Shown: piece after piece, positions 1 to 36,901 of the stretch | Numbering within the stretch: position 1 is the first letter of the stretch | How the letters are laid out: each line of letters opens with the position of its first letter | Virus record (IMG/VR): IMGVR_UViG_2802429253_000012 | Strand: one strand, 5' to 3' | From: a virus | Lineage: Duplodnaviria > Heunggongvirae > Uroviricota > Caudoviricetes | DNA: 36,901 nucleotides | Notes under the pieces: model-generated | What the model saw: the letters and a program-made list of their open reading frames with translations, nothing else | Told to the model about the DNA's origin: nothing | Database searches by the model: none | Translations under genes and position numbers: made by a program

Positions 1-78
1 TTTCTGCATCCCGTATTGGGCACTATGATGCCGGAAATCTGCCAGGTTCCACACCTTCCCGATATTCTCCCCATCCAT
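1..78 (-). CDS. Tail assembly protein K-like, N-terminal fragment truncated by window edge
   Basis: ORF open from ATG at 78 (GGAG about 8 nt upstream) to position 1, directly downstream of L on the same strand; assignment by lambda synteny only. Confidence 0.35.
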   Translation of the reverse strand, partial: MDGENIGKVWNLADFRHHSAQYGMQK

Positions 79-121
79 CACCGCGCTCCGGATTTGATGA
101 TTGGGGATGCGTTCATTACAT

Positions 122-820
122 TTACTGCGAAAGTTTGTTAATGGAAAGGAAGCCGCCAAAGTTGCCGACGTTATTGCGGAACTTACAGCCACTCAGGCAT
201 TTGCTGCATTTATCCTTCGTGATATCGGACGTCGGCTGGTCATATTCATCCGCGACCGCCGGACCGCTATAACCGCACTCATCACCGCGATAGGTCCAGG
301 TGCAGGTGTTGGCCAGCATGATGCGCCCCGGAAAAACAGCACCATCCGTTTCCGTCGGCGTGGACAGCACAAAGGCCGCGCTAACCGCGTTCAGTTCGCT
401 GCACTGCTCGATGCGCCAGCGGCTGATCACCTCCTGCTCCGGATCGGCTTCGCTGTTTCCGTTGACGAAGTTCACCGCATCCAGAAAACGGGCGTAAACC
501 TTACGCCGGACCACCGTTCCGCCGACCAGACTCTGCAGATCTTCCGCCATCCCGGTGACCATGCCGTGCAGGTTTGATACCTTAAGTGTGGGACGTGCGC
601 TGCTGCCCTTACCGTTCATCTCAAAGCCGCTTCCCTGAATGGGGTACGCCTGATACTTTCGCCCCTGCCAGGTAACCGGTTCACCTTTTTCGTTCTGCTC
701 ATTGCAGAAAAAGTAACGCTCCCCACCGACCTCTGTCAGATCAATTTCCCAGAGCACCACGCTGGCCGACTGCTCCGCACGGATACATTCATTCAGTGTT
801 TCCTGTCGTATGTCCTGCAT
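122..820 (-). CDS. L: Minor tail protein L
   Basis: 232-aa ORF; translation closely matches my recollection of lambda gpL along its length, including the C-terminal Cys cluster. Confidence 0.9.
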   Translation of the reverse strand: MQDIRQETLNECIRAEQSASVVLWEIDLTEVGGERYFFCNEQNEKGEPVTWQGRKYQAYPIQGSGFEMNGKGSSARPTLKVSNLHGMVTGMAEDLQSLVGGTVVRRKVYARFLDAVNFVNGNSEADPEQEVISRWRIEQCSELNAVSAAFVLSTPTETDGAVFPGRIMLANTCTWTYRGDECGYSGPAVADEYDQPTSDITKDKCSKCLSGCKFRNNVGNFGGFLSINKLSQ

Positions 821-1116
821 CAGATCACCACTTCGTCAAACTGACATGAAAAATCGGTATAGGTGATATGTTCTGTCGCTGACCACGTTCGACACACCAC
901 TCTGATTTTTCTGTTAATACCCGGCGGGCGCCAAAAAAAAGATTTATAGCCTCCATGCCGAGCCAGAAACAGTTCAAATGAATTACGTTCATTCGCCTCA
1001 ACCCTGAAATCACAGGTAAAAACACGCAGAGAATGATTAAGTCCGTTTGGGCTTCGTTGTTCATAACCATCGCCAAATCTTACAGTTTTTATCGATGGCT
1101 TATTTTCTGTTTTCAT
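820..1116 (-). CDS. M: Minor tail protein M
   Basis: ORF with lambda gpM-like motifs (VRFGDGY, HGGYKSF); ATG at 1116 preceded by GAGGA; alternative GTG start at 1158 overlaps the H stop. Confidence 0.8.
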   Translation of the reverse strand: MKTENKPSIKTVRFGDGYEQRSPNGLNHSLRVFTCDFRVEANERNSFELFLARHGGYKSFFWRPPGINRKIRVVCRTWSATEHITYTDFSCQFDEVVI

Positions 1117-1150
1117 TCCATCCTCTGGTAACCAGTAAAATTCTTCCGTA

Positions 1151-4100
1151 TTAGCCACTTAACATTCCTCCATCACGTCGCATATTTAACAGAGCGCCCT
1201 GCACCCGCTGATCAACCATCCCCATAAGTGCTTTTATTGCCTGAGGACCAATCTCTCCATTCTGGCCGTCATTTTGAATAGTGATTTGGTATACAGGGGC
1301 ATAAGTAATATCTCTGCCTCCATTACCACTTTTACTATTAATAGCTCTGACACCAAGAGAACCATCGGAAGTTCGCGTTAATGGCATAATAGCTTCCGGT
1401 CCAGCCTCACCAAAAACACCAGCTCCTTTTGCAAAAGCAAAAAATTGCGGGGAGTCATAAATACCGTTCGAATATGTACTCAATGACGGAGACTCATAAA
1501 CACCGCCCTTTGCATTCGGAATAAATTTACTAATAGCACTCCCGATAGTTCCTAAAATACCCCCAGAAGAACTGTTACTAATGCTGTCGAAAATCCCAGT
1601 AATTGAAGCCTTTAATGCAATTCGACTAAGATCCGAAATCACGGAAGTAGCGAAAGAACGAAAATTTGCCTTGCCTGTCGTGACAAAATCACCTAGCGCA
1701 TCGGTCATCCCATCAAACATCTGAGTCGTGGTTGATTTTATCTGCGCACCGATATCCTTAGTGTCATCCAGCCAGTTATTGAATCCCTGGGAGGCACCAC
1801 TAATCCAGTCTCCTGCCTGAATATCGAGCTGCTCGTTTTTCTGGCTGACAATTTCTTTTTCTCGTTCCAGAGCATCATTCAGAGCCTGCATTTTCTCCTG
1901 AAAAACATGATTTGACATTCCACGGGATTTATCTGCATAGTCACGTTCAAGTTGCAGACGCTGATTGTTATATTCACGTTCAATCCGCAGTAATTCCTGC
2001 TGGCGTTGCTGATTTTTATCGCCAACCCCATAACCAGCAATCTGAATATCATACCCCTGCTGACGATTATCAATCGAAGCCTGCAATGAATCACGCCATG
2101 CGGCTATTTCGGCGGATTCTTTGATTAGCCTGCTATTTTTTTCAATCGCAACATTTTTCTCCATCAACGCGGTTATTTCTTCCCGGTGTAAGAGAAGTGA
2201 TTTCTGCTCTTGGGTTAATTTCGATGACGGTCGTGACTCTAGGTCGGCAATCTGCTGACGCCACTTAACCAGTTCCTGTTCAGAGGAACTTAATTTAACG
2301 GTCAATTCAGCTTGTGAACTTAGTAACGCATTCTGTTGATTCAGATGATCAATCATTCGTTGGGCAGCATCATCCGAATAACCTTTCGCCTTTGGTTGCT
2401 TTGGATCTTTATAACGCTCATTTATTTGAGCGATAAGATTATTATATTCTTCCTTTGAATACTGATTCTTTAGCTTTTCCAGTTTTGCAAGTTCACTAGC
2501 TCTCTGCTGCTCCCGGGTCTGATATTGTTTTGAAAAAGCATCTGCTCTCTGTCTGAGTTCAATTCCTTCCTGTTGTCGCTTGTTGTAATCGTTTATTGAT
2601 GAATTTAGTACGTCCTGAGCAATTTTTTCTGCTTGAAGTACGCCCAATTGCTGCTTTAATCGTGCCAGCTTTTTATTTTGAGCTCCGCCATCTCCAATGC
2701 CACCTAACCCGAAAACTCCGGGTCGGGTATTTTTTTCTATTTCATCAATTTGACGGAGAACATCTGAGATTTTTTGATCAAGGGAGGCCTCACGGCCAAT
2801 ATCCAGCATGGAATCCCATGCCCATTTTGCGGAGTCTGCGACAGCTTTCCATGCAGTCTCAAGATAACCAAGATTTTCTTTAATCTGGTTGGTGCGCTGG
2901 ATCATTGAGGATGAGTATGCTTCTGTCGCAATGCGGGCGGCCTCCTGCTGGTTCCCTTCATCCTGTAGCGCCTTAATTTGGTTATAAGTCGCAAGTGTCA
3001 GAAAATGGTACTGATCATTAAGTTTTGATATAGCACTGACAGGATCCTTTGCAATTTCATTGAAGTCATTAACCAGTTGTTCGGTTGATATTCCTGTTAC
3101 TTCGCTCGTTTTTACTATCGCTGTCGTCACTTGCTCCAGCGAACTGCTCGCTACCTTTCCCGAACGCACAAGCTGGTTTAATACTGCCGCCGCAGCGCCA
3201 GTTGTCGAATCAGCCGCATTCCCGGCACGTTGAGCTATATCGGCCAATTGCCCGCTGGTTGTCCCCAACTGATTTCCGGTAAGAATAAGAGATTTATTAA
3301 ATTCGTCCTGCTCCTGAGAGCCTTTATAGTAAGCCAGTCCTAAGACCCCAACGGCTGCTGCGGCCAGGGTAAAAGGATTAACTAATCCCAGCACATAAGA
3401 ACCTACACCTTTGATCGCCGGGCCAATCCCACCGAACATATCTTTTAGCTGGCCGCCCTGCTGCATTAACACCATAAATGGCGACTGACCAGTGGACAAC
3501 CCAACAACAATATCCGTCATTTGTGCAGGCAACATGCGCATAGCAAAAGCCGTTTGTTTTGCCGACATTCCGGTTTTGCTTAATTGTGATTGAGTAACCT
3601 CAAGCTCACTCCGCATAGCACGAAGTTTTCCAGAAAGCTCCTCATACATTTCAGGAGAAAGCATCCCCTTAGCTTTTGCTTCATTGAGCTGTTTCTGTTG
3701 TTCTACCAGACGATTAAAAGCAGTTCCGACAGGATCAAGTTGAGCAATCAGACGTTGCAAAGCAACAACCTGTTCATCATGCGCTTTTGCTGCTTCTCGC
3801 TCTGCCTGAGCCTCTCCGGTAAGCTCTCGCCGTGTTTCCTGTATTTTTCGGCTATAATTCTCAAACTGAGAACCATTTATTTTCCCGGATGCAAACGCAG
3901 CATTAAGTTCATCATGCTGTTGTTCAAGATTTCTTAGCGCCGCAGCCAGAGGGTCGATCTTGTCCAGCATTCTTTGAAAGGCCTGAGCCTGCGCTTCCTG
4001 CTGGGCGGCAGCAAGTTTTCCGGCCTTCTCGGCTTCTCTCTGCGCTTGCGCAACCCCGCTCAATTCCTCTGTGGTTTCATTAAGTTTACGGACAAGAAAT

Positions 4101-4384
4101 TCATATTCTTCTTTATCAATAAGCCCTTTATCGAAAAATTTCTTTAATTCAGAATAGCGTCGACCGACAGTATCAATTGCGGCACCAACTGGATCAATAG
4201 CTGCTTTTAATTTTGCGAGCGCGTTCTTCTCATCTTCTGTTGCCTTAGTCACTTTCCCTGCGCTATTTGCAGCAGTTTTCCCAGCCTGCGTCATTTTGAC
4301 TAATGAGGAGGTCAGATTGTCAGCATTATTTTTCGCTCCAGTGCTATCAATAATTATTGCGAGACGCGAGGTTTGCTCTGCCAT
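1151..4384 (-). CDS. H: Tail tape measure protein
   Basis: 1077-aa ORF, coiled-coil-rich N-terminal two thirds and Gly-rich C-terminus, located between T and M as in lambda. Confidence 0.9.
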
Positions 4385-4400
4385 TTATTAAAACTCCTGA

Positions 4401-4427
4401 CAACAAAAAACCCACCGAAGTGGGTTT
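4401..4427 (-). terminator. Intrinsic terminator-like hairpin between T and H (stem aaacccac/gtgggttt, loop of 4, then U-rich run on the minus-strand transcript)
   Basis: Read directly from sequence; lies inside a 163-nt T-H gap and immediately upstream of the H RBS (caggag). Confidence 0.45.
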
Positions 4428-4547
4428 CAGGCGACATAATAGTAGATATAGCGATTACGAGGTCACGCAATGCTTTTCTCCAGGAGCATCATCGATTTAA
4501 TTAAAGACACCATCACATCTCTGTAACAGAGTGTACGTAATTAACAA

Positions 4548-4868
4548 CTACACACACTGCTCCTGAAAATACTGGTCATCCAGTGCAAAGATCACTGCTT
4601 CAAATTCATCGCGCTCAATCAATACCGGATGAGTGGCTAAATATTCATTTATCTCTGTCAGAGATAAAGGCAAAGGCACCCCAGTCATTCCAGCATAACG
4701 TCGGGCACGGGATATTACCGAATAGGCGTACAACAATTCCTTAAGCACCGGGTCTATTTCTGGTTCCGGTATCGGTGGCAACCTGAGTTTTTCTCGCTTC
4801 CATCTTGCCTTTTCCCCCCTTTCTCCCCCGAACTCCGATAACCACCGTTGGGCGGCTATGGCTTTTTT
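4548..4868 (-). CDS. T: T-specific extension of tail assembly chaperone G-T, reached by -1 frameshift from G
   Basis: The -1 frame from the slippery site at 4862-4868 runs stop-free into the 4548..4781 ORF; traced codon by codon. Confidence 0.7.
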   Translation of the reverse strand, partial: KKAIAAQRWLSEFGGERGEKARWKREKLRLPPIPEPEIDPVLKELLYAYSVISRARRYAGMTGVPLPLSLTEINEYLATHPVLIERDEFEAVIFALDDQYFQEQCV

Positions 4869-5305
4869 ATCGTATCCTGCTTCTGCTGCTCTTTACCCTG
4901 GGCGATGCTGGCTGCTTCTGCAAGGATCTGCCAGTACAACTCTGGATTCTGCCTAAGCAGCGCGATCCCTCGTTCTGGCGTATATTCCAGTGCAACCTCA
5001 ACACCATTAACCAGTTCACCAACCCCTTTCCAGTCTTTCAGCAGATAACGAGCGGCATTATCAATGAGTAAATCATCAACAGAATCCACCTCGGAAACCT
5101 TTGAAATATCAAACTCCTTCGTTCCGACGTGCAAACTGGCATCCATTTTCTCAATGTGGCGACGGATTAATGCATTACGGGAGCGATACTGATCGTTATC
5201 GCTGCTTGCCACCAACAGTTTTAACCCGTCTACAGGTTTTAAGTCCTTCATTGGCGTAAACCAGCGTTCTCCACCGATGATAATTTTCTGATTAAGAATA
5301 AACAT
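4856..5305 (-). CDS. G: Tail assembly chaperone G
   Basis: ORF with lambda gpG-like N-terminus (MFILNQKIIIGG vs lambda MFLKTESFEHNG); GAGG 6 nt upstream of the ATG at 5305; sits between V and T. Confidence 0.8.
   Translation of the reverse strand: MFILNQKIIIGGERWFTPMKDLKPVDGLKLLVASSDNDQYRSRNALIRRHIEKMDASLHVGTKEFDISKVSEVDSVDDLLIDNAARYLLKDWKGVGELVNGVEVALEYTPERGIALLRQNPELYWQILAEAASIAQGKEQQKQDTIKKP
4862..4868 (-). other. Programmed -1 ribosomal frameshift slippery heptamer A_AAA_AAG, four codons before the G stop
   Basis: Minus-strand sequence acg ata aaa aag cca tag; after a -1 slip the frame reads gcc ata gcc gcc ... into the T ORF without stops. Confidence 0.65.
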
Positions 5306-5365
5306 CCATAACCTCATTCAATGCGTCCCCCTGTAGTGCAGTACCACAGGGGGAATAACGGAAAA

Positions 5366-6328
5366 TCAACTAATCGCCTCAGCACTGGCTTTTGCGATCA
5401 CGGCAGCCGGAGAGTTTTTTTTTCTGGTTATCGTAGGTGCTTCATCTGCTGCGGTAATGCTCAATTGAACCTGGATAATGTCGGTATTACCCCCATCAGG
5501 CCATTCACCTGACACCTGAACCTTCGGGAAACTGAAAGTGTATGCCCCCTCTCCATTCGAAAGCGTGAAGCTGAACGGAACTGTTTCTCCAGTCAGTGTT
5601 TTACTCCAGATTTCCCATGCAGCTTTAGACCATGAAAGCGTCACCGTACCGGACGGTGTAAAAGTAGTCGGAATATTTGCTCCTGCATAAGGCGAGCCAG
5701 TCCCGATACAACGCTGTGTCTGGAGTTTGTTATCGAACTGAATATCAAAACTGTCGATACAAAAACCGTTACCTCCGGCAACACCATTCAGGCTTACTGC
5801 TGAAACCTCCTTAAACGAATAACGTAGCTTTCCTGCACTATCCACAGGTTCGCCTTTGATAAAATTCGTATCATCGGCCTTTGATTCCCAGTCCAGTCCG
5901 GCAAAGGTTACGGTCGCTGTAATATCGCCGTCGTTAGGGATCTGCATTTTCCATGAGCCAACCTGCGCTCCTCTGACGACAGAGGCAATTCCGACATCGG
6001 ACGCATAGGTCGCCAGAGAAAATGTTATTCGCTCATTCCCCATTGTCAGAGAATCGCCTGACCATTCCGCGCCGAAACAGGATGCAAGAAAATCATCATG
6101 TTGACCCCAGCGAAATTTGGTACCAACATCACCGCCGACATCCACAGTGCCAGGCGTCGCCCCCTGAGCCATCCGGGAGCCACCAATCTCATTATTTTCG
6201 CCTTTATTCTGGGTGGGTTTTACTCCCCAGCTTGTGCGTTTTAATAAACTCCAGTCACCACTTGCTGGCGTAGTGCCTGCAACCGTCTCCCGGATAAATG
6301 CCGAGATAACCTTTGCACCTGAACTCAC
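5366..6328 (-). CDS. Major tail (tube) protein, V-like
   Basis: 320-aa ORF immediately upstream of G on the same strand; longer than the 246 aa I recall for lambda V; assigned by synteny. Confidence 0.7.
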   Translation of the reverse strand: MSSGAKVISAFIRETVAGTTPASGDWSLLKRTSWGVKPTQNKGENNEIGGSRMAQGATPGTVDVGGDVGTKFRWGQHDDFLASCFGAEWSGDSLTMGNERITFSLATYASDVGIASVVRGAQVGSWKMQIPNDGDITATVTFAGLDWESKADDTNFIKGEPVDSAGKLRYSFKEVSAVSLNGVAGGNGFCIDSFDIQFDNKLQTQRCIGTGSPYAGANIPTTFTPSGTVTLSWSKAAWEIWSKTLTGETVPFSFTLSNGEGAYTFSFPKVQVSGEWPDGGNTDIIQVQLSITAADEAPTITRKKNSPAAVIAKASAEAIS

Positions 6329-6354
6329 AGGAGCCTCCTATGTCATTAATTGCG

Positions 6355-6747
6355 CTAGAGCGCGCGATATGGAATTTGAAGATTAAGCTGGAACCAGCCA
6401 TTCTTTTCGCCAACGGCTATTGAGGAAACAGCCTGGTAACTGAGACGATCGTCATCCTGAAACTCAAACAGTCCCCGCAATTTATCGGCTGTCTCAGTAA
6501 TGAGTTTTGAACCAGAACCTGCGGGGACAAATAACTGAATAATGATTATCCCCGTGCGATAAACAATCGGCCCCGCGCCAATTTCATTAACTCCAGCCTG
6601 CCCGGGAATATTACTTAACCGCGCCCAGATTAACTTACCGGAAGGATCGAACGTTGGCGCGTTCGGATACAATACGTCTTTTCCATCAATAATCGTCTGT
6701 GCCGTCATTCTGGAAATAACCGTATTTCTGATTTCAGTAAATGTCAT
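6355..6747 (-). CDS. Tail terminator protein, U-like (by position)
   Basis: 130-aa ORF immediately upstream of the major tail gene; synteny only. Confidence 0.45.
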   Translation of the reverse strand: MTFTEIRNTVISRMTAQTIIDGKDVLYPNAPTFDPSGKLIWARLSNIPGQAGVNEIGAGPIVYRTGIIIIQLFVPAGSGSKLITETADKLRGLFEFQDDDRLSYQAVSSIAVGEKNGWFQLNLQIPYRAL

Positions 6748-7124
6748 TTGTAAGCCTGTAAAACACCATGAAAAGCGTTGGCATACACGCCAGTTGGCGC
6801 TTGTTGTGAATGACCGTTTTCAAGAGCCTCTGCATAAGGAAGGTTATTCTGGATATAAATAACTCCGTAATTTGCAGCTTTCGAAATAACCCCGATCCCA
6901 CGCTGAACCGCAATCGTACCGTTCGGATCCACGTTATCAGATATACCAAAATCGGGATGCTGTAACGACACCAGGTTGTTATTTCTGAAACGTCCGGTAT
7001 CAACCGGAGCAGCAATATCAATAGCAGTAAGAATCTGCATAGCGATGTAGCGAATCTTCAGCCCCACATCTTCCTCAATCATCCCGGCAAATATTGACGG
7101 TTCTATATCCCATGCCTTTGCCAT
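6744..7124 (-). CDS. Tail completion protein (HK97 gp10-like)
   Basis: 126-aa ORF, 4-nt overlap with the downstream gene; GRFRNN motif recalled for the HK97 gp10 family. Confidence 0.45.
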   Translation of the reverse strand: MAKAWDIEPSIFAGMIEEDVGLKIRYIAMQILTAIDIAAPVDTGRFRNNNLVSLQHPDFGISDNVDPNGTIAVQRGIGVISKAANYGVIYIQNNLPYAEALENGHSQQAPTGVYANAFHGVLQAYK

Positions 7125-7508
7125 TTACGCTCTCCTTAACTGGATAGAGTAAACTGATGCGGAAGGATCTACACTCGCTGTAATTACCTCGTATCGTTGT
7201 AACTGCCTTGATACAGGATCATAAATCTCAATAATATGGTCGACAGCGGGTTTATCCGTAACCTCGCATACCAGAGCGGTTAATTTAAGGTCACCATGCA
7301 AAATATTAATCCCATCAATTCTGCCCAGCTTATAACGTGTCAACACGCCTCGCCCGGTATAGATTGCGGTGGATTCGCCGCCAGTTTCCGTCACAGGATC
7401 CCAGTGCCGGTGCGTAACGTAAGAACCAGAAAAATCACTCACGGCGTCCGCTAAATCCTCATCAAAAGCAGCGGCAACCTCTGACTGAATCTCTTCACGA
7501 AGCCCCAT
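7125..7508 (-). CDS. Head closure / head-tail joining protein
   Basis: 127-aa ORF packed between connector and tail-completion genes; synteny only. Confidence 0.4.
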   Translation of the reverse strand: MGLREEIQSEVAAAFDEDLADAVSDFSGSYVTHRHWDPVTETGGESTAIYTGRGVLTRYKLGRIDGINILHGDLKLTALVCEVTDKPAVDHIIEIYDPVSRQLQRYEVITASVDPSASVYSIQLRRA

Positions 7509-7903
7509 TATCCCCCCCTCACAACCCTGACTTGTGAGCGACTAAGTCCGTACGGTTTCAGCAGTGCTATCGCAAGCTGTAAATCGGGTTCAAGCAATGC
7601 AGTGCTGTTTGCTGGCAACTCAGCAAATGATTTCGATACACTGACCCCGTCAGCCGACACGGCTTTACTGATAACAACGCCAGAATCATTTTTCTGCTGA
7701 AACAACTTACCGAATGAGGCAATTCTGGCTGCATATGCTCCCGCAAGTTTTACCTCTTCCGGAATACGGGATGGGTTAATTTTCAGGTTGAAGCCATTAA
7801 GCCAGGCATTAGCCATTAAAACAGCTTTATTTTTAGCGTTCTCACTCGTCCAGGCGTTCCCAAACGCATTATCAACGTCATCACAGGTCACGTAAGTGAT
7901 CAT
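7508..7903 (-). CDS. Head-tail connector (gp6-like)
   Basis: 131-aa ORF; N-terminus (ITYVTCDDVDNAFG) resembles gp6-like connector proteins; first gene after the capsid block. Confidence 0.45.
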   Translation of the reverse strand: MITYVTCDDVDNAFGNAWTSENAKNKAVLMANAWLNGFNLKINPSRIPEEVKLAGAYAARIASFGKLFQQKNDSGVVISKAVSADGVSVSKSFAELPANSTALLEPDLQLAIALLKPYGLSRSQVRVVRGG

Positions 7904-7906
7904 GTG

Positions 7907-8083
7907 TTACTCCTGAGTTTTCCAGCCCATAGCCTTCCAGTTGTCAACTTCATCAGGATGAACATTAGCGATAGTTGGTGCGCCGGGAAACATCTGATAA
8001 TCGGTCACCATAACCACTAACTCAATTTGCGTTTTTTGTGCGGCTTCACGCTGTGCTCTTTGCTCTTTAGTTAATCCGGCCAT
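7907..8083 (-). CDS. Hypothetical small protein (58 aa) between major capsid and connector genes
   Basis: Not in the supplied ORF track (below its length cut-off); ATG at 8083 with GGAGG 4 nt upstream; stop TAA at 7909-7907. Confidence 0.3.
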   Translation of the reverse strand: MAGLTKEQRAQREAAQKTQIELVVMVTDYQMFPGAPTIANVHPDEVDNWKAMGWKTQE

Positions 8084-8094
8084 ATGCCCTCCAT

Positions 8095-8116
8095 TAAAAA
8101 TGGGGCCGAAGCCCCG
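8095..8116 (-). terminator. Hairpin plus U-run downstream of the major capsid gene (possible partial terminator)
   Basis: Stem ggggc/gcccc with a 4-nt loop at 8102-8115 followed by UUUUU on the minus-strand transcript, directly after the capsid stop at 8126. Confidence 0.4.
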
Positions 8117-8125
8117 TTTGAATGT

Positions 8126-9265
8126 TTAACCAAGAATCAGACAACCATGTGCCGGCTTCACTGATGAAACACCCCATGCCAGTCCAACTTCATAGCGCAC
8201 CTGGCGATACTGACGATACAGTGCAATCTGGAACGTAATCCCTGAAATCGGGTCCGTAACATTCATTACATCATCAGCATTATCGCCACCTTCCGGCATT
8301 GCCGGAGTACGGGATGCCAGCAGAAACGCGTTGCGATCAAACGCCATATTTGCAGTAAAGGAGCCAACAACTGTGATTGCAGTATCATCGGCCAGATCCT
8401 GACGCAGTCCGGGCGCTGCAAGAGTAATCAGATTGCTGGTCGCTGCTGCCACAACATACTGATTCGGATCGCCAGCGAACGTAACAATCTGACCTGCAGA
8501 AATACTCCCCGAACCAGTATCAATGGAAATAAGAACATCGCCTTCTTTTTTCTCGCCATTCACGAGATAACCAGTTGCAGCAACCTTTGGCGCTCGTTTT
8601 ACACCTGCCGAACTGTGAATATTGAATCCCTCCAGACGCCCCAACACGCCCTCACGCAGTAGCTGTTCAGTGCCGGATTCATTCACTTTAAACAGTACAG
8701 ACTGTTTTCCGCGCAAATTAGCAATGGCAGTGGAGCCAAGCACCATCTGCAGATCGGTTGTCGGTGCGCCGTTATCCTCCAGAACCTGACGAGCCAGAGC
8801 AGCATCAGAAAGATCATCTTTAACACCAAACGGCGTTGTCCCTGCGGTTCCCACGGCGCGGGAAGCACCGAAATACAACGCACCAAGATCAGCCTCAACC
8901 TCGTTTGCAAGGGCGCGAAAAGCCTGCTTGAACTGATCAGCCAGAATGGTGTTGTAAGTCCCTGAAGGGCCAAGAGCCAGTTGTTCTTCACCATTCCATT
9001 TAACCGGTGCCATTTTGGATTTAGTAATTTTCACATCAACAGTGCCAATATTTTGATCACCGGTATTCGGAGCTGACGGCCCCGGTACGATATCTTCGGT
9101 TTTCGCCTCAGGCGCAACTGGCGCGGTTACCGTCTGATCTTTTGCTGCGGCGTCAGCTTTTGCGTTTTTTGCTACCGCAGGGATAAAACCTACCTGCTCA
9201 CGGGATACAACATCCAGGGCGGTATAAATAGTCGGGATCAACCCGGTCAGGGTATTTCCAGCCAT
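8126..9265 (-). CDS. Major capsid protein
   Basis: 379-aa ORF from the ATG at 9265 (AAGGA upstream); follows scaffold-like and head morphogenesis genes; Gly/Ala/Thr-rich as expected for a capsid protein. Confidence 0.75.
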   Translation of the reverse strand: MAGNTLTGLIPTIYTALDVVSREQVGFIPAVAKNAKADAAAKDQTVTAPVAPEAKTEDIVPGPSAPNTGDQNIGTVDVKITKSKMAPVKWNGEEQLALGPSGTYNTILADQFKQAFRALANEVEADLGALYFGASRAVGTAGTTPFGVKDDLSDAALARQVLEDNGAPTTDLQMVLGSTAIANLRGKQSVLFKVNESGTEQLLREGVLGRLEGFNIHSSAGVKRAPKVAATGYLVNGEKKEGDVLISIDTGSGSISAGQIVTFAGDPNQYVVAAATSNLITLAAPGLRQDLADDTAITVVGSFTANMAFDRNAFLLASRTPAMPEGGDNADDVMNVTDPISGITFQIALYRQYRQVRYEVGLAWGVSSVKPAHGCLILG

Positions 9266-9363
9266 AATTAAATATTCCTTAAAAATTTGCGTAATTGTGA
9301 ATAGATGGAGTAATGAGCTATCCAGCCCTGACACCAGCTCCCATCCGGAAGCTGACAAATGTG

Positions 9364-10128
9364 TTAATCAACAATTGTGATACCGTCTTTCAATGCGTTT
9401 TGCTTACCTGCAACATCCAGTGCATCAAAAGCAGAGCGTTTCATCGTTTTCTGACCAATATCATGCTGTGTCGGACGGGAGCCGCCGCCATTGTTGCCAC
9501 TGGCTTTCAGGATGTAGTCTTTCTGAGGGTAATTTTCGACGAGGAACTCCAGCGCCTCATCAAACTGCGCCAGTTCGCCAGGCTTCGCGCGGGAATAAAT
9601 TTTGTTGCCGGAAGCGTCATAAGCAACGATCTTCCCTTCTTCCACTTTGAATGCCTGCCCGAAGCGGGCTTGTAATAAATCTGCCGGGATCGCAATTTTA
9701 TCGGCAATATATTTTGAACCCGCAAAACTACCGCCAATCATAGAATCGTAAAGCTGCTTCTCCAGCATCTGAGAGCGTTGCTTTTCTTCATCTAATTGCT
9801 GCTGAAAATTTTTCGTAATTTCAGCCTTAACCTGGTCAACCTGTCCCGCATCGATCAGCTTTTTCTGGTCGATTTTTGACAGCATTTCCAGTGCCTCGAT
9901 CGCCTTCTTCGGGTCTTCGATAGCGGCAAACTTAGCCAGTTTTTCCTCTGCAGCTTCTTTAGCCAGGCGATGATTTTTTGCCTCGCCATTAAGTTCTGTA
10001 ATTTTTTTTGTCGCCAGCGGTGCATCGAAGCCGATTTCTTTACCATCGTCGTGCACATAAACTGGCAGGCCAGCAGTATCAATTTCTGCGTATTGTTTTC
10101 CGTTAATCTCGACCGTTTTCAGTTTCAT
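9364..10128 (-). CDS. Scaffolding-like protein (coiled-coil rich)
   Basis: 254-aa ORF from the ATG at 10128, immediately upstream of the capsid gene; charged helical middle region. Confidence 0.45.
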   Translation of the reverse strand: MKLKTVEINGKQYAEIDTAGLPVYVHDDGKEIGFDAPLATKKITELNGEAKNHRLAKEAAEEKLAKFAAIEDPKKAIEALEMLSKIDQKKLIDAGQVDQVKAEITKNFQQQLDEEKQRSQMLEKQLYDSMIGGSFAGSKYIADKIAIPADLLQARFGQAFKVEEGKIVAYDASGNKIYSRAKPGELAQFDEALEFLVENYPQKDYILKASGNNGGGSRPTQHDIGQKTMKRSAFDALDVAGKQNALKDGITIVD

Positions 10129-10232
10129 ATTAGTACCTGGTTTAAGTCTTCCGACAGTTACGCTGCTCACCATCCGGATAGCAGCAATAAAAAAGGCCAC
10201 CCGAAGGTAGCCTGTTGTAATAAATGATTTAT

Positions 10233-11348
10233 TTAAATCCCTGCTTTTCTGAATACCTGTGCATCACGCTCACGGAGTTGCTTCAGCGTCAGCCATTCGC
10301 CTTTATCGGTGTAAAATTCATCTGGCGACATACCACCATCCCGAATCAGCTTTGCCCGGGTTTCCCCCACAATCTGTTTTTGTCTGGTGTAAGGCTGACG
10401 CAAAAACCATTCCCTGTAGGTTGTATCTCCGGCCACCACGCCATCCATGCTGGCCCGCTCAGCCGGGGAAATATCACGAACATCAATACCCAGTTCCTTC
10501 GCTGATTTCAGAATGAACGTTTCCGTTGAGCGGCAGCAGAAATGAATTTTTCCCGGCCCCTGCAAATAAGGCACGCTGTGACCTACAGGTTTATTATCCA
10601 GCGTATATTTGAGGCGATCCCTGATTCGACATTGTGGCGTAGTACGATTATCAAGCGTTGATAACCATTGCTTACCCTTAATCAAATCATTATTCGCGCG
10701 TGCAAAACTCTCACGAGCAGTAGCAGCAAGATGTCCAACCGCTGTTTTTGCAATGCTGGCCGCATTAGCCCGGCTCATCTGCAATGCACCATCCTGAAAT
10801 CCCTTACTGACATGTCCCCGAATTTTTCTTGCGATCTGCTCATTGGTATCCCCCAGCAAAAAACCCTGACGCACCGTATTTGTTATGCGTCTGAGCCGAT
10901 CCGCCTCAAGATCTGAGGCCCACTCACTGAGCAGTCGTCCCTGGAATGGTCGCGCCATTGCAGCGGCGTAAAGTGCATCAGAAGAGATACCAACCAGAGG
11001 GTGAACATCAGCAACAAAATCAGGTAGCAGAGAATCAAACAGACTTAACTGATAACCAACCTCATAAATTGCCAGCTCGTTCAGCTCTCCGGAGAGACTG
11101 GTAAACATGCTGTTAATAGCAGTGCGGTTAACCTCTCTGACACTCGCCAGAAGTGACTCCAGGCGCGTAACGGTAAAACTACTAGGATCGAGGCTGTCCA
11201 GTGCTACCAGCAGGCGAGCTGTAAGCTCCGCATCGCTGTCATTCAGTATTTTCACCATTCTGGCAGCCACACCAGTGCTATAGCGGGATATCCAGACTGC
11301 ATGAGCAATTGATTCATCACGCAGCCGTTCATTCACGGTTTGCATCAT
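10233..11348 (-). CDS. Head morphogenesis protein (Mu F / SPP1 gp7 family-like)
   Basis: 371-aa ORF directly downstream of portal with short overlap; sequence character matches my recollection of this minor capsid family. Confidence 0.7.
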   Translation of the reverse strand: MMQTVNERLRDESIAHAVWISRYSTGVAARMVKILNDSDAELTARLLVALDSLDPSSFTVTRLESLLASVREVNRTAINSMFTSLSGELNELAIYEVGYQLSLFDSLLPDFVADVHPLVGISSDALYAAAMARPFQGRLLSEWASDLEADRLRRITNTVRQGFLLGDTNEQIARKIRGHVSKGFQDGALQMSRANAASIAKTAVGHLAATARESFARANNDLIKGKQWLSTLDNRTTPQCRIRDRLKYTLDNKPVGHSVPYLQGPGKIHFCCRSTETFILKSAKELGIDVRDISPAERASMDGVVAGDTTYREWFLRQPYTRQKQIVGETRAKLIRDGGMSPDEFYTDKGEWLTLKQLRERDAQVFRKAGI

Positions 11349-12735
11349 TGATTTCCATCAGCATTACACTCTGATTTTTTAATTCATCGATCACTTCCTC
11401 TGGACGGGAATCCTGATCGATAAATTTCAACGCCTGCAACACCCGAACCGCATCAATCTGACGTATATCACCGCCCTGACGCAATGACTGAACAGCCAGC
11501 GCGGAGGATGAGTCAAACACCTGGGCAGATACATCCAGTTCAGTGCGCACATCCACATTGCCACCGCAACTCTCTCCGCTCCATTCCGCCATTATCTGGA
11601 GAATATTATCGAGGGCATCTTCGAGGGAGTTCGCCATTGTATAAAGCGGCGAGTGTTCCTGCATCCGCTCTTCATTAGTCTGATCAACAGATTTGGTGGA
11701 TGTATTTTCAGCCCGCAGAAGTTTAGCGCCGGCATGACGCATCTGATTTTCCAGCTTCTCAAGTGATGTTTCGCCAGATTCTATCGCTGCGCCACTATGT
11801 TCAACATATTCGAGGCCATTTTTTGTTCTGTCCTCAAAAATCGTAGCGGTGGATGCACCAACCGTCAGTTCTTCATTCCTGTCCAGCCCGTAGGCCACCA
11901 GCAATGGAACGCGGGCAACATGAAGAATATTGTCCTGCTCGCTCTGGCTTTGCCAGTGCTTGATATTCAGCAAGCCAAGATTAAGCAATGGCGGTGTACC
12001 ACGCATAAACCCTGTTTTCTTCGTATACAGTGTTACCAGAGGAATATCATCACGGCTGGTATTCCATGACTCATGAAGCGTCCAGACAGATTCGCCATTA
12101 GTACCTTCGCTGCGTCGATAAATTTCAACTCGACGGGGCATAATATGGCGGATCTGCTCCACCTTCTTCTGCCCGAAATCATCACCATCAATAATGATGA
12201 CCTCTTTTATACGCAAATCAGTGAGAACAACTTTCCCTTTTTCAACTTTCGATTTCCATCCAATAACCTGGCGTGGATTCAGCATCGTAACGTACGGGCG
12301 ACCACCGGCCGCGTTTTCATCGGCTTTTGTCCGAATCTCTTTCATATCCGTTCGTGGATAGTCCACCAGCGCATGTGCCACACCATACTGAAATGCGAGA
12401 CTGAAAAATTGCTGCGCCCACACATCCAGTCGGCTCCCCTCCATGTCGATATTTTCTGCATATTCCCTGATTTTTTCCGGCGTTTCCTCACTCAATACTG
12501 TCGGCTCTGCAAATATGCGCCCAATATTTTGTTTGATGCTTTCTTCATACACAGGAAGTAGCGTAGCCACAGACAGGCGTTTTTTATAAGCGTCTTCATC
12601 TTCATTAGGCCATTTGGGGAGATAATTTTCCCCCTGCCTGCGCATTTCAAGCGTACCGCCCATCAATGCGTCGTTAATATCCCACGCCTCCAGCATATCG
12701 TTATAGTCGAGGTTGGGTGTTGATATATCAGCCAT
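11329..12735 (-). CDS. Portal protein
   Basis: 468-aa ORF immediately downstream of the large terminase gene; size and position typical of portal. Confidence 0.8.
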   Translation of the reverse strand: MADISTPNLDYNDMLEAWDINDALMGGTLEMRRQGENYLPKWPNEDEDAYKKRLSVATLLPVYEESIKQNIGRIFAEPTVLSEETPEKIREYAENIDMEGSRLDVWAQQFFSLAFQYGVAHALVDYPRTDMKEIRTKADENAAGGRPYVTMLNPRQVIGWKSKVEKGKVVLTDLRIKEVIIIDGDDFGQKKVEQIRHIMPRRVEIYRRSEGTNGESVWTLHESWNTSRDDIPLVTLYTKKTGFMRGTPPLLNLGLLNIKHWQSQSEQDNILHVARVPLLVAYGLDRNEELTVGASTATIFEDRTKNGLEYVEHSGAAIESGETSLEKLENQMRHAGAKLLRAENTSTKSVDQTNEERMQEHSPLYTMANSLEDALDNILQIMAEWSGESCGGNVDVRTELDVSAQVFDSSSALAVQSLRQGGDIRQIDAVRVLQALKFIDQDSRPEEVIDELKNQSVMLMEINDANRE

Positions 12736-12737
12736 AA

Positions 12738-14048
12738 TTAAATCCGAAGTGATGTGACTCTTCCGGTCGGTTTGACAATAGGGAATTGCTTAACGATGAA
12801 ATAACCTCCGGCATCATTCGGGTGATCATTGCCAGATTTTTTATCAGGCTCCCCCTTATCATCCCAGACCTGTTGCTCCAGAGATTCGGCATATACCGGA
12901 CAACGCTTCACATTAACTTTATAGCGACGCTCACCATTGGCATTGCAGAACATTGCATTCATTGAGTTAACGCGATCTTTTACTGGCGGGTTCGAGCTGT
13001 TCACCACAACGTTAAAACCAGCCTGCTTAAGCTGGGCTATATCCGTCGTACTTGCGTTACTTGATTTTCTGGAATCTCCGGAAGCATCTGGATAAATATA
13101 AATCTCCCTCACTTTCCGGTAATCATTCCCGTCATACAGCCAGAAGCGTTCTTTAATGATGCGGATCATATCCGGCGTATCGTAGGCATTGATGATTTCA
13201 GTTACCGCACATGGAAGCCCCAAACGCAGCACATGGACGATCCCCGCCATCTTTCCAACGTTAAAATCCATCCCAATATAAATCGGCTCCCCTGGCTGCT
13301 CCACTTCTTCGCAATTATTCAGTTTCCGGTCAAACTGATGGTAAACAGTACCACTTGTCAGGTTAGTAAACTGTCCTCGAAGATAGGCTTTAATCAGCTC
13401 TGGAGGGTATGATTCAAGAAGCGAAGGAATGTAATCTGCTGGCAGGTTCTTTTCATTATCGAAAGTAGATGCCTGCACCAGACCATACAGTGAGGCCAGC
13501 TCTGTTTTTTCACGCACGGCTTTAACAAACTGCTCGTAGACAAATTTGAATCCTTCCGGCGTGGTTGTAACGTCAATACCGTTGCGAAGTCCATCAATCT
13601 TATAACGCATACGCGCAATTATCTTGCGCCACGCCGTTCTGGCTTTTTCCTTCGGCAAAATGTCCAGTTCATCCACCAGCGCATTACCAATTTTGAAACC
13701 GACGATCGTTTGTGGCTTCTCCATCGATCTGCAGATAGTGGTTCCCCGATACTGGCGTCCGTAATAAAAGTGAACCTCTTTATTTCCCTCATTAATTTTT
13801 ACGTTCAATCCCCAGTCAGCAGCAACTTCTTCCACTGTAGGGTAAAAAATATCGCGAATTTGGGGATACGTTGGCGCAAAATATCCCTGATTTATACCTG
13901 GATGCTCCCAAATCCCCTTGCATATGCCGCCACACCCAACCCATGTTTTGCCCGAGCCAAAACCAGCAATATAGGCTTTAAATTTATGGGGCATTGAAAG
14001 AAATCGCGCCTGAGGCACATTAAGCGTCGGAGAGATCATCTTCATCAC
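12738..14048 (-). CDS. Terminase large subunit
   Basis: 436-aa ORF with N-terminal Walker A-like GFGSGKT and acidic nuclease-type C-terminal half. Confidence 0.9.
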   Translation of the reverse strand: MMKMISPTLNVPQARFLSMPHKFKAYIAGFGSGKTWVGCGGICKGIWEHPGINQGYFAPTYPQIRDIFYPTVEEVAADWGLNVKINEGNKEVHFYYGRQYRGTTICRSMEKPQTIVGFKIGNALVDELDILPKEKARTAWRKIIARMRYKIDGLRNGIDVTTTPEGFKFVYEQFVKAVREKTELASLYGLVQASTFDNEKNLPADYIPSLLESYPPELIKAYLRGQFTNLTSGTVYHQFDRKLNNCEEVEQPGEPIYIGMDFNVGKMAGIVHVLRLGLPCAVTEIINAYDTPDMIRIIKERFWLYDGNDYRKVREIYIYPDASGDSRKSSNASTTDIAQLKQAGFNVVVNSSNPPVKDRVNSMNAMFCNANGERRYKVNVKRCPVYAESLEQQVWDDKGEPDKKSGNDHPNDAGGYFIVKQFPIVKPTGRVTSLRI

Positions 14049-15114
14049 TCCTTACTCTGGCATCAACCACATTAATATTGATCGCCACAGGCTGGGGATG
14101 TTCATTATCTTCCACCGTTTCGATCTCTTTGCGCAGCTTCTGGTTTTCCATTCTGCGTCGTTCAATTTCCAGTTCCTGTAGCCGCTTATCTGCACATAAA
14201 GCCCCGCCAGCAGAAAGCAAACGCAACAATTCACGCCGGGCGGCAGCCTTATCCTCCAGCAGGATCTCAACGCCGAATTTTCCGAGTTTTGCCCCTGCAT
14301 ATAATTGCCGCGCATCCCCATCAAGCAGAGTGGTATCAGCCATATAAAGCTGTCCCGTTCCCTCACCGCAGCACTTCGGGCAGTCCGGATTGGGTATGGC
14401 GTTATCAACAAAGCCGAGGCCTCCATATTCCGGTTCGGGTTTGCCATCTCTGGAAGCCTGCGCCGCTGCCTTGTCGAATTCTGCTATATCGCGCCACTGG
14501 TAGAGATGATTCTCGCCCCAGCAATAACGGCAGTTAACACGGCGAAATTGTGCAAGCTGATTGGGGTCGGCCAGGACAATGGCCATCAACTGACTCACCA
14601 GTAAATCCAGGTCTGCGGTATAGCGTTTCTGGTACTGATTGCGGAAGTAGCTGATAGCGCGAAAAACCCTGGCATTTCTAAGCATACGACTGGCGTTGCT
14701 GTTAGCTGTCGCACCTTGCCCCTCATAACCGGCTAGTCGGTACGCCTCTGTCGGCTTTTTCCCCTGAGCAACAAGCATCGCAAACTTAGCCTGCTGGTCA
14801 GAAATGCCGAATTCATCGGGACAGAACGAAAATTCCTCCGCGTCGCCCTCATTCAGGCCCGCATCGAATACTGGCTTTTTTTCCTGAGATTTTTCGTTCC
14901 GCTTTTGTGCAGTCTGCGCAGATTTTTTCTGCGCACTTTTTTGCGCAGTTTTGCGCATTTCTGTCTGCGCATTTTTCGGAGGTTTTTTGATGTAACGACG
15001 GGCTGTTGCGTAATTCAGTCCCCTTGCTTCACACCATGCCACCGGAGATATACCGGAGCGGGTGTATTCAGCAATATACTCCTGCTGCAACGCCCCCCAG
15101 TCCGGTCTGCTCAT
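14020..15114 (-). CDS. Terminase small subunit, unusually long (364 aa) with N-terminal HTH, Lys/Gln-rich linker, Cys cluster and C-terminal coiled coil
   Basis: Position immediately upstream of and overlapping TerL; N-terminal HTH-like segment; CPKCCGEG and CRYCWGE Cys motifs read from the translation. Confidence 0.6.
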   Translation of the reverse strand: MSRPDWGALQQEYIAEYTRSGISPVAWCEARGLNYATARRYIKKPPKNAQTEMRKTAQKSAQKKSAQTAQKRNEKSQEKKPVFDAGLNEGDAEEFSFCPDEFGISDQQAKFAMLVAQGKKPTEAYRLAGYEGQGATANSNASRMLRNARVFRAISYFRNQYQKRYTADLDLLVSQLMAIVLADPNQLAQFRRVNCRYCWGENHLYQWRDIAEFDKAAAQASRDGKPEPEYGGLGFVDNAIPNPDCPKCCGEGTGQLYMADTTLLDGDARQLYAGAKLGKFGVEILLEDKAAARRELLRLLSAGGALCADKRLQELEIERRRMENQKLRKEIETVEDNEHPQPVAININVVDARVRSDEDDLSDA

Positions 15115-15117
15115 CAG

Positions 15118-15369
15118 TTAGTCCTGATTTTTATCCACCCTGAGTAGTTCGCGCAGAGCAAAGGCATCCCCTTTTCTGGCAAGCTTAAACAATGCCGCTC
15201 GTAACTCGGCTTCACCTTTCGCTCTGCCCTTACGGATGGCCGCATAAAAATCTGTCATTGCTTCCCGATTTTCTTTCAGTCGGTTCAGATCAACATCCAG
15301 AACGTCAGCGATTTGTTGTGCAGTCATCCGGCACGCTGCCAGAGACTCGACTTTCGAATACGGAATCAT
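15118..15369 (-). CDS. Small HTH-like protein upstream of TerS (start uncertain; could be 15327 or 15258)
   Basis: 83-aa ORF whose stop lies 4 nt from the TerS start; overlaps the 3-prime 65 nt of the upstream gene in another frame; AGGGGTGA upstream of the 15369 start. Confidence 0.4.
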   Translation of the reverse strand: MIPYSKVESLAACRMTAQQIADVLDVDLNRLKENREAMTDFYAAIRKGRAKGEAELRAALFKLARKGDAFALRELLRVDKNQD

Positions 15370-16237
15370 TTGTCACCCCTATTGATATGCAGGGTGTCTT
15401 CTTCCTGTATTTTTCGTGAAGGATTTTTACTGCAGCGTTGTTCCAGGTGACCTGATGGTGAATGCGTTTATGGCTGGCACCCATCAGTGAGATTTTTACG
15501 CACGACGGCGCATACATGACGGAGTAAAAACTTTTAACGTAGGTTCCGGAATCCAGATACAGCTCGGTCATTCCGCCGCTGTTTTTCTGCGTCTGTTTCT
15601 GCCCTAACTGGACAGCACCGATCGTCATAAACAATTCACCACAGCGACCGAGATTCGTGTACGTATTCACATCCTCGTTAATGCGCCCCATGAATGAGAA
15701 CGGTCGATCAACCGAACAGATAAAGCTGTTCATTGCCTTGCGTTTCACCCACGAAGCATGGCCGCCATTGTCACCAAGAAAATCCCCGCCCTGCGACATA
15801 GCGATGGAAAGAGCAGGTATTGATTCGTAGTACGCCAGCATTTCAGAAAGGATCGCATCCAGTTTCCTTATCGGAAAATAGGCCTGGTCATAGTTGCGAT
15901 CCACCCGAAACTGGAACTCGTGATAATCATCATCGAGCTGAATGAAGTATTTACACCCGACCAGTTTTGCCAGGTCGAAACAGGCATTACGGGCGTAAAA
16001 AATTGAGCGGCGGTCACCGAAATTATCGGCTTCGTCAAAACGACTGGCGATATCGGCTTTGGAAAACACCAGCACCTGTTCACCAAATTCAGCCATGTAC
16101 TGATGCCGTGTCTTATCTTCATCATCAACAACGATAAAAATTTTCCCGGTATAGCCAGCACGACGCAACGTCCGGTAAGTCAGAACTTTGTCCGGTCGCC
16201 CGTGAGTCAGAATAAAGGCGCAAAAATCATCACGCAT
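15305..16237 (-). CDS. Hypothetical protein with GT-A glycosyltransferase-like features (DDED and LDDDY acidic motifs); product unverified
   Basis: 310-aa ORF from the ATG at 16237 with GGAGGAGGA RBS; start overlaps the ParB-like stop in the string ATGCGTGA; beta-strand/acidic motif pattern is my inference only. Confidence 0.6.
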   Translation of the reverse strand: MRDDFCAFILTHGRPDKVLTYRTLRRAGYTGKIFIVVDDEDKTRHQYMAEFGEQVLVFSKADIASRFDEADNFGDRRSIFYARNACFDLAKLVGCKYFIQLDDDYHEFQFRVDRNYDQAYFPIRKLDAILSEMLAYYESIPALSIAMSQGGDFLGDNGGHASWVKRKAMNSFICSVDRPFSFMGRINEDVNTYTNLGRCGELFMTIGAVQLGQKQTQKNSGGMTELYLDSGTYVKSFYSVMYAPSCVKISLMGASHKRIHHQVTWNNAAVKILHEKYRKKTPCISIGVTNDSVFESRVSGSVPDDCTTNR

Positions 16238-17021
16238 ATTCCTCCTCCTCACCACCATGCATGATCTCCACCATGCGCTGCGTCATCCGGACAAATCCAT
16301 TTTCAATAGCCTGCTGATAATCAATGATCACCAGCGCCGACTCCTCGAAAAAACACTGAATTTCAGCGGGGGCGTGAGCGTAATAGTCCGCAATTCTGCT
16401 GAAATTAAACACCGTGTGACGTTCTGCCGCACACAGGAGGAATTTCTCAATATCAGGCTCAAGAGACGCCGAACGTATCCGGCTGATCAGCTCCTGAGTT
16501 TTCGTATCGTCGTACAGTTCACTGATATCCGGTTTACCGCCCGACGGCTCATAAACAGGCGTATCAATTTTCGTCGTATACGGCTCCTCCTCATTTTCTG
16601 TACCTGGCAAAACATCCGTCAACAGTTCATCAATTTCTGTCGGGCTGAAGCCTGTCAGGGAGACATCAAAATCAGCATTGATTAGGTCCGACAGCTCCAT
16701 CCGTAACAGATCTTCATCCCAGCCAGCATTCATCGGCAGGCGATTATCTGCCAGGCGGTACGCCTTTTTCTGATCATCCATCAAACCAGACAGAACGATG
16801 ACCGGAATGGAATCCATTTTGAGCACTTCAGCCGCCATAACGCGACCGTGACCAGCAATAATTTCGCCCTTTTCATCAATCAGCACCGGATTAGTCCAGC
16901 CGAATTGCTTAATGCTTTCTACCAGTTGTGCCACCTGCTCAGGGCTGTGTGTCCTGGCGTTGTGTGCATACGGAGACAGTTCTTGTAAAGGGCGATAGAC
17001 GATCTTCAATTTCTCGCTCAT
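16230..17021 (-). CDS. ParB-like nuclease domain protein
   Basis: 263-aa ORF; N-terminal region (YRPLQELSPYAHNARTH ... IIAGHGR) matches the ParB/sulfiredoxin N-terminal domain pattern; acidic C-terminal tail. Confidence 0.75.
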   Translation of the reverse strand: MSEKLKIVYRPLQELSPYAHNARTHSPEQVAQLVESIKQFGWTNPVLIDEKGEIIAGHGRVMAAEVLKMDSIPVIVLSGLMDDQKKAYRLADNRLPMNAGWDEDLLRMELSDLINADFDVSLTGFSPTEIDELLTDVLPGTENEEEPYTTKIDTPVYEPSGGKPDISELYDDTKTQELISRIRSASLEPDIEKFLLCAAERHTVFNFSRIADYYAHAPAEIQCFFEESALVIIDYQQAIENGFVRMTQRMVEIMHGGEEEEYA

Positions 17022-17158
17022 ACAGCCTTGCTTTATGAATAAAACGCACCCCAGCAGCCAGTGCTACTGGGGGCGGAGGTGTTGCTGGTAAAGTTAGGTA
17101 TTGGATCAATGAGTGAGTCAATATAATATTAAACTCACAATTATAAATCAGCCATATA

Positions 17159-18616
17159 TTAGGAGCGCCAAAAAAAACCTGAAAACAATATAATAACAGG
17201 ATAAATTTCAAGGCGACCAAGAATCATAGCTATGCACATTAAATATTTTGCAATGTCATTAAGCACTCCGAATGACGATGCAGTAGCCCCAAAACCTAAT
17301 CCCATATTATTAATACATGCAGCCACTGTTGCAAATGATGTAAGAAAATCATATCCCATACCATTTAACACCAGTATAAAAAACACCGTGAAGAGAGTAT
17401 AAAGAAAAAAGAAACTCCATACAGACCTCATTACACGATCTGTAACTATCTTCCCTCCTACATTTACACTCAACAACGCTCTGGGATGAGAAAGCTGGTT
17501 TATCTCGTGTTTGCTTTGTTTGAAAAGTATAAGAAATCGAAGTGATTTAATTCCACCACAAGTTGAACCTATACATCCCCCAAAGAAACTTGACAACAGC
17601 AAAAACACTATCGTGTGCGTGGGCCAGTTTGCATAATCCTGCGTAGCTAAACCATTATCAGTGAGCATGGAGCTGGCAAGAAAAAACGAATGAATAAAAC
17701 TTCCAGGCAAGTCATACATACCTATATGCCAGACCTGGAAAGAGGTAACAATGATCACCCCTAAGGCTATTAACAGAAAGAAACGAAGTTCAATATCTCT
17801 GATTAAAGGTTTTAACGTTTTCCTGCTAATAACAATATACCAAAGGGTGAAGTTGAAAGCCGATAGCAGGGAAAAAGAACCAGCCACCAGCTCAACCAAA
17901 TAGTTATTAAAATATCCGATACTCTCGCTATGAGTTGAGAAACCACCAAGCGAAACTGTGGAAATCCCGTGACAAATAGCATCAAACAAAGGCATTCCTG
18001 CAAGTCTATAACAGACAATACAAGCAATACCTAATAAAGAATAAGTTATCCACAGTGTCCGTGACGTATCGGCCAGGCGGGGAGTGAGTTTGTCATCCTT
18101 AAATGGCCCCGGCATTTCTGACTGATAAAGCTTTGCACCACCAATACCCAATAATGGCAATACAGCAACCGCCAGAACAATAACTCCTAAACCACCTATA
18201 AAATTTAACTGTGACCGATAGTACAAATATGCCCGAGGTAATGAACTAACATCATCAATTACAGTTGCTCCTGTTGTTGTTATTCCAGAAACCCCTTCAA
18301 ACAGAGCATCAATGAACGTTAAATTAAGTTCTGAGTCAATCCATAAAGGGAATGCACTAATAACAGAAAACAAAATCCAAAACATTACAATTATAATAAA
18401 CCCATCACGGGTACGTAATTGAATGCCAGATTTCTTAGTTGTATACCACGCTCCGCCCCCAATGCAAAAAAATATAACGAAAGTTATAAAGAAAACGAAC
18501 AGGCTTTTTTCTTTATAAAACAATGCTACAACCATTGGTGGCAACATTGAAAGACTATAGAGCCAAACCAGGAACCCACACATATGAGTAACAACTCTTA
18601 CATGAGATGTATTCAT
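17159..18616 (-). CDS. trkG: TrkG/TrkH-family potassium uptake membrane protein
   Basis: 485-aa multi-pass hydrophobic ORF starting MNTSHVRVVTHMCGF, as I recall for E. coli TrkG; visibly AT-rich relative to flanking phage genes. Confidence 0.85.
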   Translation of the reverse strand: MNTSHVRVVTHMCGFLVWLYSLSMLPPMVVALFYKEKSLFVFFITFVIFFCIGGGAWYTTKKSGIQLRTRDGFIIIVMFWILFSVISAFPLWIDSELNLTFIDALFEGVSGITTTGATVIDDVSSLPRAYLYYRSQLNFIGGLGVIVLAVAVLPLLGIGGAKLYQSEMPGPFKDDKLTPRLADTSRTLWITYSLLGIACIVCYRLAGMPLFDAICHGISTVSLGGFSTHSESIGYFNNYLVELVAGSFSLLSAFNFTLWYIVISRKTLKPLIRDIELRFFLLIALGVIIVTSFQVWHIGMYDLPGSFIHSFFLASSMLTDNGLATQDYANWPTHTIVFLLLSSFFGGCIGSTCGGIKSLRFLILFKQSKHEINQLSHPRALLSVNVGGKIVTDRVMRSVWSFFFLYTLFTVFFILVLNGMGYDFLTSFATVAACINNMGLGFGATASSFGVLNDIAKYLMCIAMILGRLEIYPVIILFSGFFWRS

Positions 18617-18753
18617 ATCTAAATATTCTTTCAATTATAACCACCTTGCTGCAATATTATGATTATACTGTATAAAATTTAACTCCTCTTAGATCTTACT
18701 TCACTGTTCCTTATGAAACAATCATCAAAATGAATCATATTGTAGTTAAGATT

Positions 18754-19218
18754 TTACTTTAAACACTGTTCGGTTATGTATTGCTGAGCACCTTCAAGTT
18801 GGGCCTGCATCATTACCAGTCGTTCCCGGAGGGTGAAATAATCCCGTTCAGCGGTGTCTGCCAGTCGGGGGGAGGCTGCATTATCCACGCCGGAGGCGGT
18901 GGTGGCTTCACGCACTGACTGACAGACTGCTTTGATGTGCAACCGACGACGACCAGCGGCAACATCATCACGCAGAGCATCATTTTCAGCTTTCGCATCA
19001 GCTAACTCCTTCGTGTATTTTGCATCGAGCGCAGCAACATCACGCTGACGCTGCTGCATGTCAGTAATGGTGGCGGTCGCCTGCTTCAGCTCACTGACTT
19101 TTTTATCTCGCTGTTCTTTGTAGGCGATGGCGTTATCACGGTAATGATTGACCGCCCACGACAGGCAGACGATGATGCAGATAACCAGAGCGGAGATAAT
19201 CGCGGTTACTCTGCTCAT
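18754..19218 (-). CDS. Rz: Spanin inner-membrane subunit Rz
   Basis: 154-aa ORF with N-terminal TM segment and coiled coil, immediately downstream of the endolysin gene and containing the embedded Rz1 frame. Confidence 0.85.
18813..18998 (-). CDS. Rz1: Spanin outer-membrane lipoprotein Rz1 (embedded in Rz, other frame)
   Basis: 61-aa ORF with lipobox (VVGC) and proline-rich stretch [15 protein letters not shown]. Confidence 0.85.
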
Positions 19219-19712
19219 TGTTGCCCCCACAAACAGACTTCACGCTCAATCTCACGACGAGTCATCAGACCTTTCCATTGCTTACCGCCAGCGTATGTCC
19301 AGCGACGTAGCTGGTCACATGCGCCTTTGATATCGCCCTGGTTTATTTTGCGAAGAAGCGTCGATGTTCTGAAATTGCCAGCACCCACGTTGTAGACGAA
19401 CGAGTAAAGAGCGCCGCGCGTTGTTTCCGGTATATCGACTTTGATGTACGGGTTAATTTGTCTGGCGACCGTGGCAAGGTCTTTATTCAGGAGGGCTTTG
19501 CATTCTGCTTCGGTATACGTTTTACCGAGCATGATGTCTTTTCCGGTGTGTCCGTGACATACAGTCCATACGCCAACGATATCTTTGTATGGTATGTAGC
19601 TGACACCTTCCAGGCCATCGTCACCACTTGGGCCAGTGATTAACACTGATGCTATAGCAATTGCTCCGCCACCAATAGCAGCAGCAACTGCTTTTCGTAA
19701 TGATGGAGGCAT
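19215..19712 (-). CDS. R: SAR endolysin (phage 21 R-type lysozyme)
   Basis: 165-aa ORF with Gly/Ala-rich N-terminal signal-anchor-release segment; sequence matches my recollection of phage 21 R almost residue for residue. Confidence 0.95.
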
Positions 19713-19927
19713 TATTCACCTCTCGCAGCCTTGCGCTTATCTTCTTTAATCTTGAAATAAAGGTTTGTCAGGTACGTCAGCAGGCCAAATACCAGGCTAC
19801 CCAGCACACCTATTGCAGCCCACTGTGACGGAGTTACTCTATCGAGCAACTGTAAAAACCAGTAGCCAGCACTGCCTGCGGAGGTGCCATAGGCGACACC
19901 CGTTGTTAACTTATCCATGGATTTCAT
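19712..19927 (-). CDS. S: Pinholin (phage 21 S-type) with dual-start motif MKSMDK
   Basis: 71-aa frame starting [10 protein letters not shown] inside the longer 19712..20071 ORF; two TM segments; directly upstream of the SAR endolysin. Confidence 0.9.
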
Positions 19928-20312
19928 AACCCCCACCTCGCAGATGCGGGCGCTGTGTAACGGAAACAAAAAATGGCCACCAGCGGCCCGTAAAAACACC
20001 CCGTCAAAAGCACCGGCATCCGCAGATGCCCTTTGCGTGGCGTTATTTGATGCGCGCCAGATGTGGCGCAAAGAAATGAAATAAGACTTATCGAAAATTA
20101 AGGTTAATTTGATGATTTAAACCACTTATGAAGCTTAGTAGTATGAACATGTCCCCAGAAGGGGGCCAATACTTATTATTCTTCATGGACTTTGTCCCGC
20201 GGTCTTAATCCGACGACCGCGCTACTTTTCACCCTCTCGCAAATTGCTATCTAAAGGACGTTGTCCCACGAGTATTCCTGGATGCTCGTGTCTTTTTTTG
20301 TCTGATGCAGGT

Positions 20313-20340
20313 ATAAAAAAAACCGCCAGATATGGCGGTT
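20313..20340 (-). terminator. Rho-independent terminator (8-bp stem aaccgcca/tggcggtt, loop of 4, then U8) between the tRNA genes and the holin
   Basis: Read from sequence; the U-tract is on the minus-strand transcript only. Confidence 0.55.
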
Positions 20341-20704
20341 GGTCAATGTATAAGATAAATCATTTTAATTGTAATAAAAATCGAGGTGTCGGGTGCCTCC
20401 CGAAATATCTGTCCCTACAACAAATATTGTGATTCCCCGCTAAACCACTATATAAACCACCCTCGCACTGAGGAACACCTCTGTGGTGCTTTTACAACAC
20501 CAGAATGATGCATCACCGACCCTGCCAGGAAATACAAAATCTCCACCGATAATGCACCATTCTGCTGTCGTAAAAAAATCAGCACTGAGGCTACACCTGG
20601 CCTCAAATCATAGCCAGAGAACAGAATGCTTTTCCAAAACAACCTGCTCCCACGTAATAAAAAATACGCCAGTGCCGTGATACAATAAGGCTTGTTTCAA
20701 ATGC

Positions 20705-20779
<75 letters not shown>

Positions 20780-20782
20780 ATA

Positions 20783-20858
<76 letters not shown>

Positions 20859-21089
20859 ATTGGTTCTTCAGGGGAGCGATATCACCGAGCAAAGAAGAGT
20901 TCCCCCTCAGAACCGTTTTCGATGATACGATTTAATATTCCAATCGCAACAACACTTTGCGTCAAGTTATGTAAATTTATTTGTATGTTTTTATTTTATG
21001 TGAATAATTCACCTTCACTTAAAATATACATGACAATGTATAAACAAATTTATTTTGAAGGTAATTATTAAATGTCGTTTCTTATATCA

Positions 21090-21126
21090 CACCACAAAAA
21101 CAACAAAACCCGCTCGATGGCGGGTT
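21090..21126 (-). terminator. tR'-like intrinsic terminator downstream of the Q-like gene (stem aacccgc/gcgggtt, then UUUUGUUGUUUUUG)
   Basis: Hairpin and U-rich tail read on the minus strand, about 90 nt after the Q-like stop and upstream of the tRNAs. Confidence 0.55.
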
Positions 21127-21211
21127 CTATTAAAGTTTAATTGCGCTTGATTCGCCTCGCGATACAGCTTTGCGAAGCATAGCAAAATTGAAGCAGTTTA
21201 TGCGTAAAAAA

Positions 21212-21754
21212 TCAAGCCGTTTTTTGAGCGAATGATTCTCGCATGGGAATGTATAGCGCATACTCAGCAACGGCCAACCAATTAGCAATTCGCTTTTCGC
21301 ATGTGCTAAAACACCACTCTGGGTGCGCATCATTTAGCAATTCAGCCATTTTGCGTTTGGTCATCCCCCGCCCCTCATACCGTTGCCGAAGGACGCTAAT
21401 CAATCCTGGATGCTCTGCCAGCACCTCACTTATGACCCGATCAATACATAACGCCTCTGCATCAGTACAATGCGCCAGCCAGCTCTTTTGCTTACCGTTA
21501 ATCATATCCCGCAAAAAAGCCTCAAGTTCAGACTTGTTCAGACCTGCTTTTTTCATCCTCCGGAGCGCCTCGTTAATTGCCGTTTTTGTCAGCTTTTTAG
21601 AGGCCAACAACTGGTTGAACATATTCCCCGTCTTACCGCCACCAATATACGACCAGCGACCCCACATACGCAGTTTTCCCTGAATCCAGACACTTTCCAG
21701 CGTGGTGAGACGAAGGTGTTCTCCGCTTTTTCCTGTATTCGTTGGGTAAATCAT
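21212..21754 (-). CDS. Putative late-gene antiterminator Q (assigned by position; family not recognised with certainty)
   Basis: 180-aa frame from the ATG at 21754, whose ATG overlaps the upstream stop as ATGA; sits between nin-region genes and the terminator/tRNA/lysis block. Confidence 0.5.
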   Translation of the reverse strand: MIYPTNTGKSGEHLRLTTLESVWIQGKLRMWGRWSYIGGGKTGNMFNQLLASKKLTKTAINEALRRMKKAGLNKSELEAFLRDMINGKQKSWLAHCTDAEALCIDRVISEVLAEHPGLISVLRQRYEGRGMTKRKMAELLNDAHPEWCFSTCEKRIANWLAVAEYALYIPMRESFAQKTA

Positions 21755-22041
21755 AAATAACCTTCCTTTCTCCAGATTTCTTGTGTGCGAAAAACACCTT
21801 CTGCATGCATCAGGCGTAATTCTTCTTTGATGTAATCGCTGGTTTTTACCCGCCCGTCGATTAAATCGTGGCATGAGCTACAGGCAATCGCTGCCTGCAT
21901 ATCGTGTGGTTTTGTCGCTGTTCCGCACGTCCCTGCCAACCTGTAATGCGCCAGCACAGAAGTTTCGGGATTGTGATTGCAGTAGCCAGGGATTCTGACC
22001 TGGCACATCTGGCCCCGCGCCGCTTTACGTAAATCCACCAT
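21751..22041 (-). CDS. YbcO-like (DUF1364) Cys-rich nin-region protein, putative nuclease
   Basis: 96-aa ORF with CQVRIPGYC and CSSCH motifs; closely resembles my recollection of E. coli DLP12 YbcO. Confidence 0.7.
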   Translation of the reverse strand: MVDLRKAARGQMCQVRIPGYCNHNPETSVLAHYRLAGTCGTATKPHDMQAAIACSSCHDLIDGRVKTSDYIKEELRLMHAEGVFRTQEIWRKEGYL

Positions 22042-22640
22042 TACGCAAACTCCAGTAGCTGCGCGGCCACATTTTCGACTTGTTCCGGAGAGGAAAATTT
22101 ACGGAACAGAATCCAGTTCCACAGCACATTCAGTACAGATTTATAAACCTGCTGAAACTCGGTTTCGTCCATATTCGCAAACGCGATGGATTTCGCCCGA
22201 CGCCCACGACTACCATCAGGATAAAAATGCTCGGTGTAAAATCCGGCCTGAATGGTTACCCACTCGCGGAAAGCGTCAAATGATTTGAGCAATGCCATAT
22301 CCCGGGTTCTGCGTGTCGCAACGGTATTCAGATATTGTTCCGCGGCATCACTCAGAGCTGGCGTATGTTCCCTGCCTACTGATTCACACAGGTAATCAAC
22401 GAAGCCGAACACCATTTCTCGTTCGCGAGGTGTAATCGCCCCACCGACCGGAGTCCAGTAATCGAATCCCAGTTGCAGGAGTTTGAAAAAACGCTTGTGG
22501 AATGCGTAGTTACGCACACGCTTAAAGTCTGCGTGTATCCACTCACCTATTTTGATTTGATGCAGAAAATCGCAACTCTCCGGCGTCGCCGGGAGAAGTA
22601 AACCAGAAGAAGTTTGTTTGACCAGTTGTATATGCGCCAT
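22041..22640 (-). CDS. Conserved nin-region hypothetical protein
   Basis: 199-aa ORF whose stop overlaps the YbcO-like start; no family confidently recognised. Confidence 0.55.
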   Translation of the reverse strand: MAHIQLVKQTSSGLLLPATPESCDFLHQIKIGEWIHADFKRVRNYAFHKRFFKLLQLGFDYWTPVGGAITPREREMVFGFVDYLCESVGREHTPALSDAAEQYLNTVATRRTRDMALLKSFDAFREWVTIQAGFYTEHFYPDGSRGRRAKSIAFANMDETEFQQVYKSVLNVLWNWILFRKFSSPEQVENVAAQLLEFA

Positions 22641-22913
22641 TTCTCAATCTCTCGATGGCGCAGTGCAGCAGATGCCAGTTGTTCAGGCTGACGTATGAAG
22701 TATAAATAAACTGGCTCCAGTGTAAAGTCCCCACCTTAATGAAATAAAAACCAAACAACAGATTGCCGGGATAAAAACAACGCTTATTATTAAAAGCGGT
22801 TAAACAAATTAAATTTTAATGTTATGCAAATCTACCAGATCACCATAATATCTCATTTGAAAACCACTGAAATAACAATCCTATCAAGATCAATCATATT
22901 AAGGTGAGTAAAT

Positions 22914-23000
22914 ATGGAAAACAACAAATCTGCACATTACGCTCCTTTTTTATCTGTAATACTTTTTGTTTTATGCTGTGCGTGGGCATTATTTTTATAA
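22914..23000 (+). CDS. Candidate 28-aa small hydrophobic protein (MENNKSAHYAPFLSVILFVLCCAWALFL)
   Basis: Not in the ORF track; ATG at 22914 with AAGGTGAG RBS 5 nt upstream; single predicted TM helix; in an AT-rich gap. Confidence 0.3.
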   Translation: MENNKSAHYAPFLSVILFVLCCAWALFL

Positions 23001-23106
23001 AAATATTTACAGATAAAATAAACTCGCCAAAACTGGTTAAGTGTGGGTGCGTTGAGGATGCATAATACATCAGAGGTGGCGAGGGATTTCTCCCTCGCCC
23101 GGTCTC

Positions 23107-23262
23107 TTACTCCTCAGGTTCGTAAGCTGTGAAGACAGCGACCTCCGTCTGCCCGGTTCGGATTCGTACCTCGCAGAGGTCTTTCCTCGTTACCAGTGCC
23201 GTCACTATGACGGTTAAACAGATGACGATCAGGGCGATTAACATCGCCTTTTGCTGCTTCAT
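23107..23262 (-). CDS. hok: Hok/Gef-family type I toxin
   Basis: 51-aa frame MKQQKAMLIALIVICLTVIVTALVTRKDLCEVRIRTGQTEVAVFTAYEPEE matches the Hok family along its length; AAGGAG RBS; in-frame 19-codon upstream extension (mok-like) to 23319. Confidence 0.85.
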   Translation of the reverse strand: MKQQKAMLIALIVICLTVIVTALVTRKDLCEVRIRTGQTEVAVFTAYEPEE

Positions 23263-23499
23263 AGCCTGCTTCTCCTTGCCTTTCGGCACGTAAGAGGCTA
23301 ACCTACATGTGTTCAGCATAGATTGAGCCTCAGATTAATGTTAAGCGTCTTGCAGGACGCGTAATGTTAACTGGGGCTTTTCTCTATCTGCCTTTTGGTG
23401 TTCATGCCTGAGGCAGATAGCCTCAAGCACCCGCAGCAATTTTACTTAACTCCCGCTACCTCGCCAATATGAAATCAATAAGAAAGGTGCTCCATAAAA

Positions 23500-24186
23500 T
23501 CACTCCTTCTCTTCTTTACCGTAGTGGAGTTGACCAATTTTGATAAGAGGGCGTCCCTGAGATTTGCGGTGTAGATTGGTATCGCGCAGAGAATACACAC
23601 AGCCACAATATTCCTGCTGATAGAATTTTTCGCGCTTGCTGATTTCAATCATGCGGGACGAGCCGCCCTGCTTGCGCCAGTTATAATCCCAGTACACCAT
23701 GCCCGGATAATGCGCGACGGCTCGCCGCCCACAGTCGTTAACCTGCTGCATATTTTTCCAGCGTGAAATGCCCAGTGAACTGCTGATCACACTGAAACCA
23801 TTTTCAGCAGCGTACAGCGCTGTCCGCTCAAAACGCATGTCAAAACACATGGTACAACGGATCCCCCTCTCGGGCTCCCATTCCATTCCTTTGGCACGTT
23901 CAAACCAGTTGTCTGTGTCGTAATCAGCATCAATAAATGGCACGCCGTGTTGTTCAGCAAAGCGAATATTCTCATCCTTACGAATTAAATACTCTTTCTG
24001 AGGATGAATGTTCGGGTTGTAGAAAAAGATGGTATAGTCGATTCCCGAGGCCTGAAGCGCCTCCATCACTTCACCGGAACATGGAGCACAGCAAGAGTGC
24101 AGTAGTAGTTTGTTTGCCCCGTTTGGGAGCTCCAATTTAGGCCGTTTGAAATCAGCAATAGTCATAAATATTTTTATTGGGGTCAT
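23500..24186 (-). CDS. QueH-like (DUF208) putative Fe-S epoxyqueuosine reductase homologue
   Basis: 228-aa ORF with motifs [28 protein letters not shown] and C-terminal YCGCVYS that I recall as characteristic of DUF208/QueH; no obvious SD at either candidate start. Confidence 0.55.
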
Positions 24187-24349
24187 GAAAATAGCACAGA
24201 GTGTAGCATCAGAGCAGGGCTATCGGGAATAGATGTCTAAATCTGGTAATATCTGCTTTTGACACAAAGCAGACAACCACGCTAGCTCAATCCTGTGCCG
24301 TGAAAATGTCAATTCACATCTGAACTAATGCTCTTTAATCGAGTAACGT

Positions 24350-24766
24350 CTATAAATAACGAAAATTTCTCTGATAAAATGCCAGTATGCGCTGCATAAC
24401 TTCGCTCTTCCGGCACTCACAGCAAATTATGTTTTGGTGCCTGTCATAACGACGTATTTCTCCGTCAGGTAATGACCAGATAAGGTCCGGATCAACCACA
24501 GATGGTTTCTTCACCTTTGCCCTAGATAGTTTTTTGCGGGCATTTTGCCAGTCCTTACGAGCCTGTTCAGACGGGAATAACCCGTAGCCAGAGTTGTATA
24601 CATCGCCACTGGCAACCAGCTCTCTGGCGAGAACGCTCATCAGATATCTTGTCGCACCTGTCTTGGCTTCCAGTTGCCGTAACGTCTCGCGCCCACTCCG
24701 GCGTACTAGCTCAACAACCTGTCCCTTGATTTTTTCCCGCTCTTCTTGTGTAAATACTTTTGCCAT
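24350..24766 (-). CDS. Hypothetical HTH-like DNA-binding protein
   Basis: 138-aa frame from the ATG at 24766 with GGAGG RBS; central helix-turn-helix-like segment and C-terminal CCECR motif. Confidence 0.5.
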   Translation of the reverse strand: MAKVFTQEEREKIKGQVVELVRRSGRETLRQLEAKTGATRYLMSVLARELVASGDVYNSGYGLFPSEQARKDWQNARKKLSRAKVKKPSVVDPDLIWSLPDGEIRRYDRHQNIICCECRKSEVMQRILAFYQRNFRYL

Positions 24767-24781
24767 AAGCGCCTCCGGCAA

Positions 24782-25543
24782 TCACTTTTCCGATGCAACA
24801 CAGCGAGAAGAATCAGTAATCTGTCGAACAATATCCCGGTGCTTGTTCAGCTCCCGCAGCGCGGCGCAGACACGCTCCCACTTCTGGACATGATTTTTCG
24901 CCCGACGCAGTTCGCGGTTTGCCATATGCAGCGATGGCAGAACGAGGTCATCCGCTCGCGTTTCGGTAAACGATGGCAACGACTGCACAATGTCCGCCAC
25001 AGTTTCTGTTTTAATATCTTCCTGTGTTGCAGCTTCCTGTCCCGGTAACGCAACACCTGCTGGTTGAGGAAAGGCTTTACCATCAGTTTCCGTTACCGAT
25101 GCAGCTTTCGGCTCTGCTGGTAAATCATCGCCCGGCATGCAGTAACGAAATTTACCGTTCTGATTAACGCGAATCAGACGGCCTTTGCTGATTGCCATTG
25201 CCAGCGTTGAAGCCACTTTGCGTGATGTGGTGCCGAAAAACGTAGCCAGTTCATCCGCCGTTTGTGGGCCACGTTGTTCAATCGTCGCGGTTAAATCGCA
25301 CTCTGAGATTTTCGCTACTGTTGCCGTGGTGGTTTCTTCCGGCAGTTCTGCCTGCTCTGGCTGTTCCTGCTGAACGTTGTTATCAGCCACACGCCAGGTG
25401 TATACGCTTTTATCAACGAAGCCAGCCTTTTTAAGTTCCCACAGCTCGTTCAGCACTTCTTCACGACTGATATCAAGTCGCGCAGCCAGTTCTACCGACG
25501 TGGCTTTTCCCATTGCTTTCAGTGCATCAAAAACGGTTTCCAT
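24782..25543 (-). CDS. Tandem winged-helix-like protein downstream of the replication genes
   Basis: 253-aa frame from the ATG at 25543 with GGGAGGA RBS; two HTH-like segments and an acidic low-complexity linker. Confidence 0.5.
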
Positions 25544-25565
25544 TAAAATTTCCTCCCGGTAAAAA

Positions 25566-26312
25566 TCACTTCGCAATTCTTGGCTGGACGACATTCGGAC
25601 GCCAGCTCTCCCAGTTAAAATTCACCCATCGCCCGCCGTTCATGGTCATGCGATCCATAATCCGCTCGCCGAGCAATGTTTTCATGGCCTCATAGTTCAG
25701 GTTTGTCAGCATCCCCACGCTGCGCATCGACGCTGTCCGGCGATCAACAATCTGGTGCAGCACCACCTGCTCGTTTTTTGTCTCGCGCTGAATGCCAATT
25801 TCATCAAGAACCAGCAGATCCACTTGGCACAGTTCCCGCAAAAATTTTTCGCCTGATTGCCCGTCGTCATAGCTGGCGTGTAGAGCACTCATGACATCAG
25901 CCACGGTAACCACAATCACTGTCTGGCCATCTTTCAGCAGGCGATTCCCGATAGCCGCCGCCAGATGGTTTTTTCCGGTACCAGGTTTTCCGCTGAACGC
26001 AAAATTTGTACACCCGGTCATCAGTTCATCAGCGATAGATTTCGCCTGGTTCAACGCGTATCGCTGACCGTCGTTCTGCACCTGGTAATTCGCAAACGAG
26101 CATTTGCGGTGCAATGGCTGGATGCCAGAGCGATTCAGAATTTTTTCCACCCGCAACTGACGATTCTGACGGTTGATCTCCTCACAACGTTTCTGGCCTT
26201 CGGAAAGTTGCCACTCGCGCCACTCCGCTACCGTTTTGAATGGGGCGGTTACATGTGGCGGGGCCAGTCTGCGGATACGTTCAAGAATGCCTCCTGCCGC
26301 AATATTTTTCAT
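25566..26312 (-). CDS. DnaC/IstB-like replication ATPase (helicase loader)
   Basis: 248-aa ORF with Walker [12 protein letters not shown] and Walker B-like LLVLDEIG. Confidence 0.85.
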
Positions 26313-26318
26313 GGTCAG

Positions 26319-27125
26319 TTACCCCCTGAAGCCTGGCGGGATCGCACTATCCGGTAACGAGACGGTGTTAACCTGTCGGAGTAACGTCTCAGGTCGAACA
26401 CCTTTTGGCGCGAACAAGCCCTGGTATTCATTGGCGATGCTGTGTCGAATCACCTGCTCAGGTGAAAAACCCTGCTGGCGGAATTTTTCCAGCTCCCGTA
26501 TCGCCCCGTTAGCGCCCTGCTCCGTTCGAATCGGTTTACGCAATGCCTGGCGAAATTCAACCCACTCACGCCAGAGCGAGACAGAAATCCAGTTCGGCAA
26601 AGCAATATCCAGAGGGTCAAACTTTTTGACACCTCGATTCCCCCGGGGGGGATTTAGGGGGGGATCTGTTTTTAGATCTTTATCTGTATCTTTATTAGTT
26701 GCCTTTGTGTTGACATCATGTTCAAACACCACTTCAACATCTGTTTGAACACCTGTTAAATTTCTCTCTTGTTTTGTTTGAACATCTGCTTCCTTTCTGC
26801 TTCTTCTGGCCTGAACCGATGCTTTTCCTGCGGCTGATTTTTTGGTTAATTTTTCCCTGACTGATGCCAGATCTTCCTCAATCCGAAGATGCACCCATTC
26901 CTCGCCGTTATCGCAAAAAAACTCCCGCAAGGATGGTTCAACATCAGCCCATCGCTCGTTAGTCAGACGGGCAATTTTTGCCAGCCTGTTTTTAGGTATT
27001 GGCTTTCCTGTTTGCCAGTAATTGAACATCAGCAACAAATACGCACCATGCTCCTCTGCTGACAAATGCATGGTGTCAGCCAGGTAATCAGCTATGTACA
27101 GTTGCATGTATGGTAATGCGGCCAT
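26319..27125 (-). CDS. Replication initiation protein (DUF1376 / YdaU-like, lambda O analogue)
   Basis: 268-aa frame from the ATG at 27125; N-terminal segment resembles DUF1376; internal iteron-like repeats; immediately upstream of the DnaC-like gene. Confidence 0.65.
   Translation of the reverse strand: MAALPYMQLYIADYLADTMHLSAEEHGAYLLLMFNYWQTGKPIPKNRLAKIARLTNERWADVEPSLREFFCDNGEEWVHLRIEEDLASVREKLTKKSAAGKASVQARRSRKEADVQTKQERNLTGVQTDVEVVFEHDVNTKATNKDTDKDLKTDPPLNPPRGNRGVKKFDPLDIALPNWISVSLWREWVEFRQALRKPIRTEQGANGAIRELEKFRQQGFSPEQVIRHSIANEYQGLFAPKGVRPETLLRQVNTVSLPDSAIPPGFRG
26719..26784. repeat. Three copies of a 10-bp core TGTTCAAACA / TGTTTGAACA inside the replication initiator gene (candidate origin iterons)
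   Basis: Cores at 26719-26728, 26741-26750 and 26775-26784, read directly from sequence. Confidence 0.4.
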
Positions 27126-27188
27126 AATTGCCCCGTATGATGCTGCCCGATTGCTTAGAATAAGCACAAACAGCATGGAAACTTTTGC

Positions 27189-27611
27189 TTAATGAACAAT
27201 GACAGAATCGTCGGAAGACCCGCCGCCGCTGAAATGCGCTTTCCGGTAAACGGCCTGGACTGCATCATCATGCGCATCAATTGCCGTACTTAACGCTTCC
27301 TGCGCCGCCAGTAATGCACGGCGTTCCAGGGTATCGAAGATGCAGAGTCGGTGACGCAGCTCGCGCGGAAGGATTGCCAGAATTGCTGGGATCAGCTTCT
27401 GAATTTTTTCTCTTTGCGTTTTCGTTTCACCTTTCAACCAACGGTGATAGATATTCTGCTGATTATTCCAGTCCTTGCCTGGTACCAGGGGCAATTCGCC
27501 GCCCCCCTGGCGCAGATATTCTTCAGTAATGGCATTGGCTACCCATGCCTGCCCTTTTTCAGCAGCTAGGGCTAACAACACTGATTCGATGTGCTCATGC
27601 TTGATTTTCAT
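27189..27611 (-). CDS. YdaT-like protein
   Basis: 140-aa ORF between the Cro-like gene and the replication genes; size and position match my recollection of Rac ydaT. Confidence 0.5.
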   Translation of the reverse strand: MKIKHEHIESVLLALAAEKGQAWVANAITEEYLRQGGGELPLVPGKDWNNQQNIYHRWLKGETKTQREKIQKLIPAILAILPRELRHRLCIFDTLERRALLAAQEALSTAIDAHDDAVQAVYRKAHFSGGGSSDDSVIVH

Positions 27612-27862
27612 GAATCAACTCCCATCAGCTTTTTCGTAGTAGTTTTATTTCTGCCAATAGTTAAAATTGCATCGGCAGAAAATAATCCGTTTGATGCATG
27701 AGCGATTTTTTCAGCGTAATTTGTTTCGCCGGTATATTCTGTGCGAGGCAACTTTCCGTTATCCATCCATTTGTAGATTGCTCTTTGGCTGACACCACAA
27801 ACGTCGGCCACAACAGAAACGCGAACAGTTTTGATTACATCTTCAAGTGTTTTCTGGTTCAT
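27608..27862 (-). CDS. Cro-like HTH regulator (YdaS-like)
   Basis: 84-aa frame from the ATG at 27862 with GAGGA RBS; HTH segment VADVCGVSQRAIYKW; divergent from the repressor gene. Confidence 0.7.
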   Translation of the reverse strand: MNQKTLEDVIKTVRVSVVADVCGVSQRAIYKWMDNGKLPRTEYTGETNYAEKIAHASNGLFSADAILTIGRNKTTTKKLMGVDS

Positions 27863-27941
27863 ATCATCCTCACAATGTGAACTTTGAGTACATGCTATAA
27901 CAGAACTGACAGTACATTCAAGAGCGAATATCATTGAACTT
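27863..27941. promoter_or_regulatory. Divergent promoter/operator region between the Cro-like and repressor genes (OR-like)
   Basis: 79-bp gap between divergent start codons; AGTACAT motif at 27887-27893 and 27911-27917. Confidence 0.5.
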
Positions 27942-28361
27942 ATGGTTCATGAAGATAAAGCGCGTAAAGAGTTCGCCAGTAGGCTTGCGCTAGCCTGTGA
28001 AAACGCTGGTTATGAACAACATGGAAGGCAGGCAGAAATTGCCCGTCGAATGAAATTAACACCAAAAGCGGTTAGCAAATGGTTTAATGGCGAAACAATT
28101 CCTCGCCGAGAGAAATTAAGGGAATTAGCAACACTCATTGGAACAACACCAACCTATCTTTTGGGAGAGGATACAGAAGAAAGTGGACAGGTACGTTTTT
28201 ATCAGGAGTTAAATCCAAGACAAAAAATCATCATTGATCTTCTGGACGAGCTCCCTGACAGTGAGACAGATGAACTTTTAAAAACTCTTGAGGAGAAAAA
28301 ACAGAAGTACAATGCAATTTACGAAGAGTTAGCACGAAAGAAAAAACAAAAAGCCTCTTAA
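27942..28361 (+). CDS. Prophage repressor (XRE-family HTH, RacR-like)
   Basis: 139-aa ORF with N-terminal HTH (QAEIARRMKLTPKAVSKWFNGE) and acidic/lysine-rich C-terminus; divergent from the Cro-like gene. Confidence 0.8.
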   Translation: MVHEDKARKEFASRLALACENAGYEQHGRQAEIARRMKLTPKAVSKWFNGETIPRREKLRELATLIGTTPTYLLGEDTEESGQVRFYQELNPRQKIIIDLLDELPDSETDELLKTLEEKKQKYNAIYEELARKKKQKAS

Positions 28362-28424
28362 ACCAGCATAAATCCGGTTGTGTCCCCCTCCGGGTTTGTG
28401 CTTCACTTTTCCCCATCTCATTTT

Positions 28425-28480
28425 TTTACACATAAAATGTACTTAAAGTACTTTACAACACTGAACACAAAGTACATTAT
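28425..28480 (+). promoter_or_regulatory. Candidate early-left promoter/operator (PL/OL-like)
   Basis: Palindrome GTACTTAAAGTAC at 28439-28451 and AGTACAT at 28471-28477; TTTACA -35-like hexamers at 28425-28430 and 28452-28457. Confidence 0.35.
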
Positions 28481-28653
28481 ATACCTACCAACCCACCCCA
28501 CCCCACCCCACAGAACGCAGGGCAATACTTCGAGTTACCAGGCAGTGGTCAGGGGTTAAGTAGCCAGCCCGAGGCGTATGAACATGACGGCGGGATTCAA
28601 ATTTTGCAGTGCAGCAGTTAGTTCCGCCACCCGGCGTTAAGGGGAGAGATAAG

Positions 28654-28788
28654 ATGGTGCATTACGAAGTAGTTCAGTATTTGATGGATTGTTGCGGTAT
28701 CACTTACAACCAGGCTGTGCAGGCTTTACGCAGCAACGACTGGGATCTCTGGCAGGCAGAAGTCGCTATACGTAGCAACAAGATGTGA
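28654..28788 (+). CDS. Small protein, YdaG-like (44 aa)
   Basis: ATG at 28654 with AAGGGGAGAG RBS; not in the ORF track; size and position match my recollection of Rac ydaG. Confidence 0.5.
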   Translation: MVHYEVVQYLMDCCGITYNQAVQALRSNDWDLWQAEVAIRSNKM

Positions 28789-28798
28789 GATTCGCAAA

Positions 28799-28954
28799 AT
28801 GCAAAAAATCGACCTCGGCAACAACGAATCCCTGGTGTGCGGCGTGTTCCCCAACCAGGATGGAACGTTCACTGCCATGACGTATACCAAAAGCAAAACA
28901 TTTAAAACCGAAACTGGTGCGCGCCGATGGTTGGAGAAGCACACAGTAAGCTAA
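28799..28954 (+). CDS. Small protein, YdaF-like (51 aa)
   Basis: ATG at 28799, stop TAA at 28952-28954; not in the ORF track; size and position match my recollection of Rac ydaF. Confidence 0.5.
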   Translation: MQKIDLGNNESLVCGVFPNQDGTFTAMTYTKSKTFKTETGARRWLEKHTVS

Positions 28955-29439
28955 CGATTAAAACGTCTACTCCTGCTGTTCCAGAATAACTTCATAAAAT
29001 GGGAGTATTTTTCGGTGACGAGATAATAAGAACAGTTTGCGCTATCACTCTGATGTTGAATGATGCCCTTCCGTTCTAATTTTTTCATAACCGGGTTACG
29101 GCAAGGAGAAGTGATAATAAGATTTCCTGTTTTAAGGAAATCTTTAAATACAGCGATTTCTTTCTCAGATAAACGAAGCAATACTCGTTGCTCTGGTAGT
29201 AATGAATAATGCTTTTGAATATGTGCTCGCAATCTTGAGAAGGAAATGGCGACCACGAAAGAAAAGGCAAAAACGATAATCTGAAAGAGCCAAGATATTT
29301 CAGTATAAGCATTGAATGCGACAGTAAACTCTTTCGGTATCAGCCAGAGAGTGAGACCAAAAATGATAATCGTATACATAAGTCTTTCGAGTGGCTCGTT
29401 AGCAAAAAGTTTCAACAATGGAGTAAATACATCCAACAT
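28951..29439 (-). CDS. Superinfection exclusion protein SieB-like membrane protein, antisense within the early-left operon
   Basis: 162-aa frame from the ATG at 29439 (MLDVFTPLL...) with hydrophobic segments; opposite orientation to its neighbours, as lambda sieB is. Confidence 0.6.
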   Translation of the reverse strand: MLDVFTPLLKLFANEPLERLMYTIIIFGLTLWLIPKEFTVAFNAYTEISWLFQIIVFAFSFVVAISFSRLRAHIQKHYSLLPEQRVLLRLSEKEIAVFKDFLKTGNLIITSPCRNPVMKKLERKGIIQHQSDSANCSYYLVTEKYSHFMKLFWNSRSRRFNR

Positions 29440-29880
29440 ATCAATAACTCTCAACTGTAAGGGTATTGAAATGTTAACACAAGCTCTCGCTGTAGGGGTA
29501 TAGCCGAGACCACCGAAGCCCGGAGGTGGTGAAATAAAACCGGGCACAACACGAAGGCGCATTTCCGATATCCATAAAGAGTCGGTCTTGTCTGTTAAAT
29601 TTAAATGGTGGGAGTGCGCCTCCGGTTGTAAATAACGACATTGCTGTGTGTAGTCCTGGCGGCATCAGTTTTTTTCTTGAAGTTCGGCTGATGTCCGCCC
29701 TTTTTAAAGTGAATTTTGTGATGCGGTGAATGCGGCTAAGCGCACGTGGCACAGTTAAAAGTCATGTTAGTCCTTATTGGTTTGGGTGGGAAAGCCGACT
29801 GTAATTGTTAACTGGTTGCAGTCACCTGGAGGCACCAGGCACCGCATCAACAAAGTTCATTTGTAAAAATGGAGATAATT

Positions 29881-30102
29881 ATGATTGCACATCACTTCGG
29901 AACTGATGAAATACCACGTCAGTGTGTGACTCCTGGCGATTATGTTCTTCATGAAGGCCGGACATATATTGCCTCGGCAAACAATATTAAAAAGCGAAAA
30001 CTATATATTCGTAACCTGACCACAAAAACATGCATTACTGACTGCATGATTAAAGTTTTCCTCGGTCGTGATGGTTTACCTGTAAAGGCGGAATCATGGT
30101 GA
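29881..30102 (+). CDS. kilR: KilR-like killing protein (73 aa)
   Basis: ATG at 29881; [26 protein letters not shown]...; size and position as I recall for Rac kilR. Confidence 0.65.
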
Positions 30103-30272
30103 TGACTAAGAAAATAAAATGTGCTTACCACCTTTGCAATAAAGGGGTTGAAGAAAGCAAAAGCATTAAAAGACCACTTCATTTCATGCGTGGAGTTATA
30201 CCAACGACGGAAATGAAAAAATATTGTAGTGAAATCTGTGCCGAAAAAGACAAGATGGCACACGAACTTTAA
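30102..30272 (+). CDS. ydaE: YdaE-like Cys-rich small protein (56 aa)
   Basis: Start overlaps the kilR stop; [12 protein letters not shown] ... YCSEICAEKD Cys pattern. Confidence 0.6.
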   Translation: MTKKIKCAYHLCNKGVEESKSIKRPLHFMRGVIPTTEMKKYCSEICAEKDKMAHEL

Positions 30273-30346
30273 TTAACTGACTATGCGAAACTGAATTCAT
30301 GCCAGCAATGGCAGGGATTCGCTCAACCTTAATTAAGGAGAAAAAC

Positions 30347-30622
30347 ATGATTACTAATTATGAAACCACTATTGTAACTACTGATGACATTGTTCACGAG
30401 GTTAATCTGGAAGGAAAGCGTATTGGCTACGTGATTAAAACAGAAAATAAAGAAACCCCATTCACTGTAGTTGATATCGACGGTCCATCAGGCAACGTTA
30501 AAACACTTCACGAAGGTGTCAAAAAAATGAGCCTGGTGCATATCGGAAAGAATCTGCCCACAGAAAAAAAAGCCGAATTTCTGGCAACTCTGATTGCAAT
30601 GAAATTAAAAGGTGAAATCTGA
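30347..30622 (+). CDS. racC: RacC-like protein (91 aa)
   Basis: ATG at 30347 with AAGGAG RBS; immediately upstream of recE. Confidence 0.55.
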   Translation: MITNYETTIVTTDDIVHEVNLEGKRIGYVIKTENKETPFTVVDIDGPSGNVKTLHEGVKKMSLVHIGKNLPTEKKAEFLATLIAMKLKGEI

Positions 30623-30723
30623 AAGAAATAGCCTGCGTATGGCGCAGGCTATGAACAGTGTGTATCCGGCAAGATCATTCACTGAACAAAACGAATTTTA
30701 ATCTGAGTTGAGGTTAAAAAACA

Positions 30724-33700
30724 ATGAGCACAAAACCACTCTTCCTGTTACGGAAAGCGAAAAAATCATCCGGTGAACCTGACGTCGTCCTGTGGGCAAG
30801 CGACGATTTTGAATCGACCTGTGCCACTCTGGACTACCTGATCGTTAAGTCAGGTAAAAAACTGAGCAGCTATTTTAAAGCTGTTGCCACGAATTTTCCT
30901 GTCGTTAATGACCTGCCCCCTGAAGGTGAGATCGATTTTACCTGGAGTGAACGCTATCAACTCAGCAAAGACTCCATGACCTGGGAACTAAAATCGGGAG
31001 CAGCGCCAGACGACGTTCACCATCAGGAGAATGCTCAGGAAACCGAAGAACTGACGGGAGGGCAGGAAGAAAACACACTGGCAGACGCTCACGGGGATTG
31101 CCAGGATTGCGAAGTTTCTGTATCTACTTTGCGGTTCACACAGCGTCTTCTGCACATTTTTACCTATGCGGCCGGGGATCGGAAATACCTGCATCATGCC
31201 ACCCGAGAACAACGCGAACACATTACTGCTCTTGAGATGGATCAGGAAAACAGCTATGTCCAGAATCTGCTGTTGGCCATACGCGGCATGGCAGAACCGA
31301 CAACTCTGGATAATGCCGCCCTGCTCCGCCTGACTGATGCAATTAAGGGGGTTTTCTCTATCACGAAAAAACATCAGCCCTATGAATTTAAGAATTTCAT
31401 TTCAGCCTGGCTGGATACCGAACACATTGATCGCGGTCTTCTGACAAAAGAATGGCGAAAAGGGAATCGTGTTTCACGCATCACTCGCACGGCTTCCGGT
31501 GCTAATGCTGGCGGCGGGAACCTCACCGATCGCGGCGAAGGTTTCGTCCACGATCTGACGTCACTGGCGCGCGATGTAGCCACTGGCGTACTGGCCCGTT
31601 CAATGGACGTGGACATCTATAACCTTCATCCGGCACACGCTAAACGCATTGAGGAAATTATCGCTGAAAATAAACCGCCCTTTTCTGTTTTCCGCGACAA
31701 ATTCATCACCATGCCTGGCGGGCTGGATTATTCACGCGCCATCGTGGTTGCGTCCGTGAAAGAAGCACCAATTGGGATCGAGGTCATCCCCGCGCACGTC
31801 ACTGAATATCTGAACAAAGTACTGACTGAAACCGATCATGCCAACCCTGATCCGGAAATCGTGGATATTGCCTGCGGTCGCTCCTCTGCCCCGATGCCGC
31901 AGCGTGTAACAGAAGAAGGAAAACAGGATGATGAAGAAAAACCGCAACCATCTGAAACAACGGCAGATGAACAGGGAGAGGCTGAAACAATGGAACCGGA
32001 CGCAACTGAACATCATCAGGACACGCAGCCGCTGGATGCTCAGTCACAGGTAAATTCTGTTGATGCGAAATATCAGGAACTGCGGGCAGAACTCCATGAA
32101 GCCCGGAAAAACATTCCATCAAAAAATCCTGTCGATGCCGATAAATTGCTTGCTGCATCACGTGGTGAATTTGTTGACGGAATTAGCGACCCGAACGATC
32201 CGAAATGGGTTAAGGGGATCCAGACTCGCGATTCTGTGTACCAGAACCAGCCAGAAACGGAAAAAACCAGCCCGGATGTGAAACAACCTGAGGCAGTAGT
32301 GCAACAGGAACCGGAAATAGTCTGCAATGCCTGCGGTCAGACTGGCGGAGATAACTGCCCTGACTGTGGGGCGGTGACGGGCGACGCAACATACCAGGAA
32401 ACATTCGATGAAGAGAATCAGGTTGAAGCTAAGGAAAAAGATCCGGTGGAAATGGAAGGCGCTGAACATCCGCACAATGAGAATGCTGGCAGCGATCCGC
32501 ATCGTGATTGCAGTGATGAAACTGGTGAAGCGTCAGCTCCTGTAGCAACTGAAATCATGTGGCCGTCATATTTCGAGCCTGGCCGCTATGAAAACCTCCC
32601 GAACGAGGTTTATCACTCCGCCAACGGAATAAGCAGCACGATGCTGAAGGATGCCCGTATCAGCCTGATGTATTACCACGGACGGCACATTGCCGGAACT
32701 ATTCCGAACGAGGAAAGTGATGCACTGCTGCGTGGGCGGATCATTCACAGCTATGTTCTGGAAACGGATAAATTCGCTGATGAATATGCCATTCCGGTAC
32801 CGGTTCCTGAATATGTGGTTACTACTTCTAGCGAACTGATCGCCATCATTAAAAAACACAATGCCAGTCTGCCAGCACTGATGACACCAGAGCAGATGAA
32901 AGAGTGGATCGAAAGCTACAACAGCACTCTTATACAGCCACTGTCTGTAAGTGCCGGGGCCGAAGAAACAGGCATCCTTTACGGTTCGCTTCCGGTGGAA
33001 TTTCGGCGTATTCCTGAGGGGGAAAAACACACAGCATCAGCAATGAAAGCCTGTATTAAAGAATACAACGCAAGCCTCCCTCCTCTGTTGAAAACCAGTG
33101 GAGCACGGGAGCAGCTTCTGGATCAAATTGAAACTGTAGACCCAGAACTGGCAAAAAAAGAACGTGCTAAATCTTTGCCTTACAACATCAGTGGCACAAA
33201 AGAGCAATTAACCGAAATCGCACGGAAAATTCGCCCGGAACTGGTGACACTGGAGGACTGGCAAAAACGCCAGCAAGAAGAAAATGCCGGGAAAACGTTT
33301 ATCAGTCCGGAGATGTATGAACAGGCAAAAAATATTCACGCGGCACTGCAAAACAATACCGATGCAGCAAGGCTACTCAACCACCCGGATCGCAAATCTG
33401 AAATCAGCTATTTCGGGTTTGATGAAGAAACCGGGCTGGAAATCAGGGTCCGTCCTGATATCGAAATCCGGCTGCCATACGAAAGCATTTGCGCTGACGT
33501 GAAGTCAGTCAGCCTCGGTTATGTGCGACAGGAACGACTTAAAGATCGCCTGCACCGTGAAATTATTGAGCGTGATTATCACCTCAGCGCCGCAATGTAT
33601 TGCGATGTGGCAAACCTGGACAAATTTTTCTGGATCTTCGTCAACAAAGATGCTGGCTATCACTGGGTGGCAGTCGTGGAAGCCTCGCAGGAACTCCTGG

Positions 33701-33846
33701 AACTTGGTCGACAGGAATATCGCCGGACGCTACGCCAGATAAACGAAGCCCTGGAGACAAACAACTGGCCAGCACCGATTACCGAAAGTTATACCGACGA
33801 ATTAAACGACTTTGATCTTCGTCGTCTTGAAGCACTGAGCATCTGA
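30724..33846 (+). CDS. recE: Exonuclease VIII (RecE), long form of 1040 aa
   Basis: N-terminus and C-terminal nuclease region resemble my recollection of RecE; followed 12 nt later by an annealing-protein gene. Confidence 0.8.
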
Positions 33847-33857
33847 GGAAGGACACA

Positions 33858-34910
33858 ATGAACGAATTAACTCAACAAGAAAATATTAACTCTAATGTTG
33901 CGGTTTTCAGCCCTCAGTCCCTGGCTGCAATTCAGACATTTTCCCAGGTAATGGCTTCCGGCATGGCTACTGTACCGGAACACCTCCGGGGAAATCCATC
34001 AGACTGCATGGCCATCACCATGCAGGCGATGCAGTGGCAAATGAACCCTTACGCAGTAGCTCAGAAAACTTTCGTTGTGAATGGTGTGCTCGGATATGAA
34101 GCGCAACTGGTTAATGCCGTAATCAGTACTCGTGGGCCGCTAACCGGGCGTATTGAATATGACTGGTTCGGGCCGTGGGAAAAAATTATCGGGAAATTTG
34201 AAATCAGGAAGAGCGACAAAGGGAAAGAATATCGTGTACCTGGCTGGAAGCTGGCCGATGAAAACGGGATCGGTGTTCGTGTCCAGGCAACACTACGCGG
34301 CGAAAGTAAACCACGCGTACTGGAATTACTTCTGGCGCAGGCCAGAACACGTAACTCAACGCTATGGGCCGACGATCCTCGCCAGCAGCTTGCCTATCTA
34401 GCGCTGAAACGCTGGGCGCGCCTTTATTGCCCCGAAGTGATTCTTGGAGTGTACACCAGGGACGAACTGGACGAGCCACAGGAAAAAATCATTAATCCGG
34501 TTCAGGAACATAAAAACACTTCCGCTTGCCGCGCGGAACGTGAAACAACAATTATTGAGCAGGATGCCGGGGAAAACTGGATCGATGCTTTCCGTGAACG
34601 TATTGAGCAGGCACAAAGCACCGGGGAAACAACAGCACTTCGCCAGGAAGTGGAAGATCATAAAAATACACTTGGCGCTCTCTATACGGAACTTAAAGGA
34701 AAAGTGGTTCAGCGTCATCACCGTCTCAATGCTATTGCCCGTATCGAGAAGATGATAAATGACCTACCTTCTTCAGGTGATCCAGAAGCAGAACAAAAAT
34801 TTACTGCTCTGGAAAATACGCTGAATGCTGCCCGGCCACATCTGGGTGAATTATATGAGGCGTATAAAACGACACTGACAGATATGAAACCAGAATATAT
34901 CGGCTCCTGA
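33858..34910 (+). CDS. Single-strand annealing protein, Red-beta/RecT family
   Basis: 350-aa ORF with GAGGAAGG RBS; N-terminal region aligns by eye with lambda Bet (QWQMNPY vs QYGLNPW); does not match my recollection of K-12 RecT. Confidence 0.7.
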   Translation: MNELTQQENINSNVAVFSPQSLAAIQTFSQVMASGMATVPEHLRGNPSDCMAITMQAMQWQMNPYAVAQKTFVVNGVLGYEAQLVNAVISTRGPLTGRIEYDWFGPWEKIIGKFEIRKSDKGKEYRVPGWKLADENGIGVRVQATLRGESKPRVLELLLAQARTRNSTLWADDPRQQLAYLALKRWARLYCPEVILGVYTRDELDEPQEKIINPVQEHKNTSACRAERETTIIEQDAGENWIDAFRERIEQAQSTGETTALRQEVEDHKNTLGALYTELKGKVVQRHHRLNAIARIEKMINDLPSSGDPEAEQKFTALENTLNAARPHLGELYEAYKTTLTDMKPEYIGS

Positions 34911-34920
34911 TATTGACTTT

Positions 34921-34955
34921 GGCGGTGTAGCCTCACCGCCATCACAAAATTTTAT
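34921..34955 (+). terminator. Weak terminator-like hairpin after the annealing-protein gene (stem ggcggtg/caccgcc, loop of 6, then AT-rich tail)
   Basis: Read from sequence; the downstream tract is interrupted, so termination efficiency is doubtful. Confidence 0.3.
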
Positions 34956-34973
34956 TTTATGAGAGAAAAGACA

Positions 34974-35168
34974 ATGCGGTATGAAAAAGTCAAACCATGC
35001 CCTTTTTGTGGTTGTCCATCAGTAACGGTGAAAGCCATTTCAGGATATTACCGCGCGAAGTGTAACGGATGCGAATCCCGAACCGGCTATGGTGGAAGTG
35101 AAAAAGAAGCACTCGAACGATGGAATAAACGAACCACTGGAAATAATAATGGAGGTGTTCATGTATAA
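34974..35168 (+). CDS. ralR: Restriction alleviation protein RalR (Lar)
   Basis: 64-aa frame MRYEKVKPCPFCGCPSVTVKAISGYYRAKCNGCESRTGYGG... matches my recollection of Rac RalR. Confidence 0.8.
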   Translation: MRYEKVKPCPFCGCPSVTVKAISGYYRAKCNGCESRTGYGGSEKEALERWNKRTTGNNNGGVHV

Positions 35169-35349
35169 AATTACCGCCACTATTGAAAAGGAAGGTGGCA
35201 CTCCTACTAACTGGACAAGGTACTCAAAAACAAAATTAACCAAATCAGAATGCGAAAAAATGCTCTCAGGTAAAAAAGAAGCAGGCGTTTCCAGAGAGCA
35301 GAAAGTAAAACTGATAAATTTTAATTGCGAGCAACTTCAGTCCTCGTGA
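35161..35349 (+). CDS. YdaC-like small protein (62 aa)
   Basis: ATG at 35161 overlaps the ralR stop; GGAGGTG RBS. Confidence 0.5.
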   Translation: MYKITATIEKEGGTPTNWTRYSKTKLTKSECEKMLSGKKEAGVSREQKVKLINFNCEQLQSS

Positions 35350-35448
35350 ATTGCATTGTATTCAAATTAAAACTTCATAGCTGATTATTAATAATCAACA
35401 TCGGGCGTCAATTTCAGTCTAACATTGGCGCCTGCCAGAGGTGATGCG

Positions 35449-35664
35449 ATGGCACAAGTAATCTTTAATGAAGAGTGGATGGTTGAATACGGCCTGATGC
35501 TTCGCACTGGTCTGGGGGCCAGACAAATTGAAGCATACCGCCAGAACTGTTGGGTGGAAGGCTTCCACTTCAAACGAGTATCTCCTTTAGGGAAGCCAGA
35601 CAGTAAGCGAGGGATTATCTGGTACAACTATCCAAAGATAAATCAGTTTATCAAAGACTCATGA
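35449..35664 (+). CDS. xis: Excisionase-like protein (71 aa)
   Basis: Small ORF ending 1 nt before the integrase start; size and position typical of Xis. Confidence 0.6.
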
Positions 35665-35665
35665 T

Positions 35666-36901
35666 ATGTCTAAATTACCAACAGGTGTCGAGATTCGAGG
35701 TAAATACATTCGCATCTGGTTCATGTTTCGAGGAAAACGATGTCGGGAAACATTGAAAGGCTGGGAGGTTACTAACAGTAACATTAAAAAAGCCGGGAAT
35801 TTAAGAGCGTTGATAGTTCATGAAATCAATTCCGGTGAATTTGAGTATTTAAGACGTTTCCCCCAGTCCAGCACTGGGGCAAAAATGGTGACAACGAGGG
35901 TCATAAAAACGTTCGGGGAGCTTTGTGATATCTGGACAAAAATTAAAGAGACAGAGTTAACAACAAACACAATGAAGAAAACGAAATCACAATTAAAAAC
36001 ACTCAGGATAATAATTTGTGAGAGTACCCCAATATCACATATTCGTTATAGCGATATCTTAAACTACCGGAATGAACTGCTGCATGGAGAAACGCTTTAC
36101 CTGGATAATCCAAGATCCAACAAAAAAGGAAGAACCGTGCGCACAGTTGATAACTATATCGCCCTGCTCTGTTCGTTGTTACGTTTTGCGTATCAGTCGG
36201 GATTTATATCAACCAAACCATTTGAAGGAGTAAAAAAATTACAGCGAAACAGAATAAAGCCTGATCCGTTATCTAAAACAGAATTCAATGCATTAATGGA
36301 AAGTGAAAAAGGACAGAGCCAGAACTTGTGGAAATTTGCCGTTTACTCCGGGCTTCGTCACGGGGAACTGGCTGCTCTGGCGTGGGAGGATGTGGATTTC
36401 GAGAAGGGAATTGTGAATGTCAGAAGAAACCTGACGATACTTGATATGTTCGGTCCCCCAAAAACAAATGCGGGGATTCGGACGGTAACACTACTGCGGC
36501 CTGCTATTGAAGCACTGAAGGAGCAATACAAACTAACCGGGCATCATCGCAAAAGCGAAATCACTTTTTATCATCGGGAGTACGGCAGAACCGAAAAGCA
36601 AAAACTGCATTTTGTTTTCATGCCCAGGGTGTGTAACGGAAAACAGAAACCTTATTACTCGGTAAGCAGTCTGGGGGCGAGATGGAATGCAGCAGTAAAA
36701 CGTGCTGGTATTCGCCGCCGTAATCCGTACCATACGCGGCATACTTTTGCCTGCTGGTTGTTGACGGCAGGAGCGAACCCGGCATTTATAGCCAGCCAGA
36801 TGGGGCATGAAACTGCGCAGATGGTGTATGAAATTTACGGTATGTGGATTGATGACATGAACGACGAACAGGTAGCTATGTTGAATGCGCGGTTATCGTA
36901 G
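35666..36901 (+). CDS. int: Tyrosine integrase
   Basis: 411-aa ORF with a C-terminal catalytic region containing conserved R, H-x-x-R and terminal Y residues; last gene in the window. Confidence 0.9.
   Translation: MSKLPTGVEIRGKYIRIWFMFRGKRCRETLKGWEVTNSNIKKAGNLRALIVHEINSGEFEYLRRFPQSSTGAKMVTTRVIKTFGELCDIWTKIKETELTTNTMKKTKSQLKTLRIIICESTPISHIRYSDILNYRNELLHGETLYLDNPRSNKKGRTVRTVDNYIALLCSLLRFAYQSGFISTKPFEGVKKLQRNRIKPDPLSKTEFNALMESEKGQSQNLWKFAVYSGLRHGELAALAWEDVDFEKGIVNVRRNLTILDMFGPPKTNAGIRTVTLLRPAIEALKEQYKLTGHHRKSEITFYHREYGRTEKQKLHFVFMPRVCNGKQKPYYSVSSLGARWNAAVKRAGIRRRNPYHTRHTFACWLLTAGANPAFIASQMGHETAQMVYEIYGMWIDDMNDEQVAMLNARLS

Follow-up and report, generated by a model that had tools for sequence, protein, structure and literature searches.

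The gene pair studied here lies in an E. coli Rac-like prophage, just upstream of the DNA-packaging genes. The window, meaning the whole stretch of DNA that was analysed, is 36,901 nucleotides long. An original prediction made from the letters alone had placed a ParB-like reading frame and a 310-aa reading frame side by side, and we confirmed both on the minus strand. The features of the region are as follows.

12738..14048, minus strand: terminase large subunit (TerL), from the RefSeq annotation of identical DNA
14020..15114, minus strand: terminase small subunit (TerS), Pfam Terminase_2 and phrog_51
15118..15369, minus strand: small conserved ORF between the transferase gene and TerS, 83 aa (69 aa in RefSeq), phrog_309 (E 8e-23)
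15305..16237, minus strand: TAGT-family GT-A glycosyltransferase gene, an ORF of 310 aa starting MRDDFCAFILTHGRP
15926..15934, minus strand: DxD metal and nucleotide-sugar motif D102-D103-D104 in QLDDDY, GATGATGAT, invariant in alignments A1 and A4
16230..16237, minus strand: stop/start overlap ATGCGTGA, 8 nt, read as the reverse complement of the top strand
16240..16248, minus strand: Shine-Dalgarno sequence GGAGGAGGA of the transferase gene, recognised by sequence and made of Glu codons in the partner's acidic tail
16230..17021, minus strand: full-length ynaK, the ParB/Srx-like gene, an ORF of 263 aa ending in GGEEEEYA before the stop
16233..16586, minus strand: partner domain, residues about 146-263 of YnaK, defined by conservation across loci (alignment A6)
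16602..17021, minus strand: ParB/Srx N-terminal (NTP-binding-type) domain, residues 1-140 of YnaK, defined by alignment to ParB/Spo0J and by conservation (A2, A3)
17049..17072, minus strand: strong terminator-like hairpin after trkG, with a 10-bp stem (7 GC pairs) followed by a T-run

The transferase ATG (16237-16235) overlaps the ynaK TGA (16232-16230), and one GGAGG core ends 6 nt ahead of that ATG. The shared stop-start string and the ribosome-binding site inside the ParB-like 3′ end, both foreseen in the original prediction, are real features of the junction. A 317-aa transferase beginning at the ATG at 16258 is possible, but the homologues begin at a conserved MRDDFC (alignment A1), which supports the 310-aa start. 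Checking related loci from other taxa, we found a 4-14 nt overlap between the stop of the upstream gene and the TAGT start in 67 of 76 (11 nt, n=36; 8 nt, n=22; 4 nt, n=6; 14 nt, n=3). An SD-like 4-mer lies within 15 nt before the TAGT start in 51 of 79 loci, compared with 13% of 15-nt windows drawn at random from these loci. Because both the overlaps and the SD-like enrichment are seen family-wide, the overlap exceeds chance. The arrangement of the genes establishes the predicted translational coupling of the transferase to YnaK as a trait kept across the whole family.

Performing profile searches, we found that the 310-aa protein belongs to Pfam PF20691, the TET-associated glycosyltransferase (TAGT) family (E 6e-35; 121.5 bits vs a cut-off of 27.5), with a match spanning profile positions 4-205 of 205, and to PHROG 842 (phrog_842, E 9e-104). 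Its RefSeq entry is WP_001204031.1, "GREB1-related protein", and its pI is 8.0. There are more than 8000 homologues of the transferase; its final ~22 residues form an Escherichia-specific tail. The acidic motifs DDED and LDDDY that had been picked out earlier are present at residues 38-41 and 101-105. Residues R14, DDD102-104, N187/D189 and H260-H261 are invariant among the proteins of E. coli, of Lactobacillus and Nocardia phages and of the haloarchaeal virus HHTV-2 (alignments A1, A4); in the N-E-D motif, E188 is replaced by D in phage c5. A sequence search of the transferase against PDB chains gave nothing significant. The top Foldseek matches (PDB) of its AF2 model were all GT-A sugar or nucleotide transferases (E about 1e-3). 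This model has a pLDDT of 63.6, with a confident N-terminal half and values below 50 for the C-terminal ~90 residues. The AF2 models of the transferase and the partner were built from shallow alignments (15 and 14 sequences) and were used for fold class only; confidence is low over the partner domain and over the transferase's C-terminal half (pLDDT below 50-70).

The earlier proposal of a GT-A-type transferase is thus borne out by Pfam TAGT, PHROG 842 and the Foldseek GT-A matches; profile search and structure prediction, which had been suggested as the check, found an enzymatic GT-A family. As judged from its sequence, the 310-aa protein is an intact TAGT-family glycosyltransferase of the GT-A type. 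The claim that it fits no named system needs dividing, since the protein does fall in a named family, whereas no PADLOC defence match was found for it. The TAGT family, which Iyer et al. reportedly defined in 2013 (NAR 41:7635), is known above all for members that modify DNA. Its characterised member is the T2/T6 enzyme that adds a second glucose, and the base-J glucosyltransferase and GREB1 are relatives.

The upstream protein, YnaK, is acidic (263 aa, pI 4.5); a linker connects its ParB/Srx N-terminal domain to a TAGT-partner domain. It belongs to phrog_620 (E 3e-89). Its match to Pfam ParB_N (PF02195) is marginal (27.9 bits vs a cut-off of 26.3), and against TIGR00180 it scores 36 bits vs a cut-off of 58. 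The AF2 model of YnaK (pLDDT 67.3) matches Noc, ParB, KorB, PadC and Srx (Foldseek, E down to 9e-7). The N-domain carries the motifs N21-A-R23, A-G-H-G-R60 and D92-N93, which align with ParB/Spo0J such that GHGR falls on the GERR box, N21-x-R23 on QPR and D92-N93 on the E-N of box III. YnaK has substitutions where canonical ParB carries its hydrolysis residues (Q to N, E to H), and R60 is lost in Nocardia phage NTR1 (GNHT). YnaK has in common with the ParB of ParABS systems the N-domain fold and the conserved phosphate-binding Arg and Asn positions of a predicted NTP site. It differs in having GHGR for GERR, in its acidity, in its place in a late phage operon, and in the absence of an HTH/parS-binding domain: neither the AF2 model nor the fold matches beyond the N-domain contain an HTH, and no recognisable DNA-binding domain was found in them. 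There is no parA gene in the prophage, and the GenBank label "chromosome (plasmid) partitioning protein" given to the ParB-like gene in phages is misleading.

The closest non-TAGT relatives of the YnaK N-domain, among 495 matching phage records, are the N-termini of phage DNA methyltransferases (40-54% identity). The N-domain also matches phrog_498 (E 2.5e-50), and in PADLOC YnaK matches only MTase_II (E 1.8e-38), at the ParB-like N-terminus of the type II methyltransferase model. These matches identify the N-terminal ParB/Srx domain, by homology, as the module that in other phage proteins is joined to a DNA methyltransferase. The fusions of ParB-N with N6/N4 DNA methyltransferases hold the same slot upstream of the terminase genes as our pair and are enriched in prophages (PMC12704722). 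In those proteins the catalytic domain is fused; here a separate glycosyltransferase would be joined via the partner domain and translational coupling.

The C-terminal part of YnaK is a domain of its own. It opens with a conserved linear motif, Y-T-x-K-x3-P-x-Y-E-P, lying within a low-confidence linker, followed by a helical core (FL..AA.RH.VF.F..IA.YYAH..E.Q.L.E.SALVIID). In 77 of 83 loci from many phyla the ORF ending at the TAGT start contains this domain, in some of them without the ParB N-domain. It is represented by 1188 cluster representatives and is C-terminal in 150 of 150 of the matches listed. No family was found for it in Pfam or NCBIfam. Its profile found no relative in the PDB, where the best match (E 0.05), to designed armadillo repeats, was judged spurious. 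Faint matches to PF23887 (phage L5 gp47-like) occur in 5 of 16 members, with a best E of 0.008. By its distribution, the domain is the universal companion of the TAGT and belongs to a family not described before.

The pairing itself is widespread, with a ParB-like gene immediately upstream of the TAGT gene in 80 of 80 IMG/VR loci. Because the same partner domain ends at the TAGT start in IMG/VR and in about 80 further loci, we regard the pair as a conserved two-gene module and not a chance neighbourhood. Carriers span many bacterial phyla and include Lactobacillus, Nocardia, Porphyromonas and Vibrio phages and one haloarchaeal virus. All-against-all clustering of the same-strand neighbour ORFs at about 80 loci gave no third universal component, only the two genes. 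The module is usually directly ahead of the terminase genes. In most loci the first large downstream ORF is TerL, from at least four unrelated families, and terminases of the cos type and of the pac type both occur; the annotation of Nocardia phage NTR1 shows no distinct TerS gene separating the pair from TerL. The module is also found away from terminase genes. A DNA polymerase III beta-clamp gene directly follows a partner-domain-only ORF in three loci, and a helicase gene follows the partner-domain-only version in Vibrio phage pv27. Upstream genes in these neighbourhoods include SSB, RusA, VRR-NUC and N6/N4 methylase, and in one locus a UDP-galactopyranose mutase gene lies directly behind the TAGT gene.

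Virulent phages also carry the module (c5 and 191-kb Vibrio phages). Compared with c5, the Lactobacillus phages Ld25A and Ld17 have lost it by deletion and are viable; on this genome comparison the module is accessory, not essential. In complete E. coli genomes, DNA matching the region occurs in 1600 of 5426, and 867 genomes cover at least 80% of the 2-kb region. The idea that the pair occupies a variable cargo slot beside the terminase did not hold, the pre-terminase position being conserved and common to the ParB-methyltransferase fusions.

Within the prophage, the pair had been placed between trkG and TerS. The trkG side is right, but the pair does not adjoin TerS, as the small conserved ORF intervenes. 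This ORF shares 65 nt with the 3′ end of the transferase gene and resembles part of a TerS family. It is 59-70% identical in diverged IMG/VR loci and accompanies the pair in enterobacterial relatives, though not universally. The trkG gene is a moron; sieB and QueH lie elsewhere in the prophage. A link to QueH (queuosine) was considered and dropped, QueH not being recurrent in the other clustered neighbourhoods. The terminator-like hairpin stands 27 nt upstream of the ynaK start, and a gene for a Q-like antiterminator is located upstream of the pair, at 21212-21874. With a terminator between trkG and ynaK, the pair would rely on read-through of the Q-dependent late transcript, and from this layout it is predicted to be expressed late, inside the Q-dependent late operon. 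Scanning around the pair for sigma-70 promoters, we found five vs 4.0 expected, which is chance level, and we therefore claim no promoter.

The family assignment raises the question of what the enzyme glycosylates. The annotation of the prophage and the window shows no TET/JBP dioxygenase, C5-methyltransferase or hydroxymethylase, and no dioxygenase, C5-methyltransferase or hydroxymethylase was present in about 80 neighbourhoods. The complete 31.8-kb genome of phage c5 has no annotated source of a hydroxymethyl-pyrimidine, and neither the prophage nor c5 has a dCMP hydroxymethylase, an alpha-GT or a beta-GT. As neither of them encodes a supply of hydroxymethyl-pyrimidine, the usual acceptors 5hmC and 5hmU are excluded. 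To our knowledge, the characterised DNA glycosyltransferases of the TAGT family all need 5hmC, 5hmU or an already glycosylated base.

The transferase corresponds to the "solitary TAGT" class, found in 288 of 753 TAGT-bearing phages, whose function was called undefined (PMC13216743). About 65% of GT contigs lack hydroxymethyl-pyrimidine genes and have been viewed as less obviously involved in DNA hypermodification; ParB-like and terminase genes are listed among the GT neighbours in the same study (Pyle et al., 10.1101/2023.12.21.572611). The searchable literature holds no DNA-modification data for any phage with the module, and searches on ynaK/ydaY, TAGT with ParB, and ParB with glycosyltransferase and terminase returned no functional study of the pair.

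Phage GT-A enzymes do glycosylate DNA, with a reported R...DDD...ED motif set (10.1101/2023.12.21.572611), and the active-site motifs of our transferase fit that set. The 5mYOX/TET-linked phage GT-A enzymes and the kinetoplastid base-J glucosyltransferase have this layout in common with it, and the phage enzymes also a DNA-metabolism context. However, the 5mYOX/TET-linked enzymes act on 5hmC/5hmU supplied by a neighbouring dioxygenase or thymidylate-synthase homologue, and there is no such gene here. A closer parallel for the pair is 5mYOX176/ParB176, in which the phage thymine dioxygenase 5mYOX176 needs a ParB-like activator to act on double-stranded DNA (PMC13229309). That ParB-like protein, too, lacks a DNA-binding domain and is encoded beside a phage enzyme, the genes here being adjacent and overlapping in about 160 loci, and both ParB-like proteins join an N-terminal NTP-binding-type domain to a different domain at the C-terminus. 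The two systems differ in their enzymes, ours being a glycosyltransferase and 5mYOX176 a dioxygenase, and the C-terminal domain of YnaK forms a family of its own, members of which are sometimes found without ParB. By analogy, the transferase may likewise depend on its partner, and the pair may work like the 5mYOX/ParB system without being a member of it. According to PMC13229309, Iyer et al. 2013 had proposed that ParB directs modification enzymes.

We propose, with the chances about evenly balanced, that the pair is a late-expressed, partner-dependent DNA glycosyltransferase whose acceptor is other than 5hmC/5hmU; DNA as the target is what we infer from family and context. The two proteins would work together as a two-component enzyme system produced late in the lytic cycle. 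The partner domain would bind the transferase, and the ParB/Srx domain, probably NTP-bound, would bring or hold the complex on DNA or switch the enzyme on; in ParB-less versions the phage beta-clamp or replisome may serve as the tether. Sugar from a UDP-sugar would then be transferred to replicated phage DNA just before or during packaging, and the injected genome would be shielded from host nucleases. More tentatively, as a possibility that we hold well short of the general proposal, ParB-partnered TAGTs may glycosylate DNA that has no hydroxymethylated base, placing the sugar directly on a canonical base or the backbone, with the partner loading or activating the enzyme via its ParB/Srx NTP-binding domain or, where ParB is lacking, via the sliding clamp. 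Capping of terminase-made DNA ends with sugar was set aside, since the genome ends of cos phages such as c5 have to be ligated and ParB-less versions sit in replication modules.

The main rival to a DNA acceptor is a protein acceptor, which we consider unlikely, if less so than the readings that follow it. The enzyme would O-glycosylate a co-made phage protein: the partner itself (e.g. at the invariant Tyr/Thr of its linker), the terminase, the portal or virion proteins. GREB1, a 1949-aa cytoplasmic protein with a TAGT-family domain, is a protein O-GlcNAc transferase that modifies ER-alpha (PMC7968844), and mycobacteriophage virion glycosylation offers a precedent, although the name "GREB1-related" that RefSeq gives to some copies says nothing on the substrate of the phage enzyme. 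A protein acceptor also suits the lack of a hydroxylated DNA base in the prophage and c5, the position of the module at the head of a structural and packaging operon, the acidic partner without a DNA-binding domain, and the invariant Tyr- and Thr-containing motif in its linker. Against it, the ParB N-domain is of the particular type that is found joined to DNA methyltransferases, and the ParB-less versions are found among replication genes, by the beta-clamp or helicase, and not among structural genes. The downstream terminase and structural genes, moreover, are of unrelated families, which leaves the partner as the only conserved protein substrate possible.

An RNA (e.g. tRNA) or a nucleotide-derived signal as acceptor, with a role in counter-defence and with the ParB/Srx domain acting as an NTP-dependent enzyme instead of a DNA tether, is rather improbable. 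ParB/Srx folds do include kinases and ATP-dependent enzymes (Srx and SerK, seen among the fold matches), and the substituted hydrolysis residues of YnaK would suit such a role. Phages and archaea have fusions of ParB-CTPase folds with RNA-related domains, and the NTP bound differs between members of the fold (PMC12704722). The context, though, contains no RNA or signalling genes; its consistent neighbours are genes of DNA replication, recombination and packaging.

The original prediction had left open a DNA-targeting transferase and a packaging accessory nuclease. The former is now favoured, with the target drawn from family and context. As for the latter, it is very unlikely that the ParB-like protein is a terminase-associated nuclease or a pac/cos recognition factor with the second protein as its helper, despite the position kept immediately upstream of TerS/TerL in most loci, the gene order of NTR1 and the historical family label "ParB-like nuclease". 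That name apart, the ParB part of YnaK has no nuclease signature, and this together with the viable module-deleted Lactobacillus phages disfavours a packaging nuclease. The module also precedes terminases of unrelated families and both packaging types, occurs away from terminase genes, and encodes as its second protein an enzyme with a complete, invariant glycosyltransferase active site.

We give as little credence to a lysogen-protecting defence or superinfection-exclusion cargo like the trkG moron. The pair adjoins trkG in a prophage that also has sieB, and ParB_N-type domains occur in the defence proteins GmrSD and DndB (PMC12373910); yet PADLOC matched the partner only to a methyltransferase N-domain and the transferase to nothing, the genes stand behind a strong terminator within the Q-dependent late operon, and virulent phages have the same module. 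Lastly, the PHROG/RefSeq label "beta-glucosyl-HMC-alpha-glucosyltransferase", taken literally as addition of a second glucose onto glucosyl-hydroxymethylcytosine as in T2/T6, is effectively refuted because the substrate pathway is absent: the T2/T6 enzyme shares with ours its Pfam and PHROG family, the GT-A fold and the catalytic DxD and ED motifs, but its acceptor, alpha-glucosyl-hmC DNA, calls for a dCMP hydroxymethylase and an alpha-GT in one genome, here there is no hmC pathway, the transferase has an obligate, translationally coupled partner gene, and tblastn recovered T4-like (Aeromonas) phage homologues at 23-25% identity and not T2/T6 at E<=1e-3.

Sugar modifications of phage DNA are presently understood as decorations of 5hmC or 5hmU. 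Many TAGT/GT-A genes without a nearby hydroxymethyl pathway have been flagged as unexplained (PMC13216743; 10.1101/2023.12.21.572611), and the pair is an experimentally convenient member of that set, residing in an inducible-type lambdoid prophage of E. coli. It also offers a new handle, an undescribed partner domain that accompanies the enzyme, is usually fused to a ParB/Srx module and occupies the same slot as the methyltransferase fusions. If the acceptor is protein, the module would represent a widespread phage protein-glycosylation system. If it is DNA, the modification would be new and ParB-like proteins would have a second class of enzyme under their control, with a bearing on restriction evasion, sequencing artefacts and DNA-labelling tools. 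Glycosylation of a canonical base or the backbone, if true, would represent DNA modification of a new chemical class, spanning temperate phages of many phyla and an archaeal virus and present in the Rac-like prophages of at least one-sixth of complete E. coli genomes.

The ParB-like gene, ynaK, and the transferase gene meet in a short overlap on the minus strand of the window:

16230..17021, minus strand, ParB-like ORF (ynaK), 263 aa
15305..16237, minus strand, transferase ORF, 310 aa
16248-16240, minus strand, Shine-Dalgarno sequence GGAGGAGGA, its GGAGG core 6 nt from the transferase ATG
15118..15369, small ORF between the transferase gene and TerS, overlapping the transferase 3′ end by 65 nt

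Read as its reverse complement, 16230-16237 is ATGCGTGA, an 8-nt overlap of the transferase start with the ynaK stop. The Shine-Dalgarno sequence is supplied by Glu codons in the acidic tail of YnaK (…GGEEEEYA). The stop-start overlap and the internal ribosome-binding site of the original prediction were thus both seen, as were its DDED and LDDDY motifs, at residues 38-41 and 101-105 of the 310-aa protein. An alternative start at 16258 would give 317 aa; the conserved N-terminus of the homologues, MRDDFCAFILTHGRP, favours the 310-aa start. The pair had been placed beside TerS: it does lie near the terminase genes, but the small ORF intervenes. RefSeq gives this ORF a later start (69 aa), leaving a 23-nt overlap with the transferase gene. 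The Escherichia transferase carries a C-terminal tail of ~22 aa (window 15305-15369) that is absent from homologues of 285-290 aa, and this tail is the part overlapping the small ORF. In RefSeq/PGAP, ynaK (window 16230-17021; 21665-21922 and 19665-19922 in the related loci L086 and L001) is a truncated pseudogene of the first ~86 codons, 'missing C-terminus'. The ORF is actually intact (263 aa), with full-length homologues across phages, and the annotation omits ~525 nt coding for its conserved C-terminal part, hereafter the partner domain.

The window as a whole is an E. coli prophage, lambdoid and Rac-like. Many E. coli chromosomes carry DNA (near-)identical to 15100-17100: a search with this 2-kb query gave a match in 1600 of the 5426 complete E. 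coli genomes, with at least 80% of it covered in 867/5426. RefSeq annotates the matching chromosomes with intR, xisR, recET, kilR, sieB, racR, ydaS/T/U/V, lysis genes, trkG, ynaK, terminase, and head and tail genes; SieB and RecT were confirmed within the window.

We checked whether the two genes stay together elsewhere. A full-length ParB-like gene lay immediately 5′ of the transferase gene in 80/80 IMG/VR loci retrieved with the transferase, and the adjacency was kept even where TerS was only ~40% identical. Lactobacillus phage phi jlb1 has the same gene order, as does a Porphyromonas phage with a transferase of only 28% identity. The pair forms ORF1 and ORF2 directly after cos in Lb. delbrueckii phage c5, forms ORF1 and ORF2 followed by TerL in Nocardia phage NTR1, and lies about 3 kb before TerL in haloarchaeal virus HHTV-2. 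A one-genome-per-species scan returned 79 loci at 41-59% identity, from Bacteroidota, Firmicutes, Desulfobacterota, Planctomycetota, Acidobacteriota, Verrucomicrobiota, Saccharibacteria, Spirochaetes, and one archaeal MAG. Clustering the same-strand neighbour ORFs, we find that only the ParB-like/partner and transferase genes are universal (80/80 loci); the next commonest cluster is a TerS-sized gene (~164 aa, 34 loci), followed by TerL clusters.

Using HMMs built from our own alignments, we detected the partner domain in the ORF ending at the transferase start in 77 of 83 loci, with the ParB N-domain also present in 63 of these 77. The upstream ORF is short and carries the partner domain only in at least 8 loci with complete upstream sequence, and likewise in Vibrio phage pv27. 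The overlap between stop and start is 11, 8, 4 or 14 nt long in 67/76 loci, and an SD-like motif precedes the transferase start in 51/79 loci versus 13% of random windows, confirming the tight coupling originally predicted. Judged from gene order and sequence, the transferase has an obligate, translationally coupled partner. Many database proteins (P0023, P0033, P0040, P0042, P0045, P0210, P0213, P0214) combine the initial 60-75% of the transferase or of the ParB-like protein of E. coli with a tail-fibre, tail-tip, Lom or tail-assembly domain. Rac-type internal deletions (compare the truncated ynaK of K-12) or assembly chimeras are the probable origin.

YnaK itself has two parts:

YnaK residues 1-140, ParB/Srx N-terminal domain, marginal in Pfam (27.9 bits versus 26.3) and matching PHROG 620 at E 3e-89
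YnaK residues about 146-263, partner domain, the best-conserved part of the protein

The YnaK model superposes on Noc, ParB, KorB, PadC, sulfiredoxin, and a serine kinase. On alignment with the ParB boxes, A-G-H-G-R60 corresponds to GERR, N21-x-R23 to QPR, and D92-N93 to the box-III E-N; phosphate-binding positions are retained and canonical ParB hydrolysis residues are altered. YnaK has no HTH domain, the prophage has no ParA gene, and YnaK is acidic (pI 4.5), which rules out a partition protein and makes the GenBank phage label 'chromosome (plasmid) partitioning protein' misleading. Outside the module, the N-domain is closest to phage DNA methyltransferases, at their N-termini (40-54% identity; 495 phage records matched in all). 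Matches to phrog_498 (E 2.5e-50) and the PADLOC type II methyltransferase model (E 1.8e-38) agree with this. By sequence relationship, the ParB module of YnaK belongs with those joined to DNA methyltransferases. ParB-CTPase folds can bind a range of NTPs, and fusion to methyltransferases is frequent among them in prophages (PMC12704722, PNAS 2025). In Streptococcus phage Javan28 and Verrucomicrobia phage P8625, among others, a ParB-N/methyltransferase fusion sits immediately ahead of the terminase genes, the position that the two-gene module holds elsewhere.

The partner domain has no Pfam, NCBIfam or PDB relative. Its first element is a linear motif, Y-T-x-K-x3-P-x-Y-E-P, inside a low-confidence linker of the model, and its second is a helical core, FL..AA.RH.VF.F..IA.YYAH..E.Q.L.E.SALVIID. 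Searching 1.84 billion cluster representatives with phmmer, we found the domain in 1188 proteins; it was C-terminal in 150/150 among the matches listed. Protein lengths cluster around 250-310 aa where ParB-N precedes the domain and around 130-200 aa where the domain stands alone. The RH.VF.F..IA.YYAH segment (window 16233-16604, partner-domain alignment A6) is faintly similar to Pfam PF23887 (mycobacteriophage L5 gene 47-like), matched by 5/16 members with a best E of 0.008, all below the family threshold.

The transferase matches the whole Pfam profile PF20691 (TET-associated glycosyltransferase, TAGT) at E 6e-35 (121.5 bits versus a cut-off of 27.5) and PHROG 842 at E 9e-104. The family is very large, with at least 8000 homologues at E<=0.001. 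In the AlphaFold2 model (mean pLDDT 63.6), residues 1-150 are placed with confidence, while the part past residue ~217 is poor. All its Foldseek PDB matches are GT-A sugar/nucleotide transferases, including ColGalT1, LARGE1, GalS1, SpsA, SunS, and glycogenin (E about 1e-3). The guess of a GT-A-type transferase was therefore right. Comparing the E. coli protein with homologues of Lactobacillus phages, a Nocardia phage, and HHTV-2 (38-48% identity), we find R14, D41, D68/D71, DDD102-104, N187/D189, T216-Q217, R258, and H260-H261 invariant. These residues fit the R…DDD…ED active-site set of phage GT-A DNA glycosyltransferases and the base-J glucosyltransferase (bioRxiv 10.1101/2023.12.21.572611), and the transferase thus looks catalytically intact.

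The position of the module is also conserved, either pre-terminase or replisome-adjacent. The first large downstream ORF is usually the terminase large subunit, from several unrelated families (Terminase_6N in 29 loci, Terminase_3 in 23, TerL_ATPase in 5, GpA in 2-4), while the upstream neighbours are end-of-early genes (SSB, RusA, VRR-NUC, YopX, N6/N4 methylase). In pv27, a helicase gene follows the transferase gene inside the replication module. A DNA polymerase III beta-clamp gene directly follows it in three related loci (L115, 5114-6196; L119, 6871-7962; L152, 7071-8156), where the upstream ORF has the partner domain only, without the ParB N-domain; these clamps share 36-51% mutual identity. 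In a Pseudobdellovibrionaceae MAG (L149), the transferase gene runs at its end into a UDP-galactopyranose mutase gene (3340-4530; Pfam GLF, E 1.7e-73). This fits a UDP-sugar donor and hints that the donor in that lineage is galactofuranose.

We propose that the partner domain docks the transferase and that the ParB/Srx domain would tether or activate it on DNA, a role that the beta-clamp may take in the ParB-less versions. Glycosylation of progeny DNA ahead of packaging would then be an anti-restriction measure. A phage thymine dioxygenase requires a ParB-like activator on dsDNA, whose NTP-motif mutations have little effect (PMC13229309, PNAS 2026); like YnaK, this activator has no DNA-binding domain. 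Phage GT-A enzymes glycosylate 5hmC, and ParB-like and terminase genes are among the GT neighbours (Pyle et al., bioRxiv 10.1101/2023.12.21.572611). No study of a ParB-like/TAGT pair was found in the literature searched. We regard the proposal as a whole as evenly poised between right and wrong. The main rival is glycosylation of a protein, with the invariant Tyr/Thr linker of the partner itself as a possible target. Protein glycosylation has been described for GREB1, which has a TAGT domain (PMC7968844), and RefSeq and UniRef name some transferase copies 'GREB1-related protein'; we consider this reading rather doubtful.

With DNA as the acceptor, the reaction would have to be unlike every DNA glycosylation known. 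PF20691 has been equated with the T2/T6 second-glucose transferase, described as GT-A (PMC13216743, NAR 2026). A literal T2/T6-like role is unlikely, since by annotation no hydroxymethyl-pyrimidine pathway is present: a TET/JBP dioxygenase, C5-methyltransferase, thymidylate-synthase-like hydroxymethylase or alpha/beta-glucosyltransferase is neither annotated in the prophage or the 31.8-kb c5 genome (largest unassigned ORF, 208 aa) nor recurrent in the clustered neighbourhoods. The tblastn hits of the transferase in T4-like phages are just 23-25% identical. In 288/753 phage genomes, the TAGT homologue is solitary and has no defined function (PMC13216743), and ~65% of GT contigs carry no 5-methylpyrimidine dioxygenase (5mYOX) or ThyS gene (Pyle et al., bioRxiv 10.1101/2023.12.21.572611). 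The product name 'beta-glucosyl-HMC-alpha-glucosyltransferase' stands on the RefSeq phage records NC_024206, NC_021340, NC_019449, and others (L082, L083, L085), which are small siphoviruses and an archaeal virus. It apparently comes from PHROG 842 propagation; with the hydroxymethylation and glucosyltransferase genes absent from the annotation, including that of c5, the record checked in full, it is annotation transfer and not evidence.

A packaging nuclease, which the original prediction had allowed, is also unlikely, because natural deletion derivatives mark the module as accessory and outside the packaging machinery. Compared with c5, phage Ld25A (L168, 90-515) has a 1.2-kb deletion fusing ParB residues 1-91 to the last ~80 transferase residues, in an ORF1 annotated 'ParB-like partition nuclease'. 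Phage Ld17 (L169, 75-833) lacks the ParB gene, and its transferase carries an internal deletion. Both phages belong to the genus of c5 and have been isolated and propagated, and the module is thus dispensable.

Further features of the window lie upstream of the pair:

17049-17072, minus strand, strong terminator-like hairpin, 10-bp stem with 7 GC pairs and a T-run
20705-20858, minus strand, tRNA-Gly(tcc) and tRNA-Thr(tgt), between the Q-like antiterminator gene and the lysis genes
21212-21874, Q-like antiterminator, confirmed in the window
23500-24186, minus strand, QueH (epoxyqueuosine reductase) homologue in the nin-like region, Pfam E 1.9e-65

The hairpin lies directly 3′ of the trkG moron, 27 nt before the ynaK start, and late transcription must read through it. 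With the Q-like antiterminator gene upstream, this places the pair in the late transcript and not among cargo expressed in the lysogen, and the module is predicted to be expressed late. QueH is an unusual tRNA-modification cargo gene and did not recur among the other clustered neighbourhoods. A defence function for the pair is unlikely.

In summary, the finding is real and the original interpretation largely correct. Since the two protein families were already known and there is experimental precedent for ParB-assisted DNA modification, it does not amount to a new category of system. What this tractable E. coli prophage carries is a very widespread variant, so far uncharacterised, whose partner domain is new.

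Follow-up and report, generated by a model that had tools for sequence, protein, structure and literature searches.

The hok/mok/sok family of type I toxin-antitoxin cassettes has been known since the 1980s. In the plasmid-borne hok/mok/sok (parB) locus of R1, for which post-segregational killing has been demonstrated, synthesis of the primary transcript stops at a terminator beyond the fold-back inhibitory (fbi) element. Slow 3′ trimming then removes fbi and halts at a GC-rich stem just after hok, and this stem protects the active truncated mRNA, as described in PMC9841398. Of the 22 loss-of-function substitutions described there for the R1 3′ UTR, 19 break a C-G pair of the stem, and the truncated mRNA is then gone. 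The same source summarises the R1 model in which the nascent transcript carries a metastable 5′ hairpin, and it presents translation of mok, not the mok product, as what matters. From the positions given in it, R1 mok is out of frame with hok.

The closest described relative of the present locus is a prophage system. The hokW/mokW/sokW locus of Stx2 phage 933W and Sakai prophage Sp5 (AF125520) encodes HokW, which arrests growth, and sokW, which prevents the arrest when transcribed from its own promoter; the two are thus a type I pair (Takada et al. 2021, PMC8621323). E. coli K-12 carries hokC/mokC/sokC (gef) and, in the Qin prophage, hokD (relF). HokD is one of the previously characterised toxic homologs and served as a positive control in a 2026 survey of Hok proteins. 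The cassette family, and the subtype to which the present locus belongs, are therefore already annotated in public records and experimentally tested, and nothing at the locus is new in kind.

The hok cassette and its prophage context

The window, i.e. the whole stretch of 36,901 nt of viral DNA analysed here, is a complete Rac-like lambdoid prophage. Its genes include int, xis, ralR, recET, kil, sieB and trkG, repressor, replication and nin-type genes, two tRNAs, and genes for lysis, head and tail. The window is related to the prophage of E. coli 042 (1.53-1.57 Mb), with ∼98% identity in the main blocks and 95-96% in three shorter ones, and is not identical to it. The region studied is almost certainly a complete hok/mok/sok cassette of the hokD/hokW subtype, located in the early-right (nin) region of this E. 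coli prophage. All sequence elements of the cassette are present and the RNA pairings are conserved, with the exception of a degenerate terminator. The elements are listed below in the order of the hok transcript, followed by the two on the opposite strand.

23439-23467, minus: putative promoter of the hok/mok mRNA, -35 TTGGCG (23467-23462), 17-nt spacer, -10 TAAAAT (23444-23439); found by consensus scan, 9/12
23421-23432, minus: tac element at the predicted 5′ end of the hok mRNA, GGGUGCUUGAGG; pairs with fbi in the MFE and centroid folds
23404-23430, minus: predicted 5′ metastable hairpin, formed by tac with the sequence directly downstream; inverted repeat and folding of the first 43 nt
23373-23379, minus: ucb, the anti-SD box AAGCCCC; predicted partner of the mok SD in the closed form and of tac in the open form
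23294-23331, minus: sokT target hairpin with the mok SD GAGG (23331-23328), the mok AUG and a loop with the YUNR motif CUGA (23316-23313); folding and third helix of the Rfam model
23107-23319, minus: mok reading frame, 70 codons, in frame with hok; ORF list and mokW/mokC layout
23107-23262, minus: hok toxin gene, 51 aa; ORF list, Pfam PF01848 and identity with HokD
23078-23099, minus: GC-rich 9-bp hairpin, probable terminal stem of the processed hok mRNA; inverted repeat, folding and covariation
23045-23057, minus: fbi element CCUCAACGCACCC, complementary to tac; folding and pairing in homologous loci
23013-23036, minus: remnant of the hok terminator, CCAGTTTTGGCGAG followed by a T-rich run; alignment with relatives
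23276-23304, plus: putative sok promoter, -35 TTGCCT (23276-23281), 17-nt spacer, -10 TAACCT (23299-23304); sequence reading and homology
23311-23381, plus: putative Sok antisense RNA of ∼71 nt; transferred from annotated sokW (933W) and sokC (K-12), both ends placed by homology

The preliminary description of this DNA had proposed a Hok-family locus at 23073-23500. The family assignment was borne out; the interval stops short of the terminator remnant and of fbi, which sits ∼20 nt beyond it. The 51-aa peptide matched the Pfam family HOK_GEF (PF01848) over profile positions 1-42 of 42 with 81.6 bits (cutoff 22) and E = 3e-23. It is 100% identical to K-12 HokD and 92% identical to HokW, from which it differs at 4 of the last 8 residues (FTAYEPEE here and FVDYESEK in HokW). 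Peptide identity is 82% with HokC and only 39% with R1 Hok, although R1 belongs to the same toxin family and has the same regulatory elements. Along both RNAs the order is tac, metastable hairpin, ucb, mok SD, sokT, hok, terminal stem and fbi. The tac element of the window is also that of K-12 hokC, whereas R1 tac reads GGCGCUUGAGG. At the DNA level, the nearest locus was that of 933W, with 93.8% identity over ∼420 bp from the leader to fbi, and the corresponding stretch of 933W is annotated mokW, hokW and sokW. The 933W locus has the same layout, and it differs in the -35 region of the hok promoter and in everything downstream of fbi.

The hok gene lies directly downstream of queH and upstream of nin-type genes encoding DUF1367, DUF1364 and DUF1133 proteins, all on the same strand, which is also the strand of the replication, Q-like and lysis genes. 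In 933W, by contrast, hokW is found near the right end of the phage genome. A 701-bp segment around the cassette was unchanged in 7 complete E. coli genomes, and 1,088 genomes carried at least 80% of this query. The enrichment of hok cassettes in prophages has already been reported, and the window provides one more example. In RefSeq, only the 51-aa CDS is labelled at this DNA, as hokD; mok, Sok, tac, fbi and the promoters are unannotated there. The coordinates given here therefore complete the annotation of the prophage locus. Beyond correct annotation the significance is small, and consists of two minor points for specialists, the decayed terminator and the placement inside an early operon.

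The RefSeq gene name, the identical peptide and a near-identical 3′ UTR, including hairpin and fbi, would all fit a locus of the K-12 hokD type, that is, a leaderless third gene of the relBE operon free of antisense control; both genes also reside in lambdoid prophages. Alignment refuted this reading. The similarity to K-12 ends just upstream of the hok SD, where relE and relB follow in K-12 in place of the whole leader (tac, ucb, mok and sok). The window has the full leader of ∼170 nt with all four of these elements, and its upstream gene is queH, with no relBE immediately upstream. A hokD locus of the K-12 type is thus extremely improbable, and the hokD/hokW cassette with its own leader is the reading followed below.

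Analysis with Rfam pointed to the same identity. The family RF01794 (‘sok’) matched 23257-23432 on the hok strand with 119.6 bits against a gathering score of 59, over positions 1-157 of 157 of the model. The model consensus begins with GGGUGCUUGA and finishes with the hok SD and AUG. Because it is written in hok-mRNA orientation, the match marks the hok leader and says nothing on which strand encodes Sok. A permissive Rfam search of 22500-23600 returned, besides the hok leader, only matches at chance level.

The reading frames agree with those of the described relatives. The preliminary description had assigned the 51-aa frame an AAGGAG ribosome-binding site of its own and an upstream in-frame extension of 19 codons resembling mok. 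Both features can be read directly. AAGGAG is located at 23277-23272 on the minus strand, 9 nt from the hok ATG. The mok ATG is at 23319 (AUG 23319-23317), with GAGG 8 nt upstream, and the frame runs through hok. In both mokW/hokW (933W) and mokC/hokC (K-12) the two frames end at one stop codon, with the mok start 57 nt upstream of that of hok, so the 19-codon extension is exactly the mok arrangement of this subtype; the layout of the known loci is matched and the ORF is intact. An in-frame mok is not universal, since mok and hok of K-12 hokB stop at different positions. Of 39 homologous loci, 33 have a start codon located 57-58 nt ahead of the hok AUG whose frame crosses the hok start (26 in frame, 7 out of frame). 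This retention of the mok start whatever the frame agrees with the published view that translation, not the product, matters. No hairpin was predicted around the UACG editing motif when it was folded in isolation.

The hok leader, Sok and the proposed control

For comparison, 53 loci encoding relatives of this Hok were fetched by a single-protein scan, one genome per species, and pairs were counted in a 39-sequence alignment of loci from six genera. An R1-type plasmid copy whose leader is cut by IS150 was used for 3′ comparisons only, and an Atlantibacter plasmid copy was taken as the intact R1-like reference.

The Rfam leader model begins at the G at 23432, and the -10 of the hok promoter ends 6 nt ahead of this base. 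In the alignment, the counterpart of the -10 region is TAGAAT in 933W and TATAAT in K-12 hokC. The hok mRNA would thus start at about 23432. The predicted full-length RNA (23432-23010) folded at -160.8 kcal/mol (z = -8.0), and in both the MFE and the centroid structure its first 12 nt paired with fbi. The tac-fbi duplex comprises 12 bp with one bulge (-21.5 kcal/mol).

This pairing was recovered across several genera. Among loci retaining the leader, the first 12-14 nt paired best 45-56 nt after the stop codon in nearly all, and the pairing occurred at the same distance from the stop in Escherichia, Kluyvera, Photorhabdus, Pantoea, Citrobacter and Erwinia. Compensatory changes convert GGGUGC/GCACCC into GGGCGC/GCGCCC in Photorhabdus and Pantoea, and GAGG/CCUC into GAGA/UCUC in Kluyvera and Photorhabdus. 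The tac-fbi pair 4/404 is U-A in 26 of the 39 loci and C-G in 10. Standard pairs were present in 89.1% of the cells of the alignment, compared with 39-50% when the partners were slid by 1-3 columns. Changes on both sides were seen at 14 pairs, and none of 500 shuffles reached the observed values.

Other leader elements also folded as in the family. The first 43 nt of the hok mRNA gave -19.9 kcal/mol (z = -3.63). In the full-length MFE structure, GCCCC of the ucb box paired with GAGGC of the mok SD, while in the Rfam consensus structure AAGCCCC pairs with GGG-UGCUU; the AAGCCCC columns are invariant in the 39 loci. The sokT hairpin alone folded at -15.5 kcal/mol (z = -3.25), with AGCCUC (23299-23294) as its 3′ arm, which corresponds to dcb. 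Its CUGA loop is complementary to the 5′ end of the putative Sok; a U-turn role of the YUNR loop is attributed to Franch et al. 1999 in the reference list of PMC1635323.

The leader sequence fits the Rfam consensus structure, which encodes the open form, with tac paired to ucb and the mok SD to dcb. When the truncated mRNA was folded by free energy, the metastable 5′ hairpin was preferred, at -63 kcal/mol against -44 kcal/mol for the constrained open form, and the open translatable form was not reached as the minimum-energy state either in free folding or when the RNA was forced onto the Rfam structure. As thermodynamic folding gave no open form of the truncated RNA, the refolding switch proposed below is taken from the family.

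On the plus strand, the sequence supports a cis-encoded antisense RNA, Sok, that has both a promoter and a terminator hairpin of its own and is complementary to the region where translation of mok begins. The preliminary description had expected such an RNA on this strand around 23260-23340. The strand holds, given the homology to sokW and sokC, the identical promoter and the strong terminator-type hairpin; the position shifts, by homology, to 23311-23381. Both sokW and sokC begin 9 nt inside mok, and sokC has an equivalent position. The putative Sok would begin with a free single-stranded 5′ tail of 14 nt, followed by a long hairpin and a U tract, and it would span the mok SD and AUG. It folded at -30.0 kcal/mol (z = -5.76). 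Pairs of its hairpin covary in the 39-locus alignment (A-U in 27 and G-C in 12; G-C in 26 and A-U in 12). The hairpin shares with 933W an extension of 18-20 nt, the 18-nt extension being missing in K-12 hokC.

The sok promoter is weak by consensus, with 7/12 matches and only 3/6 in the -10, and it fell under the threshold of the promoter scan. It was therefore placed by homology and by published mutagenesis primers: YO-421/422 of Takada et al. 2021 replace exactly this -10 to give the ‘pro-less’ sokW mutant (PMC8621323). From the -35 through the first nine transcribed bases the sequence is identical to 933W, and Sok itself differs from sokW at only 2 positions. The -35 overlaps the hok SD and is invariant in the 39-locus alignment.

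With these elements, we consider with high confidence that the control mechanism can be transferred from R1 and hokW; for the strain carrying the prophage, we infer transcript ends, processing and biological role. The weak promoter at 23467-23439 would produce a stable mRNA of ∼390-420 nt starting near 23432. During synthesis, its 5′ end would be kept in the local hairpin. In the complete mRNA, tac would pair with fbi (23057-23045), and in the resulting closed form the AAGCCCC box further upstream would base-pair with the mok ribosome-binding site. Slow 3′ trimming to the GC hairpin (23099-23078) would remove fbi, and the leader would then refold so that the mok start is exposed in a hairpin loop. 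The short-lived Sok would bind this loop with its free 5′ tail, and the duplex would be destroyed; RNase III cleavage of the duplex is among the steps shown for the R1 and hokW-sokW systems (PMC9841398, PMC8621323). Once Sok has decayed, mok would be translated, the hok start opened and the 51-aa membrane toxin made. Since Sok binding or decay would decide whether Hok is translated, Hok would appear only when sok transcription stops, upon loss of the element, shut-off of host transcription by an infecting phage, or prophage induction.

The 3′ region of the hok transcript

A perfect 9-bp inverted repeat, GGCGAGGGA/TCCCTCGCC with a 4-nt loop, begins 8 nt after the hok stop. Its RNA folded at -23.0 kcal/mol (z = -4.83), and none of 200 shuffled sequences was as stable. 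Perfect 9-bp stems with loops of 3-8 nt occur 6 times in the 36.9-kb window, two pairs of these being overlapping registers of one hairpin, against a mean of ∼1 in Markov simulations. The stem is 97.5% paired in the 39 loci, and 4 pairs are changed on both sides. The hairpin noticed in the preliminary description at 23078-23099 is thus a perfect, stable repeat conserved with compensatory changes. Its assignment as the folded end of the hok mRNA applies to the processed RNA, where by analogy it is the counterpart of the protective 3′ stem of R1; it does not apply to the primary end, nor to the fold-back element, which lies further downstream. In K-12 hokC, IS186 is inserted in the 3′ hairpin and removes fbi. 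An ORF of 58 aa at 22894-23070 was taken as non-coding, as it overlaps fbi and has no Pfam match.

In K-12 hokD, K56-43, F2_407 and phage Rac 442/2, alignment places an intact terminator, ACCCGCTTCGGCGGGTTT, directly after fbi. R1 also has a strong terminator after fbi. The window reads ACCAGTTTTGGCGAGTTT at this site, with three substitutions relative to ACCCGCTTCGGCGGGTTT within the 14-nt stem-loop (window form ACCAGTTTTGGCGAG, intact form ACCCGCTTCGGCGGG). The remnant folded at -3.0 kcal/mol (z = 0.14), which is not more stable than shuffled sequence, compared with -12.8 and -11.8 kcal/mol for intact versions, and a terminator scan of 22800-23700 found no intrinsic terminator. As the terminator after fbi is degenerate, the primary 3′ end is uncertain, and transcripts may continue into the AT-rich spacer and the nin genes.

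The lost terminator could be the first sign of decay in a cassette that is otherwise intact in sequence yet functionally silent, as has been proposed for the chromosomal hok loci of K-12. The three substitutions contrast with the rest of the cassette, which is 94-100% identical to relatives, and in a close relative, CFSAN061771, the hok ATG is already gone (ATA). Copies in K-12 are either interrupted by IS186 or IS150 or no longer have their leader, and chromosomal hokA, hokB and hokC gave no post-segregational killing according to work cited in the 2026 Hok survey. However, the window has intact versions of both promoters, of tac, fbi and ucb, of the SD and start codon of mok, of the SD and ORF of hok, and of the 3′ and Sok hairpins, and the toxin peptide is that of HokD, a toxic homolog. 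Moreover, the experimentally active hokW locus has unrelated sequence with no recognisable terminator after fbi, so a terminator at this spot is neither required nor strictly defining. A silent remnant is therefore unlikely. Given the functional hokW, we read the terminator loss, by analogy, as variation that leaves the primary 3′ end uncertain and not as evidence of inactivation.

Candidate roles of the cassette in the prophage

Stabilisation of the prophage and abortive infection, the roles suggested in the preliminary description, are plausible candidates. Unlike the control mechanism, the biological role cannot be carried over from R1 and hokW, as the lines of evidence point in different directions. 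Post-segregational killing is established for R1, while the chromosomal copies cited above gave none. Phage exclusion remains a candidate because R1 hok/sok lowers the plating of T4, in work cited in PMC8621323. For prophage copies of this subtype, direct experimental evidence comes from hokW-sokW alone and favours assistance with lysis and phage release upon induction: after mitomycin C, the sokW RNA was lost and HokW was induced in a RecA-dependent manner, and deletion of the locus halved phage release (PMC8621323).

The orientation of hok in the early operon makes a role linked to induction plausible, as an argument from placement: the gene directly follows queH and is read in the same sense as the replication, nin, Q-like and lysis genes, and no terminator was predicted before or after it. 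Sense read-through from the early-right region would then suppress sok and supply hok RNA. That help with lysis and phage release is the main role, in preference to prophage stabilisation or phage exclusion, is less likely than not. The effect in Sp5 was just two-fold, and since hokW sits elsewhere in 933W/Sp5, the read-through argument does not carry over from it.

A more specific form of this proposal links it to the decayed terminator. Antiterminated early transcripts would cross hok, shut down the convergent sok promoter through transcriptional interference and provide RNA containing hok, so that terminator loss and sense placement in the early-right/nin operon together would couple Hok to induction. 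If so, the cassette would be an induction-triggered lysis helper instead of an addiction module. We regard this coupling as quite improbable. The placement inside the early operon makes the locus a simple test case for the response of prophage hok cassettes to induction, a response that has been proposed for hokW-sokW.

Sok annotation and a second RNA-controlled toxin system

Rfam matches on the minus strand of the prophage include:
23257-23432, minus strand: match to RF01794 ('sok antitoxin')
35167-35345, minus strand: RalA sRNA (RF02694, 215 bits, full model matched)

The RF01794 match lies on the strand opposite to the real Sok RNA because the model, 157 nt in length and with its 3′ limit at the hok AUG, was built in the orientation of the hok mRNA. 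An automated pipeline relying on RF01794 would therefore assign 'sok' to the incorrect strand and overstate its length. RalA is the antitoxin in the RalR/RalA type I toxin-antitoxin pair, and the presence of this antitoxin RNA indicates that the prophage contains two different RNA-controlled toxin systems.

Decay of hok loci and the region downstream of hok

The hairpin downstream of the fold-back inhibitory element of hok was found as a remnant:
23013-23036, minus strand: hok terminator hairpin remnant, differing by three substitutions from the version in K-12 hokD and in several other strains

The terminator hairpin of the window no longer folds (-3.0 vs. -12.8 kcal/mol). The related strain CFSAN061771 contains two of the three substitutions, together with an ATG to ATA change at hok. 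Several paralogous hok copies in other E. coli and Shigella genomes are visibly broken (L056 and L060, for example), with frameshifted ORFs or, in the K-12 type, without the leader (L018, L019). These broken paralogous copies show that chromosomal hok loci decay frequently.

The stretch at 22700-23000, between hok and the DUF1367 gene, is AT-rich, with 28-30% GC, and contains no annotated gene and no ORF matching Pfam. The K-12 prophage Qin and phage Rac 442/2 both have rem at the corresponding spot.

A possible editing site in hok

UACG is the A-to-I editing motif of TadA, and it occurs within hok:
23121-23124, minus strand: Tyr47 codon in a UACG motif

As shown by alignment of 39 homologous hok loci, the TACGAA around Tyr47 is invariant. 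No local hairpin was predicted around the UACG motif when it was folded in isolation. Tyr-to-Cys editing of hokD mRNA, like that of hokB, is described in a Hok survey preprint.

tRNA genes and queH

Genes related to tRNA were located at two places in the prophage, both on the minus strand:
20705-20858, minus strand: adjacent genes for tRNA-Gly(tcc) and tRNA-Thr(tgt)
23500-24186, minus strand: queH, epoxyqueuosine reductase gene (Pfam E = 1.9e-65)

The tRNA pair is flanked by a Q-like DUF1133 gene and lysis genes. queH directly adjoins the hok promoter on its upstream side, on the same strand as hok; its product is 228 aa in the ORF list, while the RefSeq start is 7 codons further in. QueH is a tRNA-modification enzyme, encoded in the same prophage as the tRNA genes.

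Follow-up and report, generated by a model that had tools for sequence, protein, structure and literature searches.

The prophage and its cargo slot

The window, by which is meant the whole 36,901-nucleotide stretch of DNA analyzed here (IMG/VR virus record IMGVR_UViG_2802429253_000012), holds by annotation a complete Rac-like lambdoid prophage of Escherichia coli 042 integrated beside ttcA, and the region is 100% identical to the genome of that strain (NC_017626.1). The early modules comprise intR/xisR, recE/recT, kilR, sieB and cI/cro-like regulators, followed by ydaT/ydaU/ydaV, the DUF1627 and DUF977 genes, queH, hokD/sok and the DUF1367 and DUF1364 genes, then by a DUF1133 Q-like antiterminator gene, two tRNA genes, the lysis genes and trkG, with the late modules contributing a ParB-like gene, terminase and the head and tail genes. 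The strand of queH is that of the replication, Q, lysis and structural genes. It therefore belongs to the rightward early region, in agreement with the first-pass annotation, flanked by the replication genes and by the nin/Q region. Two further features of this stretch may be recorded here. The tRNA genes, for tRNA-Gly (UCC) and tRNA-Thr (UGU) (20705-20858, minus strand), separate the Q-like antiterminator from the lysis genes, with an additional tRNA-Ile in an ST131 relative, and the potassium transporter gene trkG (17159-18634, minus strand) is a second host-type cargo, flanked by the lysis genes and the ParB-like gene as it is in the Rac prophage of K-12.

The open reading frame on the minus strand at 23500-24186, which encodes 228 amino acids from its first ATG, is present as the first-pass annotation had described it, as are the two motifs, one of 17 residues and the other YCGCVYS, on which its identification had been based. 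The proposed start codon did not hold equally well. The first ATG (24186) reads ATT in the allele of an O7:H15 ST70 strain and the second (24165) is invariant; moreover, the chromosomal homologues (214-222 amino acids) align from the second ATG, which is also the start given in RefSeq, and the likely coding sequence is therefore 23500-24165 on the minus strand, with a product of 221 amino acids. No recognizable Shine-Dalgarno sequence precedes either ATG.

The gene lies within a cassette (23493-24281, minus strand) that stays homologous between strain 042, the phage HannyBb, strain 95-3322, and O157 and ST131 prophages despite their changed flanks, and that encloses a smaller universal core, running from about 60 nt before queH to a few nucleotides beyond its stop codon, found in every allele. 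Both neighbors in strain 042 fall outside the cassette: upstream is the DUF977 (YdaW/LygF-like) gene (24350-24781, minus strand), the last gene of the replication module, and downstream is the hokD/sok type I toxin-antitoxin locus (23107-23432, minus strand). Within the latter, hokD occupies 23107-23262 and the sok antitoxin RNA (Rfam, 119.6 bits) 23257-23432 on the minus strand, immediately downstream of queH, and the 5' end of hok/sok is found some 70 nt past the queH stop codon.

Among prophages the upstream flank may be DUF977, a methyltransferase remnant or a hypothetical gene, and the downstream flank hokD, an NgoMIV restriction-modification pair or a DUF1971 gene, while the phages mEp460 and Evi bear unrelated cargo in the same slot, between LygF/DUF977 and mokW/hok. 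As a discrete insert that is variably present and differently flanked, queH behaves as a moron in a cargo hotspot. Like other lambdoid morons, including bor, lom, stx and the restriction-modification and acetyltransferase genes of this same slot, it forms a discrete, variable cassette with varied flanks and probably a promoter of its own; those genes, however, encode virulence, exclusion or defense factors, whereas the cargo here is a housekeeping tRNA-modification enzyme. The cassette is moron-like, yet the scan for consensus promoters and terminators found no intrinsic terminator inside it or after queH. The GC content of queH (47-52%) is the same as that of its flanks and thus gives no compositional sign of recent foreign origin. 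A further case of cargo exchange at this slot is the E. coli O157:H7 Z1811 locus (positions 1806-3816 of locus L009), in which a DNA cytosine methyltransferase gene and an NgoMIV-family endonuclease gene replace hokD downstream of queH.

Family, fold and relatives of the encoded protein

The assignment of the protein to the QueH (DUF208) family, first proposed from its cysteine motifs, is borne out by a search of Pfam, in which PF02677 (QueH/DUF208) matched at 220.6 bits (E 1.9e-65), against a curated cut-off of 23.5 bits, over positions 1-174 of the 175 in the profile. No NCBIfam model matched the product, although PGAP names the gene QueH. Comparison with the sequences of the PDB returned the QueH structures of Thermotoga maritima as its only solved relatives, with 7LC5 matching at E 5e-22 and all six of the T. 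maritima cysteines aligned, where they pair with Cys25/26, Cys104/107 and Cys187/189 (numbering of the 221-residue product). When 27 homologues are aligned, neither these residues nor Cys29 vary, nor does much else of the sequence, and the six, arranged as CC..., CxxC and CxC, are also invariant across all prophage alleles. In T. maritima QueH the six cysteines reportedly hold a [4Fe-4S] cluster and an adjacent iron.

An AlphaFold2 model of the prophage protein (mean pLDDT 75.8, pTM 0.78) leads to the same family. Its best five matches in the PDB are all QueH (TM 0.83-0.87, normalized to the target; rmsd 2.7-2.8 Å), with a TM of 0.84 on superposition with the T. maritima enzyme, and the next structural matches, TtuA-type PP-loop proteins and others, follow only after a large gap, at E > 1e-4. 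The prophage protein shares with T. maritima QueH (7LC5, 7LC7, 9DEU) the full-length profile, the fold, the six cysteines and the FFYNPNI and YCGCV motifs, but the two are only about 30% identical, and the prophage protein is longer at either end, by some 19 residues at the N terminus and by a basic stretch of about 25 at the C terminus, extensions that are common to proteobacterial homologues. They differ also at Cys29, which aligns with T. maritima Asp13, the residue changed in the D13N mutant structure (9DCO). The CCAPC motif that includes Cys29 is found in most of the family members inspected, and since HSCCAPCS recurs in the chromosomal QueH proteins of Enterobacterales, in one of the S. 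aureus type and in one from a gut metagenome (about 35% identity), cysteine seems to be what the family commonly has at this position and Asp a Thermotoga variant, so that Cys29 does not seem to be a peculiarity of the phage. By profile, alignment and modeled fold, the gene of the 042 prophage is confirmed as an intact QueH, the known enzyme of the last step in the synthesis of queuosine on tRNA.

DNA of queH occurs in 995 of 5426 complete E. coli genomes (18%), nearly always as a single chromosomal copy, and its carriers include ST131, O157:H7 and the O104:H4 outbreak strain. In IMG/VR it is present in at least 190 viral contigs. The isolated phage HannyBb (PP925841.1, 33011-33697), which forms virions, encodes a protein of 95.6% amino acid identity annotated as a hypothetical protein, and was the sole record accepted from the phage collections, where most of the entries with QueH are not phages. 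'Acinetobacter phage MD-2021a' (CAKLQH020000001.1 and CAKLQF020000001.1; 328-378 kb) was set aside as a bacterial contig with soxR, cynX and tadA as neighbors, and 'Staphylococcus phage SA 1306 Kay' (OR844989.1, 283 kb, UNVERIFIED_ORG) looks like a contig of a bacterial chromosome. The QueH records of Staphylococcus and Listeria 'phages', which are UNVERIFIED contigs, and those of gut 'Bacteriophage sp.', which are short and unannotated, were likewise not counted.

Outside of E. coli, the nearest relatives are the chromosomal QueH proteins of the Enterobacterales (80-92% identity), with those of Scandinavium, Kluyvera and Enterobacter at 89-92% and those of Erwinia, Providencia, Serratia and Photorhabdus at 80-86%. 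These genes lie among housekeeping genes, for example with tmcA/purC in Providencia, in the order purL-queH-glrK in Erwinia and beside rluE-icd in Enterobacter, in contrast to the lambdoid cargo slot that queH occupies in a species with QueG in its core genome; among 80 species-representative loci, lambdoid neighbors of queH were seen in E. albertii only. In a neighbor-joining tree, built without bootstrap and thus indicative only, Kluyvera, Scandinavium and Enterobacter stand next to a single clade made up of the phage and prophage alleles. The prophage alleles differ from one another at dN/dS of 0.02-0.075, with dS reaching 0.45 and dN at most 0.023, from which it follows that queH has long been in the phage pool under strong purifying selection. 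Its source was apparently the chromosome of a member of the Enterobacteriaceae.

One locus bears on the direction of transfer. The chromosome of Enterobacter sp. ECC-175 (about 2600-5700 of locus L097) carries a 90%-identical queH two genes from icd, and icd is one of the classical sites at which lambdoid and e14-type prophages integrate in E. coli. The ECC-175 gene could therefore be a relic of delivery by a phage, and the transfer may have run in either direction.

Sequence upstream of queH

A putative extended -10 element, TGCTACACT (TGn plus TACACT; 24200-24208, minus strand), lies 34 nt upstream of the conserved start codon. The element, TGcTACACT, is invariant in all prophage alleles, in which the invariant stretch reads ATGCTACACT (24200-24209). 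Chromosomal Enterobacterales QueH, near-identical to the prophage protein in sequence and length, share this feature also, as TGCTACA(A/C)T at a similar distance from the start: in the chromosomes of Scandinavium, Kluyvera, three species of Enterobacter and Symbiopectobacterium, TGCTACAAT, TGCTACACT or TGCTACCCT stands about 33-35 nt before queH in surroundings that are otherwise different. A scan for consensus promoters reported nothing upstream of queH, the -10-like element falling below its threshold and having no good -35 partner. Nevertheless, a footprint common to prophage and chromosomal queH suggests that the phage captured the gene together with its native promoter, and TGcTACACT is probably that promoter. 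Being native to the gene, it would make expression possible in a repressed prophage.

Further upstream, the perfect inverted repeat reported in the first-pass annotation, TCTGCTTT-N6-AAAGCAGA, indeed sits at 24252-24273. It belongs to a hairpin (24244-24279, minus strand) with perfect 8-bp arms (24266-24273 and 24252-24259) and a 6-nt loop, located at the 5' edge of the segment common to different prophage backgrounds. The suggestion that it might be an operator fared less well, and it is improbable that the repeat regulates queH either as an operator or as an RNA hairpin. The case for regulation has some substance in the 042 allele, where the repeat is the core of an imperfect 14-bp stem (-16.5 kcal/mol, z = -5.0), where a weak promoter-like pair (TTGTCT-17-GATATT) would straddle it, and where the arms are perfect, as they are in HannyBb and strain 95-3322, despite a differing loop. 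Most other alleles, however, have lost the longer stem, and the repeat is perfect in just 9 of 81 loci surveyed, while the commonest allele (56 of 81) has two uncompensated changes in the arms, matching at 6 of 8 positions and folding at -6.8 kcal/mol (z = -0.6), and a further 16 of the 81 have unrelated sequence there, a GC-rich hairpin in place of the repeat. It is also missing from the ST70 allele, and in this allele and those 16 loci queH itself is intact and under selection.

Repeats of this kind are not rare, either. Inverted repeats with 8-bp arms and a 3-10 nt spacer match 16 times in the window (roughly 10 distinct sites once overlaps are merged), against 5.5 +/- 2.5 in Markov-shuffled sequence, so that about five per window are expected by chance. 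Inspection of the upstream region by eye found no match to LexA (CTGT-N8-ACAG), CRP or IscR-type sites, and the spacing of the repeat fits neither LexA nor CRP. With the perfect form kept at so few loci and several chance repeats per window, this is not a conserved operator, and it may instead be a local terminator-like or junction element. The hairpin that replaces it (CCGCCCGAAAGGGCGG; -18.6 kcal/mol with a second stem) stands directly upstream of the queH core in IMG/VR prophage contigs, and may insulate queH from upstream transcription.

These elements bear on when queH is expressed. It could be that the gene serves the phage mainly in lytic growth, transcribed with the delayed-early rightward operon, and that its product raises or secures queuosine at position 34 of host tRNAs so as to tune the translation of phage genes. 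This would involve the same enzyme and substrate as synthesis in the lysogen, from which it differs in timing and beneficiary and with which it overlaps. That queH shares the strand of the replication genes and the Q antiterminator, and lies between them, is in keeping with such a role, as are the 042 allele, in which no terminator parts the gene from those upstream, and the retention of queH in the virion-forming HannyBb; a preprint, moreover, describes infection of Shewanella by a phage that raises queuosine through induction of queG, which would make this step a node of phage-host interplay. The -10-like element shared with chromosomal queH nonetheless suggests transcription independent of the phage, the strong GC-rich hairpin just upstream in 16 of the 81 loci would tend to block read-through, and turnover of tRNA modifications within a single lytic cycle may be too slow. 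A mainly lytic role is, on balance, rather unlikely, although from its place in the rightward early operon queH would probably be active in lytic growth as well as in the lysogen.

A proposed role in queuosine synthesis

In the reading that we prefer, to which we would assign a probability of roughly three in four, queH encodes a functional enzyme and is a moron, acquired with its own promoter from an Enterobacteriaceae chromosome, that would give the lysogen a B12-independent route to queuosine. The prophage QueH, a cobalamin-independent iron-sulfur epoxyqueuosine reductase, would reduce epoxyqueuosine (oQ) to queuosine (Q) at position 34 of tRNA-Asp, tRNA-Asn, tRNA-His and tRNA-Tyr. Among lambdoid phages its gene occupies an interchangeable slot between the replication module and hok/sok, and its product would free the last step of Q synthesis in the lysogen from the supply of B12. 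Judged from sequence and models, the enzyme probably acts on host tRNA and is probably expressed from TGcTACACT; the benefit, probably the independence from B12, is conjecture. Of the two roles offered in the first-pass annotation, an effect on the queuosine status of host tRNA is the better supported, with activity inferred, and a 7-deazaguanine modification route, discussed below, is not supported.

E. coli makes no B12 de novo, and we know of no phenotype that separates oQ from Q. The host retains an intact queG (EC042_RS24780), so that the reduction of oQ is duplicated in this genome by two enzymes with different cofactor needs. QueG (YjeS), which depends on both cobalamin and a [4Fe-4S] cluster, catalyzes the same reaction as QueH but is unrelated in fold and cofactor, B12 being needed by QueG and not by QueH, its cobalamin-independent alternative. 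E. coli has four cobamide enzymes, QueG among them, and the reduction of oQ in E. coli and Salmonella is stated to need a cobamide (Payne 2015, citing Frey 1988). Because QueG needs B12, which E. coli cannot itself produce, a lysogen with the prophage enzyme would be able to complete Q without a supply of the vitamin. That a cell can retain two such enzymes is shown by Staphylococcus aureus, which naturally keeps both QueG and QueH, with differing patterns of expression.

A gene that is present in about a fifth of complete E. coli genomes, major pathogenic lineages among them, that is strongly conserved and that apparently came with its own promoter is very likely to be of some use to the lysogen or the phage. 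We hold more tentatively, as a possibility somewhat short of even, that queH is a lysogenic-conversion gene that alters the host epitranscriptome, with QueH made from its native promoter keeping tRNA fully modified with Q rather than oQ when cobamides are scarce, to the translational or fitness advantage of lysogen or phage. If true, the lysogens concerned would make up 18% of sequenced E. coli, and would include ST131, O157:H7 and O104:H4 strains. These would also offer a natural experiment, and a handle, on whether epoxyqueuosine and queuosine differ functionally and whether the availability of B12 shapes translation in enterobacteria.

The first-pass annotation had called a phage copy of queH unexpected, which is true of the literature and less so of the databases. 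No QueA, QueG or QueH homologues were found among the viruses analyzed by Hutinet et al. (2019), our search of the literature brought up no account of QueH in a phage or prophage, and PHROG 3217, which matches the protein at E 1.7e-138, is labeled 'unknown function'. In RefSeq, on the other hand, some 1000 complete E. coli genomes already have the gene under the name QueH. The enzyme is known and annotated, while its status as a widespread, conserved phage cargo seems to be undescribed in the searchable literature. That phages take over the early queuosine pathway to modify their DNA is established; the last, tRNA-specific step alone is what that literature does not describe, and this would, if the reading is right, be the first example among phages of a gene devoted to the queuosine-specific steps on tRNA. 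The name QueH can be given both to PHROG 3217 and to the gene of HannyBb. The profile of this PHROG begins at residue 34 of the protein, which suggests that its members have truncated gene calls.

Since the reaction of QueH looks redundant beside that of the host QueG and phage databases give the family no function, it might be supposed that the protein has been recruited to another job, such as anti-defense or a redox reaction on a substrate other than tRNA, or that the gene is a passive hitch-hiker. We regard this as very unlikely. The very strong purifying selection speaks against a passenger and the near-identity of the conserved residues to those of housekeeping QueH against a new substrate, PADLOC returned no match to any defense-system model, and S. 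aureus offers a parallel for two reductases with different cofactors in one cell.

Least likely is a place for QueH in a phage 7-deazaguanine pathway that modifies DNA or another nucleic acid against restriction, which we consider highly improbable. Phages do use enzymes of the queuosine and archaeosine pathways for DNA modification (Hutinet 2019), and the ParB-like and TAGT-like glycosyltransferase pair of the 042 prophage might modify DNA. The Dpd-type systems (DpdA with FolE, QueD, QueE and QueC; phages 9g, CAjan and others) likewise involve phage-borne genes of queuosine-pathway families, but combine the early pathway with a DNA transglycosylase, whereas the 042 prophage has the last, tRNA-specific step and no transglycosylase: the RefSeq annotation of the 41-kb region holds no DpdA/TGT-like gene and none of the preQ0 genes (FolE, QueD, QueE, QueC), and the sole large 'hypothetical' protein of the prophage is a TAGT-family glycosyltransferase, not a TGT. 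The oQ substrate of QueH itself requires the action of QueA on tRNA-bound preQ1, and we know of no epoxyqueuosine in DNA. In addition, the prophage QueH is 80-92% identical to housekeeping tRNA enzymes, and the prophage tRNAs (Gly-UCC and Thr-UGU) are not queuosine substrates themselves. The ParB/TAGT pair, 7 kb away in the late region, is missing from HannyBb and does not travel with queH; a functional link between the two was rejected because HannyBb has queH without TAGT.

A 317-residue protein that RefSeq calls hypothetical (within 15305-17021, minus strand) belongs to the TET-associated glycosyltransferase family (Pfam TAGT, E 6.5e-35) and also matches PHROG 842, 'beta-glucosyl-HMC-alpha-glucosyltransferase' (E 9e-104). 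No TET/JBP gene was found in the window. The TAGT gene overlaps a gene for a ParB_N-domain protein just upstream of the small terminase gene, and the same ParB and TAGT pair recurs at 40-47% identity in phages of Lactobacillus, Vibrio and Nocardia and in a tailed virus of Haloarcula, possibly as an uncharacterized module for the glycosylation of DNA bases.
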